A DNA stretch of 59,941 bases from a virus. Lineage: Duplodnaviria; Caudoviricetes. A model generated the notes under the pieces. The model was not told the origin of the DNA. It ran no database searches and saw nothing but the letters and a program-made list of their open reading frames with translations. The position numbers and the translations under genes are program-made. The stretch is from IMG/VR virus record IMGVR_UViG_3300037502_003163, positions 1 to 59,941 of that record. The stretch is one strand, 5' to 3'. Each line of letters opens with the position of its first letter. Positions within the stretch are counted from its first letter, which is position 1. Shown in pieces: positions 1 through 59,941 of this stretch.

Positions 1-110
1 GAGGGGGGAAACAGACTGACTAATCTTCACTATTCTCCCCAATTTTAACTACTTAGTCCAGGTTGGCCCATCTGTTGCATGGTGCACAAAGGATGCCAGC
101 TTAGACCATA
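1..110. repeat. Terminal direct repeat / circular overlap (copy 1)
   Basis: 1-110 matches 59832-59941 with one mismatch (position 11 A vs 59842 G); the last 99 bp are identical. Confidence 0.95.
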
Positions 111-181
111 TCCTTATTAGGGGGGTAGGGTTTCACGCTCCGCAGGAAAAGAGGGAAGCAAAATATTTTTTGCGCTCCCTA

Positions 182-208
182 TTAAGTTTTTTCGCGGTAT
201 GCCGATAG
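182..208 (+). promoter_or_regulatory. sigma-28 (FliA)-type promoter
   Basis: TTAAGTTT-N11-GCCGATAG vs consensus TAAAGTTT-N11-GCCGATAA; lies upstream of the first early gene. Confidence 0.75.
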
Positions 209-301
209 GTAAGTATATGGTGCAGGACATGATGACTCAGTACTTACCTGAACTACAAGAGTCAACACTAGAGAGTGATACACCACAGCATGGAGCGAAC
301 C

Positions 302-478
302 ATGAAAAATAATATACAAGCATTCGGTTCCTATCAAGGTCGGGAAGTTGCCATAATCGAGACTCATGCACCAGCGTACCGGAATTATAAAGTATCGTAC
401 GCCATCATCATCGAGCATACCGTACGATGGGTTAATGCTGAGGAAGTGTCCGATATCCGGTGGGTAGTTGCCGCCTAA
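302..478 (+). CDS. Hypothetical early protein
   Basis: ATG 302 with GGAG SD, within ORF 275..478. Confidence 0.65.
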   Translation: MKNNIQAFGSYQGREVAIIETHAPAYRNYKVSYAIIIEHTVRWVNAEEVSDIRWVVAA

Positions 479-505
479 TCAACCAATAAGCGAGGGAGAA
501 CGATT

Positions 506-655
506 ATGGATATCAAAATAACCAAACTAGACTTATCGCGTTACAATAGGGTTGAGCTGGAAGTATTACTTGACCACGGTATACTCTCAGTAACTGAATT
601 CGAAGCAGAGATGAGGGAACGGGGCCTCGAGCCAAAAACAACGGTTATTATCTAA
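506..655 (+). CDS. Small hypothetical protein (49 aa)
   Basis: GAGGGAG SD; MDIKITKLDL...; below the ORF-track cutoff. Confidence 0.6.
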   Translation: MDIKITKLDLSRYNRVELEVLLDHGILSVTEFEAEMRERGLEPKTTVII

Positions 656-674
656 TCAACAAAAGGTATCAATT

Positions 675-1010
675 ATGCAACGTTACAATATCGCAACCCA
701 TCCCAAATTAGCTACTATCACTTGCAAACGGCGGCCCTTGCGCATGACCAGACACGCTTCATTGCGTTCCCTTGAGAAAAATATCTTAGTACCCCCATCC
801 TTGGAAATAACCGCTGGCGAAGTAGTTGAACTGGAGATTGTACAAGGCCAAGCCACAAAATTAGTAGTTCGGCGAGCGATATCAAACACTAAACATTTGG
901 TACTGGTTTTAGTGCCGGGACAAGATGAAACATGGACGGTTGTTACGTGTTGGCTTAATGCTGCCGGTGATAATCATGCCACACTCAATAAATCTCGACT
1001 ATCCGCCTAA
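675..1010 (+). CDS. Hypothetical protein, possible BECR/DUF4258-like RNase fold
   Basis: TRHAxxR near the N-terminus and VVTCWLN...DNHATL near the C-terminus. Confidence 0.55.
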   Translation: MQRYNIATHPKLATITCKRRPLRMTRHASLRSLEKNILVPPSLEITAGEVVELEIVQGQATKLVVRRAISNTKHLVLVLVPGQDETWTVVTCWLNAAGDNHATLNKSRLSA

Positions 1011-1043
1011 AAACGAAAAGATAATGACTGGAAGGAATGAATT

Positions 1044-1223
1044 ATGAGCCGCACCTTTATTGAACGACAAGTGTCCTACTTTTATGCTATCGAGCGACGC
1101 GACGCGTGCATTGACCGGTGCCGGAACAGACCAGACTGTAGGGCAATTGCTTTGAAGCCGTACGCTAGTGCAGATGGTACGATGGTGTACCCTGTTGAAA
1201 TCACGTACTATAGTCTCGATTAA
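1044..1223 (+). CDS. Small hypothetical protein (59 aa), paralog of 4054 and 4255 genes
   Basis: AAGGA SD; ends DGTMVYPVEITY. Confidence 0.6.
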   Translation: MSRTFIERQVSYFYAIERRDACIDRCRNRPDCRAIALKPYASADGTMVYPVEITYYSLD

Positions 1224-1289
1224 TCAGGTAAAGGGTACAATGCTCCGCAGGACAGGAAATGAGCGAAGCGAAATTTACTAAAATAGTAC

Positions 1290-1317
1290 TCAAGTTTTTC
1301 TTTCAGTGTGCCGAAGA
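1290..1317 (+). promoter_or_regulatory. sigma-28-type promoter
   Basis: TCAAGTTT-N12-GCCGAAGA; upstream flank resembles that of the 182 promoter. Confidence 0.6.
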
Positions 1318-1473
1318 GTAAATATACAACGCAGCAGGACGCTGCTAGTAGATACCAAAGTACCTTCATTGTATCCGCTAGGATATGCCCCGGTCAAGGC
1401 CAATCACCCCAGGCTCACGGACGAGCCTCCTCCCTTGACCACATGATACCATAATTATGTACGGAGGTGTGAG

Positions 1474-2175
1474 ATGACAATATATAATAATACCCGTCAA
1501 TTCATTCTCGACAAATACTCCATCGACCTTAACAACGAGCAGCCCGACTATCGCCTAAGTGATGGCAATACTAAGCTGAAAAAAGACGGCATTGTATCGT
1601 TCAATCTGATACCCATTGTCCACTGCCCAATGGCGGGAGCCTGTAAAAGCTTTTGTTATGCTACCGTTGGCCAGCAGGCATTCAAGAATGGGGTCCTTCG
1701 CCGTGCTCGGGCATTTCTAGCCACCCAACAAGCAGACTTCGTTCCGAGAATGGTGGCCGAGGTACAGCGAGCCGTTACTCGGGGTGCTAAGGCAGTCCGC
1801 GTTCATGATTCAGGAGACTTCTATTCTTATGAGTATCTGCTCCAATGGTTCGAGATAGCTCGAGCCAATCCGGACACCCGTTTCTACGCATACACTAAGA
1901 TGGTTTCTTTGGTTCGGATGGCATATAAAGCCGGTATCGTTCCGTCTAACTTCAGACTGATTCAATCCTTAGGCGGCATTGCAGATAAACAAGTAGACTG
2001 GTCTTTGCCTCACAGCAGGATATTCGCTTCCCTCGACGAGCTATTAGCCGCAGGGTATGCCGATGCCTCAGAAAGTGATGCACCAGCAGCGTTCAGTGAT
2101 ACGCCAAATGTGGGCTTAATTATTCACGGTGCCAAGTCTAAACGTTTCGATGCTAGTACTATGAACGTAGCTTAA
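1474..2175 (+). CDS. Gp88-like (radical-SAM-related) protein
   Basis: CPMAGACKSFCYA Cys cluster, RVHDSGDF and FYAYTK motifs; GGAGG SD. Confidence 0.75.
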   Translation: MTIYNNTRQFILDKYSIDLNNEQPDYRLSDGNTKLKKDGIVSFNLIPIVHCPMAGACKSFCYATVGQQAFKNGVLRRARAFLATQQADFVPRMVAEVQRAVTRGAKAVRVHDSGDFYSYEYLLQWFEIARANPDTRFYAYTKMVSLVRMAYKAGIVPSNFRLIQSLGGIADKQVDWSLPHSRIFASLDELLAAGYADASESDAPAAFSDTPNVGLIIHGAKSKRFDASTMNVA

Positions 2176-2211
2176 TAGCAGATAACACCATACAAATATA
2201 TGGAGATTCCC

Positions 2212-2874
2212 ATGAGTAACTTCTTCGCCGTCAACCACAGCCAATTGTCCGATGACTTAGCAGTGGCTTTGCCCAACTACCGGATTGCCCACTACCCTCG
2301 GACTAGTATCAGCAATAAGACTAAACAGGTAAAGGGCACCAAGCACCTTTACCGCCTACGCAGCGAGCACCTTTTCAAGGTCGGCAATGATTTAGTCACC
2401 CCGATGGTGGTGCTCCGTGACCAGACCTTCCCAGGCGCAGCGCTGAAATTGCACGTCGGGTTATACCGTCTCGTGTGTAGCAATGGCCTGCTAGGTGTTG
2501 CTATCAGCGAGCCCACTGTTCGGATACCACACTTTACTAACAGGAAGGAGCAGCTTGAGGGTATTGCCGCAGCAATCTTCGACGCCTCAGCGAGAATGGA
2601 ATCTATTATCGAGACGGCCAATACCTTGACCACTATCCAGGTAAAGGCACCGACTACTGTTGTCGAGTCGCTTGGCTTGCCTAAGACGCTGGTCGAGAAG
2701 CTATTACTCGGTGTCAAAGCCGGCAATGTCCGTCCGGAAGACGATATCACCACGGTATGGGGCCTATACAACTATATTAATGAGACGATGTTTAGCCGTA
2801 CCCGAAGCGTGTTCGCTGCAGTAGACCGGGACACGACACTGGTCAGCCAAATCATCACAGCCAATGCAGCGTAA
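2212..2874 (+). CDS. DUF932/DUF945-family protein
   Basis: GLYRLVCSNG motif, downstream His, and TVWGLYN. Confidence 0.75.
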   Translation: MSNFFAVNHSQLSDDLAVALPNYRIAHYPRTSISNKTKQVKGTKHLYRLRSEHLFKVGNDLVTPMVVLRDQTFPGAALKLHVGLYRLVCSNGLLGVAISEPTVRIPHFTNRKEQLEGIAAAIFDASARMESIIETANTLTTIQVKAPTTVVESLGLPKTLVEKLLLGVKAGNVRPEDDITTVWGLYNYINETMFSRTRSVFAAVDRDTTLVSQIITANAA

Positions 2875-2882
2875 TCAGGTAA

Positions 2883-2924
2883 AGAACACAACCGTGAAGG
2901 GCACGATAGTGCCCGATACAGGAG
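2883..2924 (+). promoter_or_regulatory. Conserved hairpin element before a start codon (copy 1 of 3)
   Basis: AGAACACAACCGTGAA-GGGCAC-GATA-GTGCCC-GATACAGGAG. Confidence 0.6.
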
Positions 2925-2930
2925 ACCACT

Positions 2931-3158
2931 ATGACACCGAATCAAATCAAGAAAGCCGAACAACTCTTAGCCAAGAGAAAGGAACTATTGACGTTAAAGG
3001 ACCGGAATGGTTGCGCGGTAGGTGAAATACGTCCCGAGCTCGATAGTCGATACCAAAAACAGCCCGTTCTCGTTATCCAGACCAACACCGTCTCACTCGA
3101 AACACTAGAACGGTGGATAAAGCAGGCCAAGACTGCACAAAAAAAGAATATTCTTTAA
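2931..3158 (+). CDS. Hypothetical protein
   Basis: AGGAG SD; 75 aa ORF. Confidence 0.65.
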   Translation: MTPNQIKKAEQLLAKRKELLTLKDRNGCAVGEIRPELDSRYQKQPVLVIQTNTVSLETLERWIKQAKTAQKKNIL

Positions 3159-3183
3159 CAGATAACGACTGAAAGGAATTATC

Positions 3184-3663
3184 GTGGGATACACACATTA
3201 CTGGACTTTCAATTTCAAAGCAGGTAAAGCGTCCGACCTCGAAGCGAAATATCAGAAGGCTATTCTGGAATGCCAAAAGGTAGTCCGGGCCATTGCTGAG
3301 GATAACCGAAAGGTGTATGGTAGCTCGTGTCTGAGTGGGTACACTGCCCACTGTACGCCGGGACAATACGGCGGTATCAAGGTAAACGGTAAAGGTGATG
3401 ATAGCTGCGAGGACTTCTTTCTGAGGGAGCACTTTCGCGAGAATGAGGAGAGAAACTTTTGTAAAACTAGGCAGTATACTTATGATACAGCGGTCGTGGC
3501 TTGTCTCGCTGTACTCAAGTACAGACTGGGAGATGCTATCACCATCACCAGCGATGGGACATCTCTAGACTGGGAAGAAGGGGCAAACTTTGCAGCGAAA
3601 GTACTGAAACGGAAGGTAAAGATACCATCAACTATATTCCATGTTCTCCGCTTAGCTAGGTAA
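3184..3663 (+). CDS. Conserved phage hypothetical protein
   Basis: MGYTHYW start and FCKTRQYTYD motif, typical of a widespread phage family. Confidence 0.75.
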   Translation: MGYTHYWTFNFKAGKASDLEAKYQKAILECQKVVRAIAEDNRKVYGSSCLSGYTAHCTPGQYGGIKVNGKGDDSCEDFFLREHFRENEERNFCKTRQYTYDTAVVACLAVLKYRLGDAITITSDGTSLDWEEGANFAAKVLKRKVKIPSTIFHVLRLAR

Positions 3664-3695
3664 ACAGAAAAGACAATGACTGAAAGGAATTGGCT

Positions 3696-4052
3696 ATGAT
3701 TACCACTATCATCAACGTCATCGGCATCGTCATCATCACCGTCCTCCTATTAATGGGAGCCTTAAACTTGTACTTGATTGTCCGCTCCTGGTTCACGCCT
3801 CAAGTTGACCCATCCCGTCTCCAATATGCGAGACTCAGACTGGAATGGGAGAGCAATTGTGTCACGTATAAAGTAGTACCCTACTATGATGAAAAGACAC
3901 TAGAAATATCTACGATGTTGGCAGCAGCTATTTCGATGAGGGAGGAGACTGATGGCGAAGGGAAGCGCTATGTCCAAGACAAGGTAAAGGCCGTCACTGT
4001 AGTCCACAAGAATTGGCCCCGTCCCACGGCCACCGATGCCGGGGAGGCATGA
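3696..4052 (+). CDS. Membrane protein
   Basis: Long N-terminal hydrophobic helix; AAAGGA SD. Confidence 0.7.
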   Translation: MITTIINVIGIVIITVLLLMGALNLYLIVRSWFTPQVDPSRLQYARLRLEWESNCVTYKVVPYYDEKTLEISTMLAAAISMREETDGEGKRYVQDKVKAVTVVHKNWPRPTATDAGEA

Positions 4053-4053
4053 T

Positions 4054-4230
4054 ATGCCGACTAAGACCGAAACCTTTTATCTCGAGGTAGAGAGCGAAGC
4101 TCTACAGTTTGTGAGCAAATGTTCCGAAGAGGACATCACTGCCGTGATGTTGCCGGTCGAAGACCATGACGGCAGGAAGTACTACCCGGTAAAAGTTACC
4201 TTTGACCCCGCTTTGCTAAAGAAAAAGTAA
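4054..4230 (+). CDS. Small hypothetical protein (YP[VI] family)
   Basis: GGAGG SD before ATG 4054; DGRKYYPVKVTF. Confidence 0.65.
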   Translation: MPTKTETFYLEVESEALQFVSKCSEEDITAVMLPVEDHDGRKYYPVKVTFDPALLKKK

Positions 4231-4254
4231 CCAGTTTATACAGGAGCAAATGAA

Positions 4255-4470
4255 ATGCGCGACCTACCCGGCTTCCAAAACATCGCCTACTTTGACACCG
4301 AATGGGAACGTGATTTGTTCATCAGCAATGTTGAAGGCATACCCGAAGTGTTAATTACTAAGCTAGAAGTCATCACTAGGGATGACGTACCCATGTACCC
4401 GATTCACCTCGTCTTTACAGATGAGGAGACCCCTAGCGAGTTGCCACCCATCGTGACTACCCCTTTCTGA
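4255..4470 (+). CDS. Small hypothetical protein (YP[VI] family)
   Basis: AGGAG SD; DDVPMYPIHLVF. Confidence 0.65.
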   Translation: MRDLPGFQNIAYFDTEWERDLFISNVEGIPEVLITKLEVITRDDVPMYPIHLVFTDEETPSELPPIVTTPF

Positions 4471-4481
4471 GGAGTAAAACA

Positions 4482-4718
4482 ATGAAAGATAATGAGAATC
4501 AATATCAGGGCCAGTCTTTCTTAGAGTATCAGATTGATAGTACCGCCAGTCTCCTCTGCTCCTCGCTTAGCGAGCTGGCACCATGCTCCTCGCGGACAGT
4601 GACGCAAGTAGAACTAGCACTCCGGGTAGCATTTAGGGAAGTATCTCCGGCTACTATCCAACAAGTGATAAACACGGTCAACAATTGTTTCACTGGGGAG
4701 AACGACGATGAGCCATGA
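4482..4718 (+). CDS. Hypothetical protein
   Basis: GAGGAG SD; operon context. Confidence 0.65.
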   Translation: MKDNENQYQGQSFLEYQIDSTASLLCSSLSELAPCSSRTVTQVELALRVAFREVSPATIQQVINTVNNCFTGENDDEP

Positions 4719-5007
4719 AATCACTTCACCGATTCAACTCGCAGCCAGATTGACTGACGCCTTGTATAGGGAGAGCATTGTCAACTCCGACTCCGCGCAG
4801 GCTTTGTTCGACGTACTGGCCGACGCCTTGGTGGCGAGACCCGACATCGTAGCTGCGGTATCTGCTGACTTGGCCGAGAAACAGCAAGCGAAAGACGACT
4901 ATCTGGCTGACGTGATGCGGAGACTGGATGATATGGAACAGGATATGCTTCGCCGATACCACGCCACGACTGAACATGAAATTGCGAAAGGACACAACAA
5001 TGACTAA
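4708..5007 (+). CDS. Hypothetical protein
   Basis: GGGGAG SD; overlaps neighbouring genes. Confidence 0.65.
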   Translation: MSHEITSPIQLAARLTDALYRESIVNSDSAQALFDVLADALVARPDIVAAVSADLAEKQQAKDDYLADVMRRLDDMEQDMLRRYHATTEHEIAKGHNND

Positions 5008-5095
5008 AGTAAAAACTTCCAAACTCTTCCGTATCAAATTAGTGCATGAGTTGAACCGCCGCATCAATCGACTCAGGAAGGAAGGTAAACTGTGA
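5000..5095 (+). CDS. Small basic protein (31 aa)
   Basis: AAGGA SD; stop overlaps the next GTG start. Confidence 0.5.
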   Translation: MTKVKTSKLFRIKLVHELNRRINRLRKEGKL

Positions 5096-5424
5096 GCAAG
5101 GACAAAGAACAGCGGAGCAATGTGATTCCTCTCCGTCGAAAGGAACAGACTCCCCGCGATAAACTGAAGGAGACTCTGGGCAGGATTAACCGCACGATGG
5201 ACGAGTTGAAACAGATGGCTGCCGACCAAAGGGAAGTGTTCCCCTCCGAGGCAGTGGTCACGAATGCAGAACAAGTCCAACCATCAACCCTACCCTCCGA
5301 AGAAGAGATGGAACGGGAATATAGGAGAAAGCAAGATGCAGCTAAGAAGAAACGCACTAGCCACAATCACAGCGTTACTCGCGACTATAACTTGCGTGGT
5401 CCCGGCAAAAAGCCTCGCAAATGA
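5092..5424 (+). CDS. Hypothetical protein
   Basis: GAAGG SD; coupled GTGA start. Confidence 0.6.
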   Translation: MSKDKEQRSNVIPLRRKEQTPRDKLKETLGRINRTMDELKQMAADQREVFPSEAVVTNAEQVQPSTLPSEEEMEREYRRKQDAAKKKRTSHNHSVTRDYNLRGPGKKPRK

Positions 5425-5947
5425 GACTCCACCTGGAGTCTGGTCCCCGGAACTACTTGCTTGGCATGAGTGCGGGACGAAGTTACTACCCAAAGCCAAC
5501 CCTGACCAGGTAAAGGGCGCCCTCACTGCTCTGTCCTTGTACTCCGTCGACCGGTCGTTCAGCTTCCTCACCTTTGCCACCGCTGTCATGGCAGCAGAGT
5601 CCGGGTTCAACTCAGGTGCCGTATCATCTGCCGGAGCAACGGGTCTCTTCCAGCTGACTAGCATCGGAGCAAGAGAGGCAGCAATTCAATGCCGCCTTCC
5701 CTTGTCCTGGGGGGTGGACTCATCAGTCCTGACTGCCAGTTTACTGGACAGCCAGCGCAATGTCAAGTATGGTACGTGCCTCTTGCGGTACTACCTAGAC
5801 CAGGTAAAGGGCAATCACACACTGGCCCTCGTGCTTTACAACGGAGGCTATCAGCAGTTGACACGCCTCGCTGCAACAGGTACCCTTTCTAAAGAGACGT
5901 CGGAGTATGTTCTCCGAGTCAACTCATACCTCGGGAGATGTCAATGA
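5336..5947 (+). CDS. Soluble lytic transglycosylase (SLT domain) with signal peptide
   Basis: AESGFN, AVSSAGATGLFQL and LYNGG motifs; ATG 5336 has an AGGAG SD and gives a signal-like N-terminus. Confidence 0.85.
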   Translation: MQLRRNALATITALLATITCVVPAKSLANETPPGVWSPELLAWHECGTKLLPKANPDQVKGALTALSLYSVDRSFSFLTFATAVMAAESGFNSGAVSSAGATGLFQLTSIGAREAAIQCRLPLSWGVDSSVLTASLLDSQRNVKYGTCLLRYYLDQVKGNHTLALVLYNGGYQQLTRLAATGTLSKETSEYVLRVNSYLGRCQ

Positions 5948-6657
5948 AAAAGTTTATCGCGTTACTCTGTTTACTCTTTGCTTCTATGGCGCCAGCCAAA
6001 AGCAAGGACAAGATATCTCTCGTCCCGGAACGAACCATCCTTATCTCGGGTGCGATTAGTGGTAGTATGTATCAGCCCACGATTGAAACGATGGGCAAGC
6101 TTGCCGCTACTGGTAAAGATATTGATATCATCATCTCCTCTCCTGGTGGGGAGGTGATTGCGGGTAGTCTGCTCATCGACTTCATGGAACAACTCAAGTT
6201 GGATGGTGTCCGTTTCCGCTGTGTGGTGCGGGATGTGGCAGCGTCAATGGCGTTCCAAATCTTGCTACACTGTAATGAACGGTATGCTACTCCCCACTCA
6301 TACCTACTCTGGCACCCAGTCCGGGTCTTTTATCAGGGTCCCCTAACCGGAGAGCAAGCTAGTTCTCTCGGCGTCCAACTTGCTATCGCCGATGAAGTAG
6401 CACTGCATGACCTCCGCGCATACATGACGATGCCCGAACAAGATTTAATCTGGCACTTCCAACATGAGACATTACACCAAGCCTTTACTTTGATACATTC
6501 TTCCCCTGGTTTCTTTACTGCTGTCACCAACGATGTTGAAAACCTCCGACCCGAAAAGCCTGCACTAGATACAGCAGCATTCGGTGGCCTCTTCGGTAGT
6601 AACTCTCTCATCTATATCCATGAACGGTTCCTTAACAAAGAGGGAAAAGTAAAATGA
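5944..6657 (+). CDS. ClpP/crotonase-fold serine protease with signal peptide
   Basis: ISSPGG, AASMAF (catalytic Ser) and LLWH; MKKFIALLCLLFASMAPA signal peptide. Confidence 0.8.
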   Translation: MKKFIALLCLLFASMAPAKSKDKISLVPERTILISGAISGSMYQPTIETMGKLAATGKDIDIIISSPGGEVIAGSLLIDFMEQLKLDGVRFRCVVRDVAASMAFQILLHCNERYATPHSYLLWHPVRVFYQGPLTGEQASSLGVQLAIADEVALHDLRAYMTMPEQDLIWHFQHETLHQAFTLIHSSPGFFTAVTNDVENLRPEKPALDTAAFGGLFGSNSLIYIHERFLNKEGKVK

Positions 6658-6923
6658 GATTACGACTCGCCTTTAAACTACACGGTGATGAAGCGGACCT
6701 CGCGAGACAAATTGCTGAAGCTGCCGGTGTTGATGCGGATAGGATAGCCAAACTTGCAATGCAACGGTACATGGCAGATGTTCTCGACCGGGCAACTAAA
6801 CTGACCGAACAATCAAGGAACAACAACAATGGACAACCCAGCAACACCGACCCAGTACACGCTACTGGAACTGTTTCGGATGTACCGGACTCCGTTTCTG
6901 GCGAGACACCAGGACAGCCGTAA
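6654..6923 (+). CDS. Ribbon-helix-helix (Arc/CopG-like) DNA-binding protein
   Basis: Alternating beta strand RLAFKL, then helix-G-turn-helix (IAEAAGVDADRIAKLAM). Confidence 0.55.
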   Translation: MRLRLAFKLHGDEADLARQIAEAAGVDADRIAKLAMQRYMADVLDRATKLTEQSRNNNNGQPSNTDPVHATGTVSDVPDSVSGETPGQP

Positions 6924-7065
6924 GGTGTGGCGCATCCTTGGGTTTGGACCGGAAGGTGCTTATGTCGTAGGGTGGCTGGAAGGCCACTCTTCTCCCGAAC
7001 TGGTGAAGCTATCACCCCGAGACCGGGCTTGGGTCTTTATTGCACCGGTCGGTTCCGGTGATTAG
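6829..7065 (+). CDS. Hypothetical protein
   Basis: AAGGA SD; fills the gap to the next gene. Confidence 0.5.
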   Translation: MDNPATPTQYTLLELFRMYRTPFLARHQDSRKVWRILGFGPEGAYVVGWLEGHSSPELVKLSPRDRAWVFIAPVGSGD

Positions 7066-7073
7066 GAGAAAGT

Positions 7074-8015
7074 ATGTCCTCATTTAATTTAACAGCCCTG
7101 TTCTGGTCTGGCATGGACGAGGATAGGAAGGAACATATCAGTGGCGAAGCTACCAAGTTGGGTAACCTCCGCGCTGGTGATAGTGGTGGGATGACTAAAA
7201 CAGGGGACGTCATTGGTGGCTGCCATCGCCGTGCTTACCTACGCTCCTTCACCGGACTCGAAGTTGACCCACCTGATGCCGACAGTCTCATCATGTTTGA
7301 ACTGGGAAAAGCAAATGAACTGATATGGCTTGATAAGCTTCGCAGAAGCTGGCCCGGAACAATTAAGCAGGAAGAAGAGATACCCATTCAGTGGACGACT
7401 TCGGCCGGGGTCAATGTCACTGGCCGCCCTGATACTGTGCTCTGCGATGCAGCGGGTAAACCCAAACTCGGTATCGAACATAAGGCAATCTGTTCCATTT
7501 GGACTGCGAGAGATGTCTCCTTTGAAATGACTCCCAAGCTGAAACACCTGATGCAAGCTGCCCATTATATGTGGAAGTTGGACATCCCGTACAGATTGGT
7601 GTACACCCAATACGTGAACTTTGCTATTGGCGCGGATTGGATGGCCAAGATGTTTCCTGCCAGCCATCCCCTGGTCGAGCCGAATGAGAAAGGCCAACCG
7701 AAACACGTCATGCCACACACTACGGTGTACGAGATAGCCTTTACCAAAGAAGGTTTGATACAGTACCGGCTCGAGAATACCCCTACCTGGGCAGTGAGCA
7801 AGTGGGGCAGGGATGATATCGAACGGTACTATGAGTTTGTGTCAGCGATGCAGGAGCGGAAAGCTCTTGGTCCCCGGCCGAGTCCGGTCAAAGCTGACGG
7901 TAAGAAGGCTAGCTATTCCGATTGTAGTTATTGTCCCCTGCTAGATATCTGTGACAAGTATGAGAACCAATGGGAGAAGTGGCATGACGCGGTCAAGAAA
8001 CAATACAATCAATAG
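7074..8015 (+). CDS. PD-(D/E)XK Cas4/RecB-like exonuclease
   Basis: N-terminal Cys (GCHRR), GRPD...EHK, QAAHY and C-terminal CxxC-x5-C. Confidence 0.8.
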   Translation: MSSFNLTALFWSGMDEDRKEHISGEATKLGNLRAGDSGGMTKTGDVIGGCHRRAYLRSFTGLEVDPPDADSLIMFELGKANELIWLDKLRRSWPGTIKQEEEIPIQWTTSAGVNVTGRPDTVLCDAAGKPKLGIEHKAICSIWTARDVSFEMTPKLKHLMQAAHYMWKLDIPYRLVYTQYVNFAIGADWMAKMFPASHPLVEPNEKGQPKHVMPHTTVYEIAFTKEGLIQYRLENTPTWAVSKWGRDDIERYYEFVSAMQERKALGPRPSPVKADGKKASYSDCSYCPLLDICDKYENQWEKWHDAVKKQYNQ

Positions 8016-8022
8016 CACGAAC

Positions 8023-8304
8023 ATGACAGAGGAAGAGTTGACGGAGTACTATAAGGATGCCGCATTAGATAGTCTCCTTTACTGGACGAACTCCACTGCC
8101 CAGTTGGTTGGATACAATGGTACGTTGACGTTGCTGCTCGAGATGCTGGCTACCGCGATTGAACAACTCGTTCCCCCAGACCAAGTTGACAGAGCTGAGA
8201 ATGTTATCTATCATGTGTTGGATGAAAGTTTCGAGGCAGTAAAAAATTCTTCATCCGACCCTAAAGTTTCTGTGAAAAAATCCGATAAGAAAGATATGAA
8301 CTGA
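8023..8304 (+). CDS. Hypothetical protein
   Basis: Within ORF 7951..8304; ATG 8023 follows the previous stop. Confidence 0.6.
   Translation: MTEEELTEYYKDAALDSLLYWTNSTAQLVGYNGTLTLLLEMLATAIEQLVPPDQVDRAENVIYHVLDESFEAVKNSSSDPKVSVKKSDKKDMN
8262..8288 (+). promoter_or_regulatory. sigma-28-type promoter
   Basis: TAAAGTTT-N11-TCCGATAA, 15 of 16 consensus positions. Confidence 0.75.
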
Positions 8305-8345
8305 CAGTAATACTACTGTCGGCGTTACAACCAAGGAGTTTCTTT

Positions 8346-8663
8346 ATGGCGTACGGTAATCAAAGCAATCGTTTCTCTCCGAAATCACCTGCTTCGCAGG
8401 GCAACTCAGCTGGTGCACCTCGTACCAACGGCGGCGGCATGAAAGCCGGTCTCAATAAGCTGCTGATGTCCACTGGCCTCTTCAAGCCACGTAGTGAGAA
8501 GGTCAAGGCTGTTGCTTCTGTCGCTACCGAGATTCCTGTCGACTTGAAGGCTGGCCAACGGGTGTTCATTGACCTCCATCAGAACAGTCCTGAAGATGTG
8601 GCTGCTGGTAAACCACCCTTCTTCATCCTGATTAAGGAAGCTCCTGAGCAGAAGCGGGCTTAA
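8346..8663 (+). CDS. Hypothetical protein, possibly ssDNA-binding (DUF736-like)
   Basis: Strong AAGGAG SD; small beta-rich protein next to nuclease and polymerase; function is a guess. Confidence 0.5.
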   Translation: MAYGNQSNRFSPKSPASQGNSAGAPRTNGGGMKAGLNKLLMSTGLFKPRSEKVKAVASVATEIPVDLKAGQRVFIDLHQNSPEDVAAGKPPFFILIKEAPEQKRA

Positions 8664-8720
8664 GGTCATAGCCTGTATGACTCTAGTACCAACGGTAGCT
8701 ATCCTTTGAGCGGGTAGCAT

Positions 8721-8752
8721 GGCAGGATGTAGCGCTCCTGCCTCTTTCTTTT
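8721..8752 (+). terminator. Rho-independent terminator
   Basis: GGCAGGA-N8-TCCTGCC followed by TCTTTCTTTT. Confidence 0.75.
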
Positions 8753-8761
8753 CTGATAACA

Positions 8762-8810
8762 AACACTACCGTGAAGGACGCCCGCGAAGCGAGGTGTCCG
8801 TTACAGGAGG
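8762..8810 (+). promoter_or_regulatory. Conserved hairpin element (copy 2 of 3)
   Basis: AACACTACCGTGAA-GGACGCC-CGCGAAGCGA-GGTGTCC-GTTACAGGAGG. Confidence 0.6.
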
Positions 8811-8816
8811 TTAGCA

Positions 8817-8957
8817 ATGATACTAGCAGCACTCATCTACTTCTGTGCCAATCAAGGACTGTTAGTTGCCAGCCCGGTGGTAATCAATACCCTCGCCGCC
8901 GGAGCAGTCGTCACTACTTATAGCAGTAAAATCAATATCAATGTCGGTGGTCGGTAG
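8817..8957 (+). CDS. Small hydrophobic protein (46 aa)
   Basis: AGGAGG SD; MILAALIYFCANQGLLV... Confidence 0.6.
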   Translation: MILAALIYFCANQGLLVASPVVINTLAAGAVVTTYSSKININVGGR

Positions 8958-9026
8958 CGTTGGCGGGAGGACGTTCCGCACTTGCTACTCGTAAAGAGAT
9001 AAGTTATTACTATCGTAGGTGAAGCT

Positions 9027-11294
9027 ATGGACTCAGTTACCCTCACCACTCATCCCCGTTTCGTTCTCTTAGAACCGCGCTCCGTACCTCCGCGCGTTGG
9101 CGAATCGTACCAACGGGTATGTCCCACCGGACGGGAGGTAGAGAACTTACTCCGCGCCGCGTTCCAATCACCGTTCATAGCAGTCGACTTCGAGACGAAG
9201 GGCAATGACTATTCCCTTCCCGTTGACGATGCCCACGTCATTGGTGTCGGCCTCGCTTGGGACAGGGGCAGCTGCTACTTGGACCCCTCCAGCCTATCTG
9301 CCACGGAGTGGCGTCTCCTTGACCGGATTTTCCTAGAGCATAAAGGCTTGCTTGCCCACAATGTTTACTTTGACGGGGGCTGGCTACGCCGAGACTATGG
9401 CATCCATCCCGGGTGGTACGCGTGTACGTATGGTATGTATATGCAGCTCGCTAGTGAGGGCTTTGAAGGACAGAGATGGGGCCTCAAAGATGCAATGACA
9501 GACTTGTTAATGTGGAGTAGCACCAACGAAACCGACCTCGACAATTGGTTAGTCAGTAACGGCTACAAGAATCAAAGCCATCGTCCCCTAAAGGGCGAGA
9601 TGTGGAGGGCACCATCAGATATCCTCGGGAAGTATTGTGTGCTCGATGCCGAGGCAACCTATCTACTCTTCACCGAAATCTTTCAACCCGTACTGGACAA
9701 GTTTCCATCGGTACTCCAATACCACCGCGATGACTTCCTCCCTCACGTCATGATTCACATCGACCAAAAGATGCATGGCATACTAACGGACCGCCAGCAT
9801 TGGCTGCGGTATACTTCGGAACTAGTCGGCTCCATCGCTGCCAGTGAACACGCCTTCCGCAACCATGAACGGGTCGCCCCATTGATTGCCGAATGGGAAG
9901 CGAAGAAGATGGCTACCTTCCTCGAGAAGGAACCACCCCAGTTCAAGAAAGGGAAGGAAAGGAAGGAGCCCCCCCGCCTGACTAAGAGCGGGGAAGTCAG
10001 CAAGAATTGGTTGAAGTGGTATGAGCTCAGTCAGCGGCCGCCCGAGATAAACAATAACTGGTTGAAGTGGCGAGAAAAGAAATCTCAAATTGACCGGGGG
10101 GAATTGTCCGACTACAAGTTTAACTTGCAGTCCGGGGACCACCTGAGGTGGCTCCTTTATGACCAGCTCAAGTTTCCAACCAAGCTCGAAACGGATAGCG
10201 GGTTGCCTGCTGTTAGCGAGGACGCCCTCCAGTCGATGGGAGATATCGGCCAAATACTTATTGGCCGGGCACTAAAGGTCAAGGAGTTATCCTATGTTGA
10301 GGACTATGTGGAACGTACTGAAACGAGGCCTACTCTCCATCCCTCGTTCCGGATGCCGGGTACAGTTACGGGTAGACTTGCTGGCAAGGAACCCAATCTT
10401 CAACAGTTGCCAAAGACTAAAGGAACACTTACTGGTCTCATATCCCGGCCTGGTCATTCGTTTGTGGACTGTGATGTTAACGCTTTGGAGATGGTTGTTA
10501 CTGCTGAGTTGAGTCAAGACAGGAATCTCCTTTCCCTCTACGGGCCAGGAGCGCAACCCAACGATATTTATACATTCTATGGCAGTATGATGGCAGGTAT
10601 CGGACCCAAGCTAACGTCACTAGGTTACGACCCATACAAGCCAGTTAAAGAAATACTGGATGCAACTAAAAAAGCCTTCAAGAAGGAACGTTCCATTGCG
10701 AAGCTGCTCATCCTGTCGGATAACTACGGCTCCGGTGTCAAGAAGAAACAGAAAATCTTGTCCCTCAACGGTGTGGATATGACCCTCCGGGAAGTCGAGG
10801 CTATGCACCAATCTCTAATGGAGGCCAAAGCCGGAGTCCTTGCTTACGTTGAATGGTTACGGGATGAATGGAGAGCCAATGGGGGCTGGATAGAAAACGG
10901 GTATGGACGCCCCATCTGCGTGGATGAGAAGTACGAAAAGGATTTATTAAATCGCTGCCTGGCGGCGGGCACACTAGTACACACAAAGCGGGGACTGGTT
11001 CCAATTGAGCAGGTTACTAATGATGACGTAGTTTGGGACGGACATGAATGGGTGACACATTCTGGCGTGATATTCAAAGGGGTACAAGAAGTCATAACAG
11101 TTAATAGTGTTGACATGACCCCGGACCATGCTATCTTTATTGATGAGCACAACAAGAAGGAGGCTCAATATGTCGGACAACTGGATAGCGTCCTCGAAAC
11201 CACACCCGGAAATAATTGGTCAACGCTTTGGAGACTTTGTTGTAGTGTCGCATATCTACTGGCGAAGAAATGGAAAAGGTCCTGCATACGTTGA
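9027..11294 (+). CDS. polA: Family A DNA polymerase N-fragment fused to split intein IntN
   Basis: ExoI VDFET, ExoII HNVYFD, ExoIII YCVLD; TGRLAGKEPNLQQLP; motif A DVNALE; motif B RSIAKLLILSDNYG; then CLAAGT intein start. Confidence 0.92.
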   Translation: MDSVTLTTHPRFVLLEPRSVPPRVGESYQRVCPTGREVENLLRAAFQSPFIAVDFETKGNDYSLPVDDAHVIGVGLAWDRGSCYLDPSSLSATEWRLLDRIFLEHKGLLAHNVYFDGGWLRRDYGIHPGWYACTYGMYMQLASEGFEGQRWGLKDAMTDLLMWSSTNETDLDNWLVSNGYKNQSHRPLKGEMWRAPSDILGKYCVLDAEATYLLFTEIFQPVLDKFPSVLQYHRDDFLPHVMIHIDQKMHGILTDRQHWLRYTSELVGSIAASEHAFRNHERVAPLIAEWEAKKMATFLEKEPPQFKKGKERKEPPRLTKSGEVSKNWLKWYELSQRPPEINNNWLKWREKKSQIDRGELSDYKFNLQSGDHLRWLLYDQLKFPTKLETDSGLPAVSEDALQSMGDIGQILIGRALKVKELSYVEDYVERTETRPTLHPSFRMPGTVTGRLAGKEPNLQQLPKTKGTLTGLISRPGHSFVDCDVNALEMVVTAELSQDRNLLSLYGPGAQPNDIYTFYGSMMAGIGPKLTSLGYDPYKPVKEILDATKKAFKKERSIAKLLILSDNYGSGVKKKQKILSLNGVDMTLREVEAMHQSLMEAKAGVLAYVEWLRDEWRANGGWIENGYGRPICVDEKYEKDLLNRCLAAGTLVHTKRGLVPIEQVTNDDVVWDGHEWVTHSGVIFKGVQEVITVNSVDMTPDHAIFIDEHNKKEAQYVGQLDSVLETTPGNNWSTLWRLCCSVAYLLAKKWKRSCIR
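10956..11294 (+). mobile_element. Split intein N-part (IntN, 112 aa)
   Basis: Block A CLAAGTLVHTKRG and block B TPDH; ends at a stop codon with no block G. Confidence 0.88.
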
Positions 11295-11862
11295 TGTACA
11301 GTGCGACCACGGAACAAGCAGGCAGTCAATAGACAATTTGCGGACAAGCAAGGTTAGGGGATGTAAACTTTGTTTTCAAAAACGAAATGGATTAGTTACT
11401 TTTCAAGATGAGACAGACCGTAGACTCTTTAAGCACTATAAGTCCATCTACAACCGCACTACTTACGCCGGTGTTAATGGTTACCATAACTATGGAGGAG
11501 CCGGTATTACCTTGTGTGACGCATGGAAAAACAATCCCCGCGCCTTTATTGATTATGTTAAGGAACTTCCAGGATACTCGGTAGGAAAGACTCTTGACCG
11601 AATAGATAATGAGAAGGGATACATGCCCGGCAATCTGCGGTGGGCAACGCGAAAAGAGCAAGCATACAACAGACGAGACACAATTAAAGTGAGGTGGAAT
11701 AATGAGGACATCTCTTTCAAAGATTTTGCTGAACGATATACCGACCTATCTCAGTCGCAGGCTCTTGCGCTTTGGCATAAAGGCTGGACTCTTCAACAAC
11801 TCGTCGACCACGTCCCAAAAGAAATCGGTGCCCGTGTACGATATAATAAACGCAGGGCCTAG
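11170..11862 (+). CDS. Free-standing HNH homing endonuclease between the split intein halves
   Basis: AGGAGG SD before ATG 11170; YGGAGI and TLDRIDNEKGYMPGNLRWATRKEQAYN motifs. Confidence 0.88.
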   Translation: MSDNWIASSKPHPEIIGQRFGDFVVVSHIYWRRNGKGPAYVDVQCDHGTSRQSIDNLRTSKVRGCKLCFQKRNGLVTFQDETDRRLFKHYKSIYNRTTYAGVNGYHNYGGAGITLCDAWKNNPRAFIDYVKELPGYSVGKTLDRIDNEKGYMPGNLRWATRKEQAYNRRDTIKVRWNNEDISFKDFAERYTDLSQSQALALWHKGWTLQQLVDHVPKEIGARVRYNKRRA

Positions 11863-11908
11863 ACGTAGATTTACAGTTCAAGGAACTAAAACCTTTGTAG
11901 TCTCGAAC
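11702..11908 (+). mobile_element. Split intein C-part (IntC, 69 aa)
   Basis: Block F VYDIINAGPRRRFTV; terminal Asn followed by Cys+1 at 11909. Confidence 0.85.
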
Positions 11909-12181
11909 TGCGTGCAATCAACAGGCCACGATATCTTACAACTTTGGGCCAGGATAACAGCGAGGCGGTTGACCGAAGCGGAGATAAACTGGAAGCCCAC
12001 AGTCTGGGATTGGCACGATGAAATCATCATCGAAGTTCCAGATAGTCAAGTGGCGTTGGCGAAACATATTATGGAAGTTGATTCTTTTGCTGAACTTAAC
12101 CAGATACTCGGAGGAACTTGTCCCTTGAAAGGGAGTGCCGCTGTGGCGAAGACACTAGCCGGCATTAAATTGGAGGAGTAA
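11702..12181 (+). CDS. polA: Split intein IntC fused to the DNA polymerase C-fragment
   Basis: GAGGTGG SD before ATG 11702; VYDI...VVSN|C junction; CVQSTGHD and motif C WHDEIIIEV. Confidence 0.9.
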   Translation: MRTSLSKILLNDIPTYLSRRLLRFGIKAGLFNNSSTTSQKKSVPVYDIINAGPRRRFTVQGTKTFVVSNCVQSTGHDILQLWARITARRLTEAEINWKPTVWDWHDEIIIEVPDSQVALAKHIMEVDSFAELNQILGGTCPLKGSAAVAKTLAGIKLEE

Positions 12182-12185
12182 GACA

Positions 12186-12419
12186 GTGGATATAGTAATG
12201 GAAATATTTTTTTGGTCAGCGTTTACCGCGTGTTCCGAAACGAAGTTGGTGTTACCACCCGGAGCGGATGAGACGGTGGATGATAGGTCCGCCGTAGCCC
12301 GGGCCAAGCATCACTGCGCGGAGCTGTATGAAAACTCCCCGTGCGCCAGAACTGTCGAGCGGAGAAAGCATCTGTCTTACTGGGTGATATGTGGCGGGTA
12401 TGACGTGGAAGCAAAATAG
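12186..12419 (+). CDS. Small Cys-containing hypothetical protein
   Basis: GGAGGAG SD; four Cys residues. Confidence 0.55.
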   Translation: MDIVMEIFFWSAFTACSETKLVLPPGADETVDDRSAVARAKHHCAELYENSPCARTVERRKHLSYWVICGGYDVEAK

Positions 12420-12472
12420 TCCTAAAGTCCGGGCGGTCTCCTACCGATATTATAGGTGGAGGCAGCGATACT

Positions 12473-12964
12473 ATGAAACAATTATTACTCCTTACTTTAC
12501 TTGTCGGCTGTGGTGTGGAGCAGGCTTGTCAAAGCAGTGGCAGGGTCAGTCGCCGGACACCCAGGATAGGGGACTGTACCCCGGAGCAGGTTAGTCCTCG
12601 CATCAATCCACAACTCCAGTACGCGGTAGAGCTATTCTCAAATGATGCCACCCGACACGAGGTACCCTGCCAGACTACTCCCATTGTCGGGTTCTCATCC
12701 GATATGGGCCCGGATAAGAAGAAGGGTGTGGTCGGGTACTGCATTGATAGTTGGGAGGTGCGAGTCTTGACCAGCTATTGGCAGACCGCTTCAGCTACCG
12801 ACCGACTCCTCCTCATGTACCACGAACTGGGCCATTGCGCTCTTGGTCTTGACCATCTCGATGGTGAGATTGATATCATGAATAGCTACCTCTTAGATGA
12901 CGTCACCGCTGAAAAGGAGTGGGACGATTTAGTAAACAAGATGTTTGAAAGGAAGAAGAAATGA
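12473..12964 (+). CDS. Lipoprotein zinc metalloprotease (matrixin/metzincin-like)
   Basis: Lipobox LVG|C; HELGHCALGLDH and Met-turn DIMN. Confidence 0.8.
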   Translation: MKQLLLLTLLVGCGVEQACQSSGRVSRRTPRIGDCTPEQVSPRINPQLQYAVELFSNDATRHEVPCQTTPIVGFSSDMGPDKKKGVVGYCIDSWEVRVLTSYWQTASATDRLLLMYHELGHCALGLDHLDGEIDIMNSYLLDDVTAEKEWDDLVNKMFERKKK

Positions 12965-13179
12965 GCACGTACATTAAGGCCAAGACCGACCAGAAGAGAC
13001 AAAGGAAGAAAGTCTATAATGAACTCCTATTCCAAGCCGCGTCAGCCGTACTACCTTCAGTGGTCATCAAGGCCCCCGATGACGCCTCCCCTGGGGAGAT
13101 GGTAGATAACGCTATCTTACTCGCAACTAATCTCCTAGCCGAACTTGGCTATAGTTACAAGGACGATTCCGATGCGTGA
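12961..13179 (+). CDS. Hypothetical protein
   Basis: ATGA coupling; AAGGA SD. Confidence 0.6.
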   Translation: MSTYIKAKTDQKRQRKKVYNELLFQAASAVLPSVVIKAPDDASPGEMVDNAILLATNLLAELGYSYKDDSDA

Positions 13180-13309
13180 TATCATCCACTCCTTAGCAGC
13201 TGGACTGCTCATCGTGTTTGTGGTCGGGCTCATCCTCGGTCTGGGAACGATGTTGCTACCAATTATCGGACTCTACATTTTAGGTAAACATTATAGGGAG
13301 AACTTTTAA
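13172..13309 (+). CDS. Small membrane protein (45 aa)
   Basis: AAGGA SD; long hydrophobic stretch; TAATG coupling to the next gene. Confidence 0.6.
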   Translation: MRDIIHSLAAGLLIVFVVGLILGLGTMLLPIIGLYILGKHYRENF

Positions 13310-13527
13310 TGAAGGTCGCGGCATTGAAATGTCCCGTGTGTGAGGAAGTAATCTGGTCTAGGGCTAGACACGACTTCAGAAACTGTGCGTGTAAGAAATG
13401 TTTCATTGATGGGGGGCGGGCCTATACTAGGATTGGTTATGACCCGAGTATCAAGCCTATCCAGGGCGTCCTTAATACGGCAACTAATGAATTCAGTCCC
13501 GATGATGAGGCAGATGTTTATCAATGA
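13309..13527 (+). CDS. Zinc-finger phage protein
   Basis: CPVC...SRARHDF..CAC...IDGG motif. Confidence 0.7.
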   Translation: MKVAALKCPVCEEVIWSRARHDFRNCACKKCFIDGGRAYTRIGYDPSIKPIQGVLNTATNEFSPDDEADVYQ

Positions 13528-13784
13528 GCGAATACTACGTTACAGTAGATACCGTTGAACAGGACGGCTCGGAGTGGAACCACTTACTACGGCTCGTCAT
13601 CCGGGGCCAAGAGTATCTGGTCTCGGCTACCACGCCTACGGCGTTGGGACGGAGCGGGGACCGGCTCTGGTTGACGTGGTCCTCGATGGACTGTCACACT
13701 GTTACCACAATCGAGGAAGCTCCTGGTAAGTTTGTTACAGGTCGAATCAAACTTTGTACCGCTTTTGATGTGAGGAAGACATGA
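13524..13784 (+). CDS. Hypothetical protein
   Basis: ATGA coupling at both ends. Confidence 0.6.
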   Translation: MSEYYVTVDTVEQDGSEWNHLLRLVIRGQEYLVSATTPTALGRSGDRLWLTWSSMDCHTVTTIEEAPGKFVTGRIKLCTAFDVRKT

Positions 13785-14362
13785 AACAAATATCCGACAT
13801 TCATAAGACAACTAAAATATACAAGGAAGTTGAGAAGTTGAGGGGACCGTTAGTGTACGGGAACGTTCTCAGTATTGACCCGTCAATTGGCAGCACTTCT
13901 TCCTCCCCTGGATGGGCATATTACCAAGCTGGAAAGCTGATTGATAGCGGCGTCATCCATACTGGGGGTTCCCATCTCGAGCTTTGGCAGAGGGCACGCC
14001 GGCTCGGGGATGCCCTTCGCGCCTTGTGTAATGAGTATAAAGTAGACGTCCTCATTTACGAAGACATTCCCGCCACTTCCGGCTTCAATCAAAATGCTAT
14101 CGCTAGTCTTCTCAAAGCGGTCGGAGTTGTGCTATCATGTACTACCAGCTCCCACGTGTTGGGAATTCACCCCGCATCTTGGAAGAATTATGTCCGACCA
14201 GAATATAAAAAGGGAGACAAAGAAGACGCCATCGAAATCGGATGGGTCGCAATCAGTCTCGCCCAATGGATTGAAGCAATCACTACCGAGCGAAGTTCGG
14301 GTGCTGGGGAGGACGTTCAGAGTGGAGATGGCCAGCCTCGACGAAGAGGACGTGCTCGGTGA
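13781..14362 (+). CDS. RuvC-like Holliday junction resolvase
   Basis: LSIDPS...GWA, IYED, HPASWK and KEDAI. Confidence 0.8.
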   Translation: MKQISDIHKTTKIYKEVEKLRGPLVYGNVLSIDPSIGSTSSSPGWAYYQAGKLIDSGVIHTGGSHLELWQRARRLGDALRALCNEYKVDVLIYEDIPATSGFNQNAIASLLKAVGVVLSCTTSSHVLGIHPASWKNYVRPEYKKGDKEDAIEIGWVAISLAQWIEAITTERSSGAGEDVQSGDGQPRRRGRAR

Positions 14363-14597
14363 TACAGTTGGCCTCTACCGGAGGATAAGGGTCAGCCAAG
14401 ACCTGACTAGGAAGCAACAATGGACAACCTTCGTCCACGAGTGGGCACATGCGGTACTATATGTCAACGGCGTCTCATCCGTCATACCAGATGAAGTAGA
14501 AGAAATCATTGTGCAATCTATGGAACACGCGGTAGAGGAACTTCTGGAGCAAGTGGGCGAGGACTTACTGAAACACCTCTCCCTACCCGAGGACTAA
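14094..14597 (+). CDS. HExxH metallopeptidase-like protein (true start probably near 14270)
   Basis: LPSEVRVLGRTFRV...FVHEWAHAVL...E. Confidence 0.65.
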   Translation: MLSLVFSKRSELCYHVLPAPTCWEFTPHLGRIMSDQNIKRETKKTPSKSDGSQSVSPNGLKQSLPSEVRVLGRTFRVEMASLDEEDVLGDTVGLYRRIRVSQDLTRKQQWTTFVHEWAHAVLYVNGVSSVIPDEVEEIIVQSMEHAVEELLEQVGEDLLKHLSLPED

Positions 14598-14606
14598 AGA
14601 AAGTCC

Positions 14607-14634
14607 TTTAGTTTTTTTGTGAATGTGCCGATAC
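14607..14634 (+). promoter_or_regulatory. sigma-28-type promoter
   Basis: TTTAGTTT-N12-GCCGATAC in an intergenic gap. Confidence 0.6.
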
Positions 14635-14657
14635 GTACCTTGTGTGACGGAGGTGCT

Positions 14658-14831
14658 ATGGGATACGTAGTATTAATTAGTTTGATAATAGCTGGTTGCG
14701 CCCATCCTCGGGCTGATGAATGGTGGCCTAAGGACCACTATCAGATGATGAAGGAGTGTCGGGCGATGTGCCGTAACGAGGTCAAGTCATATAGTTTGGT
14801 TGACGGCCAATGTGTTTGTCACAAACGGTGA
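14658..14831 (+). CDS. Small Cys-rich lipoprotein
   Basis: GGAGG SD; lipobox IAG|C; CxxxC...CxC. Confidence 0.7.
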   Translation: MGYVVLISLIIAGCAHPRADEWWPKDHYQMMKECRAMCRNEVKSYSLVDGQCVCHKR

Positions 14832-15161
14832 ATGTACCAAAGTTTGGTAGATAAGCCAAAAGGAGATAATATGTTGAAAGCAAAGAAATACTTCCTCTTC
14901 TCCGTGGATGGGGGCGGCTCGTCCGCAAAGCTTACTAAAAACACGGTGACCATTACTCATCACGAGACTGCTTACTTCACCATTACCGATACCGGAAACG
15001 GGTACGAGATAGTAGACAAGAGTCCCGGCGGCGGGACTAAGAAGTATAGTATTGACTATGGTACAATGGCTGACCTCCTCGCCGCCTTCCGGATATTCCG
15101 ACACGATAACCACAAGTTATATGGAGATTACTGGACTGTATATGAAGGGGAGAAACTGTGA
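14832..15161 (+). CDS. Hypothetical protein
   Basis: ORF; AGGAG SD before an internal ATG. Confidence 0.6.
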   Translation: MYQSLVDKPKGDNMLKAKKYFLFSVDGGGSSAKLTKNTVTITHHETAYFTITDTGNGYEIVDKSPGGGTKKYSIDYGTMADLLAAFRIFRHDNHKLYGDYWTVYEGEKL

Positions 15162-15183
15162 TGACGACTGAAAGGAGTCAGCA

Positions 15184-15450
15184 ATGAACATCATTGAAGC
15201 AATCAAGAGCGGGAGACGGTTTCGCCGCAGAGGACAGCCACGCTACTTAGAATTATTTCACGATATCGATTTATGTCTTAGTGCTGTTGATATTACTGCC
15301 GACGATTGGGAAGTGGAAGAGAAGAAAGTGATGATTACGCAGGAGCAATTATTCAAGGCGTATTGGAACACCCTTCATACCGTTGCTTACTTAGATAATC
15401 ATAGGCGGATTGACCACATTGACGCCATAGCCAAGGAGTTGGGACTGTGA
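15184..15450 (+). CDS. Hypothetical protein
   Basis: AAAGGAG SD; EAIKSG...ADDWEV phage-like motif. Confidence 0.65.
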   Translation: MNIIEAIKSGRRFRRRGQPRYLELFHDIDLCLSAVDITADDWEVEEKKVMITQEQLFKAYWNTLHTVAYLDNHRRIDHIDAIAKELGL

Positions 15451-15623
15451 AAGTCTATTTAGTTTGGTGTGACTTTGACGTTCTGGGTGTGTACGCGACA
15501 CAGGAGATGGCAGCTGATTATATTAAGCGAGAGTTGGATGAGATTGAAGCGAAGCTGGGGTTTCGGCCCGCTGCTGATTTTCGTATCTACGAACGACACA
15601 TTATAGGGGAGGACGTACCGTGA
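15447..15623 (+). CDS. Small hypothetical protein (58 aa)
   Basis: AAGGAG SD; GTGA coupling at both ends. Confidence 0.6.
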   Translation: MKVYLVWCDFDVLGVYATQEMAADYIKRELDEIEAKLGFRPAADFRIYERHIIGEDVP

Positions 15624-15934
15624 AAGGCATATTGGAATTTAATTTGCCTGAAGAGAGTGGGGAATTTGAGGACGCCATCAATGCTCCTAAGTACCGGGCT
15701 GCACTATTCGAAACCCGGCAACAAGTATTCCGTCCAGCCAGGAAGCACGGGTATGGTCGGCACGATATTCACGTCTTGCTTACCCGACTAGACGAACTGG
15801 TGCGCGATTATCACGCAGACCAAGCAAGCTGGCCGACGGATGAATACGGCCACCCTCAAGATGGTACGCACCTCGTCAGTATGCTTGAAGGATTGTTCAG
15901 TCAAATACTGGAAGAGAATGGGGTGGGGGAATGA
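15620..15934 (+). CDS. Hypothetical protein
   Basis: GGAGG SD; LEFNLPEE start. Confidence 0.65.
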   Translation: MKGILEFNLPEESGEFEDAINAPKYRAALFETRQQVFRPARKHGYGRHDIHVLLTRLDELVRDYHADQASWPTDEYGHPQDGTHLVSMLEGLFSQILEENGVGE

Positions 15935-16110
15935 GAATACTTCTTACAGCCAAAAATGCCATGGGAGATGTTGCTGATTACGAAGTTCACGTGGATAGTC
16001 AAGAGGATATCTACCGTGCCACCTACCGACTACTGGGTCTCCCCGGTATTGTCTCTGCCAAAGTTCATCCGGAGTATGTCGAACTGGCGCACTCTTTACC
16101 GAGAACGTAA
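15931..16110 (+). CDS. Small hypothetical protein (59 aa)
   Basis: ATGA coupling; preferred over ORF 15956..16165. Confidence 0.5.
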   Translation: MRILLTAKNAMGDVADYEVHVDSQEDIYRATYRLLGLPGIVSAKVHPEYVELAHSLPRT

Positions 16111-16175
16111 CAACTCGAGGGAGTCATCACTCGCGGAGCTAGTGAAGGCGACCCAACAACAATAAGGAGCATAAC

Positions 16176-16358
16176 GTGTTGTATCAATGGGACTGTAAAC
16201 AGTGTGGGAAACAAGTGGAAGTCATCCGCAAGATGGACGACCGAGACCGGGGGCCCGACGAGCCGTGCGAGCTATGTGGATGTGATGACTTTAAACGGGT
16301 AATAGCGGCAGGAGCCTTTATGCTACTGGGTGGAGGGTGGTTTCGTGACGGCTATTGA
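16176..16358 (+). CDS. FmdB-like zinc-ribbon protein
   Basis: YQWDCKQCG...CELCG...GGGWF. Confidence 0.75.
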   Translation: MLYQWDCKQCGKQVEVIRKMDDRDRGPDEPCELCGCDDFKRVIAAGAFMLLGGGWFRDGY

Positions 16359-16408
16359 CTTCGTTAAGGAAACAAGCAAAGCGAGGTTTACTGGGGATGG
16401 GTACTAAC

Positions 16409-16588
16409 ATGTATGAACTAAAGGCATTAATCGGATTGGGACTCATTATCGGACTGGGCGGACTATCACTTCTCGTGTACAAGCTCCACCAACTCCTCCG
16501 CGCCATACAAGACTTGCATCAAGACATTAGTGTGATAAGACTAGATAATAGTAGAACGATGGCAGAGTTGAGAAGAAGACACCGTTAA
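16409..16588 (+). CDS. Small membrane protein
   Basis: Hydrophobic helix followed by a coiled segment; start uncertain. Confidence 0.55.
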   Translation: MYELKALIGLGLIIGLGGLSLLVYKLHQLLRAIQDLHQDISVIRLDNSRTMAELRRRHR

Positions 16589-16599
16589 TCTTAAGGGCA

Positions 16600-18042
16600 A
16601 TGTCTATGGAATTCAGGTCGCACTTTCCCTATCCAGTGATACGTTCCTTTCAAGAGGAGACGTTACGCTTACTTGAAGAGCGGTGGGACAATTATGACGT
16701 CTTTGTTATTGTAGCACCGACCGCCTTCGGGAAGAGTGCCATCGCCCGAACGCTAATGAATGGCGCGTACTCCGCTAGTTATATTGTACCGACCAATCAG
16801 CTCGTCGACCAGTTCCTGTCTACCTTCCCAGACACTCGCACCTTGAGACGGATGGATAGTTACTTTTGCGAAAAGTGGCGCCGCCCGTGCCCAAAAACGA
16901 AAGCCATGCTGAAGAATTTCTGTAACGGGTGTCAGTGCGGTAGCGATGTGGCGCAGGCAAAGTACCGGAACGGGCCGGGTATCTATACCTATCACGCGTA
17001 CCTTGCCCACAGGTTGTATCGGGATGTCCTCATTGTCGACGAAGCGCACCAGCTCTTGCCCATGCTCCAAAGTATGGGGGAGGTGGTATTGTGGCAGCAT
17101 GATTATAGGTATCCCTCCTCGGCCTACCGGCCTGCGGAATTGTTGCGGTGGGCCGAGAGTTTACCCAAGAAGAAGAAGGAAGGAGCGAAGCTGTCACTCC
17201 TACTTGAAAACTTACGAAGCCAGGTACCGGAATATGCAGTGTCACGTCAAAGACGTGAGTTCAACGGTAAGGGTACCCGGCGTGGGGAACCGGAGGAGAG
17301 GGACTGCGTAGTGTTGACCCCCCTGTCCGCCCGAGAACATAGTGGCAAAATGTGGCCGGGTGTCAAGAAGATAGTCCTCATGAGCGCCACGATTAACTTC
17401 AAAGATATTGAAGCTCTCGGCCTCAGCGACCGTAGGGTCGCGTACATCCACAGCCCGAGTCCAATACCAGCCGATAGGCGGCCCTTCATTGTCGATGACA
17501 TTGTGACTGTCTCCTATAACAACTTAGCTTCCTCAACGGAGACGATGGCTACTTACATCCGAGATATAATTTATCCCCGGCATGTCGGAGAGAGGGGCCT
17601 CATCCACGCTACCTATCAGATGTCCCAGCTACTCCGTAACCATTTGGTGGGACCCCAGTATCTCTTCCACGACAGGGAAAACAAAAAGGAAATGTATCAG
17701 AGGTATCTCAACATGCCCGGAGCAGTACTGATAGCTTGCGGAATGCACGAGGGTTGCGATTTACCAGACGATGCCGGACGTTGGCAGGTAGTTCTCAAGA
17801 TACCGTGGCCGAGTTTGGCCGACCCAGCTGTAGCTGCCCTCGCCCAACGCGACCCTGAGTGGTACGACTGGAGCACTGCCAAAGCCCTAATTCAAGCGGG
17901 TGGTAGGGTGTCCAGACACGAAAAAGATTTTGGTGTGACATATTGTCTCGACGGTACGTTTTTTAAACTATATGATAGAGCCCAGCATCTGTTCCCCCAC
18001 TGGTTTACAGATTGCTTAGTAGACGGGAAATACCATGACTGA
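16600..18042 (+). CDS. DinG/XPD-like SF2 helicase
   Basis: APTAFGKS, DEAH, SAT, QAGGRVSRHEKDFG and a Cys cluster (Fe-S). Confidence 0.88.
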   Translation: MSMEFRSHFPYPVIRSFQEETLRLLEERWDNYDVFVIVAPTAFGKSAIARTLMNGAYSASYIVPTNQLVDQFLSTFPDTRTLRRMDSYFCEKWRRPCPKTKAMLKNFCNGCQCGSDVAQAKYRNGPGIYTYHAYLAHRLYRDVLIVDEAHQLLPMLQSMGEVVLWQHDYRYPSSAYRPAELLRWAESLPKKKKEGAKLSLLLENLRSQVPEYAVSRQRREFNGKGTRRGEPEERDCVVLTPLSAREHSGKMWPGVKKIVLMSATINFKDIEALGLSDRRVAYIHSPSPIPADRRPFIVDDIVTVSYNNLASSTETMATYIRDIIYPRHVGERGLIHATYQMSQLLRNHLVGPQYLFHDRENKKEMYQRYLNMPGAVLIACGMHEGCDLPDDAGRWQVVLKIPWPSLADPAVAALAQRDPEWYDWSTAKALIQAGGRVSRHEKDFGVTYCLDGTFFKLYDRAQHLFPHWFTDCLVDGKYHD

Positions 18043-18571
18043 GATTTGGAAACCATTGGCGGGTCAATTTTCGCACTATCCCTATGAAGTCTCAAGTATG
18101 GGAAACGTACGGCGGGTATTAACAAATAAATACCGACCACTAAAACCATTTGTAGACACACGGTACGTGTGTGTAAACATTTACTTGAACGGTAGGGCGG
18201 TGAAGTGCTTAGTACACAGATTAGTCGCAACTGCTTTTCTGGATAACCCAGACAACAAGCCCCAAGTAAATCATAAGGATGGAGACCACACGAATAACAA
18301 CGTCTCTAATCTAGAGTGGGTCACTAGCTCTGAAAATGTACAACACTCCCTGATTGTTCTCAACAACCAGCTCAAAACTATGTATAGCACTAATACTTCC
18401 GGACACAAGGGAGTAACTCGATTACCCACGGGGCGGTGGCGGGCAGTTGTATGGCGGGACTATAAGTCGATTCATGTTGGGGTATATGCGACGATTGAGG
18501 AAGCGGTAGCCGCTCGCGATGAAGCCAGTAAAAAATTGTGGCCAGAACTTAGTGGGGGAGAAATTGTATGA
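18035..18571 (+). CDS. NUMOD4-HNH-AP2 homing endonuclease
   Basis: EIWK...YEVSSMGNVR, VHRLVA...VNHKDG...NLEW, and NTSGHKGV AP2-like tail. Confidence 0.9.
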   Translation: MTEIWKPLAGQFSHYPYEVSSMGNVRRVLTNKYRPLKPFVDTRYVCVNIYLNGRAVKCLVHRLVATAFLDNPDNKPQVNHKDGDHTNNNVSNLEWVTSSENVQHSLIVLNNQLKTMYSTNTSGHKGVTRLPTGRWRAVVWRDYKSIHVGVYATIEEAVAARDEASKKLWPELSGGEIV

Positions 18572-19092
18572 GCGGTAAAACGTTTTCCATGGCAGCCCAA
18601 CTCAAGAAGGGCAAGGCAGCAGAGAAGGACTTCCTCGAGAAATATGGGCAGGGTGCGATAGTCCGTACCGATGGCCGGAAGGGGGACATGATGGTCAAGT
18701 GGAGTCGGGCCATCATCGAACTGAAGACGGATTTCTATAGCAAGAGCACCAACCTCTTTATGGAACGGTGGTCTGTAGAACCAACACCCGACCGACCCGA
18801 AGGGAAGGTTGGGGGACCCTGGCAGGCGGCGTCACATAGCGCGGCCTATTACCTCTACTGGTTCCCGGACAGAGACGAACTCTTTGTCTTCAATACTGCG
18901 GTGTTAGTAGAATACTTGGAGGCCAACCTCAGCCAGTTCCGCCCTTGCCCCGTCAGGAATAAAGGTTATACCACACTAGGCTACATCGTACCGAAAGAAA
19001 AATTGCTAAAGTATCATGAAGAGAATGCCGATAAGAAACTGCTCGTCTCCTTAGACGAAGTCATATTCTTTACAGTAGGAGAAGGAAAGTGA
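18568..19092 (+). CDS. PD-(D/E)XK restriction-like nuclease
   Basis: G..AE, D...IELKTD and NLFME. Confidence 0.65.
   Translation: MSGKTFSMAAQLKKGKAAEKDFLEKYGQGAIVRTDGRKGDMMVKWSRAIIELKTDFYSKSTNLFMERWSVEPTPDRPEGKVGGPWQAASHSAAYYLYWFPDRDELFVFNTAVLVEYLEANLSQFRPCPVRNKGYTTLGYIVPKEKLLKYHEENADKKLLVSLDEVIFFTVGEGK
19007..19034 (+). promoter_or_regulatory. sigma-28-type promoter
   Basis: TAAAGTAT-N12-GCCGATAA, about 55 bp before the next start. Confidence 0.7.
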
Positions 19093-19493
19093 AACAGTTA
19101 AAGCCAGCCGGGGACTTGTTTGAAGGCGCCATTGAAGCAATGGCTGACCCCCTATCCCACATGAAACAGCACCGATTCGAGACCCCTGAAGGGGGGACCA
19201 AACACGACGACGGCAAAGTAGACTTGACTTTAGTTCCCTTAATCGCGCTCGAGTCCGAAGCTAGAGCCTTAATGTTCGGAGAAAAGAAATATGGCCGATA
19301 CAATTACACCGCCGGTTTCGAGTCATCTCGCCTCACTGCCGCAGCATTACGCCACCTGTACGCCTACGTCAACGGAGTTGACGTGGACCCCGAATCAGGG
19401 CTACTACATCTCGGACATGCTCGTGCGTGCCTTGCCATGCATCTCCATTGCGAACAACTGGGAACTTTACGTGATAACCGGAGGGGGAAGTGA
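19089..19493 (+). CDS. dATP/dGTP diphosphohydrolase domain (DUF5664) protein
   Basis: KHDDGK..L.LVP, GEKKYGRYN, AALRHL and DPESGLLHLGHA. Confidence 0.85.
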   Translation: MKQLKPAGDLFEGAIEAMADPLSHMKQHRFETPEGGTKHDDGKVDLTLVPLIALESEARALMFGEKKYGRYNYTAGFESSRLTAAALRHLYAYVNGVDVDPESGLLHLGHARACLAMHLHCEQLGTLRDNRRGK

Positions 19494-19496
19494 GGT

Positions 19497-19829
19497 ATGA
19501 GTCTTTTCAGTATCGATACATTGTGTGACCGGTGCGGCAACACCGAAGACAAGCTAGTCCCCCGTGCCAGTGCCGCCGATTGGGACACCCTGTACACATG
19601 CGACAACTGTGGGGAGAGGGGGGTTCGCCGAATATGGTCCGCCCCGAACCTGACCAAGGAAAGCTATCCCGATGGATATAAACGGGGTGGCGATTATGCC
19701 CTGCTCAAAGAGAGTGTCAAGATGGAAAAAGACGCAGCGGGTAAAGCCGGGGCCACGAAGCGGGAACTATTGAAAGCCGCTGCCGAACTAAAGAAGTCGG
19801 CCAAGTATGAGAAGGGGAAGACACGGTGA
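19497..19829 (+). CDS. Zinc-ribbon protein
   Basis: CDRCG...CDNCG...WSAP. Confidence 0.65.
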   Translation: MSLFSIDTLCDRCGNTEDKLVPRASAADWDTLYTCDNCGERGVRRIWSAPNLTKESYPDGYKRGGDYALLKESVKMEKDAAGKAGATKRELLKAAAELKKSAKYEKGKTR

Positions 19830-20044
19830 ACAAAGTACAACAGTTACTTCTCGATATCAAGATGACAGAGGCCAAGCTGGAATATTGCATCAGCCGGGGC
19901 GATGACGACGACACGCCTGTGCACATCGCGGGATGGAGTTATTATGGTAACCTTATGCTATATTCCCCACCGAGAGAATTAACCCAAGCCCAGGCCCGGT
20001 CTTTCGCCGAGTGGGTACTCTCGATGTTGAGGGACGGGGAATGA
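19826..20044 (+). CDS. Hypothetical protein
   Basis: Coupled GTGA start. Confidence 0.6.
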   Translation: MNKVQQLLLDIKMTEAKLEYCISRGDDDDTPVHIAGWSYYGNLMLYSPPRELTQAQARSFAEWVLSMLRDGE

Positions 20045-20141
20045 AACTATTTGTTTCCCGTTCGGGTAAAATCACAGCAGCAGGTCCCCATCTAGTGCGC
20101 AAATTATCAGTTCGGGAAATTATATCCCGCATCAAAAAGGA

Positions 20142-20546
20142 GTGCCAGCAATGGAAACAGTATTTATGAACTTGGTGAGGGGGAACAGGTTGTCTGCCCT
20201 CATCGGACTCAAACTGGGGGACAGCCTCCTACCCAAGTACGGCGCCCAATACCAGTACGTCGAAGTCCCGGTCAAGTGTTTCCGCAAGGATGATGGAACG
20301 GAGTTAGACAAAGCCAACCCGAACCAACACCTTGAGGTAATACCCAACTGTACCATTCACGTCCGGGGAAGTCAACCGGTAATGATACACTATAATCCCG
20401 CCTTACAGGCGGTCGGTACCCATTCCGGTAGCCACATCGTATGGCCGGGAAGCGGGGAACACTGCCCAAGTTTTTACATGTCATTTCGCAAGGGTATCAA
20501 CCTATCCGACCTAGAGTGGGCTATCCGGATTTCTTTACTGGCGTAA
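20142..20546 (+). CDS. Hypothetical protein, possibly a degenerate dUTPase-like fold
   Basis: Beta-rich; canonical dUTPase motifs not intact; start uncertain. Confidence 0.5.
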   Translation: MPAMETVFMNLVRGNRLSALIGLKLGDSLLPKYGAQYQYVEVPVKCFRKDDGTELDKANPNQHLEVIPNCTIHVRGSQPVMIHYNPALQAVGTHSGSHIVWPGSGEHCPSFYMSFRKGINLSDLEWAIRISLLA

Positions 20547-20578
20547 TCAACCATAACCTGATATAATAGGAGTCAACA

Positions 20579-20785
20579 GTGGACATCACTGGAGCATTGA
20601 ACAAGATTCGTACCATAGTCAATGACGAGAAAAAGCAGTTAGACAGTATACTAAAGGGAGCGGAATTATTAGCAGAGATGCTATCCGCAGAGAAACAAAG
20701 TGGAAACAAGGGAAAAGAACAAATCGAATATAGTGAGCCTGGACTGGAAACGGCGCGAGGTACAGGCGAGAGACACACGATATAG
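20579..20785 (+). CDS. Hypothetical protein
   Basis: AGGAG SD; upstream TGaTATAAT extended -10. Confidence 0.6.
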   Translation: MDITGALNKIRTIVNDEKKQLDSILKGAELLAEMLSAEKQSGNKGKEQIEYSEPGLETARGTGERHTI

Positions 20786-20945
20786 CCAGTACCGGGACAA
20801 CTCAGTAGAGGGCCGGCTTGCGGCTCTCGAACAGGAACTAGACCGAGTTATTGGCGTCTTGATTGAGACGACCGACTTGGCCGAAAGTAACCGGGACCAT
20901 CTTCTTTTACTACTTCGACGATTAAAAGAACATAAATATTTGTAA
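20700..20945 (+). CDS. Hypothetical coiled-coil protein
   Basis: Last ORF of the + arm; start uncertain. Confidence 0.55.
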   Translation: METREKNKSNIVSLDWKRREVQARDTRYSQYRDNSVEGRLAALEQELDRVIGVLIETTDLAESNRDHLLLLLRRLKEHKYL

Positions 20946-20976
20946 CACCACCCTCGGTGGTTTGTGTCCCTGAATG

Positions 20977-21000
20977 AGGGGGAGCCGACTGGTTCCCCCT
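20977..21000. terminator. Hairpin at the convergence of the two arms
   Basis: AGGGGGAGCC-GACT-GGTTCCCCCT between convergent genes. Confidence 0.7.
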
Positions 21001-21009
21001 TATGTTTAC

Positions 21010-21327
21010 CTATTTCACACCCTTGAAGGCTTTCATGAAAGCTTTGGCACCGGCTTGATTGGCCGCTGGTTTTCTCCTACTTACACTACCACTGCTGGGG
21101 ATGGGAGGAATGGCGGTATCATCTTCAAGTTCGATATCGGGGAGTGGTTTCTTTTCTGGTTCCGGACTCTTTGCCTTGCCTGACTCCACCTTTCCTTCTT
21201 CGGTTACCGTAGCAAACATGCTATCGAATTCCCCGTTGTCAGCAGGTTCCCGTTCTGGCATCCCTTTACCGCGTAGCTTTTCTAAAATAGAAAGACTAGC
21301 TCTCCGTTTTTGTGATTCACTTAGCAT
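21010..21327 (-). CDS. Hypothetical protein
   Basis: AAGGGG SD; last gene of the late arm. Confidence 0.65.
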   Translation of the reverse strand: MLSESQKRRASLSILEKLRGKGMPEREPADNGEFDSMFATVTEEGKVESGKAKSPEPEKKPLPDIELEDDTAIPPIPSSGSVSRRKPAANQAGAKAFMKAFKGVK

Positions 21328-21535
21328 TGGGTTCCCCTTTCTTTTCGTCCATGCCCCAGGCTTCTTTCGCTGCGGCTAATAGTTTATCATCTAGTTCTGA
21401 TTGTGTCTTGCTGGCTATCTTTTCCAGTCCAGAGACGATGGCAATCTTCAAAAACTTCTCAGTGAAGAGCGCCGTAAACATGGACAGTAGGACTTTTCCT
21501 AGTGCGGTGAGCATTGCTGTTAATACGATTGGCAT
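21317..21535 (-). CDS. Small membrane protein, holin-like candidate
   Basis: Hydrophobic N-half and KTQSELDDKL motif. Confidence 0.5.
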   Translation of the reverse strand: MPIVLTAMLTALGKVLLSMFTALFTEKFLKIAIVSGLEKIASKTQSELDDKLLAAAKEAWGMDEKKGEPNAK

Positions 21536-21548
21536 ACTTTAGTTTTCC

Positions 21549-24500
21549 TTATTGATAAAATTCTAAACCTTCGATTACGTCTTTGGGACGTGTTCCATCT
21601 CCAAAATATAATGGAATATCTTTCAGTAAAAAGTTGGCGAGAAATCCACCAGGGGCAAAGGTTTCGGCAGCCTTTAGTCCCCCTTTAGCTAGCGCTTCCG
21701 TATCACCGTCAAGGATGGGGGCTAGTATGCCACTATAAAAAGTATCATAAAGTGGGGGAGTGAAAAGACTCTTCTCTGCTGGTTCCCCCTTTTTAGGCGG
21801 CACGAACGCCTTTAGTGATTCAATTGGTGCCATACTAGTAAATCCCCCAGCACCGAACACCCTCCGTGCTCCATCAGAAAGATTCTTGAATTCGGGATTG
21901 ACTTGTAAGTCCTCATCGGTAAGGAGAGAATATGTGATACTGTCCATAGTCTTGGCCAGGAGATAGACTGCGAGATACTTTTCCGCCACTCTGGGTATTG
22001 ATTTAAAGACGCCCTTCGTTCGCATATCGGCTAAGATGTCCCCGCTGATAGCGAGCGGCCACTTAGTAAAGGTGGAGAAGAGGGGACCGAGTGTGACCCC
22101 TATCTCGGACATACTAGCCCTATTATAGTTGAACTGGGTCGCGGCGTTGAGATGGGTAGCTATGGCTTTCAGTTGGGCCAAGTCGTTACCTTTATTGGAT
22201 AGCACCTGCCTTCGGACAGATATCGGCATCCTGCTCAAAGCTCTCATCGCGGCCGGTTCCCCAGTTGCAATATCAGTTACTAGTCGTTTCGACATGTCAA
22301 GGGTGACTGCCCGGTTAAGGGTATCCATCTTGCCATATGACCACATGAAAGCGTCAGCCATGTTGCGGATTACTTTAGCGGGTACCGAGAATCCGATACT
22401 GGCCTCGAGACCTTCAGCCAGGCCTTCCCGTGCCTCCCTGACGTAGCCACTCGGCTCGAGACCGAGCGCCTTTACCTGTCCGTAAAATTCTTTCCGGCCC
22501 TCTTTGGTGGCGAGTTTGATGAGGGCATTCGTCATCGATTTCATCGCGGAAGTATACCCATAAGTGCCGCCCATCTCGGGAGCAGTCTTGAAAAGAACCT
22601 GCGTCAGCTGGGCTAGGTGCGCCCTCGGATTCATACCCAAGACGTTTGGATAGATATTGTACTGGAGATTGGCTGCCATCTCGGGCAGGAAGCGGAAGCC
22701 GGCCAGGACCGATTCCCGCCGCTCATCGTCCTTGATTACTTTCCGTAACGCACTATCTAATGTTTCCGCGAAAGCGATTCTGGCTTGATTGCCGATTCGG
22801 GCCATCGACTTCTGCCTGATGCCAAGGTTATCTTGTACAAAGCGGCGAACAAAGTCAGCTTCGTCTTTCGCCCCGATACCGTCTAACAGTTTCGCTTTAT
22901 CCACCATTCTCGATAACGGCTCCCGGAGGTATAGCTGTCTGCCTGTTCCCTCAGAGTAATTGGTCATCAACTTAAAGATGTTCCTCTCCCGAAGGAAATC
23001 AGGAATGACACCTTTTCGGGGTAGGGTAGTGGAAGCTAGTCGATATAACCTGGGTGCGGTTCCGCCCTTATTAGTGGCATCTTGAAAGGCACGGACCATT
23101 TCTCTGCCGTTAGTAACCGGCATATCGCTAGCCAATTCGATACCTATCTTGAGGTCACGCAACTCAGGACGAACATTGACTTCCCGCATAAAGGTTTCCG
23201 TGTCCATGTCTTTCAGATTGGGTACAGCCTTTTCTACATCGGACAGTTTCTGTCTCATCCGAATCACGTAATCAACTGGCTTTACCATCATCTGGGGAGC
23301 GACGAAGTCGGGACGATATGGGATATTCATTGGGGAATATCCGTCACCACGGGCCGAGTTAAAGAACTGTCTTTGTTTCTCAAAGTAGTCACGCATTGCG
23401 TTAGCTACTTTCTGTTCTCCAGGGGAGAGCGGACTACCTGCCTCCAGTTTCTGATAGAACTCTTCCATGGCGCGGGTTTTGTTTAGCCCATTCTCTTTTG
23501 CCAACTTGAATACCTTGGCCACATCTTTGGCGGCGGCCTGTTTAAAGGCGGTGAACAAGTTGTAATTAGTGTTGACTTGATAGAAGTCACTTAGTATATC
23601 CCCACCATACCTTTCGTCCATGACTTTGAAACCGAACATCCTGTCCGTGGCAAAGTTGATAACTCCCTTACCCAGAGCATCGGCATTGGGGTCGACTTTC
23701 ACTCCAGCATCTTGCAACTTGGATAGGGCAATGTTACCCGCCGTCCAGCTGTCATAGTTCCGTTTAAGATTCTCAGGCCCGCTCCTAAGTAGGTTTTCTA
23801 ATACTTCATCGTTAGTAGCGCGGAGTCCCCTGGCTTGAGCGTCGGCTTGGATGAAACGTATCTCAGGAGTCCGGTTGGCTAGTTCCTCTACAAATTCATC
23901 CTTCCTCATCCGGACTACTTCTTCAGCAATCTTGAGGTCGGACGTGGCATCGTCCAATCCCGCAAACGATTTCCCTTCCTTGACCATCTGCTTCGCAGCG
24001 GCTTGCTCTTCAGTGGGAAGCTGTTGGATGAACCTATCCCTCAAGGAACTCTTGATGATTTCCTTTGTGTCGGGGGAGACTTGTTGCTCGAGAATAATAG
24101 CAGCATCATCTTCATCGATTGGTTTCTTTTCGATAAAGGCATCCCGCATCTTGTCATGGCTGGCCTTGACTTTCGAATATTCTTGAGCCGTGGTCTGGGT
24201 CAAGTCTTCGCCGGTAATCGTCTTGAAATTTGTAGCAGCTTCGTCAATATTCTTTTGTGTCTCGGGGTCGATATCTATCTTCTTACCCCGGTTCGAGAAC
24301 AGCTTTTGAAGACCGAGACCGGCAGCTCCTAACCCGGCACCGACCACGGCCGAGGTAGCGGCGCCCTCCGCTTCCTTACCTTCCTTACTGCCAGCTAAAC
24401 CGTATAGTCCACCTGTGGCGGTGGAACCTGCGATAGCGGCAGCCTTCCCGAACTTGGCAGCCTTGGCAAAGCCTACACCCGGCATCGCAATCCCGATTGC

Positions 24501-25073
24501 CGTTTCTGCGAGACCTGCTCGCCCGTCGGCTAGTTCCCCGATATCGTCAAGGAATGCCCTCAGTTTCGGGTCATCGGTCAGGGTTTTCTTCCCGAGCCAG
24601 CCGGCAAGGTTGCCTGTGGCGATATTGAGTTTCCCGGCAGCTGCCTCAAGTAACTCACCGACTGAATCAATTTGACTCATCGGCGGCACAGCGCCGCGAA
24701 GGGTAGCTAACTTTCGTGCCGTCTCAAAGTCGAGACCATAATGGGCGGCATACGCCTTCACTTCATCGTCGGCCACACCCCGACTGGCAAGGATGTTCCC
24801 GCCTCGAGATTCGATAGCCGCTGGTCTCAGACTATCAAACAGGCCATAGTTTTCTTTTTCTTTCTGTAAATCCCAATACTTTTTCTGGTCCGGGGATAGC
24901 TTGGGCAAGGATAGGGTGTCGAGAGGATTGGCTCCGTCGGTCGGTAGGGGTAAGGTATCTAGGGGATTGGATTGCGCTGCCGGGGGTTGCCCTGTCTGGG
25001 CCCCAGCCTGCGCTTGCGCCTGACGCAGTTCCTCTGGAGAGGGCAGTATTAAGCTATCGAGAGGGTTGCTCAT
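21549..25073 (-). CDS. Large internal virion / DNA ejection protein
   Basis: 1174 aa, helical, with Gly/Ala-rich segments, at the end of the podovirus core-protein operon. Confidence 0.65.
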   Translation of the reverse strand: MSNPLDSLILPSPEELRQAQAQAGAQTGQPPAAQSNPLDTLPLPTDGANPLDTLSLPKLSPDQKKYWDLQKEKENYGLFDSLRPAAIESRGGNILASRGVADDEVKAYAAHYGLDFETARKLATLRGAVPPMSQIDSVGELLEAAAGKLNIATGNLAGWLGKKTLTDDPKLRAFLDDIGELADGRAGLAETAIGIAMPGVGFAKAAKFGKAAAIAGSTATGGLYGLAGSKEGKEAEGAATSAVVGAGLGAAGLGLQKLFSNRGKKIDIDPETQKNIDEAATNFKTITGEDLTQTTAQEYSKVKASHDKMRDAFIEKKPIDEDDAAIILEQQVSPDTKEIIKSSLRDRFIQQLPTEEQAAAKQMVKEGKSFAGLDDATSDLKIAEEVVRMRKDEFVEELANRTPEIRFIQADAQARGLRATNDEVLENLLRSGPENLKRNYDSWTAGNIALSKLQDAGVKVDPNADALGKGVINFATDRMFGFKVMDERYGGDILSDFYQVNTNYNLFTAFKQAAAKDVAKVFKLAKENGLNKTRAMEEFYQKLEAGSPLSPGEQKVANAMRDYFEKQRQFFNSARGDGYSPMNIPYRPDFVAPQMMVKPVDYVIRMRQKLSDVEKAVPNLKDMDTETFMREVNVRPELRDLKIGIELASDMPVTNGREMVRAFQDATNKGGTAPRLYRLASTTLPRKGVIPDFLRERNIFKLMTNYSEGTGRQLYLREPLSRMVDKAKLLDGIGAKDEADFVRRFVQDNLGIRQKSMARIGNQARIAFAETLDSALRKVIKDDERRESVLAGFRFLPEMAANLQYNIYPNVLGMNPRAHLAQLTQVLFKTAPEMGGTYGYTSAMKSMTNALIKLATKEGRKEFYGQVKALGLEPSGYVREAREGLAEGLEASIGFSVPAKVIRNMADAFMWSYGKMDTLNRAVTLDMSKRLVTDIATGEPAAMRALSRMPISVRRQVLSNKGNDLAQLKAIATHLNAATQFNYNRASMSEIGVTLGPLFSTFTKWPLAISGDILADMRTKGVFKSIPRVAEKYLAVYLLAKTMDSITYSLLTDEDLQVNPEFKNLSDGARRVFGAGGFTSMAPIESLKAFVPPKKGEPAEKSLFTPPLYDTFYSGILAPILDGDTEALAKGGLKAAETFAPGGFLANFLLKDIPLYFGDGTRPKDVIEGLEFYQ

Positions 25074-25075
25074 AA

Positions 25076-27244
25076 TTAGTCTTTAATAATGAATCCGGCA
25101 GCTTTGGCTTGTTGCTCGATATATGCTTCGGGGAGGCCGGTTTGTTTAGCCTTATCAGCGACATCTTTCCTGGTCACTACTTTACCACCGGCAGCTGGTT
25201 TCTGTCCAGCGGGTTGTGTCGGAGCGGGGGTCGGAGCAGGTACCCCACCCAAAAGGATTTCCTCTCTTCGAGCGGTAGTATCCGCTTTCTGTTGGCGGAG
25301 ATTAGCAATCTGTTGTTTTAGTTCCTCGACATTAGTCGTGGCAACCGCAATAGCCTGGTCCTTGTCAAACTTGGTACCGCCAAACCACTTCTCTTTCTGA
25401 AACTCGGGAGCTTGTTTAGTGACTCCCTTGTCTGCGGCGTATGCATTAAATGCCCTGTCAAAGGCTTTTTGGTCAGAGCCAGAGTTGGCCAAGGTAGTAG
25501 CTAAGGCCAGCTTCTTTTCAAGTCCTTTAATCAAGTTATCGGTTTCTTTAATGGACTGGTCGAGGAGACTGGCTTGGGTTTTGCCTGTAGCAGTGGCCGC
25601 TTTAGCTGCCTTTTCTTGCGCCCTATTAGTGGCGGCTGTAATGGCGCGAGTATCCCTAATATTGGCTATTTGTAATTGGGTAGCCCGGTCCTTCTCCCTT
25701 TCCGCTTTCCTGTCAGCAGCTTCGAGTTGGCGCTCCCCATAAGCAGCCAACCGTTCCAAGGAACGCTGCTGCCGTTCTGCTGCTTGCTCCGCTGCCCTCT
25801 GTCCCCGCTCTACGCCCCGTTCTACCAGTCGCTCCTGGTCGGAAAGAGTCGAAAGTTCGGTTTGATATTCACGGAGGGCACCCATTGTCCTCGCGTTATA
25901 GTCGACATTGGGGAGGGCGAGAGCCCGGTCAGCGACACCTCGCATCGCAGCAACGTAATTGGCAACCGCGTTACCCACCGTCTGGGCGACCTCCGCCCAC
26001 TGATTGAGGGTTGCCTGTTCCCGGTAAGCGCGTCTCGCTTCTTCACGAGCTGAAGCAATCTGCTTCATCAGCGCCGGGTCGGCGGAAACCTCTTGTGGTT
26101 TGATTGCTTCAATCCGTTCATAAAGAGATTGGATATCGGCACGAGTAATTGGTTGTCCTTGACTAATCTTGTCCTGGACATCGGTAGCACTTTTTTGGGC
26201 AGCGATACCTTTTACTGCTTGACTTGCGGACTTTTCTACATCAGACTCACTGATGGGAGCCTTAGCTGGTTGCCCACCCCCACGAACGGGAGGCGGTACA
26301 TTTGCCGTCTCCTGTTTTAGTGTTGGCGCGGTAGGCTGGACTGGGCCTTCTTTTAATCCAAGTAGTGGTGCAAACTTCCCCGGTTCCAGTACGAGAGGTA
26401 CAGTACTTGTAGGACGTGTGGTCTCCTTGGCCTGGGGAGCCATTGACCGCAGTTCGGATAAGAAATCTTGGGCGCGTTGAATTTTGATATTGACGTCGGA
26501 ACGACTTGCTGTTAGCGGCCTCTCTGCTACCTGCTTATTGAGGTCTTCGTAAGTATTCCAAAGGCGGCGAACTTCGTCACTACCGCCCCGACTATTGGCA
26601 GCGTCCAACTCGGCCGGGGTCGGCTCTAGTATACCCTCTTCAGTGATGCGGGGATTCACGTTGTAGACAGGGATGGGCCGCTCTTCGGGTTGTTTTTCTT
26701 TTTCGAGAGCCTTCCCTACAGCACCAGCGGCTACCATTCCAGCCCCGACTTTGCGGGCGGTGCCAAAGGTGGGTCGAACTGATTCAGTAGGTATCGTCCC
26801 TGGTGTTGATTGGGTGGCGGTTGGTGCTGCCTCTGGTATGTCTGGCTCTACCCTAGATGGGCGGCCTTCTTTCAGTGCGGCACGTTTTGCTTGGTCGGCG
26901 CGGTATCTATCTGCTGCTGTTTCCAGCGGTCCTACTACTACTCCCTCAGTGGTTGGCTTAGTGTATGGCACAAGAGCACGAGAACCGGAGGGAACGAGTT
27001 CCTTACCCGATTCGACTTCGCGACTGGCCCCGACAGCAACGCCCCTAGTAGCTTCAACCGCTTGTTTATTGGCTTCAATTGCTTCAAGGATGGTCTTGTC
27101 CGACGCCCCGGGAACTTTATTTGAAACCGCTTCAACAATCTCATCGGTACTCTTGCCTTGGGAAAGCAGTTCAGAAGCGAGCTTGTTTATTTTAGTAGCA
27201 GCCTTCCCGACTATCTTACCACCAGCTTGATAAATATTCGCCAT
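25076..27244 (-). CDS. Internal virion / ejection protein
   Basis: GAGGAG SD before ATG 27244; Ala/Gln/Glu-rich coiled coil. Confidence 0.6.
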   Translation of the reverse strand: MANIYQAGGKIVGKAATKINKLASELLSQGKSTDEIVEAVSNKVPGASDKTILEAIEANKQAVEATRGVAVGASREVESGKELVPSGSRALVPYTKPTTEGVVVGPLETAADRYRADQAKRAALKEGRPSRVEPDIPEAAPTATQSTPGTIPTESVRPTFGTARKVGAGMVAAGAVGKALEKEKQPEERPIPVYNVNPRITEEGILEPTPAELDAANSRGGSDEVRRLWNTYEDLNKQVAERPLTASRSDVNIKIQRAQDFLSELRSMAPQAKETTRPTSTVPLVLEPGKFAPLLGLKEGPVQPTAPTLKQETANVPPPVRGGGQPAKAPISESDVEKSASQAVKGIAAQKSATDVQDKISQGQPITRADIQSLYERIEAIKPQEVSADPALMKQIASAREEARRAYREQATLNQWAEVAQTVGNAVANYVAAMRGVADRALALPNVDYNARTMGALREYQTELSTLSDQERLVERGVERGQRAAEQAAERQQRSLERLAAYGERQLEAADRKAEREKDRATQLQIANIRDTRAITAATNRAQEKAAKAATATGKTQASLLDQSIKETDNLIKGLEKKLALATTLANSGSDQKAFDRAFNAYAADKGVTKQAPEFQKEKWFGGTKFDKDQAIAVATTNVEELKQQIANLRQQKADTTARREEILLGGVPAPTPAPTQPAGQKPAAGGKVVTRKDVADKAKQTGLPEAYIEQQAKAAGFIIKD

Positions 27245-27245
27245 C

Positions 27246-28100
27246 CTATATCTCCTCTTGTCCTGCTTGTTGTGCTCCGATAGTGCCGAAGAGGGCACCC
27301 CCTGCTTTGGCTCCGGCCATTGCTCCAGCCGGGTTTCCACCACTGAGTACGCCACCCGCTACTGCCCCACCAACTGTTCCGACCATTGTCCATCCGGCAA
27401 CAGCTTTGGCTGCTCGCTCCTTAGCGTCCCGAATACGACGTTCGGTATCCTTTTGGAGGGCTATGATTTCCCGTTTGGCGTCTTGGTCTAACTTCTGTTC
27501 CCCGACCATGAAGTCGTTTTTGGCGATTTCGGCCAGCTTATTGTATACTGCTTCTAGTGAAGCGATGTTGCGTTTATGTAAGTTCTGAGCAGTGTTGGCC
27601 CAATTGCGGTATTGTTCATCGCTGGTAGCGGCTTGTCGTTTATAATCAGCGAGCTGCCTTTCAGTAAAGAACGTATTGTTAGCGGCGTCTTTTTTGAACT
27701 GAAGCTCGTTATCGAAAAGCTCCTTCTTCGCGGTGGCGTCGAGTTTGGCCAACCGGTCCACCTGTGCTAGGGATTCCTTGCGGGCCTCTTCTTGCAATGC
27801 GCCCACTCTCTGTTGTCCGGCTAATGCTTCCGCACCAAGACCGGCTCTAGCAATCTGTCCGGCCTGTTCTACAGTTTGGGCTGCCCTACTGACAGCTTGT
27901 TCCCCGGCCTGAGCTGCCATCGTGGCGCCCATCTGTGCAGCTTGTCCAGCGGTAGGAGCAGCTTGGGGTCCCATACGAGATACTGCTTGCTGGAGCTGGA
28001 GCATTCTGGCCGCCCGTTGCTGGTCGGCAATAGTCTGGTTCCGGACTGGCATTTGTCCGGCCAGTGTACCCAAAGCGGAGGATGTTACTGTTTCGGCCAT
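27246..28100 (-). CDS. Internal virion / ejection protein
   Basis: Coiled coil with C-terminal glycine-zipper GGAVAGG...GAMAG. Confidence 0.6.
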   Translation of the reverse strand: MAETVTSSALGTLAGQMPVRNQTIADQQRAARMLQLQQAVSRMGPQAAPTAGQAAQMGATMAAQAGEQAVSRAAQTVEQAGQIARAGLGAEALAGQQRVGALQEEARKESLAQVDRLAKLDATAKKELFDNELQFKKDAANNTFFTERQLADYKRQAATSDEQYRNWANTAQNLHKRNIASLEAVYNKLAEIAKNDFMVGEQKLDQDAKREIIALQKDTERRIRDAKERAAKAVAGWTMVGTVGGAVAGGVLSGGNPAGAMAGAKAGGALFGTIGAQQAGQEEI

Positions 28101-28103
28101 AAA

Positions 28104-29081
28104 CTATGTCTCTCCGATGCCCGGACGTTTCTTCTGTTTGGGCAAGAAACGGTGAGCTGAAGTTTTATCTTTGTCAATCGTAGTCACGGTCGGACTAACC
28201 GAAGGTGACGAGGTCAGGCCAGGGCTGGTTGTGGCTTGGTTTTGCTGTGCCGACCACGCAGTAAAGCTCATTGGCCTCTCACCCTGGGGTAGGCTATCAA
28301 CATAACTTTGATAACCGCCACTAAAGCCGCCGGCTTGTTGGGTACCATACGCTTCCAGTCCGACCGGAATCAAGCTTGTCACCCCAGCAATGACCGCCCG
28401 CTCACTATCCGCTCTCATATTATCCCGGGCTGCCTTTATCGCATCAGCAGCATCCATCTTGGCGAGTTCTTTTCGGAAATCCCGGTCAGAGGCAGAAAGT
28501 AGTGATTTATTTTTGAGCTGCATATTGAGTAAGGCTTGGTTATTCTCGAGGATACTTTTTTGTAATTGTTCCCCAAACGAGATGTCCTCTTGTAGTCTAG
28601 CCTTTTCCCCTTCCCGGCGCAAGTCATCAACGTACTTAGCGTCGGCTAGTCGGAGATTGGCAGCGGCCATCTCTAGTCCAAGCTGTCTATTCTTTTCTCC
28701 GAGTTCGGCCCTACCCTGCTCGAGGCCGCGTAGGATGTTCTCGGTTTGGATTCTATTCTCGAGAGCCCGCTCCTGCTTCTGTCCTTCTAATGCAGCTTCC
28801 CTTTGTTTTTGTTCCTCGGCCTGTCCGGCAAAGGCTTGTTCAATACCGGTCGCTTGCAATTGGGCAGCTTGGCCAATTTCAGCTAGCTTCTGTTGGGCGG
28901 GTTGCTGGGCGGCGACCTCAGCGACTGCTAGCCCTTTAGGTCCCAACGCAGTAGCCGGACCAGTGATGCCCTTCCTCGCGGCGAGGAGTTGTTGTACAGT
29001 GCCGGTCTCATCTGCGACGGGAGCGGTTTGTGCTGCGACCCCGCCCAAGTTCTGTTTTAATTTGTCAAGTAAGGTTGCCAT
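28104..29081 (-). CDS. Internal virion / ejection protein
   Basis: Gln/Ala-rich coiled coil; ATG 29081 follows the previous stop. Confidence 0.6.
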   Translation of the reverse strand: MATLLDKLKQNLGGVAAQTAPVADETGTVQQLLAARKGITGPATALGPKGLAVAEVAAQQPAQQKLAEIGQAAQLQATGIEQAFAGQAEEQKQREAALEGQKQERALENRIQTENILRGLEQGRAELGEKNRQLGLEMAAANLRLADAKYVDDLRREGEKARLQEDISFGEQLQKSILENNQALLNMQLKNKSLLSASDRDFRKELAKMDAADAIKAARDNMRADSERAVIAGVTSLIPVGLEAYGTQQAGGFSGGYQSYVDSLPQGERPMSFTAWSAQQNQATTSPGLTSSPSVSPTVTTIDKDKTSAHRFLPKQKKRPGIGET

Positions 29082-29085
29082 AGGA

Positions 29086-31320
29086 TTACCAAAGTTTCTT
29101 TTTTCCAGTGAAGAATTGGGCAATTTTTCCTGTAGCTCCAGAGGATACAGGGAGGGCTTTTGTTATAAAATTACCAACTTTTTCAATAGCATCAACATCA
29201 CCCTGTAGTGCACGACGCGCTATATCTCCGCCAGATTCAATTGCTTTAAAAAACTCGGGACGCTTATCTTCTGGTATACCCATCTGATTGGCCAAGTCCA
29301 ATTTACGCTGTTCATTCTTGGCACGGTTTGCTTCATCAGCACGTCGTGTTCTAATGATTTCGGCCAGCGGCTCCTGAAAGCGGGGAGCGGCATTGGGTAT
29401 AGTATCTAATAGTTTTTGTAAATCATCAATGCTAAGATTCGCTTGATTGATTTCTTCCATAGTCACACGACCGTCTGCGTTCCATCCAGCAAACGTGTTC
29501 ATAGCATTTTTCTGGTCTTGACTCAACCCGGCCTGGACTGATTGAATGTTCGGACGGAAAGTATTAAACCCAGGCTGGATAGCTGCGCCGGACGCGACTT
29601 CGGCCAATGAGGGAACGGAGAGTTTACTTCGCATTCCTGCAATTTCGGAATCACTAAGTTTACCATCCCGGTTAGTATCAATTTCTCCAAAATTGGAACC
29701 GCCAAAACCCAGGCCAATCGACATGATATCGTCTGTTAGTGCTTTTTCAATATCGCCAATACCCATATCCTCAGCAAAATAAGCATTCAGTACAGCTTGG
29801 TTATTGTTTAAATCTCCGGCATTCTTTACTAAGGTCTGGGCAGCAAGCCACTGAGCAGCCGGGCCATTGGCGTCCTCTGGTCGTAGGTTCTTTATTTGTT
29901 CCGGGGTGAGCGACTTGACGTTGCCTGCACCGAGGGCGGATAGTCGGTCAGCTGCTGCTGCTTGGGCGCCGGGGGGCTGCGTTAATACATACTGTGCCGA
30001 CGGAGGTAAGTCTTCGAGTTTGAGTTCCTTAGTTGAGAGTGCTCCGATATCAATACCGATATCTTTAAAGAAATCTTTATTGGCGGCTAACGGTTTCAGG
30101 AGGGCGATATTCTTTTGTTGGACATCACGGAAGGCACCAGCGGAGGTGGCTGTACCTTTGACCAATTGCTCCAAGCCGTCTTTACTAGACCGGACCCAAT
30201 TATAAAGGTCGGGATTCGTTTCCTTGAGTGATTTCACAAAATCAGTTTTAGCGTCGGGGTCTGCCAATACTTGCGTGACGATGTCTGTCATTGCGGGAGC
30301 GGAGAGCAATTCTTCGACAGTATATATCTCGTTCCCGATTTGGACCTGTCTCCCGTCCGCGATATCCTTACCAATTTGTCCGACTTGGAATTCGGCACCC
30401 GCCAGTCCGGTCTCTTCCATTGTGGCAAGAACGTCGCGGAGGGCGGACCGTTCGGTAGAGGAAAGAAGACTTGATGCCATCCCAGCCTGGACATCTTGCG
30501 ATGCTCCGAACTCCGATTGCTGTCGGGCAGCAATCTTATTCTGCAAGTCGGTGATGGTAAGATTGGCTACTTCAGCCGGGTCGATGCCGAGCAGGGAAGC
30601 CAACTCCTCTTGAGAGGTACCAAGCTGGCCCAAGTCCTCAAGAGTTAGTTTCTCCCCAATGCCTTTGGTGACGGCTGTCGCGGCGGCTCCTTTTACCGTC
30701 TCCGGAGCGGCTGCCATAAAGGCCGGTACTTCTTCAGCGGTGAGTGCCGATTCGGCAGTCCGGCCCAGCTTCTCATTAAGTTGGCGTACCAGTTCAGCTT
30801 TTTGTGCCGGGTCGGTAGTGGACCCAATTTGGGCGACGAGATTGGCGATAGCGTCTTGTTCGGCCGGAGCGAACTTCTTGACCACCTCGGCGGCCGAGTT
30901 GACTTTCAGCTGGAGGCCACTGCCCTCTGTTTCCACTTTTTGCTGGGTGATATTGGCCATCGCGGCATCAACCAACTGATTGACTTTGTCTCCCATCGGA
31001 CCGAGGGCGCCAGCCAAGGCAGCAGCCTGCCTCTTCTTTGACTCCTCTTCGGGGGTAGCTACTGCAGGTGCTCTCAGCTTCGTGGCTTGTTCGAGCGCGG
31101 ACTCTCCTGTCGGAGCTGCAATGCGGGCCCCCTTTTGGGCGGGAGTCCCCATCATCTTGACTTGGTCAGGGGTAGCTAATGGGGGAGCCGTTACAGCGGA
31201 CGTGCCGGGTTGGACAGAAAAGGCATCACCAAGCTGGTTTACAGTGGGTGTCTTAGCCTCACTGCCAACTTGTTGACTTCTCTTGACTCTTTCGAGAACT
31301 GTCATTCCGGTACGTGCCAT
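29086..31320 (-). CDS. Internal virion protein with EF-hand-like loop
   Basis: 744 aa, helical; DTNRDGKLSDSE. Confidence 0.6.
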   Translation of the reverse strand: MARTGMTVLERVKRSQQVGSEAKTPTVNQLGDAFSVQPGTSAVTAPPLATPDQVKMMGTPAQKGARIAAPTGESALEQATKLRAPAVATPEEESKKRQAAALAGALGPMGDKVNQLVDAAMANITQQKVETEGSGLQLKVNSAAEVVKKFAPAEQDAIANLVAQIGSTTDPAQKAELVRQLNEKLGRTAESALTAEEVPAFMAAAPETVKGAAATAVTKGIGEKLTLEDLGQLGTSQEELASLLGIDPAEVANLTITDLQNKIAARQQSEFGASQDVQAGMASSLLSSTERSALRDVLATMEETGLAGAEFQVGQIGKDIADGRQVQIGNEIYTVEELLSAPAMTDIVTQVLADPDAKTDFVKSLKETNPDLYNWVRSSKDGLEQLVKGTATSAGAFRDVQQKNIALLKPLAANKDFFKDIGIDIGALSTKELKLEDLPPSAQYVLTQPPGAQAAAADRLSALGAGNVKSLTPEQIKNLRPEDANGPAAQWLAAQTLVKNAGDLNNNQAVLNAYFAEDMGIGDIEKALTDDIMSIGLGFGGSNFGEIDTNRDGKLSDSEIAGMRSKLSVPSLAEVASGAAIQPGFNTFRPNIQSVQAGLSQDQKNAMNTFAGWNADGRVTMEEINQANLSIDDLQKLLDTIPNAAPRFQEPLAEIIRTRRADEANRAKNEQRKLDLANQMGIPEDKRPEFFKAIESGGDIARRALQGDVDAIEKVGNFITKALPVSSGATGKIAQFFTGKKKLW

Positions 31321-31352
31321 AGCGGCGGGTCCCCTTTAGATTGGGTATGTAC

Positions 31353-31381
31353 AGACTAGCATATAGTACATACCGTGTCAA
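31353..31381 (-). promoter_or_regulatory. sigma-70-type promoter
   Basis: TTGACA-N17-TAGTCT. Confidence 0.7.
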
Positions 31382-31425
31382 GGAAAGTAGGTGGTTACCG
31401 GACCGTACTATCGGGGGGTGTACAT

Positions 31426-31508
31426 ATATGTACCGTACTAATATGTACAGTACAGATATGTACAGTACAGATATGTACAGTACAGATATGTACAGTACAG
31501 ATATGTAC
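31426..31508. repeat. 15-bp tandem repeat array
   Basis: ATATGTACAGTACAG x4 exact (31441-31500), plus one variant copy and one partial copy. Confidence 0.95.
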
Positions 31509-31545
31509 CCCGCCTACCGAAGCTAAATGTGCAAAGCGTGGTTTG

Positions 31546-31573
31546 ATTATAACTCGGATTGTAGTTTTGTCAA
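31546..31573 (-). promoter_or_regulatory. sigma-70-type promoter
   Basis: TTGACA-N16-TATAAT, reading into the repeat array. Confidence 0.7.
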
Positions 31574-31588
31574 TGGTCAGCCAGAAAG

Positions 31589-34500
31589 CTATTCCGTTTC
31601 AGCAGCTTGTTTCACTCCGGCCGTAGACAAGCCAGCCACACTATACGATATGCCCGCAATCTCGACATTTTCATTGCGGCCAATATTAGTAATCCGGACA
31701 GCCATATACATGCAACGTCTCCGCCCAATAGAGTGCATTATAGAGACGATTTCTTGTCCCGATACAGTGCTCAGCCCATCTACCAGTCCCGGCTGACTAA
31801 TGACCCGGAATGCAGTTGAGGGTGAGTATTCCCGGTTGAGGTCTACTGAAGTCTCGACCGAGGTACTATCACTATTGGACCCGGAACGGTAATTGACCAC
31901 AACGCTGGCCACAACCTTCCTAACAGCGGTATTGCCAAAGGAAGTTGCCCTGCCGTCCAAAATCGATTCTATTGCGTTAGCACCGTCCTGGTAATCATAC
32001 TCCTCACCCAGGTTGCGCAAACGCATTACAGACCCATTTACGCTCGCGTAGAAGGCATCCTGGAAAAGATTTGCCCACCCGGTGACGGGGTGATTCGTGT
32101 ACCGGCCCCACCCACCGAGGTTATCGGCTTCTTCGCCGGTGTGGTTGTAGACGTAAACTTGACTATTTTGAGCATAGTCGAGACTGCCCTCTCCGGTAAT
32201 AGGAACGGAGAGTTTATACTGACGGCCGACACCATAATGGTGACCTTGGACAATATCTAAGAAATCCTTCCTTACTGCTCCCTGCCAGAGCCGTTCAATG
32301 AACCGGCCCAGGTACTCTATTCGCTGGTTACGGCGGAGGACGTAGATGCCCGAGTCATTGGCAAACGCGATACCGTCCTTAGTGGGGGCAATACTGTATG
32401 GTGCTGTACACCCGAGGCCTTGGGTCTCCAAACGTTGCACGGCGTTCTGACCCGCAGCCTTCGCAGCGAGGTCGACTAGATAGATACTATTTTGTTTGAA
32501 GACGACGAGTACCCCGGACTGGAGCGAGGCTCCGAAAGCACTTTCGCCGAAAAAGGGAATCACGCCAGTAATTTCCTGCCCATCGGCAGAGTTGACATCA
32601 ATCACACTGGCCGAGCCATCCGGGTTGACCGTCCACAAGTTGTCAAATATTTCCGGATAGTTTTCATAGCTGACAGCCAATCGACTCGGGTACCGGGTTA
32701 CCGCTGCTGGAATAATCTCAGTTCCGGTCTTGACCGCAGCACCATTGACATAAGCTGAGATGCCGGCCACGGTCGAGATGCTCACCGCCGGGAGGAGAAC
32801 TTCGGCCCTGGGCTGCGTTACAAGTAATCGATTCCCCGTATCGGATTCAGACCGGGCAATCAGCCAAGGAGTAAATGTAGTATAAGCTGGTAGGGTAATG
32901 TCCACCATCCTCATTGTGGTGTTGATAGCCATCCCAATCCGACGAATGATTCTTGTGATGGGTGCTTCAAAGTTGACCGTCTGTCCATTGAGCATCCCCA
33001 TGTTTTGGTCAGCATTGATATTGACCGGAATATCTTTGGCGGTAGTTGCAAAGAGCGCGGAGACGTAATGAGTGGTCAAATCGGGAGCCACCAACGTACC
33101 ACTACATTTTACCGTACATGTGACGGGGTTACCAGCGGTATAGGCCGTTGCCGAGGCTATTTGCCACCAGCCGCACACAGATAGAGGATGCCCCCCTGCC
33201 GTGGTAAAATACAAGTATACCCAATCCCCGGATACAATTTCCCGCGTCGGGATAGTTGTAAAAGTAAATTGACCAGCCGTGGGAACGATTGCGCTGACTG
33301 AAGTTGCTCCGGTATTGCGCAATTCATAGCTAATAAAATCAGTCATATTTGTCGTCGGGGACAGCGTCGTATTGGATGCATCCTTACGGAATGTAATTTT
33401 CTGTCCCGCAAACGTACTTTGTGTTGTGGTTGGGGAAAGGTATGAGATGTCAAGAGTGGGCCAATTTGTGAGGTTGGCTAGCACTAATCGGTTCCCTGCC
33501 GTTGTGATATACTTTGCTTTTGGTGGCTCGTCCCAAGCGGCCGGTATCGTATCCGGACTTAGCGTCCCCACAACAACATCAGTCAGGGACAGTGTCCTAT
33601 TACTATAAGTGTCAACAATATCAATATAGCCATCCGGTCCGGCAAAGGTAGCAATCTTGGTCGGGGGCAGGCGGTAAAATACCGGTACTTCACCTACTGC
33701 AGCGGTCGTCCACAAAGTCCGATATGTCTCTATTTCAACGTTCTTATTCGTAAAGTCGTATTGGTCCCATGCGGGGAGGTTGACTAAGCGTAGATTAATT
33801 TTGTACTGAGTCGGTGTTGTAGGAGCGATAACCGCGACAAAGTCTTCGGCACCGGTAACGGCGCTAGCAGTGGTGACCCCATTGACATCTTTAATATTGA
33901 GGCGAAAATAATACCTAGCTTGGTAGGTGGTAATCATCTGCACAGTTGAGCCGCTACCTAGTGACGTAAATGGTAACGGCTCTTTGAATGTGAAAAAGCT
34001 ATGAGTACCAGATGTTTCAGTATCAATAGATTTAATTGTTAAATAGTGGTCAATTGTCGGGGAGACAGTACCATCCCGAATAATAACCAAATCATTCAGT
34101 GAAAAAGCTTCGGCATGTGCTTTATCGACTTTAATTCGACTTCCGATAAGTTCTAATGTATTTCCGCTGGCATCATCTGCAATTGCCGATGCTAGTGGTA
34201 TCCCACCGCTGGCCGTCGTCTCTGTGGTGAGGAAAAGACCCGGTTGCCAGGGTATCATGCCAGCCCGGTAGAAGTTGTAGCCATCATACTTATAGACTTC
34301 GTCATCACCATTAGTCAGATAGAGATTATTCTGCACCATGGCCGAGCGAAGGAAGGGCTGGTTATCATATGTGTTTGCCGATAGTTGCTGGACTACCGTC
34401 TTCGGAATGAGAGCGTAGTTTGCGTAATCGGGGTCCGTTACTGGTGAGACCGGCACCTCAGCAGGGAGCCATCGACCGACAACAGAGAGGGCGGTAGGTA

Positions 34501-36751
34501 GGGCAAGATTGTCCTCCCACGTAAAGGATTCATCTACCACAATCGTATCGGGAGCAGGCTGTAAATTGCCTTCACTATCCGGCACCGCCCCAACATGTAG
34601 TACTTGCAATGGTCGGTCAAAATCAGAACAAGAAAGGGTATCACCCACAACAAGATTCGTGCTGGCTGGATTATTGCTCCGGTCTCGGAGGGGTATCACA
34701 TTGGACGTCCTCCGACCGAGAATCGTCAAGCCGGGACTGAGTTCGATTGGAGAATAAAGCTGTCCTACTACGCTGATATCATTCAATGTAGACAAGACTA
34801 CGGGCAGCGAAGCATCACCCCAAGCTGAGGAGAGCAGGTAGTCCCCGGCTAGGAATGGTGAGGCAGCAGCAAATTGTACTTGGTCCGTAAAGACCCCAGC
34901 TAGGCCAATCTGCTCTGTACCAGGAACTTCGTCGTCATAGTCTCCCGACCCGACGGCGGGATTGATAACATCAAGGGTGAGTAGAGACAGGAGACTATTA
35001 TAGAACACTGACGTAATTTTAAAGGTACCGTTGTGCCGGGAATGAGACGCCCCTTTAATTGTCAGCCAATCTTCTTTTCCCGAGACGGTTGAAATGACAT
35101 TACTAATATTTCCAGTTCCGACAATGGCAGAACTATTAACGCGAAGATAATAACGGATGGTATTCCCGCTGACGTACTGCATCTTGTACAGCGGGGCCCA
35201 CCCCGTACTGCCGCCGGTAAAGGTCAGAACAGGTCTTTGTCTGTCTGGCGTCTCACCCGTCCCGTAGAAGGCCGGTCCCACATGAGGCCTACTCAAGTCC
35301 CAAGTCGAGATAACTCGTTCGTTCAGTCTGGGATAATAGGTCGGCATTGCTGCCGCCATTGGCAGGGGTAAGCCATTTTGCGCGTACATTTGGTCCGGTC
35401 TGAGTGCTGCAAAAAGATTCCCACCCAGTCCGGCTACCATATGAGTCGTGCTAGGACTCCGGTAAGAGTCAAGATGAGTAACCCATCCCCTCCGATTTAC
35501 TTCCTTTTCACTACCATAAATCGTGCTGTGGTCGAGACCGTAAACCGTGAGCTGGGGTACTGGGTCCGAGTTGGTTACTGAAAGACTGTTACCCAAAACA
35601 TACAGTTCATTGGCCCGAATCGTGCCATAATCATAGTGGACGACGATATTTTTACCGGCAGTTGTTGGGTCAAATCTTAGTTCGAGTTTCTTATTGACAT
35701 CATCATACCACACTTCATCTGGTACAATCTCGTCCAACACTACTGGATTGAGTGCGTTTTTTTCATAAACAGTATAGAAGAGATAAGGCTGCGTTACATC
35801 ATTGATGACCGCGCCAGTGAAATTGGTTTCACCAGTAAAGGCAAAAGGTATCTGGCTAGTGACGTTTCCCAAATTAGTATCAACGGTCTGATTCTGGGGT
35901 ACGGTAGCCAAGATGACTTTGTACGTACCAGCAACTGCTCCGGCCAAAGTAATAGTCACAGCACCGGTGGACTGGTTGACTGAGAACCCGTCTGGCGTTA
36001 CTTTAACCCAGTCAGCTCCATCCTGTTTAAAGAACGTATAGCGAATATTCGTACTGTTGAGATTGTGCTCACTTTGGAGTATGGTAATAGTACTTGCACC
36101 GGTAATACTATCTTTAACAAACACTTCTCCGACGATGGGCGTCCCATCCCGGTAAAAGAGATAGGTATCGATATCATTCGGGGTGCCATTGGTATAGTCA
36201 ACGTTAATGGCGTAAGTACTGGCGTTGATTCTGGTGTCGGCCAAGTAACTGTAATTGGTCAGGTTGGTTGCGGTATCAGGTTTCCCAGCTAGGCCAGTAA
36301 AGATATCGCTTGTGGTAATGTTGTGTTCTGACACATCGGCAGTGATGGTGCCTGTCGTGTTGGCCGTTAGCACTTTGGTAATGTTTGTGAACCATTCAGT
36401 GTAGTAACGAGCCCGGTCAATCGAGGTAGAGAATGAATTAGCATCATTAATGTTACTACTCCGTCCGTAGACGAGGAGCGGACTGCTAGTCAACCGAGAT
36501 AGGTCGATGCTGCTATCAAAGCGGAAGTAAATGCGTTGAGTGGCGCCACCTACTTGACGAAAGGATGTTACTCTGACGGGAATCTTTCCAGCAAAGTCAG
36601 CACTCCCTTTCCGTTTCCGGACTCGACCCTCGACAATGTCGGCATTGACCAAATCACGAACAAAGCCGTCCCGAATTTGATTTTCGGCCGACCGGGCATC
36701 AATGCCCCGACCAAAGGACGGTTCCTCAATTGTAGTGAATTGGAGTGCCAT
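31589..36751 (-). CDS. Tail nozzle / tubular protein B-like (P22 gp10-like), very large
   Basis: 1720 aa, beta-rich; follows the adaptor gene; VVFKQNSIY and GLGCTAPYSI motifs typical of nozzle proteins. Confidence 0.7.
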   Translation of the reverse strand: MALQFTTIEEPSFGRGIDARSAENQIRDGFVRDLVNADIVEGRVRKRKGSADFAGKIPVRVTSFRQVGGATQRIYFRFDSSIDLSRLTSSPLLVYGRSSNINDANSFSTSIDRARYYTEWFTNITKVLTANTTGTITADVSEHNITTSDIFTGLAGKPDTATNLTNYSYLADTRINASTYAINVDYTNGTPNDIDTYLFYRDGTPIVGEVFVKDSITGASTITILQSEHNLNSTNIRYTFFKQDGADWVKVTPDGFSVNQSTGAVTITLAGAVAGTYKVILATVPQNQTVDTNLGNVTSQIPFAFTGETNFTGAVINDVTQPYLFYTVYEKNALNPVVLDEIVPDEVWYDDVNKKLELRFDPTTAGKNIVVHYDYGTIRANELYVLGNSLSVTNSDPVPQLTVYGLDHSTIYGSEKEVNRRGWVTHLDSYRSPSTTHMVAGLGGNLFAALRPDQMYAQNGLPLPMAAAMPTYYPRLNERVISTWDLSRPHVGPAFYGTGETPDRQRPVLTFTGGSTGWAPLYKMQYVSGNTIRYYLRVNSSAIVGTGNISNVISTVSGKEDWLTIKGASHSRHNGTFKITSVFYNSLLSLLTLDVINPAVGSGDYDDEVPGTEQIGLAGVFTDQVQFAAASPFLAGDYLLSSAWGDASLPVVLSTLNDISVVGQLYSPIELSPGLTILGRRTSNVIPLRDRSNNPASTNLVVGDTLSCSDFDRPLQVLHVGAVPDSEGNLQPAPDTIVVDESFTWEDNLALPTALSVVGRWLPAEVPVSPVTDPDYANYALIPKTVVQQLSANTYDNQPFLRSAMVQNNLYLTNGDDEVYKYDGYNFYRAGMIPWQPGLFLTTETTASGGIPLASAIADDASGNTLELIGSRIKVDKAHAEAFSLNDLVIIRDGTVSPTIDHYLTIKSIDTETSGTHSFFTFKEPLPFTSLGSGSTVQMITTYQARYYFRLNIKDVNGVTTASAVTGAEDFVAVIAPTTPTQYKINLRLVNLPAWDQYDFTNKNVEIETYRTLWTTAAVGEVPVFYRLPPTKIATFAGPDGYIDIVDTYSNRTLSLTDVVVGTLSPDTIPAAWDEPPKAKYITTAGNRLVLANLTNWPTLDISYLSPTTTQSTFAGQKITFRKDASNTTLSPTTNMTDFISYELRNTGATSVSAIVPTAGQFTFTTIPTREIVSGDWVYLYFTTAGGHPLSVCGWWQIASATAYTAGNPVTCTVKCSGTLVAPDLTTHYVSALFATTAKDIPVNINADQNMGMLNGQTVNFEAPITRIIRRIGMAINTTMRMVDITLPAYTTFTPWLIARSESDTGNRLLVTQPRAEVLLPAVSISTVAGISAYVNGAAVKTGTEIIPAAVTRYPSRLAVSYENYPEIFDNLWTVNPDGSASVIDVNSADGQEITGVIPFFGESAFGASLQSGVLVVFKQNSIYLVDLAAKAAGQNAVQRLETQGLGCTAPYSIAPTKDGIAFANDSGIYVLRRNQRIEYLGRFIERLWQGAVRKDFLDIVQGHHYGVGRQYKLSVPITGEGSLDYAQNSQVYVYNHTGEEADNLGGWGRYTNHPVTGWANLFQDAFYASVNGSVMRLRNLGEEYDYQDGANAIESILDGRATSFGNTAVRKVVASVVVNYRSGSNSDSTSVETSVDLNREYSPSTAFRVISQPGLVDGLSTVSGQEIVSIMHSIGRRRCMYMAVRITNIGRNENVEIAGISYSVAGLSTAGVKQAAETE

Positions 36752-36756
36752 GGTAA

Positions 36757-36900
36757 TTATTTCTTTTTGGATTGTTTCTTACTTTTTCCCGCGCTCTCCA
36801 GGGCGATGGCGATACTCTGCTTTTGTGGGTAGCCTTCGTCCATTAGCTTCTTGATATTGCTGCTAACAACTTTGTCTGATTTACCCTTCTTAAGCGGCAT
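36757..36900 (-). CDS. Small basic phage protein (47 aa)
   Basis: MPLKKGKS...SSNI...GYPQKQSIAIAL; AAGGA SD. Confidence 0.7.
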   Translation of the reverse strand: MPLKKGKSDKVVSSNIKKLMDEGYPQKQSIAIALESAGKSKKQSKKK

Positions 36901-36917
36901 AAAAAATTCCTTAAATG

Positions 36918-37172
36918 TTACCACGCTGGGCTACGGCATGCCCAGTATCCTGCAGTCAATTTATCTTTTTTCTCGTCACAGTTGTGTCTGTCTCGGAAGG
37001 CTTTACGTCTTTTGGGGTCATCGGGGTGATTGGGCATATCAGCGTCACCATACCGAATTAGCTTTTCCTTGTCCCCGACCTTCGCTTTCACAATATAGTC
37101 ATGCTCGCCGTCATTGGCGCGGCGGGGCTGATTGGCTGGCATCCTATCTTTGAGTGATTTTACCGATGCCAT
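36918..37172 (-). CDS. Conserved basic phage protein
   Basis: KLIRYGD...RRKAFRDRHNCD...AGYWAC. Confidence 0.7.
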   Translation of the reverse strand: MASVKSLKDRMPANQPRRANDGEHDYIVKAKVGDKEKLIRYGDADMPNHPDDPKRRKAFRDRHNCDEKKDKLTAGYWACRSPAW

Positions 37173-37173
37173 A

Positions 37174-38154
37174 TTAGTCCCTACTCCGGAGGTAGTAGTT
37201 GTAGGGAGGGAGGCCGAACGAAGCACTCCGTTTCGAGATGCGGATGGTGGTTTCCCTACCCGCCCACGTGCGTTTGACCTGGTCCTCAAACTTGGCCAGG
37301 ACTTGTTCCTCTTCAACTGAGTTGATACCTAGCTGGCGGGACAACTCTGCTACCGCGTATTGGATGAGGAAGTTACTGGTCGGACTCGCTAAGTACGGGA
37401 CGCAAGTTCCGGCCGCTACACAGACGTAGTCGTCTTTACTGACTCCGGTGTCAGCGAGTGAGGTCAAGATTTCCTTACCGAAAACTGAAGTTCGGCCATT
37501 GGGGGGTAGCGCGGTCCGGATTGTTATCCGACCATCATCGATGGCAGCAATTTGAAAGGTGCCACGAACTTCCCCGGTCCGGCTATTAATGATGTTAATA
37601 AAGTTATCTAATTGGTCGGTTTCAGTTGTGAGGTCGGAGCCTACCGTGTCTACGACGACGTAATTGTTATTGCTTCCCACGGTTGTTATCCTACCTTGAG
37701 GGAGGACTAACTGTTCGGGATACTTCACATACCACAACCTGGCGTCATATGTACCAGACGGGGTTGGGAGGAGGCGTATCTTTCTACCTACCACGGCATA
37801 ATAGTACGGTGTCGGGCTATTGCTACCTGATTCATAATTAGTAATATCCCTGTAAGATATCCGTTCCACTTCTTGGTAGATACCGCCGCCAATTGCCATT
37901 TCCAACTTGACTATCCTGTCCTCGTAAACATCTTCGGGGAGGGAATATTCGGTATCAGTGGTAATGTCGAGAGTAGTGTACGCCAAGAAGGGGTCAACAT
38001 AATGTTTGGCGTAAATGTCAACAGCGTACTCGAGGGCGCGATTGAGCGCAGGAACGATGTCCCGCTCCGTGTCGATAGTGTCCCGATTGAGTTCATCAAT
38101 ACGGGCTCGAACCGACTCGGCCATCTGTTCTACGGTGTAAAGCGGCCTAGCCAC
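37174..38154 (-). CDS. Head-tail adaptor / tail tubular protein A-like
   Basis: LNRA, EYSLPED and IRLLPTP motifs; lies before the nozzle gene. Confidence 0.7.
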   Translation of the reverse strand: MARPLYTVEQMAESVRARIDELNRDTIDTERDIVPALNRALEYAVDIYAKHYVDPFLAYTTLDITTDTEYSLPEDVYEDRIVKLEMAIGGGIYQEVERISYRDITNYESGSNSPTPYYYAVVGRKIRLLPTPSGTYDARLWYVKYPEQLVLPQGRITTVGSNNNYVVVDTVGSDLTTETDQLDNFINIINSRTGEVRGTFQIAAIDDGRITIRTALPPNGRTSVFGKEILTSLADTGVSKDDYVCVAAGTCVPYLASPTSNFLIQYAVAELSRQLGINSVEEEQVLAKFEDQVKRTWAGRETTIRISKRSASFGLPPYNYYLRSRD

Positions 38155-38157
38155 TTG

Positions 38158-38445
38158 TTACCCCATCATCTCGTCGTCGTACTCTTCGACGTCTTCTTCA
38201 CCCATTTCGGACATTTCCATGTCCTCTTCGCCGCCCATCTTGCTCATGAGGCCACGCTTTTTCAGCTCGGCCATCAGCTCTTCGTCAGAGATGGTATCAA
38301 GGGAGGGAGCTTCAGCGGAAGGTTCCATTTCGGCAGTAGTTGCACTTTCTTCGGACATGTCCGCTTCGGGACCCATCTCCGCATCAAGCTCTTCGATATA
38401 GATTTCTTCCCGTTTAGGCATCTTCATTTTCTTTAACATGGGCAT
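38158..38445 (-). CDS. Acidic hypothetical protein
   Basis: AAGGAG SD; Glu/Met-rich. Confidence 0.65.
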   Translation of the reverse strand: MPMLKKMKMPKREEIYIEELDAEMGPEADMSEESATTAEMEPSAEAPSLDTISDEELMAELKKRGLMSKMGGEEDMEMSEMGEEDVEEYDDEMMG

Positions 38446-38449
38446 ATTA

Positions 38450-38665
38450 TTAGGCTCCTTTAAAGTAGAGGCTAGCCAGAAACCCGGCTGCTGCTAGTAT
38501 TAACGTGGTGATAATTTTGGCGTGACCCCGTAGCCACTCAATGGAGGCCTCGGCCGAGGATAGGCGACCCAGGTGGTCATCGAGCTTTTCTTCAACTCGT
38601 TCCAACCTCTTGTCAACACTATCAAATCTGCTGTCTAAGTGTTCTCTTAACTCAGAATCAGACAC
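38450..38665 (-). CDS. Coiled-coil protein with C-terminal TM (XhlA/holin-like)
   Basis: GGAGG SD; coil followed by one hydrophobic helix. Confidence 0.6.
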   Translation of the reverse strand: MSDSELREHLDSRFDSVDKRLERVEEKLDDHLGRLSSAEASIEWLRGHAKIITTLILAAAGFLASLYFKGA

Positions 38666-38697
38666 GGCACGGGGACCTCCGGGAAAGGGGTATGGTC

Positions 38698-38726
38698 AGA
38701 TTAACACGGTAACTACTTGATGTCAA
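38698..38726 (-). promoter_or_regulatory. sigma-70-type promoter
   Basis: TTGACA-N17-TAATCT. Confidence 0.7.
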
Positions 38727-38730
38727 GCGG

Positions 38731-39594
38731 TTACTTTTCTATAGTTGGTGCCCGGTCGAGGATGATTCTTGCCGCCAGTAGCCAATGCACTAAGTGATAA
38801 CTATGGTGGCCCCTGACATAGGAAGGGGAAATATAGTCAGACGTCAGCAAAAGGGCCCCCATCATGTACTTTCCGGCCACAGCTTGGGCAAGGGCATCGG
38901 TGGGGAAGGTAACTGCTAGATATTGTTCAGTGGCTTCGTTGCCATACTGGGGACCACCTAGCTCCTGTTCCATATAGCGGGACAGTAACGCGAGATGACT
39001 TTCATAATCACCGTCAGTGGGGCCGTATATCAGGGGGGCATGTCTGACGGCATAGTCTCTTTTTCCATCGGACAACTTGTACAGTATTCGGGCCATCAAC
39101 GTAATCCCGTTCGGACGCAGAATGACCCTACTCACATAATACTCTGGGTAGCCCATTATCCAGTTATGGTCTTCGCCGTAAGTATATATCCTATGGACGG
39201 TATCGGCATCCCCGGAGGCCAGGAGGCCGAGGATTAGACCCGTTATCATATCATTGCTAGTCGAGGTGGCACTCTCCTCAGGTACCACACAATCCCGAAG
39301 GGGGCGTCTCGTCGTCCGGCCGTCGGGACGGACACCCGCGTCTACTTCGACCCAGTCCGCACCAGCAGCTCGGGCCACCCCAGCCCATAGGGCAGAGTCA
39401 CAGTCGTGGTCAGAGGGCCACTTCGATATGTGTTCCCGTGATAAATCACGGAGTTCCCCCAGTTTACTGACGTATTGCGCCGATAGGCGGTCGCGCAAAG
39501 ACGGACTCACTGGCTGAGGCTTTCCGCAGGCGGCGGCTGTGAAAAGTAAAATGAATGCTTTTACGAGAAAAAGAAACAAATATGGTAATTTCAT
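38731..39594 (-). CDS. Lipoprotein of unknown function (alpha-helical)
   Basis: Signal peptide with lipobox AAA|C. Confidence 0.7.
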   Translation of the reverse strand: MKLPYLFLFLVKAFILLFTAAACGKPQPVSPSLRDRLSAQYVSKLGELRDLSREHISKWPSDHDCDSALWAGVARAAGADWVEVDAGVRPDGRTTRRPLRDCVVPEESATSTSNDMITGLILGLLASGDADTVHRIYTYGEDHNWIMGYPEYYVSRVILRPNGITLMARILYKLSDGKRDYAVRHAPLIYGPTDGDYESHLALLSRYMEQELGGPQYGNEATEQYLAVTFPTDALAQAVAGKYMMGALLLTSDYISPSYVRGHHSYHLVHWLLAARIILDRAPTIEK

Positions 39595-39600
39595 TCTATA

Positions 39601-39641
39601 CCCCTGTAACGGGCACTGACGTGCCTTTTGCTTTGTGTTCT
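39601..39641 (-). promoter_or_regulatory. Conserved hairpin element (copy 3 of 3)
   Basis: Minus strand AGAACACAAAGCAAAA-GGCAC-GTCA-GTGCC-CGTTACAGGGG. Confidence 0.55.
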
Positions 39642-39643
39642 AG

Positions 39644-39682
39644 AAACAGAAAGGCCCCCGCAGCTATGATGCCACGGGGGCC
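39644..39682 (-). terminator. Rho-independent terminator
   Basis: GGCCCCCG...CGGGGGCC followed by TTTCTGTTT on the minus strand. Confidence 0.75.
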
Positions 39683-39730
39683 ACAGATTGTCTACAAGAG
39701 GTTACGCGATAGCCACCTTTGGTGTCTTTG

Positions 39731-42469
39731 CTACGCGATGCGGATAGCAAACCCAGAAATGGTAACGTTTCTGGCTATACCACCCGAGTAACTTTTAGCA
39801 TAAATAGCTTGCGTACTAGAAACAACCATAACCTGTAAGCAAGACAGAGGCATGTTGCAGGGCTCAGTGGTTGCTGTGTAACTAAATGGCAAATCCAAGT
39901 AAGCTACGGAACCACTGAAGTCGTTATTATTGTTTGTAGCACAATACGCCTTCATGTTGGTAATCGAGGTTGAAGGAGTAAATGATGCCCTAGGGACGAG
40001 TAACCATACACCAGCCGTCAGCGTTGTCAACGCAGTCGGTGCAGCAACAACGGAGTTTAGTACGCCAGTAGTTGTTTGTGCAGTAAATGAAAGTACTTCA
40101 CCCACATACCCGCCCGCAATGGCGTTACCCGTAGTATTGCCTGCCAGACCGGCTGCAGACACCAATCCAGCGGAAACGCCGGGTTGGACCAGGCCAAAAC
40201 CAACAGCTGCTCCGGCCTTTTCCTTTTTCACTCGCCAATACGTTGTTGCCGGAGTAGTCCAAGACGTTGTTACCCCACTGGAATATCTACCAAAAAATAC
40301 ATGGACATCTGTCGCGGCCAGCGTTCCGGGACTCCACAAACCAACGCCAATGTTATTGGTTCCGTCAAAGCGAAGAGTATCGACGTTAACCCCGCTTGAA
40401 CCAACCAATGCCCCTGCTGGGTACCATGTTTTTTGGTCAGTACTTAGTTCAACGGTTAGTTTATCGCTTGGTTGAATCGGTGTAGGAAAACGAACTTGCC
40501 GTTTAAGCTGGGCAGTAATCGCTTGGATTTGGGCACCCGATGGTCCGTAAGCGAATGATGAGGTGTCGTCGGCTGAGGTAGATGTACTGCTGTTGTAAGC
40601 ATACTCCACATCATTTTGGGCCAGCTGTACCGTACCACTGCCCGCCCATTCTGCAACTTTACATTCGGCAGTAAACCAAATAACATCTCCGTTTGCTACG
40701 GAAGTACCAACAAGAGATTGGTCAGCTACGTTATACGTAGGCATAAACCGAAAACCGGTAGTTGATACAGCAGTCGAGTGGTTAATAATTAAACTTTTTT
40801 CATTTGAGGCGTTAAACCAGGTACCGTTACCAACTGCCACGGTTCCGCTATCCACTGCACTGATAGTCAGACCTGCGGGCAATGACCATATAATGGCTCC
40901 CGAACCAGCTCCCGTAGCCGTAACATTTAACCGACCACGGACTTGAATTTGGTCGCCACGCCGTGCATACTCTGCGTAACCAATGGTATAAGCAGAGGTA
41001 AGACCAGTAATAGTCGGAGTGTAATTCGTCCAAGCACTAACAACCGCACCTTGAGGCTGGATTCCTGGTCCACAAACTACGTTTGCTAAGTAGATAGTGG
41101 CTGCACTCGCTGCTGTACGGACGAGTCTTATTTCATAGTAATCCGCCGTTGCCGTATCAAACGTCGTGGAATACTTCCCATTGAGGTTGGGGATACTACT
41201 CGTGCCAGAGCTGTCGGTAGATAGTGCCAGCTCCGTATAGGCACCACTGTAATCAGACGAGGCATTGGTATAGACTTCGACCTTATAAGCTCCCGACGAG
41301 AGGCTGGAGGCGATTTGAAACCATTCCAGTTTCAGCTTCCGGTTCTTGAGAGCGGACGGCATCGTGAATCTGGTACGGGCATACCCGTTCAGTGTTGAAG
41401 ACGCGATGCTGATACTGCTGTCGATGACTCCAGCCAAGGGATTGTTGGCCGCGGTAGTGTTGGTAGTGACGGTGGCGTTGACACCAGTCCATTGGCCGGC
41501 ATCTGAAGGAGTATCAACAAGATTGACTTCCCCACTCCCACTCGCACCCAATTCCTCAGCAGAGGCTGAACCGGCTTTCCTGACGTAGATTTTCCCGTCA
41601 GTACCGGCAAATAGTCTAGCCTCACCTGTAGTGGGGGCTGCCGGGGTAGATGATTGCCCTTCCAACTCAACAAAGCCCATCCCAGCCGTACCATTAATGT
41701 ACGCGAATTGGAGTAAAGATTGACCTGTCGCTTCGAGGTTGGCAGTAGTCAAGTTGCCAGCCACACCAAGAGCGGAGAGGTTGGTCGCCCCTGCTCCGTC
41801 TCGGGAGACGATGGTCGATGGGGTAGCTGATGAGGTAGCTGTAGTAGCGGAGTTCGCCACTTTACCAGCTGTGGAAATAGTAGCTAGCTTTGTGTCGGCA
41901 ATAGCCGCTGCCGAAGCAATATCCGCGTTGACGATACTACTTGCAAGATTGAGTTTACTGTACGCGATAGCAGCAGTCGACTTGATGTTGGCGTTATCAA
42001 TGACGTCGTCAGCGACAACAGTAGCAGATTGGGTGCCGGTCACTTCTCCCGACAAACTGCCACTGAACGAGGTAGCCGTTGTTGCGGTAGACGCGTTTCC
42101 GGAAAGCGAAGCGGTAATGGTGCCGGCGCTGAAGTTCCCACTCCCATCTCGAGCCACGATAGCGGAAGGGGTATTGGCGTCGGTAGCAGTGGTAGCGGAA
42201 TTGGATACTTTGCCAGCCGTGCTAATGGTGGCCAGTTTCGTGTCGACGATACCCGCTCCTGCGGCAATGTCGTCGTTATCAATTTGGGCCAAGTCCTTGA
42301 CAATGATGTCTTTGACTACGGCACTGCCGGAGTTGTTAACCAAGTCAGGCAACCGAAAGGTAACATCCGTTTGACTTCCTGTTTGTTGTGCCGCGTCAAG
42401 TTTTGTTTCCCGGCCGCCGGACCGGAAGACAATTTTAACTAACTCAGATAATGTTCCATAGAGGCGCAT
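39731..42469 (-). CDS. Tail fibre / receptor-binding protein
   Basis: 912 aa, Ser/Thr/Ala/Gly-rich, with repeated DTKLATISTAGKV and IVARDGSG motifs. Confidence 0.75.
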   Translation of the reverse strand: MRLYGTLSELVKIVFRSGGRETKLDAAQQTGSQTDVTFRLPDLVNNSGSAVVKDIIVKDLAQIDNDDIAAGAGIVDTKLATISTAGKVSNSATTATDANTPSAIVARDGSGNFSAGTITASLSGNASTATTATSFSGSLSGEVTGTQSATVVADDVIDNANIKSTAAIAYSKLNLASSIVNADIASAAAIADTKLATISTAGKVANSATTATSSATPSTIVSRDGAGATNLSALGVAGNLTTANLEATGQSLLQFAYINGTAGMGFVELEGQSSTPAAPTTGEARLFAGTDGKIYVRKAGSASAEELGASGSGEVNLVDTPSDAGQWTGVNATVTTNTTAANNPLAGVIDSSISIASSTLNGYARTRFTMPSALKNRKLKLEWFQIASSLSSGAYKVEVYTNASSDYSGAYTELALSTDSSGTSSIPNLNGKYSTTFDTATADYYEIRLVRTAASAATIYLANVVCGPGIQPQGAVVSAWTNYTPTITGLTSAYTIGYAEYARRGDQIQVRGRLNVTATGAGSGAIIWSLPAGLTISAVDSGTVAVGNGTWFNASNEKSLIINHSTAVSTTGFRFMPTYNVADQSLVGTSVANGDVIWFTAECKVAEWAGSGTVQLAQNDVEYAYNSSTSTSADDTSSFAYGPSGAQIQAITAQLKRQVRFPTPIQPSDKLTVELSTDQKTWYPAGALVGSSGVNVDTLRFDGTNNIGVGLWSPGTLAATDVHVFFGRYSSGVTTSWTTPATTYWRVKKEKAGAAVGFGLVQPGVSAGLVSAAGLAGNTTGNAIAGGYVGEVLSFTAQTTTGVLNSVVAAPTALTTLTAGVWLLVPRASFTPSTSITNMKAYCATNNNNDFSGSVAYLDLPFSYTATTEPCNMPLSCLQVMVVSSTQAIYAKSYSGGIARNVTISGFAIRIA

Positions 42470-42474
42470 AATTA

Positions 42475-43146
42475 CTATCCTTTTTTCTTTTTGTATTTGG
42501 TTCGAGCACTATTACTCTCCCCGTTAAGATACCAAAAATTTAACTTGTGTCGAGTAGAACTTGCTTGTGTATACCCGATTAATACTCGACTAATACTAGC
42601 AGCTGGAATTTTGAGGTCATTTTCGGCAGCTAAAAGACTGTCGTAAGTTTTTCCATTCGAGCAACCGATTGGTGTATTAAATTTGGCACGAATTGATTGG
42701 GCTCGGCGGGCTAACACTTCAGGACCAAATTCCTGCTTTTCTCGTGCTTCCCTAATCCTTTCCCTGGTTTCTTCTGATACTTTACGGTTTCTCATCCGGG
42801 CTAGTGTTTCCTCAGAAAGTTTGGCACCGAGGCGAGTTACCGTGTTAGTATTCAAATTATACTCAGGGGATGCCATTTGAATCCACCAGTGTTCCATTCC
42901 AGCACAATACTCGGGTTCATGTTCTTCGATTACCCAAAACACAAAAGCTTCTGACCCGTATTTGTTCCAAGCATTTTGTAGATATCTATTGCCGTGCTTA
43001 TTTTTATTCAGGTCACTTTTGTGCTGATGGAATCTAAGATAAAGACACCGAGCAGCACTCCCAATGTACCGGTTTCCTGTCACATGATTTTCTATCATGT
43101 AGATTCCCGTTTTCTTTTTCCATGTAATACCATTGTCGAAATTCAT
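42475..43146 (-). CDS. GIY-YIG homing endonuclease with NUMOD3-like tail
   Basis: GIYMIEN...YIGSA, LQNAWNKYG, EYN and repeated SEET motifs. Confidence 0.9.
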   Translation of the reverse strand: MNFDNGITWKKKTGIYMIENHVTGNRYIGSAARCLYLRFHQHKSDLNKNKHGNRYLQNAWNKYGSEAFVFWVIEEHEPEYCAGMEHWWIQMASPEYNLNTNTVTRLGAKLSEETLARMRNRKVSEETRERIREAREKQEFGPEVLARRAQSIRAKFNTPIGCSNGKTYDSLLAAENDLKIPAASISRVLIGYTQASSTRHKLNFWYLNGESNSARTKYKKKKG

Positions 43147-43217
43147 GCATAGGACACCTTTCTGTGGGGTTGCTGCCCCGGTTATACTAACCGCCCTCCA
43201 TGGGCGGCTCATTCCCC

Positions 43218-43245
43218 TTATCGGCTGATAAGGGTCTTAGCTTTA
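43218..43245 (-). promoter_or_regulatory. sigma-28-type promoter for the GIY-YIG gene
   Basis: TAAAGCTA-N12-GCCGATAA; -10 box lies within an 8-bp inverted repeat (43215-43234). Confidence 0.6.
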
Positions 43246-44064
43246 GCACTTTATGAGGACGACCCTGTAATTCGGGGAGATGCCAGAGGGTACCGATAGT
43301 GTCAAGCTATTGACGTCAGTCGTTCTATCCACGTTGTCGAAGTATATCGGTTCCCCAGTACTCTTGTCCCAAGCGGCTAATTGGACGTCAGCTGTACCCA
43401 AGTTATGATTGAGGGTTATCGATGACCCGCTGGTCCAATCCGCCTTGTACGTTTCCATCCCGCTGCCGGTAGAGGAAACCGTTCCCCACTCCAGCGATGA
43501 CCCATCCGAGCTGAGTTTCAAATACTTGTCACTATTCCCATCAAAGGAGGGCAAGAGGCTACCTGATAGGCTGCCCGTGATGGCCGACACATTGACTTTC
43601 CCAGTACTCGCAATCGTGGCCAGCTTCGAGTCGTCGATTGCTGCGTTTGCGGCGATGTCACTGTTCTTAATGCTGCCGGATAGGAGGAGAGACGCATAAC
43701 CGATATTACTGAGCAAGTTGGTACTACCACTAATTGACTTATTGGTCAGGGTATTAAGGGAGTCTTCGGTCAGAAGTGCGCCAGCCCCACCAGCAACGTC
43801 GAAGCTAGAGGCAAAAAACTTGACAGCGACCGGCTGGGCAGAAGTTCCGATATGAACCTCGCCACCACTAGCAGAACCCCCCACTTCGCTGGCTTCCGGC
43901 TTGAGGACGATATTGCCTCTGGAGCGTAGCTCGAGGTCGTCAGTTTCCCCGACGGCAAAGGAATTGCCCAAGGCGTCTAGCCTCGCTAGATTGACACTAG
44001 CCTGTTGAGATAGGTCAGTCCTGATTTTGAGGCGTAGATATCGAGTAAGTGTTGAGAAGGCCAT
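43243..44064 (-). CDS. Fibre/structural protein, paralog of 44141..45640
   Basis: Shared TLTRYL.LK N-terminus and HNL/HSL C-terminal domain. Confidence 0.65.
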   Translation of the reverse strand: MAFSTLTRYLRLKIRTDLSQQASVNLARLDALGNSFAVGETDDLELRSRGNIVLKPEASEVGGSASGGEVHIGTSAQPVAVKFFASSFDVAGGAGALLTEDSLNTLTNKSISGSTNLLSNIGYASLLLSGSIKNSDIAANAAIDDSKLATIASTGKVNVSAITGSLSGSLLPSFDGNSDKYLKLSSDGSSLEWGTVSSTGSGMETYKADWTSGSSITLNHNLGTADVQLAAWDKSTGEPIYFDNVDRTTDVNSLTLSVPSGISPNYRVVLIKC

Positions 44065-44104
44065 GTGATTTCCTTACCTAGGTGTTGGTAGTGATATGGG
44101 GTGT

Positions 44105-44133
44105 ATTTTATCACAGATAAGGACAAATGACAA
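44105..44133 (-). promoter_or_regulatory. sigma-70-type promoter
   Basis: TTGTCA-N17-TAAAAT. Confidence 0.65.
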
Positions 44134-44140
44134 CCACCGG

Positions 44141-45640
44141 TTATGGTCGGATAATCACAGTCCAATTTCCTGTTGGTGCAACGGAACTGGTTAATGATAC
44201 TGCATTGGAGCTGGTCCGGTCAATAGTATCAACAAAAATATCCTCACCATTTTCGTCATAAATCGACACGGAAACGGTAGTCTTGTTCAGGCTGTGGGTA
44301 ATACTTTTTGTCGCCCCGTCGGCGGTAGACCAAGTATATCCAACCGAGCCGCCGCCTTGTGCCGCGACATAGGACTTCATCGACGCTACGCTGGGCGCCT
44401 GGTCCGTTTCGTTACCGGCGGTAGAGTCGATTACCGGAGAATACCATGTCTTATCCCCACGCCAATATTGGCTAGTCGTCCCAGCCGTAATCGTGGGCTC
44501 CTTACCAGATAATGCGGTCGAGACGGCAGTTGAGACGGGCTTATCGGCATCACTAGTATTATCGACATTACCTAAACCGACATCTGACTTGGTAACGGAA
44601 GCAAAGGTTTTGTTCCCGTTCCAAAATTGAGCAGGGTTGCCACTGCCCGTAATTGTATTCTCTTTCGAGGTGGCGTAGCCGGTAAATGTTGTCCGGTCTA
44701 TGGCTGAAAGATAACCGTCTTGTAAATTGGTCGCGACGGGGATGCCGATTGTTTTCCTGTCCAGGCTGAGCGTGAGCGGCGCAGCTACTGCATCAACTGT
44801 ACCGCCTGCGGCGAATGTCTTCCATTCCAGCGCGGTGCCGGTACCATCGAGTCCTAGAACTTTATTGTTGTTGGTAGCGTAAGCGGGAAGGAAGCCTTCA
44901 ATGGCGGCACTAGCAGTGGTCTGTCCCGTACCGCCACTGGCGATGGGCAAGATGCCGGTGACGTCTCCGGTGAGGGAAACCGTATTTTGGCCAGCAAGGG
45001 TACCGAGTCCATTCCCAACAACCGCAGTAAGGGGACCACTCAACTTAGACGTGGCAATGGCAGCCGTGGTCGCGATGTCAGTATTTGTAATATTACCGGT
45101 CAGGAGTAGGGAGGAATAGGCAATATTGCTTAAGGTGTTGAGGGAGCCATTGATTGTTTTACTTGTGAGGGCTTGAGTGGCGTCCTCGAAGACAATTCTA
45201 CCACTATGGCCGATGATGATGGACCGGCTTGCGGCAACATCACTATCATCCTTCATGCTGATGGTCAGTGTCGTATTGACGTCATCTTCAGCAGAAGACA
45301 GTCCCAGGTAAGTGTCATTACTACCATCATTGCCACTCGGCAACTTTAGTGCGGACCGGAGTCGGAATTCGGTAGTATATGCGGTAACTGAAACAGTATT
45401 GTTACTATCCCCTAGAAAGATTTGCCCCGAATTATCGCCGCTGCCCCCGATGGACGGCTCTTGCGCGAGAAGAGAGATATTGCCTCGGGACTTAACCAGT
45501 AAGTCATCGTCATCATTGACAACAGTCGAAGCACCAAGACTGTCAATTTGGGCTAGGTTATATTTGGCATCGGCGGATAGTTCATCCGCGACTTTCAACT
45601 TGAGATATCTGGTAAGTGTTGTTGCCATCATTTTCCCCAA
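44141..45640 (-). CDS. Tail fibre-like protein
   Basis: KSDVGLGNVDNTSDADKPVS, LPIASGGTG and QYWRGDKTW fibre motifs. Confidence 0.75.
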   Translation of the reverse strand: MGKMMATTLTRYLKLKVADELSADAKYNLAQIDSLGASTVVNDDDDLLVKSRGNISLLAQEPSIGGSGDNSGQIFLGDSNNTVSVTAYTTEFRLRSALKLPSGNDGSNDTYLGLSSAEDDVNTTLTISMKDDSDVAASRSIIIGHSGRIVFEDATQALTSKTINGSLNTLSNIAYSSLLLTGNITNTDIATTAAIATSKLSGPLTAVVGNGLGTLAGQNTVSLTGDVTGILPIASGGTGQTTASAAIEGFLPAYATNNNKVLGLDGTGTALEWKTFAAGGTVDAVAAPLTLSLDRKTIGIPVATNLQDGYLSAIDRTTFTGYATSKENTITGSGNPAQFWNGNKTFASVTKSDVGLGNVDNTSDADKPVSTAVSTALSGKEPTITAGTTSQYWRGDKTWYSPVIDSTAGNETDQAPSVASMKSYVAAQGGGSVGYTWSTADGATKSITHSLNKTTVSVSIYDENGEDIFVDTIDRTSSNAVSLTSSVAPTGNWTVIIRP

Positions 45641-45651
45641 TTAACTCACTA

Positions 45652-45680
45652 ATCCTAACATGGTCTAGTAGTCGTGTCAA
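45652..45680 (-). promoter_or_regulatory. sigma-70-type promoter
   Basis: TTGACA-N17-TAGGAT. Confidence 0.7.
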
Positions 45681-45681
45681 C

Positions 45682-45710
45682 AAAAGAAGCCGGCCCGAGT
45701 GGGACCGGCT
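45682..45710 (-). terminator. Rho-independent terminator
   Basis: AGCCGGTCC-CACTC-GGGCCGGCT followed by TCTTTT. Confidence 0.75.
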
Positions 45711-45890
45711 CCTGGCAGGGATTTGCTCCCTGTTATCCCCGGACATCAAACATGGCCCGGGGTGGTAGGCCCCCCGAAGGGGGTGGTAGGGGACTCTCCC
45801 CCCGTGTCACACCACTATCACATCGGCACGCAGCCTCTCGCAGGTGTCGCGAGCAGTCTCATCCGGCTTTCTTTACAACCGGTTGAAAAC
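45711..45890 (-). ncRNA. Candidate structured RNA
   Basis: About six consecutive hairpins, including a CCCCC-UUCG-GGGGG stem; no credible ORF. Confidence 0.4.
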
Positions 45891-45891
45891 C

Positions 45892-46305
45892 TTATGGTTT
45901 CTTCATGTACTCAACATAGACACGGACTTTACCGGCAGTCGGAGCAGCACTAAGGGTAGCTCCCAATTCTGACGTTGCTGATACTTTGATACCAGCAGCG
46001 GTGGAAAGGGCTGGTTTTGTGACGGCAGACGAGGACAAAGTTTGAGCTGCGGTCAGGGCAGTAGCACCAGCTGTAGGTTGGAACGTGGCACCGGCGACTG
46101 GGGTGATGGTGTCCAGCCAACAGTCAGTGACAACGCAGTCAGAGGGTAGTTTCACGCCGAAGGTAGGGGATGTCCCGTTCCCGTCAACGCTAAAGTCCCA
46201 CTCCACACAGATGAGCTGCTTTGCAAACTCGAGAACGGCCGCTTCACGGGCGTTGATGCTGCCGTTGGCTAATTGACCCGGAAGTTTTCTTTGAGGAGAT
46301 TTCAT
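45892..46305 (-). CDS. Capsid decoration / minor head protein
   Basis: Small beta-rich protein after the MCP; TAGKVRVYVEY ending. Confidence 0.55.
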   Translation of the reverse strand: MKSPQRKLPGQLANGSINAREAAVLEFAKQLICVEWDFSVDGNGTSPTFGVKLPSDCVVTDCWLDTITPVAGATFQPTAGATALTAAQTLSSSAVTKPALSTAAGIKVSATSELGATLSAAPTAGKVRVYVEYMKKP

Positions 46306-46319
46306 GTTAGTGTCCTTTC

Positions 46320-46360
46320 AAAAAAGAGGGGACCAAGGGGACACTAGACCCCTTGCCCCT
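46320..46360 (-). terminator. Rho-independent terminator after MCP-HNH
   Basis: AGGGGCAAGGGG...CCCCTTGGTCCCCT followed by CTTTTTT. Confidence 0.65.
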
Positions 46361-46364
46361 AGTG

Positions 46365-46922
46365 TTATGCTTGCAGGTGATTATACACCCGACGAATCCA
46401 AATTACAAATTCATCGTATGTCCGAGTTCCTTTAGCTATATTACACTCAGCACACGATGTAACGCAGTTATCTAAAACATATCCGACTTTAGAATTTATT
46501 CGGTCAATTCCGTTATAAATATACTTTCCATATTCTAATTGATTGCCCCGAGACCCGTAGCAGATACTCGCTGGGGCTCCTCCACAATACACACAAGGAG
46601 CCTGATTTAGCTTCTTAAATTCCTCTTTTGTTAGAGTAAATTCAAGATTTCGTCGCTTTGCTCCTTGCATGTAGTTTTGGTATAAACTATTAAAGCCGGA
46701 ATGTCCTGGGGGAGTACGAACTCCGGAGCTGCCTTGAAGGCAACCGCAACTCTTCATCCCCCCTTCCTTTAACTTAGTCGAAGCAACAAGTACAATAGCG
46801 CCACAGTTTAAGCACTCACAACGCCACATGATGGTTTTATTGTGATTTCGTTCCTCAGTAGCCTCAATTGCTCGAAGCTTTCCGAATACTTGATTTGTTA
46901 AATCTGAGGCGGCCATTGCCAT
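46365..46922 (-). CDS. HNH homing endonuclease
   Basis: FGKL...WRCEC..CG, CVYCG and NGIDRINSKVGY..DNCVTSCAECN. Confidence 0.85.
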   Translation of the reverse strand: MAMAASDLTNQVFGKLRAIEATEERNHNKTIMWRCECLNCGAIVLVASTKLKEGGMKSCGCLQGSSGVRTPPGHSGFNSLYQNYMQGAKRRNLEFTLTKEEFKKLNQAPCVYCGGAPASICYGSRGNQLEYGKYIYNGIDRINSKVGYVLDNCVTSCAECNIAKGTRTYDEFVIWIRRVYNHLQA

Positions 46923-46933
46923 TGTAAACTTCC

Positions 46934-48340
46934 TTAAGTATTCACAAATCCGTGGATGACGCCTATGGCCTTTGGATGCTTGGCAATCAGGACGCCCGTC
47001 GCGAGAAGGTAAGATACCATCGCGTTGGTGTATGCTGCGCCGCTGCCGCCTTGACCCACACCCACTTTGAGGTGGAAGTCAGACATGTCTTGACCTTTCA
47101 CCGTTTCAAAGTCAGAACCATGATACTCGAGAACTTTCTCACCAGCCTTCGTTTCCGGCATGCAGTAGATTCTGTTCTGTGGCACGAATTCAGACGTTAC
47201 ACATTCGAGGGTGTCATTGCCATGGACGTAAGCGAAGAACTTGACACCGCGCTTATTGTCTTCGATTGTTTGGAAACGGCGGTCGGTTTCCCGGCTTTCA
47301 ATCAAGGAAGCGTGGCTTTCCGGTGCCATATTGAGGGCTTTCCAACGGTAACGGTCTTGACCAACGGACAGCTTCACTTGGTCGAGTAGCTTCTGAATGT
47401 GTTTGACATCGAGTGGGTTCCCACCTGCATCATATCTCGAGCCACCGGTAGGACCACTCATCGTGATACCGTGAACGAGACGGCCGTCGTTAGCGGTCAA
47501 CGTTTCCAGTCCGGCGATAACTTCAGACACCGTGCCGTAGTCAGAAATCGAGGACAGGTTGATGTCTTGGGTAGGTTGGCCAGTTCGGTAGAACACTTCG
47601 CCAGCGGCTGGTGCCCAGCTGTTAACAACCAAAGCTGCTCCAGCAGAGTTCACGGCTTGGAGGGTAACGGTGTTTGCTGTGCGGTCTTTATCCAAAACAG
47701 ACCAGTTAGCAAACGTTCCCGAAGCGAGGGTAGGAGCGGTACCAGCTGTACCAGCAGCTGCTTTGTGCACGAGCAAGTCATAGAATTCGAAGAAGCCGAC
47801 ATGGCCGCGAGCTGAGTTGGAGGAGGAAAGGGTGACCACTGCCAACCCGCCAGAGACGGAAACAGAGGCAATGGTGCCGATAACGCCCGTTCCGTCACCG
47901 TAAAGGTCAGCGGCGAGGCGTCGTTTAGCTGCGGACATCTTGCTATCAATTTCGATAGCTAGTGGCTCCGCATACTTCTCAGGAGACTTACGAGCGCGGT
48001 CAAAAAGGTTGTACTCGAGTTCGATGGTAGCTTGAAGCTCCTTCATCACTGCGGTATTTTCTTGTACTTTGACTTGTTGGGCGTTCGGGAAGGTCCGGCC
48101 AGCGCCAGCACCTGGATTGGCGTACTGGATAGCGGCTGCTCCCAGAGACGTCTGGAACATGAATCGCAATTCGCGGGGAAGAGAGCCTGCCACTTTAGCG
48201 CGTTTGATATGCTCAAAGTCGCGGAAGTCGACAGAAATTTGGTTCCGGATGCCTTCGCTGAAAGCGATTTGGAGGATAAGGCCAAGGGGGAGGTTGCCCG
48301 TTTGACCGCCGATAGGAGTTGTTAAGTTACTAAATGCCAT
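46934..48340 (-). CDS. Major capsid protein
   Basis: 468 aa after the scaffold; LAADLYGDGTG, IAGLETL and PKAIGVIHG ending, consistent with HK97-fold MCPs. Confidence 0.8.
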   Translation of the reverse strand: MAFSNLTTPIGGQTGNLPLGLILQIAFSEGIRNQISVDFRDFEHIKRAKVAGSLPRELRFMFQTSLGAAAIQYANPGAGAGRTFPNAQQVKVQENTAVMKELQATIELEYNLFDRARKSPEKYAEPLAIEIDSKMSAAKRRLAADLYGDGTGVIGTIASVSVSGGLAVVTLSSSNSARGHVGFFEFYDLLVHKAAAGTAGTAPTLASGTFANWSVLDKDRTANTVTLQAVNSAGAALVVNSWAPAAGEVFYRTGQPTQDINLSSISDYGTVSEVIAGLETLTANDGRLVHGITMSGPTGGSRYDAGGNPLDVKHIQKLLDQVKLSVGQDRYRWKALNMAPESHASLIESRETDRRFQTIEDNKRGVKFFAYVHGNDTLECVTSEFVPQNRIYCMPETKAGEKVLEYHGSDFETVKGQDMSDFHLKVGVGQGGSGAAYTNAMVSYLLATGVLIAKHPKAIGVIHGFVNT

Positions 48341-48376
48341 GATGTTTTACCTGTTCTTTCTGAAAATGATTATTCG

Positions 48377-49501
48377 TTATTTGAATGCTTTACTGTACTT
48401 GCCCCATCCTTTAAAGAGGCCAGCAATGTTGCCTCCCTTGATGAGGTCTTCTGCTTCACGTGCTACGCTAGGTGTTTTGTAGCCGGACGAGACAGCAGCC
48501 TGAACGTTTTCAGTCGCTTCCTTCTTCCGTTGTTCAACTACCTTAGCCGCTTTCTTATCTGCTTGAACGTTAATTCGTTTACGGAGAGCTACTGCTACCG
48601 CTTTGAATTCCCGCTCGATGAGGTCGGAAGTTAGTGGTACTCCCTTATCCTCGTATGGTTCCAGCCGTTTTAGTGCGGATGTCCAAAGCATCTCGTCGAA
48701 CATTTGTTCGGTATCGCTATCGCCAAGTTTGTCAGCGAAACGGTACCGGTCAAATACTGGGTGAACGCTACTTTCAAGAGATTTCAGTTCCGCCTGTTCC
48801 CGCTCTTGCGATACTTTGGTACGGAATTCTTCGTTCTCTTTTCGGATTCGCTCGATTTCCCGTTGACGAGTAATCTCTCTTTCTTTCGCTTCAAAGAGTT
48901 CTCTCTCGGCGGGGGACGCCTTTTTCAGCATCTCATACCGGTCAAGTCGGGATTTCTCCCACTCATTAAAAGCACCCTGCCGACCTTCAAGGAGGTCCAC
49001 CAATCCTGCAATTCCATCTGCCTGATAGGTCTGTTCCAGAACGTCCCAATTTGAACGGAGGTCGGAATACTTAGTTTCCACCTCTTTCGCCTTGGTCAGG
49101 GCTTGGTCTCTTTCGGCTTGCCACTTTCTGGCGCCGTGAGCCATTTGAACATACTTCTTCAGTTGTTCTTTATTGTTAAAGTCTACCTCGATTTTTCTCT
49201 TTCCCTTGTCATCCGTCACGACGATTGATTCTTTCCCGGTCGATACAACTGGCTTTGCAGTGGGTTCTGCGGACCCGGCCTGTTGGTCTCCGGAGGTATC
49301 ACCCTCGCTGTCGTCTGTTAGTGAAAAAGACGTCTCTTCTGACTGGCTGCTGTCTACTGAATACTCATCCGTCTCGGGGTCGTAAGCACGTACCTCGGGA
49401 AGGGATGGTCCAGTAGACGGGGACTGGGTTGCTGCTGCTGCTCCGCTACCTTGCTGTAATGACTGGACAATGTTCGCTAGATTCTGGGCTGAAAATGACA
49501 T
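48377..49501 (-). CDS. Capsid scaffold protein
   Basis: Acidic disordered N-terminus and coiled coil, directly before the MCP. Confidence 0.7.
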   Translation of the reverse strand: MSFSAQNLANIVQSLQQGSGAAAATQSPSTGPSLPEVRAYDPETDEYSVDSSQSEETSFSLTDDSEGDTSGDQQAGSAEPTAKPVVSTGKESIVVTDDKGKRKIEVDFNNKEQLKKYVQMAHGARKWQAERDQALTKAKEVETKYSDLRSNWDVLEQTYQADGIAGLVDLLEGRQGAFNEWEKSRLDRYEMLKKASPAERELFEAKEREITRQREIERIRKENEEFRTKVSQEREQAELKSLESSVHPVFDRYRFADKLGDSDTEQMFDEMLWTSALKRLEPYEDKGVPLTSDLIEREFKAVAVALRKRINVQADKKAAKVVEQRKKEATENVQAAVSSGYKTPSVAREAEDLIKGGNIAGLFKGWGKYSKAFK

Positions 49502-49563
49502 AATACTATTTCTCCGTTGCCTGTCCGCCCATGATGGGTAGGATAAGGGTTGGTAATAGTAGT

Positions 49564-49592
49564 ATGTTACAGAGAATTATTGGGATTGTCAA
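49564..49592 (-). promoter_or_regulatory. sigma-70-type promoter for scaffold/MCP
   Basis: TTGACA-N17-TAACAT. Confidence 0.7.
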
Positions 49593-49990
49593 GGTATGAA
49601 AACTCTCTTGCCTGATTTGGTCGGTCTGACCTGGAGATGAATCCACCTCTTCCCAGGCGGTTCGTGGGTATGGGTAGGACTTTCCATATAGAGTCCGTAC
49701 TTTTCCAGGAGGTCGAGATTGTTTAGGCACCATTTACCAAATTCACCGTCACTATCTCTAAAGTCGACTGCTTCACATGTCATGTGCGCGGATTTCTTGG
49801 CTCCCTTAGCTGATTTGTTGAAGTGTCCAGGCCTATAACCTGAAGTGACCACTAGAGGTTTCCCGTAGTCAAGTCTTAACTTATTAACCGATTCGAGTAG
49901 GCGAGTCAAGTTTGCTTCCAGTTCGGGAGTCAGGGGGTAATCCCTGTCCCGTCCCATTAGTATTTCGTCTCTGGTGATGAACTGTTTCAT
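49589..49990 (-). CDS. Peptidase M15A (endolysin)
   Basis: VTSGYR...N...GAKKSAH...AVD...WIH. Confidence 0.85.
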   Translation of the reverse strand: MKQFITRDEILMGRDRDYPLTPELEANLTRLLESVNKLRLDYGKPLVVTSGYRPGHFNKSAKGAKKSAHMTCEAVDFRDSDGEFGKWCLNNLDLLEKYGLYMESPTHTHEPPGKRWIHLQVRPTKSGKRVFIP

Positions 49991-52011
49991 TGATTCGCCA
50001 TGGGCAAGGCTAAAGGTGGCTGTCCGGGCTCAGGGGTTGGCGAAGGCGGGACGCCTGGCACCGGTCCTGGGGTAGCTCCGGGTGGGGGTCCGGCTAAAGC
50101 TGCCTTCTCTTGGGCGGCGAGTTGGACCCGGTCTCTGATATGCTGTTTACATAATTCCTTTAGCTCCGATTCCAAGAATTGGAACTCAGCCGTCATAAAG
50201 TACTCTAGTGCCCACCCTATCATATTCTCGTGGTCGAGCAAGTCTTCGGGTGGGATATATTTGCCGGTAGCAATCATCTCGTCGAAGACCTCTCGCTGCC
50301 GATTTTCGGCCAAGCTTAAGCGGTCATACATCCCTTCCAGCTCATTCAACTTCATAAGTTTGAGAGAGGTTCGAGTCGGAACTCCGGCCTTCTCGAAGAG
50401 GGGTTGTAACATTAAGATTTCCTCACGTCTCGACATGGGGTCGAGCGAAAGCGAAACACCGTACTCCCCAATAACGTCATATCCGCCATCAATATCACTA
50501 CCTTTGAGGTCAATACTCTCGAGGGCGTTCTCTTTACCGAGGACGGAGATGGTGCGGCTAACCGGCCAATGTTTGACTACCAGTTTAAGGAGTGATTTAT
50601 ATACCGACTCAACAACGAGAACATATTTGTTGAACAGGCGGCGTCTTATCATATTGCCTTGGTTCGTGGCGTAGTTCATGCTCGTACCCGAGGTCTCCCT
50701 CTTCTGTACGCCGAACATCGCATCATTGACACCGAAGCCGTCATTGATGCCTTGTATCAGGTTGAGGCGGGTGGCGACCATTTCGGGCATCAATTGGGGC
50801 ACTTCCATGAAGTAGGGCGGCTGATTACCGGCAATCTTGGTAACGTCCCAAGGGGAATTGCTCAAATTTTCCGCTACTTCTGCCGTGTCTGGGACGACTA
50901 GTCGAGCCACCCCATGCGCTTGGATATTGTCCATAACGGCGGTATCGATGCGGAGTAGATTCTCTTGCAGCTGGGCTACATATTCTACATTGCTCCGGCC
51001 CCACACCAAGTTCGGGACGTCAATATCGGTCAGGATATGATAAGGCAATTCAGCCTGCTCGGGTAATTTAGCTAGTTGCTCTTCAAGTACGTCATCGGGT
51101 AGGTTCTTTTCCATGAGACGGCGTACCGTTCCCGCTTTCTTGAAACGAAAAGGATTGGGTCGACACGGCTCGACTACCCCACCACCCGCAGTCATGACAC
51201 AATACCGACCAAGGTAGCCATTAGTAGGGAGTCCAGTTTCCCAATACTCGAGCAGTTCTACAGAGTTGAAACGGGTATCATTGAGGGCAGACGTCTTGGA
51301 GTTAGTTTTAGCATATGTACCATCACGTTGGACGCGGGCTGCTTCGAGTTCGTCTTTCTTGTCTGGCCACCTGGCGATAGCTTCCTCATAGTCAAGGTAG
51401 ACCTTTTCAATGACCCACTTGACCTCTTTCCACGTCCTGGCATCGGGGTCTAAAAAGATATTCCAAATGAAGGGGACGCCAATTGAGATATCACCCTCAA
51501 GAGTGAGTTCCCCACTTTCCTCATTGAATTCTACAATGTCACCCTTTGTCGGGTCCCAGGTCGTCTTGATGAGACCGGTACCATAAACAAGGGTATTGAG
51601 TGTGAGATTGTCAAAGTTCTCCTGCATGAGATACTGACGAATCATATAGCGGACGGTGCGGTCAGCGGCGTCGGCGCGGCGATGGTCCTCTTGGTCGGAG
51701 GAGGTCGGTCTCATGACAACAGATGGGGGGTTGGCGCTCATTTGGGCGTGAAGGAAGCGAACATTCTTGAAGACGTAGACATTGTTGGTATCGGCATCAG
51801 ACTGGTCGATGCCTGGAGTTCCGTTAGTAAAGAGACCAGTTAAGCCGGCAGCATAGTTGGCTACCGAGCTGTTGTTCGTCGAGTAGACGGAGTATTCATT
51901 TAAAAGCCACCTCTGCTCAATATTGGTCCGTTGAGTTTGGGCGTTCTGGTAACGTTTCATTACCTCCCGCTTTGTCATCCCGTCGTCCCAGGTTGTGATT
52001 TTGAGTGGCAT
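49987..52011 (-). CDS. Portal protein (P22-like)
   Basis: 674 aa after terL; YGTGLIKTTWD, IFLDPDA, WGRS and Pro-rich tail. Confidence 0.8.
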   Translation of the reverse strand: MPLKITTWDDGMTKREVMKRYQNAQTQRTNIEQRWLLNEYSVYSTNNSSVANYAAGLTGLFTNGTPGIDQSDADTNNVYVFKNVRFLHAQMSANPPSVVMRPTSSDQEDHRRADAADRTVRYMIRQYLMQENFDNLTLNTLVYGTGLIKTTWDPTKGDIVEFNEESGELTLEGDISIGVPFIWNIFLDPDARTWKEVKWVIEKVYLDYEEAIARWPDKKDELEAARVQRDGTYAKTNSKTSALNDTRFNSVELLEYWETGLPTNGYLGRYCVMTAGGGVVEPCRPNPFRFKKAGTVRRLMEKNLPDDVLEEQLAKLPEQAELPYHILTDIDVPNLVWGRSNVEYVAQLQENLLRIDTAVMDNIQAHGVARLVVPDTAEVAENLSNSPWDVTKIAGNQPPYFMEVPQLMPEMVATRLNLIQGINDGFGVNDAMFGVQKRETSGTSMNYATNQGNMIRRRLFNKYVLVVESVYKSLLKLVVKHWPVSRTISVLGKENALESIDLKGSDIDGGYDVIGEYGVSLSLDPMSRREEILMLQPLFEKAGVPTRTSLKLMKLNELEGMYDRLSLAENRQREVFDEMIATGKYIPPEDLLDHENMIGWALEYFMTAEFQFLESELKELCKQHIRDRVQLAAQEKAALAGPPPGATPGPVPGVPPSPTPEPGQPPLALPMANQ

Positions 52012-52021
52012 CTTTTACCTC

Positions 52022-52351
52022 TTAAAAGTAATAACCGAAACGGCGCATAACTGGTTCAATCATATCAAGGAGATTCTTCATCCGGGGTGTAATCTTCTCC
52101 TTGGATTGAATAGCTGCCTTCAGCTTCTTCAATGTTAAAAAGTCTACCTCATTACCGCAACCATTGTCAATTCTCTCGATGCAGGAGCGGACTCGGTCTT
52201 CGACAGAGGGGGTTCGTTCTTGTTCCCCACCGTGATGTCCTTCTCGACGCTGGGGTGGGGGAGGCGGAGTATTGACCATAAGGGAGATACCGATAGTGGT
52301 TCCCCTGTTTTTAACTAAAGCGTCTGACATAGTTACGTCCCCTCTTCGCAA
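52022..52351 (-). CDS. Hypothetical protein
   Basis: Between terL and portal; start uncertain. Confidence 0.55.
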   Translation of the reverse strand: MRRGDVTMSDALVKNRGTTIGISLMVNTPPPPPQRREGHHGGEQERTPSVEDRVRSCIERIDNGCGNEVDFLTLKKLKAAIQSKEKITPRMKNLLDMIEPVMRRFGYYF

Positions 52352-53768
52352 TGGCTCGTTTCAGTAACCTTATCGCCTTTTCCTCTTCGAGTTTCTTCCG
52401 CTGGATGTGAGATTGATAGAGTGCTCCCTGCCAGGATAGACCAGTCTGAGGTGCCGTTTCTTTTTTCGGCTTAACATCATGAAAATATTGACTACTATCA
52501 AGTAAATGATAATCGCTGCCACTAGCAATTTTTCCGTCACGGGTGTCACTCCATCTAGCTGAAGTAATTTCCTCAATTAATTTGTCGGCGGTTGGGGCAA
52601 TCCGGAGCTGGCCACCTAACCCTTCCTGAAAGTTCTTTATCAGTTCCGCTTTCCTAGAGTTCTTGTCATATACTCCACTATAGGAGATGCCCATACTAGC
52701 TGCGGTATGGATATACCAACTCTCATGGGGGTCGGATATCCGGCGAACGATATTGTAGCCAGCTGACATCTTAGCTACGGTATTGACCAATTCGGTCGGA
52801 ACGTAGACACCTTTGACGTATTCCGCCTTGACGCAGTACCAGACTCCCGTTGATGGCTCTTCAGCCCAAAGGGTGTAGCCTAGGGCGGACTTGATGGCGG
52901 GGTCAACTGACTCGACATGCCGCCAAAGGGGGGAATAGTCAGGGGGCATCCCTACCATAGTAGAGTAGTCGAAATGGAAGACAGCGTTATCGTCTGACAT
53001 CCACTCCCCATACAGCCTCGAGTTCCTGACGTGTTCGGGCAAATGGGACAGCGATGAGAGGATTTCATCTTGTCTCTGTTTATCCGCGTAAAGGGGATTG
53101 TCCAACATCCGAAATCTGTACGTCTTGGCTAGGGGCTCCGTAAGATTATCCACAAATTTCTGTACTTGGACGTTTCGTACTAGGGGGGTAAAGGAAGCGA
53201 GGAAATAACCATTCCTAGCTTGTACCCGGCGAAGTAACTCGTCCATGACGTCGACAGTAGGGGGTAGCTCATCAATCCAAGCGATATGGGCAACGTAAGA
53301 TTGAATCCTCTCCCGAGCCATGTTCGGGTTCTCTAAGGATTGGAACACAATTCTGTTACCATTATCAAGTTCCAGCCGCTGTATAATGTTCCCGATACGG
53401 ACTTCCTTAAAGGTTCCAGGCTCGAGGTAGCTTCTGATTTTGGGCAGTAACGATTCCTCAATCTGCTTACCGGTACGACCTGCCACGATGGCAAGTAACG
53501 GTTCCGAACCCCATTCAATGGGCCGTTTCCAATTGGGATGGGTGTCAGTCAGTACCCAGGTCATAAGTCTCGAACATGTTTGGGATTTTCCTGCCTGCGT
53601 ACCCGAGCGAATTACTTGGACTTTTACTTTGCCGAAGTCTGAAATGACAGCTTGCTGGGCCTGGGTCGGCTTACTATCCGGACTAGCTGGGTCAAAAGCC
53701 TCTTGTCGACGGAGCTTTTCAAGCTTCTCCATCGCGGCAAGGAGGAATTTATCCGGCTTTTTGGCCAC
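52311..53768 (-). CDS. terL: Terminase large subunit
   Basis: Walker A SGTQAGKS, Walker B AWIDE, coupling SFTP, nuclease VDPA and HLLD. Confidence 0.9.
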   Translation of the reverse strand: MAKKPDKFLLAAMEKLEKLRRQEAFDPASPDSKPTQAQQAVISDFGKVKVQVIRSGTQAGKSQTCSRLMTWVLTDTHPNWKRPIEWGSEPLLAIVAGRTGKQIEESLLPKIRSYLEPGTFKEVRIGNIIQRLELDNGNRIVFQSLENPNMARERIQSYVAHIAWIDELPPTVDVMDELLRRVQARNGYFLASFTPLVRNVQVQKFVDNLTEPLAKTYRFRMLDNPLYADKQRQDEILSSLSHLPEHVRNSRLYGEWMSDDNAVFHFDYSTMVGMPPDYSPLWRHVESVDPAIKSALGYTLWAEEPSTGVWYCVKAEYVKGVYVPTELVNTVAKMSAGYNIVRRISDPHESWYIHTAASMGISYSGVYDKNSRKAELIKNFQEGLGGQLRIAPTADKLIEEITSARWSDTRDGKIASGSDYHLLDSSQYFHDVKPKKETAPQTGLSWQGALYQSHIQRKKLEEEKAIRLLKRAIAKRGRNYVRRFS

Positions 53769-53777
53769 GTTAGTATC

Positions 53778-54167
53778 TTACTCTTCTTGAAGGGACTGAA
53801 CGGTAATGGCAGAGGCAGTAACACCAGCGGGGGTTGACATCACAACCTCACCTAAGGAGAGGAGTGGCAAGTAAGTCTGGTCACCAGCCACGTCACTGTT
53901 TATTTTGTAATAAACTGTCTGACTACCAGCACCGGCAATGGCGTAAGTGACTTCTTTCGCGTCAGAGGTGGAGCCAGAACCGAGGCTAGTTCTCAATTTG
54001 ACCTTATAAGAACCGGCACCGGAAGCAGTGAAGGTCACAGCAATGACTAAGTTTTTGCTGCCACCCGCAGTGATGGCAAACTTGCGACTGATGACGTAGT
54101 CAGTTTGGCTTGCTGGTACAGTGCCAAGCCCTTGTAATGCTATATTATTTGGTACCCAAGCGTTCAT
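53778..54167 (-). CDS. Hypothetical (virion-like) protein
   Basis: AGGAG SD; beta-rich. Confidence 0.65.
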   Translation of the reverse strand: MNAWVPNNIALQGLGTVPASQTDYVISRKFAITAGGSKNLVIAVTFTASGAGSYKVKLRTSLGSGSTSDAKEVTYAIAGAGSQTVYYKINSDVAGDQTYLPLLSLGEVVMSTPAGVTASAITVQSLQEE

Positions 54168-54196
54168 GTAGTACTCCTATCAAGAAGACTCCTTAG

Positions 54197-54225
54197 AGAA
54201 TACCGTAACTTGGGGGAAATGGCAA
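54197..54225 (-). promoter_or_regulatory. sigma-70-type promoter
   Basis: TTGCCA-N17-TATTCT. Confidence 0.6.
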
Positions 54226-54243
54226 GCCTTTTCTGGAGGCGAC

Positions 54244-54271
54244 AAAAAAGGGACCCCCCGAAGGGAGCCCC
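54244..54271 (-). terminator. Rho-independent terminator
   Basis: GGGCTCCC-TTCG-GGGGGTCCC followed by TTTTTT. Confidence 0.8.
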
Positions 54272-54292
54272 TCAAACCAGAGCACAGTCGAA

Positions 54293-56485
54293 TTATGCAG
54301 GTTTGGTAAACACATTACTGACAGCCGTACCATCTTCCGTAATCATGCGGTAGTTGGTGCCGGGTTGTAGGTCGTAAACGTTGCTCATGACACCAGGAGC
54401 AGATGTGCCGCTGCCGTGGTTAATCCACATGCTTGGTCCCATTTCAAACTGGAGAATGACTGGGGAAAGAGTTGACCAAGAAAGTGTGGTTTGTCCCATT
54501 GGGGTCAATTCGCCAACAGTAACGGTGAAGTCACCGCCGCTACCACCGCCACCACCACCGCCGCCGCTACCCGAAGATTGGTCTTCGTTTTTGTAGCAGT
54601 AGCCGCAGCGGAAAAGGTCACCAGCAGCTGGGCCTTCTTCGCTGTTTTTGAAGGAAGAAGTGAAAGTAACCCGCGTTACTCCGTCAACCACAGAAAGGGT
54701 GTAATCATCTTCAGAGTGGCAAGCCAATCGGTCGATGAACACATGGACGGAAGAATCAATAGCCGAGTGGTCGAGGTCAACATATCCGTTGGAAACGTCA
54801 GTCGAAGTAAGGGTGTACCGAACTTTAGCAAACCGGGGCAGTTCGGCCGTTCTGGTGTCCGATTCTGCAGTAATAGCAGCTTCACGTGCGGCTTGTTCAG
54901 CCGAAACAGCAGCTTGTCTGTCCAAGATTTCTTGGTCAATGTCAGACTGGAGAGCAGAGTCAGCAGACGAACGGGCGTTTGCTTCAGCAGTATCGGCAAC
55001 TTGGCGAGCCGATGCTTCGTTAGAAACAGCCGTGAGGATGTTCGAAGCAAAGTTCTCGTCGTCGCCGATAGCAGCAGCTAGCTCGTTAAGGGTGTCCAAC
55101 AGAGCCGGAGCGCCATCGACCAGGTCAGAAATCTTTTGGTCGGTGTAAGCTTGGGCATCGTCAAAACCTTGGCTCATTGCAGCGTCGAGGTCAGCTATGC
55201 TTTGCTCGAGGTTGGAAACTGCCGTAGTGCGGGCGTTCGTCTCAGCGACGATAGCAGCGTCTAGCTTGCTGTCGGCATCCTTCAGGCTGACAGCTGAACC
55301 GAGGTGGGAAGAACCAACGGGAGCGGAGTAAGAACCGTCAGTACCAAGTCCGGCGCCACCTTGAGTTGCGTCGAGTTCAGATTGGAGAGCCGAATCGGCC
55401 ACCATTCTGGCGTTCTCTTCACCGGTGACAGCAGCTTGACGAGCAGCTACTTCAGCGTCGATAGCGTCTTGGAGGTCAGAGTCTGCCGACTCTCGGGCAG
55501 ATTGCTCAGCATCGACTAGACCTTGTGCGAAGTCCTTGGCATCCTTTTCTGCTTTGGCAACGGAGCCTTCAACAGAATCAGCACCTTCGATGATGTCAAG
55601 GCGGCCAGAAAGGGCACCTTCAGCAGCCATTGCTCTATCTTCTTCTGCATCGATGTTGTCTTGCAGAGTTTCGTCAGCGGATTGACGAGCAGCAGCTTCG
55701 CTGTTGATGTTGTTTTGGAGAGTCGTGTCACCGGATTGTCGGTCCGACACTTCTTGCGCTAGGGCAGCGTTATTGCTGAGGACGTAAGAAGCGAAAGCGT
55801 TGTCATTAGTCGTATCAACGCTGTTGATAAGGCTAACGATTTCAGCGAAGCTGTCTTTGTCGGCGTCGCTGGCTAGGAGGATGGCGTCAATACGGCCTTT
55901 TTCGGTGTTGACTTGGGATTGGAGGTCCGCATCACCTGCGATACGGGCAGCAACTTCGTCAGCCAATGCTTGCGCGTTGCCGGTGTCAAGAGCGTCGATA
56001 GCAGCTTGGAGCACCGCTTCAGCAGCGAGGGCTCTCGTTTCTTCGTCGTCGATGGCGGATTGGAGATTGTTGTCGGCGGTTTCGCGAGCGGACTGCTCAG
56101 CCGAGACAGCAGCAATGCGGTCAGCTTCTTCAGAATCGATAGCAGCTTGGAGGACAGCTTCAGCTGCGAGGGCGCGTGACTCTTCAGCAGCAACAGCAGC
56201 TTCACGAGCAGCTTGTTCTGCGGCGTCAGCTTGGACTCGAGCAGCAGCTTCAGCCAAGATTTGGGCGTCGACGTAAGATTTTCGAGAAACGTCATTGCCG
56301 TTAGATGGGTCGCTGCCAACTCGGGGGAGTTGCAGGAATTGGAAAAGGTTGCTGCCGTCCAACTTGAACAGCTCAACGTCGTTTCCGGAGGATGATTTGG
56401 CTCGGAACGATTCATTGTTGGAGTACTGGACTTTAGTACCGTCAACTGCGTTCGAGGCCAGAAACTTCTTTTTAATCTGTGCCAT
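54293..56485 (-). CDS. Coiled-coil fibre protein
   Basis: Many ExxAR.AAD repeats; APALLDTLNELAAAIGDDENFA fibre motif; poly-Gly linker before the C-terminal domain. Confidence 0.75.
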   Translation of the reverse strand: MAQIKKKFLASNAVDGTKVQYSNNESFRAKSSSGNDVELFKLDGSNLFQFLQLPRVGSDPSNGNDVSRKSYVDAQILAEAAARVQADAAEQAAREAAVAAEESRALAAEAVLQAAIDSEEADRIAAVSAEQSARETADNNLQSAIDDEETRALAAEAVLQAAIDALDTGNAQALADEVAARIAGDADLQSQVNTEKGRIDAILLASDADKDSFAEIVSLINSVDTTNDNAFASYVLSNNAALAQEVSDRQSGDTTLQNNINSEAAARQSADETLQDNIDAEEDRAMAAEGALSGRLDIIEGADSVEGSVAKAEKDAKDFAQGLVDAEQSARESADSDLQDAIDAEVAARQAAVTGEENARMVADSALQSELDATQGGAGLGTDGSYSAPVGSSHLGSAVSLKDADSKLDAAIVAETNARTTAVSNLEQSIADLDAAMSQGFDDAQAYTDQKISDLVDGAPALLDTLNELAAAIGDDENFASNILTAVSNEASARQVADTAEANARSSADSALQSDIDQEILDRQAAVSAEQAAREAAITAESDTRTAELPRFAKVRYTLTSTDVSNGYVDLDHSAIDSSVHVFIDRLACHSEDDYTLSVVDGVTRVTFTSSFKNSEEGPAAGDLFRCGYCYKNEDQSSGSGGGGGGGGSGGDFTVTVGELTPMGQTTLSWSTLSPVILQFEMGPSMWINHGSGTSAPGVMSNVYDLQPGTNYRMITEDGTAVSNVFTKPA

Positions 56486-56511
56486 GAATTTCTTTCCCTA
56501 CAGGAAAAAGG

Positions 56512-56889
56512 TTAAAAAAAGTAGCTTACTTGGAGGACATCTCCAATTTCGAGTAAGCCGTCAAGACCATACCCATCCCACACAACGGAAAGACCGTCAA
56601 TGACAAAATCTTCATTAAGGAATTGAGGACAACCATTACGGGGGAGGATGGTCACATTATAACCCGAAAGGGGGGCATTTGTCAAGGTGATAGACTTTGT
56701 CTCGAGGTGGGCAGAAGTAATGGTAATTGTTTGGATTTTGGGACGGGGCAATTCGCTTTGGAAATAGGACCGGAGGTTGGCCATTGATGCCTTCCTCGTG
56801 GTCAGAGTCGAAATGTCGACCACAACGGCAAGGTCATCGCTAGTAACGGTTGATAGGTCATCTAGTTCGCTGATTCGTTTGTTGGCCAT
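56512..56889 (-). CDS. Virion structural protein
   Basis: MANKRISEL N-terminus; C-terminal EDFVIDG...GDVLQVSY domain. Confidence 0.65.
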   Translation of the reverse strand: MANKRISELDDLSTVTSDDLAVVVDISTLTTRKASMANLRSYFQSELPRPKIQTITITSAHLETKSITLTNAPLSGYNVTILPRNGCPQFLNEDFVIDGLSVVWDGYGLDGLLEIGDVLQVSYFF

Positions 56890-56922
56890 TATACGCTCCT
56901 TTCAGTCACTTCAAGCTGAGAC

Positions 56923-57312
56923 CTAGTATAGACCAAGGTAATCACCAGTTTCAAGCAATAAGAAACCGCTACTGTCAGAGACGCCGGCTGGACCCCAGTA
57001 GGTGAGCTCGATATCGATACCGACATCATTCTCCCAACAGAAGGTTACATTCTTGGTATTGACGCTGCCGGAAGAGTAAGTGTTAGTCGTGTAGTAACCT
57101 ACCGCGTTAAGGGCGGAATAGAATCGGGCTTCTTGTCCCAGTTGGCGGACTCGGAAGGTAATATTAGTAGAACCATCTGGAAAGGTGTAGGATATCCGGG
57201 TACCGGGATTGACTCGCAGCGCGGTGACGACAATGTTGTATGCTGGAGCAACGGCTGTATTTGTAATCTCGACAACGCTGCCCGCACTGCCAGATGGGGT
57301 GACTGACGCCAT
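56923..57312 (-). CDS. Virion structural protein (putative)
   Basis: Beta-rich; ends LLLETGDYL. Confidence 0.6.
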   Translation of the reverse strand: MASVTPSGSAGSVVEITNTAVAPAYNIVVTALRVNPGTRISYTFPDGSTNITFRVRQLGQEARFYSALNAVGYYTTNTYSSGSVNTKNVTFCWENDVGIDIELTYWGPAGVSDSSGFLLLETGDYLGLY

Positions 57313-57314
57313 GA

Positions 57315-57944
57315 TTAGCCCCCACTTTCGATAATGCGGATATCACAGGGGCCGTCAACGGCAATAGCGTATAATTCGACTCCTGCCTGGATATCGAGGC
57401 CGAGGGCATCTTTGGGTCCGATGGGCCACCCATTGTTGATGTTGGCTTTCGCTACCGTTTCCCCTATATAGATAGTACCGGAGGAGGACCAGTTCTTGAT
57501 AGCGATAGCAGTTCGGTCAACTAAACTCGCGGGTACAAGTAAGCTAGCCACACTATTGACCGTCTTCTTGCTGACCTTTAACGTGGCACCGCCTAGGATG
57601 CGGGTATCGGAGGAACCCGTAGATACGGCCCGAGCGGACAGTTCAAAGTCACAAGCTCCGGTATGGGTTACCTTAACTCGGAGTCGGGTCGGAGCAGTGC
57701 CGGTCCTCTTCTGCAAAATTTCGGTAGAGGGGGCGTTGACTTTGGGCAGGGTTGCTAAAAGGACTTCCCGGTTGTCGGAATCGAGGATACCGTAGATTTC
57801 AACCGTGATATCGCCAGCAGTCGAGTTGACCCACAGAAGGAAGAGAGCAGCGTCGGACTGGATTGAAATATCCTTGGTCAGGACTCCACTGGTAGTGGGT
57901 GCCGACCGGAGGACAATCTCTTGTAATCCTGTCTTTAGTATCAT
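57315..57944 (-). CDS. Virion structural protein (putative)
   Basis: Beta-rich; IKNWSSSGTIYIG...ELYAIA. Confidence 0.6.
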   Translation of the reverse strand: MILKTGLQEIVLRSAPTTSGVLTKDISIQSDAALFLLWVNSTAGDITVEIYGILDSDNREVLLATLPKVNAPSTEILQKRTGTAPTRLRVKVTHTGACDFELSARAVSTGSSDTRILGGATLKVSKKTVNSVASLLVPASLVDRTAIAIKNWSSSGTIYIGETVAKANINNGWPIGPKDALGLDIQAGVELYAIAVDGPCDIRIIESGG

Positions 57945-57958
57945 GCTGATTCCCCGCC

Positions 57959-58492
57959 TTACGGTACGGACTCATCCACTTTATCAGCCGGGGCGTCATT
58001 TGTCAATGGTTCCGCTGGCAGAGGAGCGGAAAGATATTTGAGATGTCTACTAACATAGGCTTCAAGTTCCGCTCTCGACATGGTCTCGAGCCGAGAAGTG
58101 GGAGCCGCTTCGTCCTTAGTCGGCATCTTACTGGCTGCTTCAAGGACGAGCTTTGCTGATGCTACTTTGGCTGAGGCATTCGCATCGGGGTCTACGAGCA
58201 CCTGCTCGAGGGCGTCCAAGGCGAGGTCGGCCAAGTATTCCATCCTCTCCCTGTACTCTTCCCCATTTTGGAACCACTCACTGAAACCGGGCAAGGACCA
58301 CCATTTGGCTAGCCGCTTGTCGCTGACAGTTTGTTGAACGGACGTCAACGTACTGGCAGAGTCGACCATGTTGGGATTGTCTCTTGTCTTCGACCAGAAG
58401 GCAGCCTTAACACGGCGCATATCCGGGGTGGGGGCAAACACGAGGTCCGTCTGGGCAGCAGCTAGAATTTTATTGATATCTTTGAGTGACAT
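57959..58492 (-). CDS. Putative terminase small subunit
   Basis: Helical ALDALEQVL...AKVASAKLVLE pattern at the head of the late arm. Confidence 0.55.
   Translation of the reverse strand: MSLKDINKILAAAQTDLVFAPTPDMRRVKAAFWSKTRDNPNMVDSASTLTSVQQTVSDKRLAKWWSLPGFSEWFQNGEEYRERMEYLADLALDALEQVLVDPDANASAKVASAKLVLEAASKMPTKDEAAPTSRLETMSRAELEAYVSRHLKYLSAPLPAEPLTNDAPADKVDESVP
57978..58006 (-). promoter_or_regulatory. sigma-70-type promoter inside the 3' end of terS
   Basis: TTGACA-N17-TAAAGT with TG extension. Confidence 0.6.
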
Positions 58493-58518
58493 ATTCTTTC
58501 CACACAGGAGTAGCTGAT

Positions 58519-58620
58519 TGTACGGTACAGATTAGTACAGTAACTGATTGTTACTGTACGGAACTGTACTGTACAGATTTGTACTGTACTTATTGTTACT
58601 GTACAGGTTTGTGCTGTAAG
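58519..58620. repeat. Degenerate 15-bp-period array of TGTAC-N-GTACA
   Basis: Cores at 58519, 58534, 58550, 58565, 58580, 58595 and 58610. Confidence 0.8.
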
Positions 58621-59024
58621 TAACAAGTTGTTTCTACTAGTAGCCCCTGTCTCTGGGCAGTTCGGTACCTTTTACTCTCATCACTACTACCTATTACGAG
58701 GTGTGTCTGATGGTGAGTGTACGACTGATGGGCAGGGGCCCCTAGTTGTTACCTGTTGCTCGCTTGGACTGGGTTCCGCCTCGTATTTTGCGTCCGGGGT
58801 AATTAACCTCGGTGCCCCTGAATCGAGGAGGGCGGGGTGAAAGAATCACTAACCACACCATCCAGTTTCCTAGTTTGCTCTAAGTAACTGTCTCGAATTT
58901 GAGCCCCGATTCTTGCCTGCAGGTCTGGTACTTTCAGTTCATTACTGATTCAACAGTGATTCTAGACCCGGTAGCTTGGATTGCTCACAACCCGATGGGG
59001 TCCCTATATGGTTCCCCAGTCAGT

Positions 59025-59053
59025 ATACTACCTCATCTACGAAGGGGTGTCAA
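59025..59053 (-). promoter_or_regulatory. sigma-70-type promoter
   Basis: TTGACA-N17-TAGTAT. Confidence 0.7.
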
Positions 59054-59658
59054 TCCTCAAGTTGGCCTGCTGCGGCCGCTTCTTCAAGAAAGACCTTAGC
59101 CATCTTCAGTACATGGATGCGAAATTCGGACAAATCCATCGCCATCTTCATCTTATTACAGATACCACAGCAGGTCACCACATTGTCCGGAACATAGCCC
59201 AAGTGGGAGTGAATCCGGTCTATCCCGTTCATCTTCGCGGTATGGGTCCGGCCTTTTTTGGCAAACCTTCCACTGTAATCTCGAGGACTATCTTTACAGT
59301 ATGTACAGTCACCTTTTACCAAAGCCAAGAATTGTTCGGGACTTAGCCGCCACTCAATTCCACGTTTGACTGCAGACCGGATATATCGGAGATGTTGGAC
59401 TCGAATCGCTTTGGTCCACCCCCTCAGTTTCACTCCCTTTTCCGCCGCTTCCTCAAGCAATTCCGTATGATACTTACAAGCGCCGCACGTCTTGACTTTG
59501 CCCGCAGCGGCCTCGCTACCCCTCACTTCCTTAATATTGCCACAGTCGCATTTAGCCATCCAATAGATACCTTTACCCGACCCCCCACTTCGGACGGGAT
59601 AGAGCAGTGTAAGATGGCCATATTTATGACCTTTGTGGTCTCGTCGTTTAGCTGCCAT
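59050..59658 (-). CDS. HNH homing endonuclease
   Basis: YGHLT...WMAKCDCG, CTYC and NGIDRIHSHLGY..DNVVTCCGICNKMK; AGGAGG SD. Confidence 0.85.
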   Translation of the reverse strand: MAAKRRDHKGHKYGHLTLLYPVRSGGSGKGIYWMAKCDCGNIKEVRGSEAAAGKVKTCGACKYHTELLEEAAEKGVKLRGWTKAIRVQHLRYIRSAVKRGIEWRLSPEQFLALVKGDCTYCKDSPRDYSGRFAKKGRTHTAKMNGIDRIHSHLGYVPDNVVTCCGICNKMKMAMDLSEFRIHVLKMAKVFLEEAAAAGQLED

Positions 59659-59675
59659 AGTAGCCTCCTATGTAT

Positions 59676-59705
59676 ATGATATCATAGTGGGAAGTGTAGA
59701 GTCAA
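59676..59705 (-). promoter_or_regulatory. sigma-70-type promoter
   Basis: TTGACT-N18-TATCAT with TG extension. Confidence 0.55.
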
Positions 59706-59831
59706 TGCGCGGGGGTCGTCCCCGTGTGTAACCCAGTGAGTGGAGAGGTAAATTTCTGGTACAGGGCCCCCGTCGCGCCGACTTGTCACTCTTCCATTCC
59801 CCGCCCTTAATCATGTTTGGCTAGTAACAGA

Positions 59832-59941
59832 GAGGGGGGAAGCAGACTGACTAATCTTCACTATTCTCCCCAATTTTAACTACTTAGTCCAGGTTGGCCC
59901 ATCTGTTGCATGGTGCACAAAGGATGCCAGCTTAGACCATA
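59832..59941. repeat. Terminal direct repeat / circular overlap (copy 2)
   Basis: Matches 1-110 with one mismatch. Confidence 0.95.

Follow-up and report, generated by a model that had tools for sequence, protein, structure and literature searches.

Fractured genes have been described by Dassa et al. (2009; PMC2677866) for gp41, NrdA, NrdJ, IMPDH, DnaE, ligase, TerL and one unknown product, and the split inteins gp41-1, NrdJ-1 and IMPDH-1 come from these genes. Fractured phage genes with split inteins and an endonuclease gene are already known, as had been stated in the sequence-only reading of the DNA studied here, an earlier reading made by a model from the letters and their open reading frames. 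Split inteins are predicted as a frequent result of the invasion of inteins by out-of-frame endonuclease genes in a preprint by Gosselin, Arsenault and Gogarten (10.1101/2025.01.02.630785).

We analysed a 59.9-kb phage record (59,941 nt, the whole of which is called the window here), where a family A DNA polymerase is spread over two ORFs in different frames (Table 1). ORF1 (9027-11294, 755 aa) contains extein residues 1-643, which end in KDLLNR, and then passes into CLAAGT...TPDH, as read earlier. It had also been read as ending after TPDH, which is wrong; 54 further codons follow, up to 11294. ORF3 (11702-12181, 159 aa) lies in another frame and reads ..VPVYDIINAGPRRRFTVQGTKTFVVSN|CVQSTGHD..WHDE, and the GAGGTGG Shine-Dalgarno sequence that had been assigned to it is seen just before its ATG. 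The remaining frame is used by an HNH-like gene. Counted from its likely start, ATG 11170, this gene shares 125 nt with ORF1, and it shares 161 nt with ORF3. Candidate GTG starts of ORF3 at 11828 or 11834 were ruled out, as the ATG and its Shine-Dalgarno sequence are conserved and 11702-11795 is under two-frame constraint. Promoter-like sites, such as the candidate in Table 1, number 5 in the region, no excess over the 4.3 expected from shuffling.

With the polymerase broken by a split intein, the enzyme is probably stitched together after translation. Judging from sequence comparison, we find it likely that the locus is a fractured family A polymerase gene, whose two products would be joined again through trans-splicing, in the manner described by Dassa et al. 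(2009).

Table 1 Features of the fractured polymerase locus in window coordinates.
Feature	Position	Strand	Description
N-extein	9027..10955	+	643 aa; 3'-5' exonuclease and polymerase domain through motifs A and B; ends KDLLNR
IntN	10956..11294	+	112 codons and stop
Hint N-lobe of IntN	~10956-11210	+	Cys1, TPDH; conserved basic tail NNWSTLWRLCCSVAYLLAKKWKRSCIR next
Promoter-like candidate TTGACA-16-TATCTT	11110..11137	+	just upstream of HNH-like gene
Shine-Dalgarno AAGGAGG of HNH-like gene	11157..11163	+	6 nt before ATG 11170; kept in L087
HNH-like homing-endonuclease gene, free-standing	11170..11862	+	230 aa; third frame; motif DRIDNEKGYMPGNLRWATRKEQ
Shine-Dalgarno GAGGTGG of ORF3	11691..11697	+	4 nt before ATG 11702; context 97% identical in L087
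ORF3 N-terminal extension (aa 1-42)	11702..11827	+	overprinted on 3' part of HNH-like gene; conserved
IntC core VPVYDIINAGPRRRFTVQGTKTFVVSN	11828..11908	+	blocks F and G, terminal Asn
C-extein from CVQSTGHD	11909..12181	+	90 aa and stop; motif C (WHDE), conserved C-terminus

The N-extein matches DNA_pol_A_exo1 (7e-09) and DNA_pol_A (1.8e-22) of Pfam and positions 657-1150 of phrog_17 (1.7e-48), and is 65-74% identical to uninterrupted homologues of 731-737 aa. The C-extein matches Pfam DNA_pol_A at positions 295-354 and phrog_17 at 1149-1226; on the PHROG polymerase profile, ORF1 runs to position 1150 and ORF3 starts from 1149. Uninterrupted homologues read ..KDLLNR|VVQGTGHC or ..KDILNR|VVQSTGHD. 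Because such relatives read ..LLNR|VVQSTGHD, the insertion is exact, and the +1 Val of intein-less alleles is replaced by Cys at the insertion site. The joined exteins amount to 733 aa (643 + 90), against 731-737 aa in the uninterrupted homologues, and the joined segment LLNR-CVQSTGHD matches LLNR|VVQ(S/G)TGH of the intact ones; both the length and the segment had been foreseen. ORF1 carries motif A and ORF3 carries motif C (HDE), which agrees with the earlier claim that they are on separate polypeptides, and the break separates motif B from motif C within the catalytic core. When the region was searched against phage records, blastn gave no match and tblastn gave only distant polymerases with <32% identity. 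A viral scan with the single N-extein as query found nothing.

The sequence-only reading had proposed an intein profile search as a check, and the two halves indeed match an intein family. IntN aligns to the mini-intein profile A6 in hhalign with probability 99.7, E 1e-26 and 52% identity, and IntC (A5 against A6) with probability 98 and E 2e-13. The Cys at ORF1 residue 644, right behind KDLLNR, is invariant in 42/42 family sequences. In the IntN family alignment A2 (these 42 sequences), C1, T, WDG and TxxH, which is TPDH in the window, are invariant. In the IntC family alignment A3 (43 sequences), D47 of block F and N69 are invariant, while C70 is present in at least 90%. Profile searches against PDB sequences returned inteins or intein-like domains only (14/14 for A2 and 12/12 for A6), the top matches being NEQ068 at E 0.002 (A2) and 9hth at E 0.005 (A6). 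On the other hand, searches with the window's single sequences gave little; IntN alone matched only Hint_2 in Pfam at E 0.044, phmmer against PDB with IntN alone or ORF3 found no intein, and NCBIfam gave nothing for an intein.

The fold was approached with a mini-intein relative (L007), whose AF2 model has pLDDT 90 and pTM 0.84. A PDB search with this model gave 42 matches at E <= 1e-3, and all those listed are inteins, bacterial intein-like or other Hint domains, including Ssp DnaB (5e-07), Npu DnaE (TM 0.77) and gp41-1 (TM 0.78, rmsd 2.4). The intein family is thus modelled with a Hint fold, to which the window's halves are assigned by profile alignment, with L007 as the proxy for their fold.

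An acidic IntN and a basic IntC had been noticed earlier, and the counts bear this out: IntN 1-85 has 13 D/E and 5 K/R, and ORF3 1-69 has 12 K/R and 2 D/E. The penultimate residue is Ser, as had been noticed too, and the block G His is lacking in the window. A penultimate His is common in inteins but not obligatory. The cyanobacterial DnaE split intein has a non-His penultimate residue, together with an acidic IntN and a basic IntC. Within the present family, Ser at this position is an ordinary variant, found also in relatives including L007, L033, L034, L038, L042, L046, L051 and L052.

Both add-ons of the intein halves are basic; the ORF1 tail has 6 K/R and 0 D/E, and the ORF3 extension 8 K/R and 1 D/E. 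Mutual attraction of the two is therefore unlikely. A two-chain prediction of IntN with its tail and ORF3 1-80, with alignments that we supplied as input, scored 0.46, against 0.00 for the best of 3 controls; contact agreement between its runs is 82% or more, and pLDDT of the partner is at least 51. The mark was reached by 116/157 solved complexes and 2/215 mismatched pairs, and scores <=0.60 include only 18/157 solved complexes but both passing mismatches. Solved split inteins exist, and therefore the pass may reflect likeness to them, not binding. The prediction weakly suggests that IntN and ORF3 associate.

A free-standing HNH gene between the halves had been proposed. The gene is present, but it overlaps both halves rather than simply lying between them, and the HNH label is weakly based. 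The label comes from the names of PHROG families (phrog_374 'HNH endonuclease', 3.5e-35, and another HNH-named family, 5e-30) and from weak structural similarity. The best PDB match of the endonuclease family profile is I-HmuI at E 0.08. In this alignment an invariant Arg (DRIDN) stands where I-HmuI has DHKDG. Because this canonical first His is missing, endonuclease activity is uncertain. Pfam gave no HNH match at E <= 0.01 in 27/27 members of the family, and NCBIfam and phmmer against PDB gave no meaningful match. With a structural model of the endonuclease (pLDDT 85), Foldseek gave no match at E <= 1e-3 and ranked I-HmuI 19th, and VIA-align found the HNH enzyme PacI as the best match (Z 5.3, rmsd 3.1, 78 residues aligned).

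The clade of the window is a broken derivative of a large intein family of phage polymerases, which has 3807 representatives at E <= 0.001. Members are either mini-inteins with a clear Hint fold or contiguous inteins that harbour this endonuclease gene in a different frame; 31/64 intein-family matches carry this gene in frame +1 or +2 within the open intein frame. Among the 150 listed of the 3807 matches, a few lie near the C-terminus (e.g., P0182 and P0220), where a split gene is indistinguishable from a contig end. A split form with a GIY-YIG gene was found in L057.

The claim of a naturally split intein in a fractured polymerase gene thus agrees with the insertion site, the catalytic residues, the Hint-fold family and the conserved layout. 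Recurrence of the layout in a diverged allele and the match of both halves to an intein family go beyond chance. We propose that a class-1-type intein was inserted two residues before the conserved Gln preceding motif C, and that a free-standing HNH-like gene broke it at the usual endonuclease-insertion loop. With separate initiation on one strand, three proteins would be made, namely PolA-N with IntN (ATG 9027), the endonuclease (ATG 11170) and IntC with PolA-C (ATG 11702). The acidic IntN and basic IntC would associate into a Hint fold, and Cys1, TxxH, the terminal Asn and the +1 Cys would then perform trans-splicing. The spliced product would be a 733-aa polymerase with motifs A/B and C on one chain, ..LLNR-CVQSTGHD.., and the junction peptide of this predicted chain would be ..LLNRCVQSTGHD.. 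The probable targets of the endonuclease are intein-less alleles (..NR|VVQ..) in co-infecting relatives, whose cleavage would spread the cassette.

Instead, the two products could form a two-subunit polymerase without splicing, their intein halves being a non-covalent dimerisation module or having lost their chemistry. Genes fractured by endonucleases without inteins can work when assembled, as exemplified by Aeh1 NrdA (cited in PMC2677866), and the polymerase relatives P0050/P0130 are split at another site without intein motifs. The missing penultimate His also fits a loss of chemistry. However, C1, TxxH, the terminal Asn and the +1 Cys, ancestrally Val, are all kept in diverged split alleles. 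One such allele is L087, an independent 61-kb viral contig with the same three ORFs and ~65% nucleotide identity to the window. In a codon analysis of this one allele pair, 4/4 substitutions in the part coding for IntC only (11863-11908) were synonymous. A break between motifs B and C also speaks against subunits that work unspliced, and we consider this alternative unlikely.

Could the locus be a decaying intein or pseudogene, with a dead polymerase and a phage that uses the host's or another one? Broken inteins are an expected decay stage in the Gosselin et al. preprint (10.1101/2025.01.02.630785), and one relative (L058) has a frameshift within IntN. On the other hand, the same allele pair gives pS 0.78 and pN 0.187 for the IntN-only part, the same as for the extein, and pS 0.85 and pN 0.163 for the HNH-only (non-overlapping) part. 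IntN, IntC, the HNH-like gene and both exteins are under purifying selection, for exteins and intein halves at saturated synonymous divergence. The same break is present in proteins of two further lineages (P0002/P0122 and P0073), and the broken layout is kept in at least four lineages. The ORF1 basic tail is conserved in P0002 and L087, and the ORF3 extension is present in P0122 and P0123 with the same Met-Arg start. No second polymerase was found among the 35 large ORFs scanned (of 70), and the sole recognisable DNA polymerase gene of the phage is the broken one. Decay is thus very improbable.

Even less credible is a fused PolN-IntN-HNH-IntC-PolC precursor, made through two programmed +1 frameshifts as a canonical intein with an in-frame endonuclease. 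It is the only single-ORF route, and the open frames do overlap, frame 0 with that of the HNH-like gene at 11128-11294 and the latter with frame 2 at 11702-11862. However, strong conserved Shine-Dalgarno sequences and ATGs precede both the HNH-like gene and ORF3, with the start contexts of both conserved. In 31/31 contiguous relatives carrying the endonuclease gene, IntN and IntC share a frame and the gene is out of frame. Moreover, third-position substitutions in the frame of the HNH-like gene drop from 76/136 outside to 7/41 and 8/53 in the two overlaps (Fisher 1e-05 and 2e-07), and therefore the tail of ORF1 and the N-terminus of ORF3 must be coding as well. The two-frame constraint spans both overlaps in full. 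The overprinted stretches have the highest nucleotide conservation of the whole region; between 11676 and 11795, just 5 substitutions in 120 nt separate the window from L087.

Indel errors from assembly or sequencing that hide a continuous gene had been named earlier as what would refute the split. The record is a metagenome assembly, and full-length read-level support comes only from the probable source run, of which a second assembly is identical over 10700-12400. Nevertheless, frame 0 has >25 stops after 11294 and frame 2 several before 11690. L087 has the identical frame structure, with no indel against the window over 11024 to 12178, and ORF lengths in independent assemblies are 757, 159 and 159 aa. 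Much of 10997-11943 is also spanned by short, gap-free contigs of two other studies (three runs), except for 11799-11875 and with parts of 10814-10984 and 11954-12103 lacking as well. With frames kept by independent alleles and contigs, indel errors are excluded for practical purposes. The least probable of all is a group I or II intron that carries the endonuclease gene and is removed from RNA. HNH-bearing introns are known in phage polymerase genes (PMC3428280), but 8500-12800 has 0 Rfam matches at E <= 1 and the insert flanks encode intein blocks under protein-level selection.

Returning to the fractured gene rejoined by trans-splicing, we tentatively extend the reading, with the odds rather against the extension. 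The cassette may be a three-gene, two-overlap mobile unit, still homing despite the split intein, in which the ORF1 tail and the ORF3 extension, each read from another frame of the endonuclease gene, are functional add-ons. It would fit that the overprinted stretches are the most conserved, and also that the extein tree has split alleles interspersed with intein-less ones; the window, L087 and P0002 each have an empty allele as sister (SH-like support 0.93-0.997). The add-ons might help trans-splicing by docking, chaperoning or timing, and the selfish gene would be physically interlocked with the repair of the damage it does. Constraint in two frames, as seen in both overlaps, is a clean case of overprinting, with a selfish gene tied to the rescue mechanism of its host.

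In the metagenome data, one intein family holds a series of mini-intein, contiguous intein with an out-of-frame endonuclease, intein split by that gene and intein split with GIY-YIG. With this series in hand, the gene-breaking model (Dassa et al., 2009; the Gogarten-lab 2025 preprint) becomes directly testable on natural intermediates. The pair itself (Cys1, ..VVSN|C, short IntC core) may serve as an orthogonal split intein, and it can be compared with at least four natural variants.

Other DNA polymerases also have split inteins. As in cyanobacterial DnaE (Npu and Ssp), a replicative polymerase is split, with Cys1 and a +1 Cys, and Npu DnaE is one of the close fold matches above. Unlike the window, the DnaE halves are at separate loci without an endonuclease (PMC2677866), and the enzyme is Pol III alpha. 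Nanoarchaeum equitans PolB (NEQ068) and Aes123 PolB1 (9hth) differ in being family B polymerases, and their sequence similarity to the window family is marginal. In Aeh1 NrdA, an HNH-type gene likewise lies between the halves of an essential enzyme with element-derived peptide segments (PMC2677866 and PMC3045599, accessible parts). However, according to the same part of PMC2677866, it is without an intein and its fragments assemble non-covalently.

Relatives of the window are contiguous inteins with an out-of-frame endonuclease, as in Gosselin et al. (10.1101/2025.01.02.630785), whereas the window has a closed intein frame, with IntN in one frame and IntC in another. In its accessible part, the out-of-frame case of that preprint has an endonuclease VII-like gene in actinobacteriophages, and the polymerase named is Pol III alpha.

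The layout resembles that of the genes in Dassa et al. (2009; PMC2677866), with a phage replication-type enzyme, a split intein, a same-strand free-standing endonuclease gene between the halves with its own translation signals, and an endonuclease 3' end that overlaps the start of the IntC gene. The gp41-1 structure is also among the best fold matches of the L007 model. A family A polymerase as host is not among their eight enzyme types. Their endonucleases are GIY-YIG and Vsr-like only, with HNH cases predicted, and that of the window is HNH-like. The overlaps are on both sides and 125 and 161 nt long, against their 6-69 bp, and both halves bear conserved extensions. In open-access papers and bioRxiv, no description was found of a family A polymerase that has both a split intein and an HNH-type gene. 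Thus, the suggestion of a new split-intein pair holds for the host enzyme, the endonuclease type and the pair itself, but the principle was known from Dassa et al. (2009). A family A replicative polymerase and an HNH-like endonuclease now join the short list of natural fractured genes.

The 59,941 bp viral record is complete; its + strand encodes a replication module, and structural genes occupy the - strand. Positions 9027-12181 hold three ORFs, each in its own frame. Beyond residue 643, ORF1 reads KDLLNR^CLAAGTLVHTKRGLVPIEQV...TPDH... for another 112 codons (a caret marks an extein-intein junction), and ORF3 reads ...VPVYDIINAGPRRRFTVQGTKTFVVSN^CVQSTGHD... before the polymerase C-terminus. 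AAGGAGG lies 6 bases upstream of the likely endonuclease start, and GAGGTGG 4 bases upstream of the ORF3 start. We take motif A (DVNALE) and motif B to lie on ORF1 and motif C (WHDE) on ORF3, as assigned by eye from the motif consensus. The ORF map and domain matches agree with a sequence-only reading of ORF1 and ORF3 except on two points. ORF1 runs on past TPDH to its end at 11294, and the HNH gene placed between the halves is there but not cleanly between them, as it overlaps ORF1 by 125 nt and ORF3 by 161 nt. Three further homing-endonuclease-like genes are found in the phage.

Features of the polymerase locus and other endonuclease-like genes in the window
Feature	Position	Strand	Description
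ORF1	9027-11294	+	755 aa; residues 1-643 match 3'-5' exonuclease and family A polymerase domains (Pfam)
Endonuclease gene	open from 11128, likely start ATG 11170, end 11862	+	PHROG families named HNH endonuclease, 3.5e-35
ORF3	11702-12181	+	159 aa; polymerase C-terminus including WHDE
HNH gene	18035-18571	+	directly after helicase gene
GIY-YIG-like gene	42475-43212	-	among structural genes
Endonuclease VII/HNH-like gene	59050-59658	-	near end of record

A search of 5.8 billion proteins gave many uninterrupted homologues of 731-737 aa with 65-74% identity, which read ..KDLLNR^VVQGTGHC.. or ..KDILNR^VVQSTGHD.. at the junction. When the exteins in the window are joined, the sole change there is Val to Cys at +1 (the first C-extein residue). 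The PHROG polymerase profile is matched by ORF1 up to position 1150 and by ORF3 from 1149. These homologues and this profile junction bear out the earlier proposal that the exteins, if joined, give a 733 aa polymerase, and the intein insertion is exact as judged from sequence comparison.

Taken singly, the intein halves gave next to no signal, with Hint_2 in Pfam at E 0.044 and no intein from phmmer against the PDB. An alignment of the N-terminal half (IntN) from the window and the homologous protein P0002 was used as a probe, retrieving 5 viral and 80 metagenome loci. These 85 loci contain 90 IntN matches, of which 64 form one family and 26 are other inteins sharing the first block only. The consensus of the 64 is CIAEG..VLTDRGLVPIEQV..VWDG.EWV.H.GV.YKG..VI.Y.GL.ATPDH ... 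VYDI.NAGPRHRFTVSG.LV(H/S)N^C. Two alignments, of 42 and 43 sequences, show no variation at Cys1, the Thr and His of TxxH, the WDG motif, the block-F Asp or the terminal Asn, and at least 90% conservation of the +1 Cys. The penultimate Ser in place of His, pointed out previously, is indeed present and is an ordinary variant found in several relatives.

The earlier claim of an intein is upheld by alignment of both halves to a Hint-fold family: the window's IntN matches a profile of 16 family mini-inteins (hhalign probability 99.7, E 1e-26), and a profile of ORF3 homologues matches the C-terminal blocks of the mini-intein profile (E 2e-13). A model of one mini-intein (L007; pLDDT 90, pTM 0.84) has 42 PDB matches at E <= 1e-3, and those listed are all inteins or other Hint domains, such as Ssp DnaB, Mtu RecA, Npu DnaE and gp41-1. 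Family sequence profiles found inteins or intein-like domains in the PDB in 14 of 14 matches (A2, an intein-half alignment) and 12 of 12 (A6, the mini-intein profile), with best E of 0.002-0.005. Against 1.84 billion representatives, the family profile matched 3807 proteins at E <= 0.001, of which 222 reach E <= 1e-30. Among the matches listed, many are large polymerases with two to four copies; therefore, this is a very common phage-polymerase intein. Single polymerases with two, up to four, family inteins at different sites occur at L003/L004, L022/L024 and L048 and in many top matches, often with one out-of-frame endonuclease gene per intein.

We conceive that the two chains would be translated separately and then joined by protein trans-splicing, and that the spliced polymerase would carry the junction peptide ..DLLNRCVQSTGHDILQLW... 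Such trans-splicing, on the pattern that Dassa et al. (2009) described for fractured genes, is the most probable reading. In a complex prediction, IntN with its tail scored 0.46 with ORF3 residues 1-80, the best of 3 controls scoring 0.00; the runs shared no less than 82% of contacts, with a partner pLDDT of 51 or higher. At scores up to 0.60, passes include 18 of 157 solved complexes and both of the mismatched pairs that passed (2 of 215). The prediction thus weakly supports association of IntN with ORF3, and its score may reflect likeness, since solved split inteins exist. Association of the halves by non-covalent assembly, with no splicing to follow, is considered unlikely.

Selection was analyzed by Nei-Gojobori counts on one sequence pair, the window and L087, a diverged split allele on a 61-kb viral contig with the same three ORFs (759 aa, 243 aa and 159 aa, the last being 190 aa from an upstream ATG). 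In this pair, pS and pN are 0.78 and 0.187 for IntN outside the overlap, 0.84 and 0.187 for the adjacent N-extein, and 0.85 and 0.163 for the endonuclease outside the overlaps, and all four substitutions in the 15 IntC codons outside the overlap are synonymous. Purifying selection on the endonuclease, whose enzyme activity is putative, is strong. The selection data speak against decay to a dead gene, which is very unlikely.

Nucleotide identity of the same pair is 0.62-0.69 in singly coding parts and 0.87-0.88 in both overlaps. Endonuclease-frame third-position substitutions drop from 76/136 outside the overlaps to 7/41 and 8/53 inside (Fisher 1e-05 and 2e-07). The best-conserved stretches of the region are 11226-11285 in the ORF1 tail and 11676-11795, which covers the Shine-Dalgarno site and ORF3 residues 1-31 with 5 substitutions in 120 nt. 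This overlap conservation indicates that both the tail of ORF1 and the N-terminal extension of ORF3 encode protein under constraint, and that ORF3 starts at or near ATG 11702. Flanked by two very conserved overprinted stretches, a 30-nt patch at 11796-11825 (ORF3 residues 32-41 and a linker of the endonuclease) has 11 substitutions.

The 64 family matches comprise 25 mini-inteins shorter than 200 aa without an endonuclease gene, contiguous inteins that hold, in frame +1 (24) or +2 (7), an endonuclease gene homologous to that of the window, one long contiguous intein without an endonuclease match, four with a stop before an IntC (C-terminal half), two that run off the contig and one cut at the contig start. 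Where a contiguous intein holds an endonuclease gene, the intein frame is open throughout in 31/31, and the endonuclease is in the intein's own frame in 0/31. Conserved (E/K)KEVI intein codons spell AAGGAGGT about 20 nt before the endonuclease ATG (L015, L037, L025, L032, L002), so one stretch is both an intein block and the Shine-Dalgarno of the out-of-frame endonuclease gene. By this breakdown, the window's clade derives from the overprinted form, its intein frame having since closed.

Of the four with a stop before an IntC, L057 (503-1859) is a clean second fractured locus of this family; its IntN stops after 94 aa, a GIY-YIG ORF (784-1722, Pfam 6e-09) lies between the halves, and a short IntC gene starting at 1722 reads MKQRTYDIL..VSN^S (MKQRTYDILNAGPRNRFMASGVIVSN^S). 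In L058 (736-1900), a frameshift inside IntN, between ..YQGKK and DVITYQGLTATPDH, puts IntC (..KLVSN^S) in the shifted frame, by either decay or sequencing error. The other two of the four, L010 and the second copy in L059, end at or near the end of a contig. In an N-extein tree (FastTree, 115 sequences, leaving out proteins below 640 aa and duplicates P0001 and P0026), each of the three close split alleles pairs with an intein-less allele as its sister (SH-like support 0.93, 0.98 and 0.997), a patchy pattern that would fit either continued homing or repeated precise loss. The overprinted conserved extensions and the natural series of intermediate forms add to the interest of the finding.

Past 11294, more than 25 stops interrupt the window's polymerase frame, and several occur in the ORF3 frame ahead of 11690; the sole route to one ORF is two +1 shifts via the endonuclease frame. 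A fused precursor made through two such frameshifts is highly improbable, as start contexts of the endonuclease gene and ORF3 are kept in L087 and the endonuclease is out of frame in all 31 relatives.

Indel errors, a concern raised with the sequence-only reading, are not borne out. L087 has ~65% identical DNA and zero indels across 11024-12178. On another contig, P0002 (757 aa) and P0122 (159 aa) have the same ends as ORF1 and ORF3, and P0073 (768 aa, 39% identity) has IntN after ..VNR^, the same break. The probable source run, assembled independently, gives an identical sequence over 10700-12400, and two other studies supply short contigs, from three runs, with gap-free cover at 10997-11147, 11183-11399, 11484-11634, 11584-11798 and 11876-11943. 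Sequencing error is excluded by this agreement, an assembly artefact is hardly conceivable, and the break in the polymerase gene is, by these comparisons, real and old. An intron, with no Rfam match, has a negligible chance. The split-intein arrangement of the polymerase gene is real and well supported.

Relatives close to this polymerase show other interruptions. A different full-length intein of ~310 aa, ..PNLQQ^CFAPDTE...YVTSQ^CPKT.., ending in Gln, not Asn, occupies another polymerase site in P0028, P0031, P0035, P0046, P0052, L088 and L089 (about 1522-4782 in the last two); it has weak Pfam Hint_2 and Intein_splicing matches, and the proteins that carry it do not cluster on the extein tree but are scattered. 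Within the polymerase clade, a third kind of break, without intein motifs, falls between ..LYGPGA and NDLYLF... Its N-halves (P0049-P0051, 544-546 aa) have a conserved ~36-aa tail (TWPSVPVQDL...EVCDEDL), and its C-halves (P0126 and P0130, 248 aa) a ~26-aa leader; it may represent an intron or, as in Aeh1 NrdA, a gene fractured in the absence of an intein. P0125 (101 aa, MQGSKTFIVSN^CVQ..) and P0051 (544 aa) are both listed with longest contig 11060, and from this shared figure one phage may combine the LYGPGA break with the site-C split intein, in which case its polymerase would be in three pieces.

Features of the endonuclease family are a four-Cys region at the N-terminus, the motif NYGGRGI and (D/E)RIDN.G.Y.P.N.R(W/F).T...(Q/E)N. 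The best PDB match of its profile (27 members) is I-HmuI (E 0.08) with DRIDN aligned to DHKDG, and thus an invariant Arg takes the place of the HNH motif's first His (DRID, 11599-11610; family alignment A4). Pfam HNH families matched none of the 27 members. With the endonuclease model (pLDDT 85), Foldseek found no significant match, and the best VIA-align match was weak, the HNH enzyme PacI (Z 5.3). The HNH label given from sequence therefore stands only as HNH-like: the PHROG match (3.5e-35) favors it, and the Arg for His, the lack of a Pfam match and the weak fold match count against it.

Searches of open-access papers and bioRxiv turned up neither a split intein in a family A polymerase nor an HNH-type fractured gene. 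Gosselin, Arsenault and Gogarten (bioRxiv 10.1101/2025.01.02.630785) describe actinobacteriophage inteins that are contiguous but hold an endonuclease VII-like gene in a different frame, and they propose that out-of-frame endonuclease invasions usually end in split inteins. Arsenault et al. 2025 (PMC11855218) report an HNH concealed out of frame within a phage methylase. As far as the accessible text of Dassa et al. [quoted passage not shown] The overlaps in that text are 6-69 bp at the endonuclease's 3' end, whereas those in the window are 125 and 161 nt and lie on both sides.
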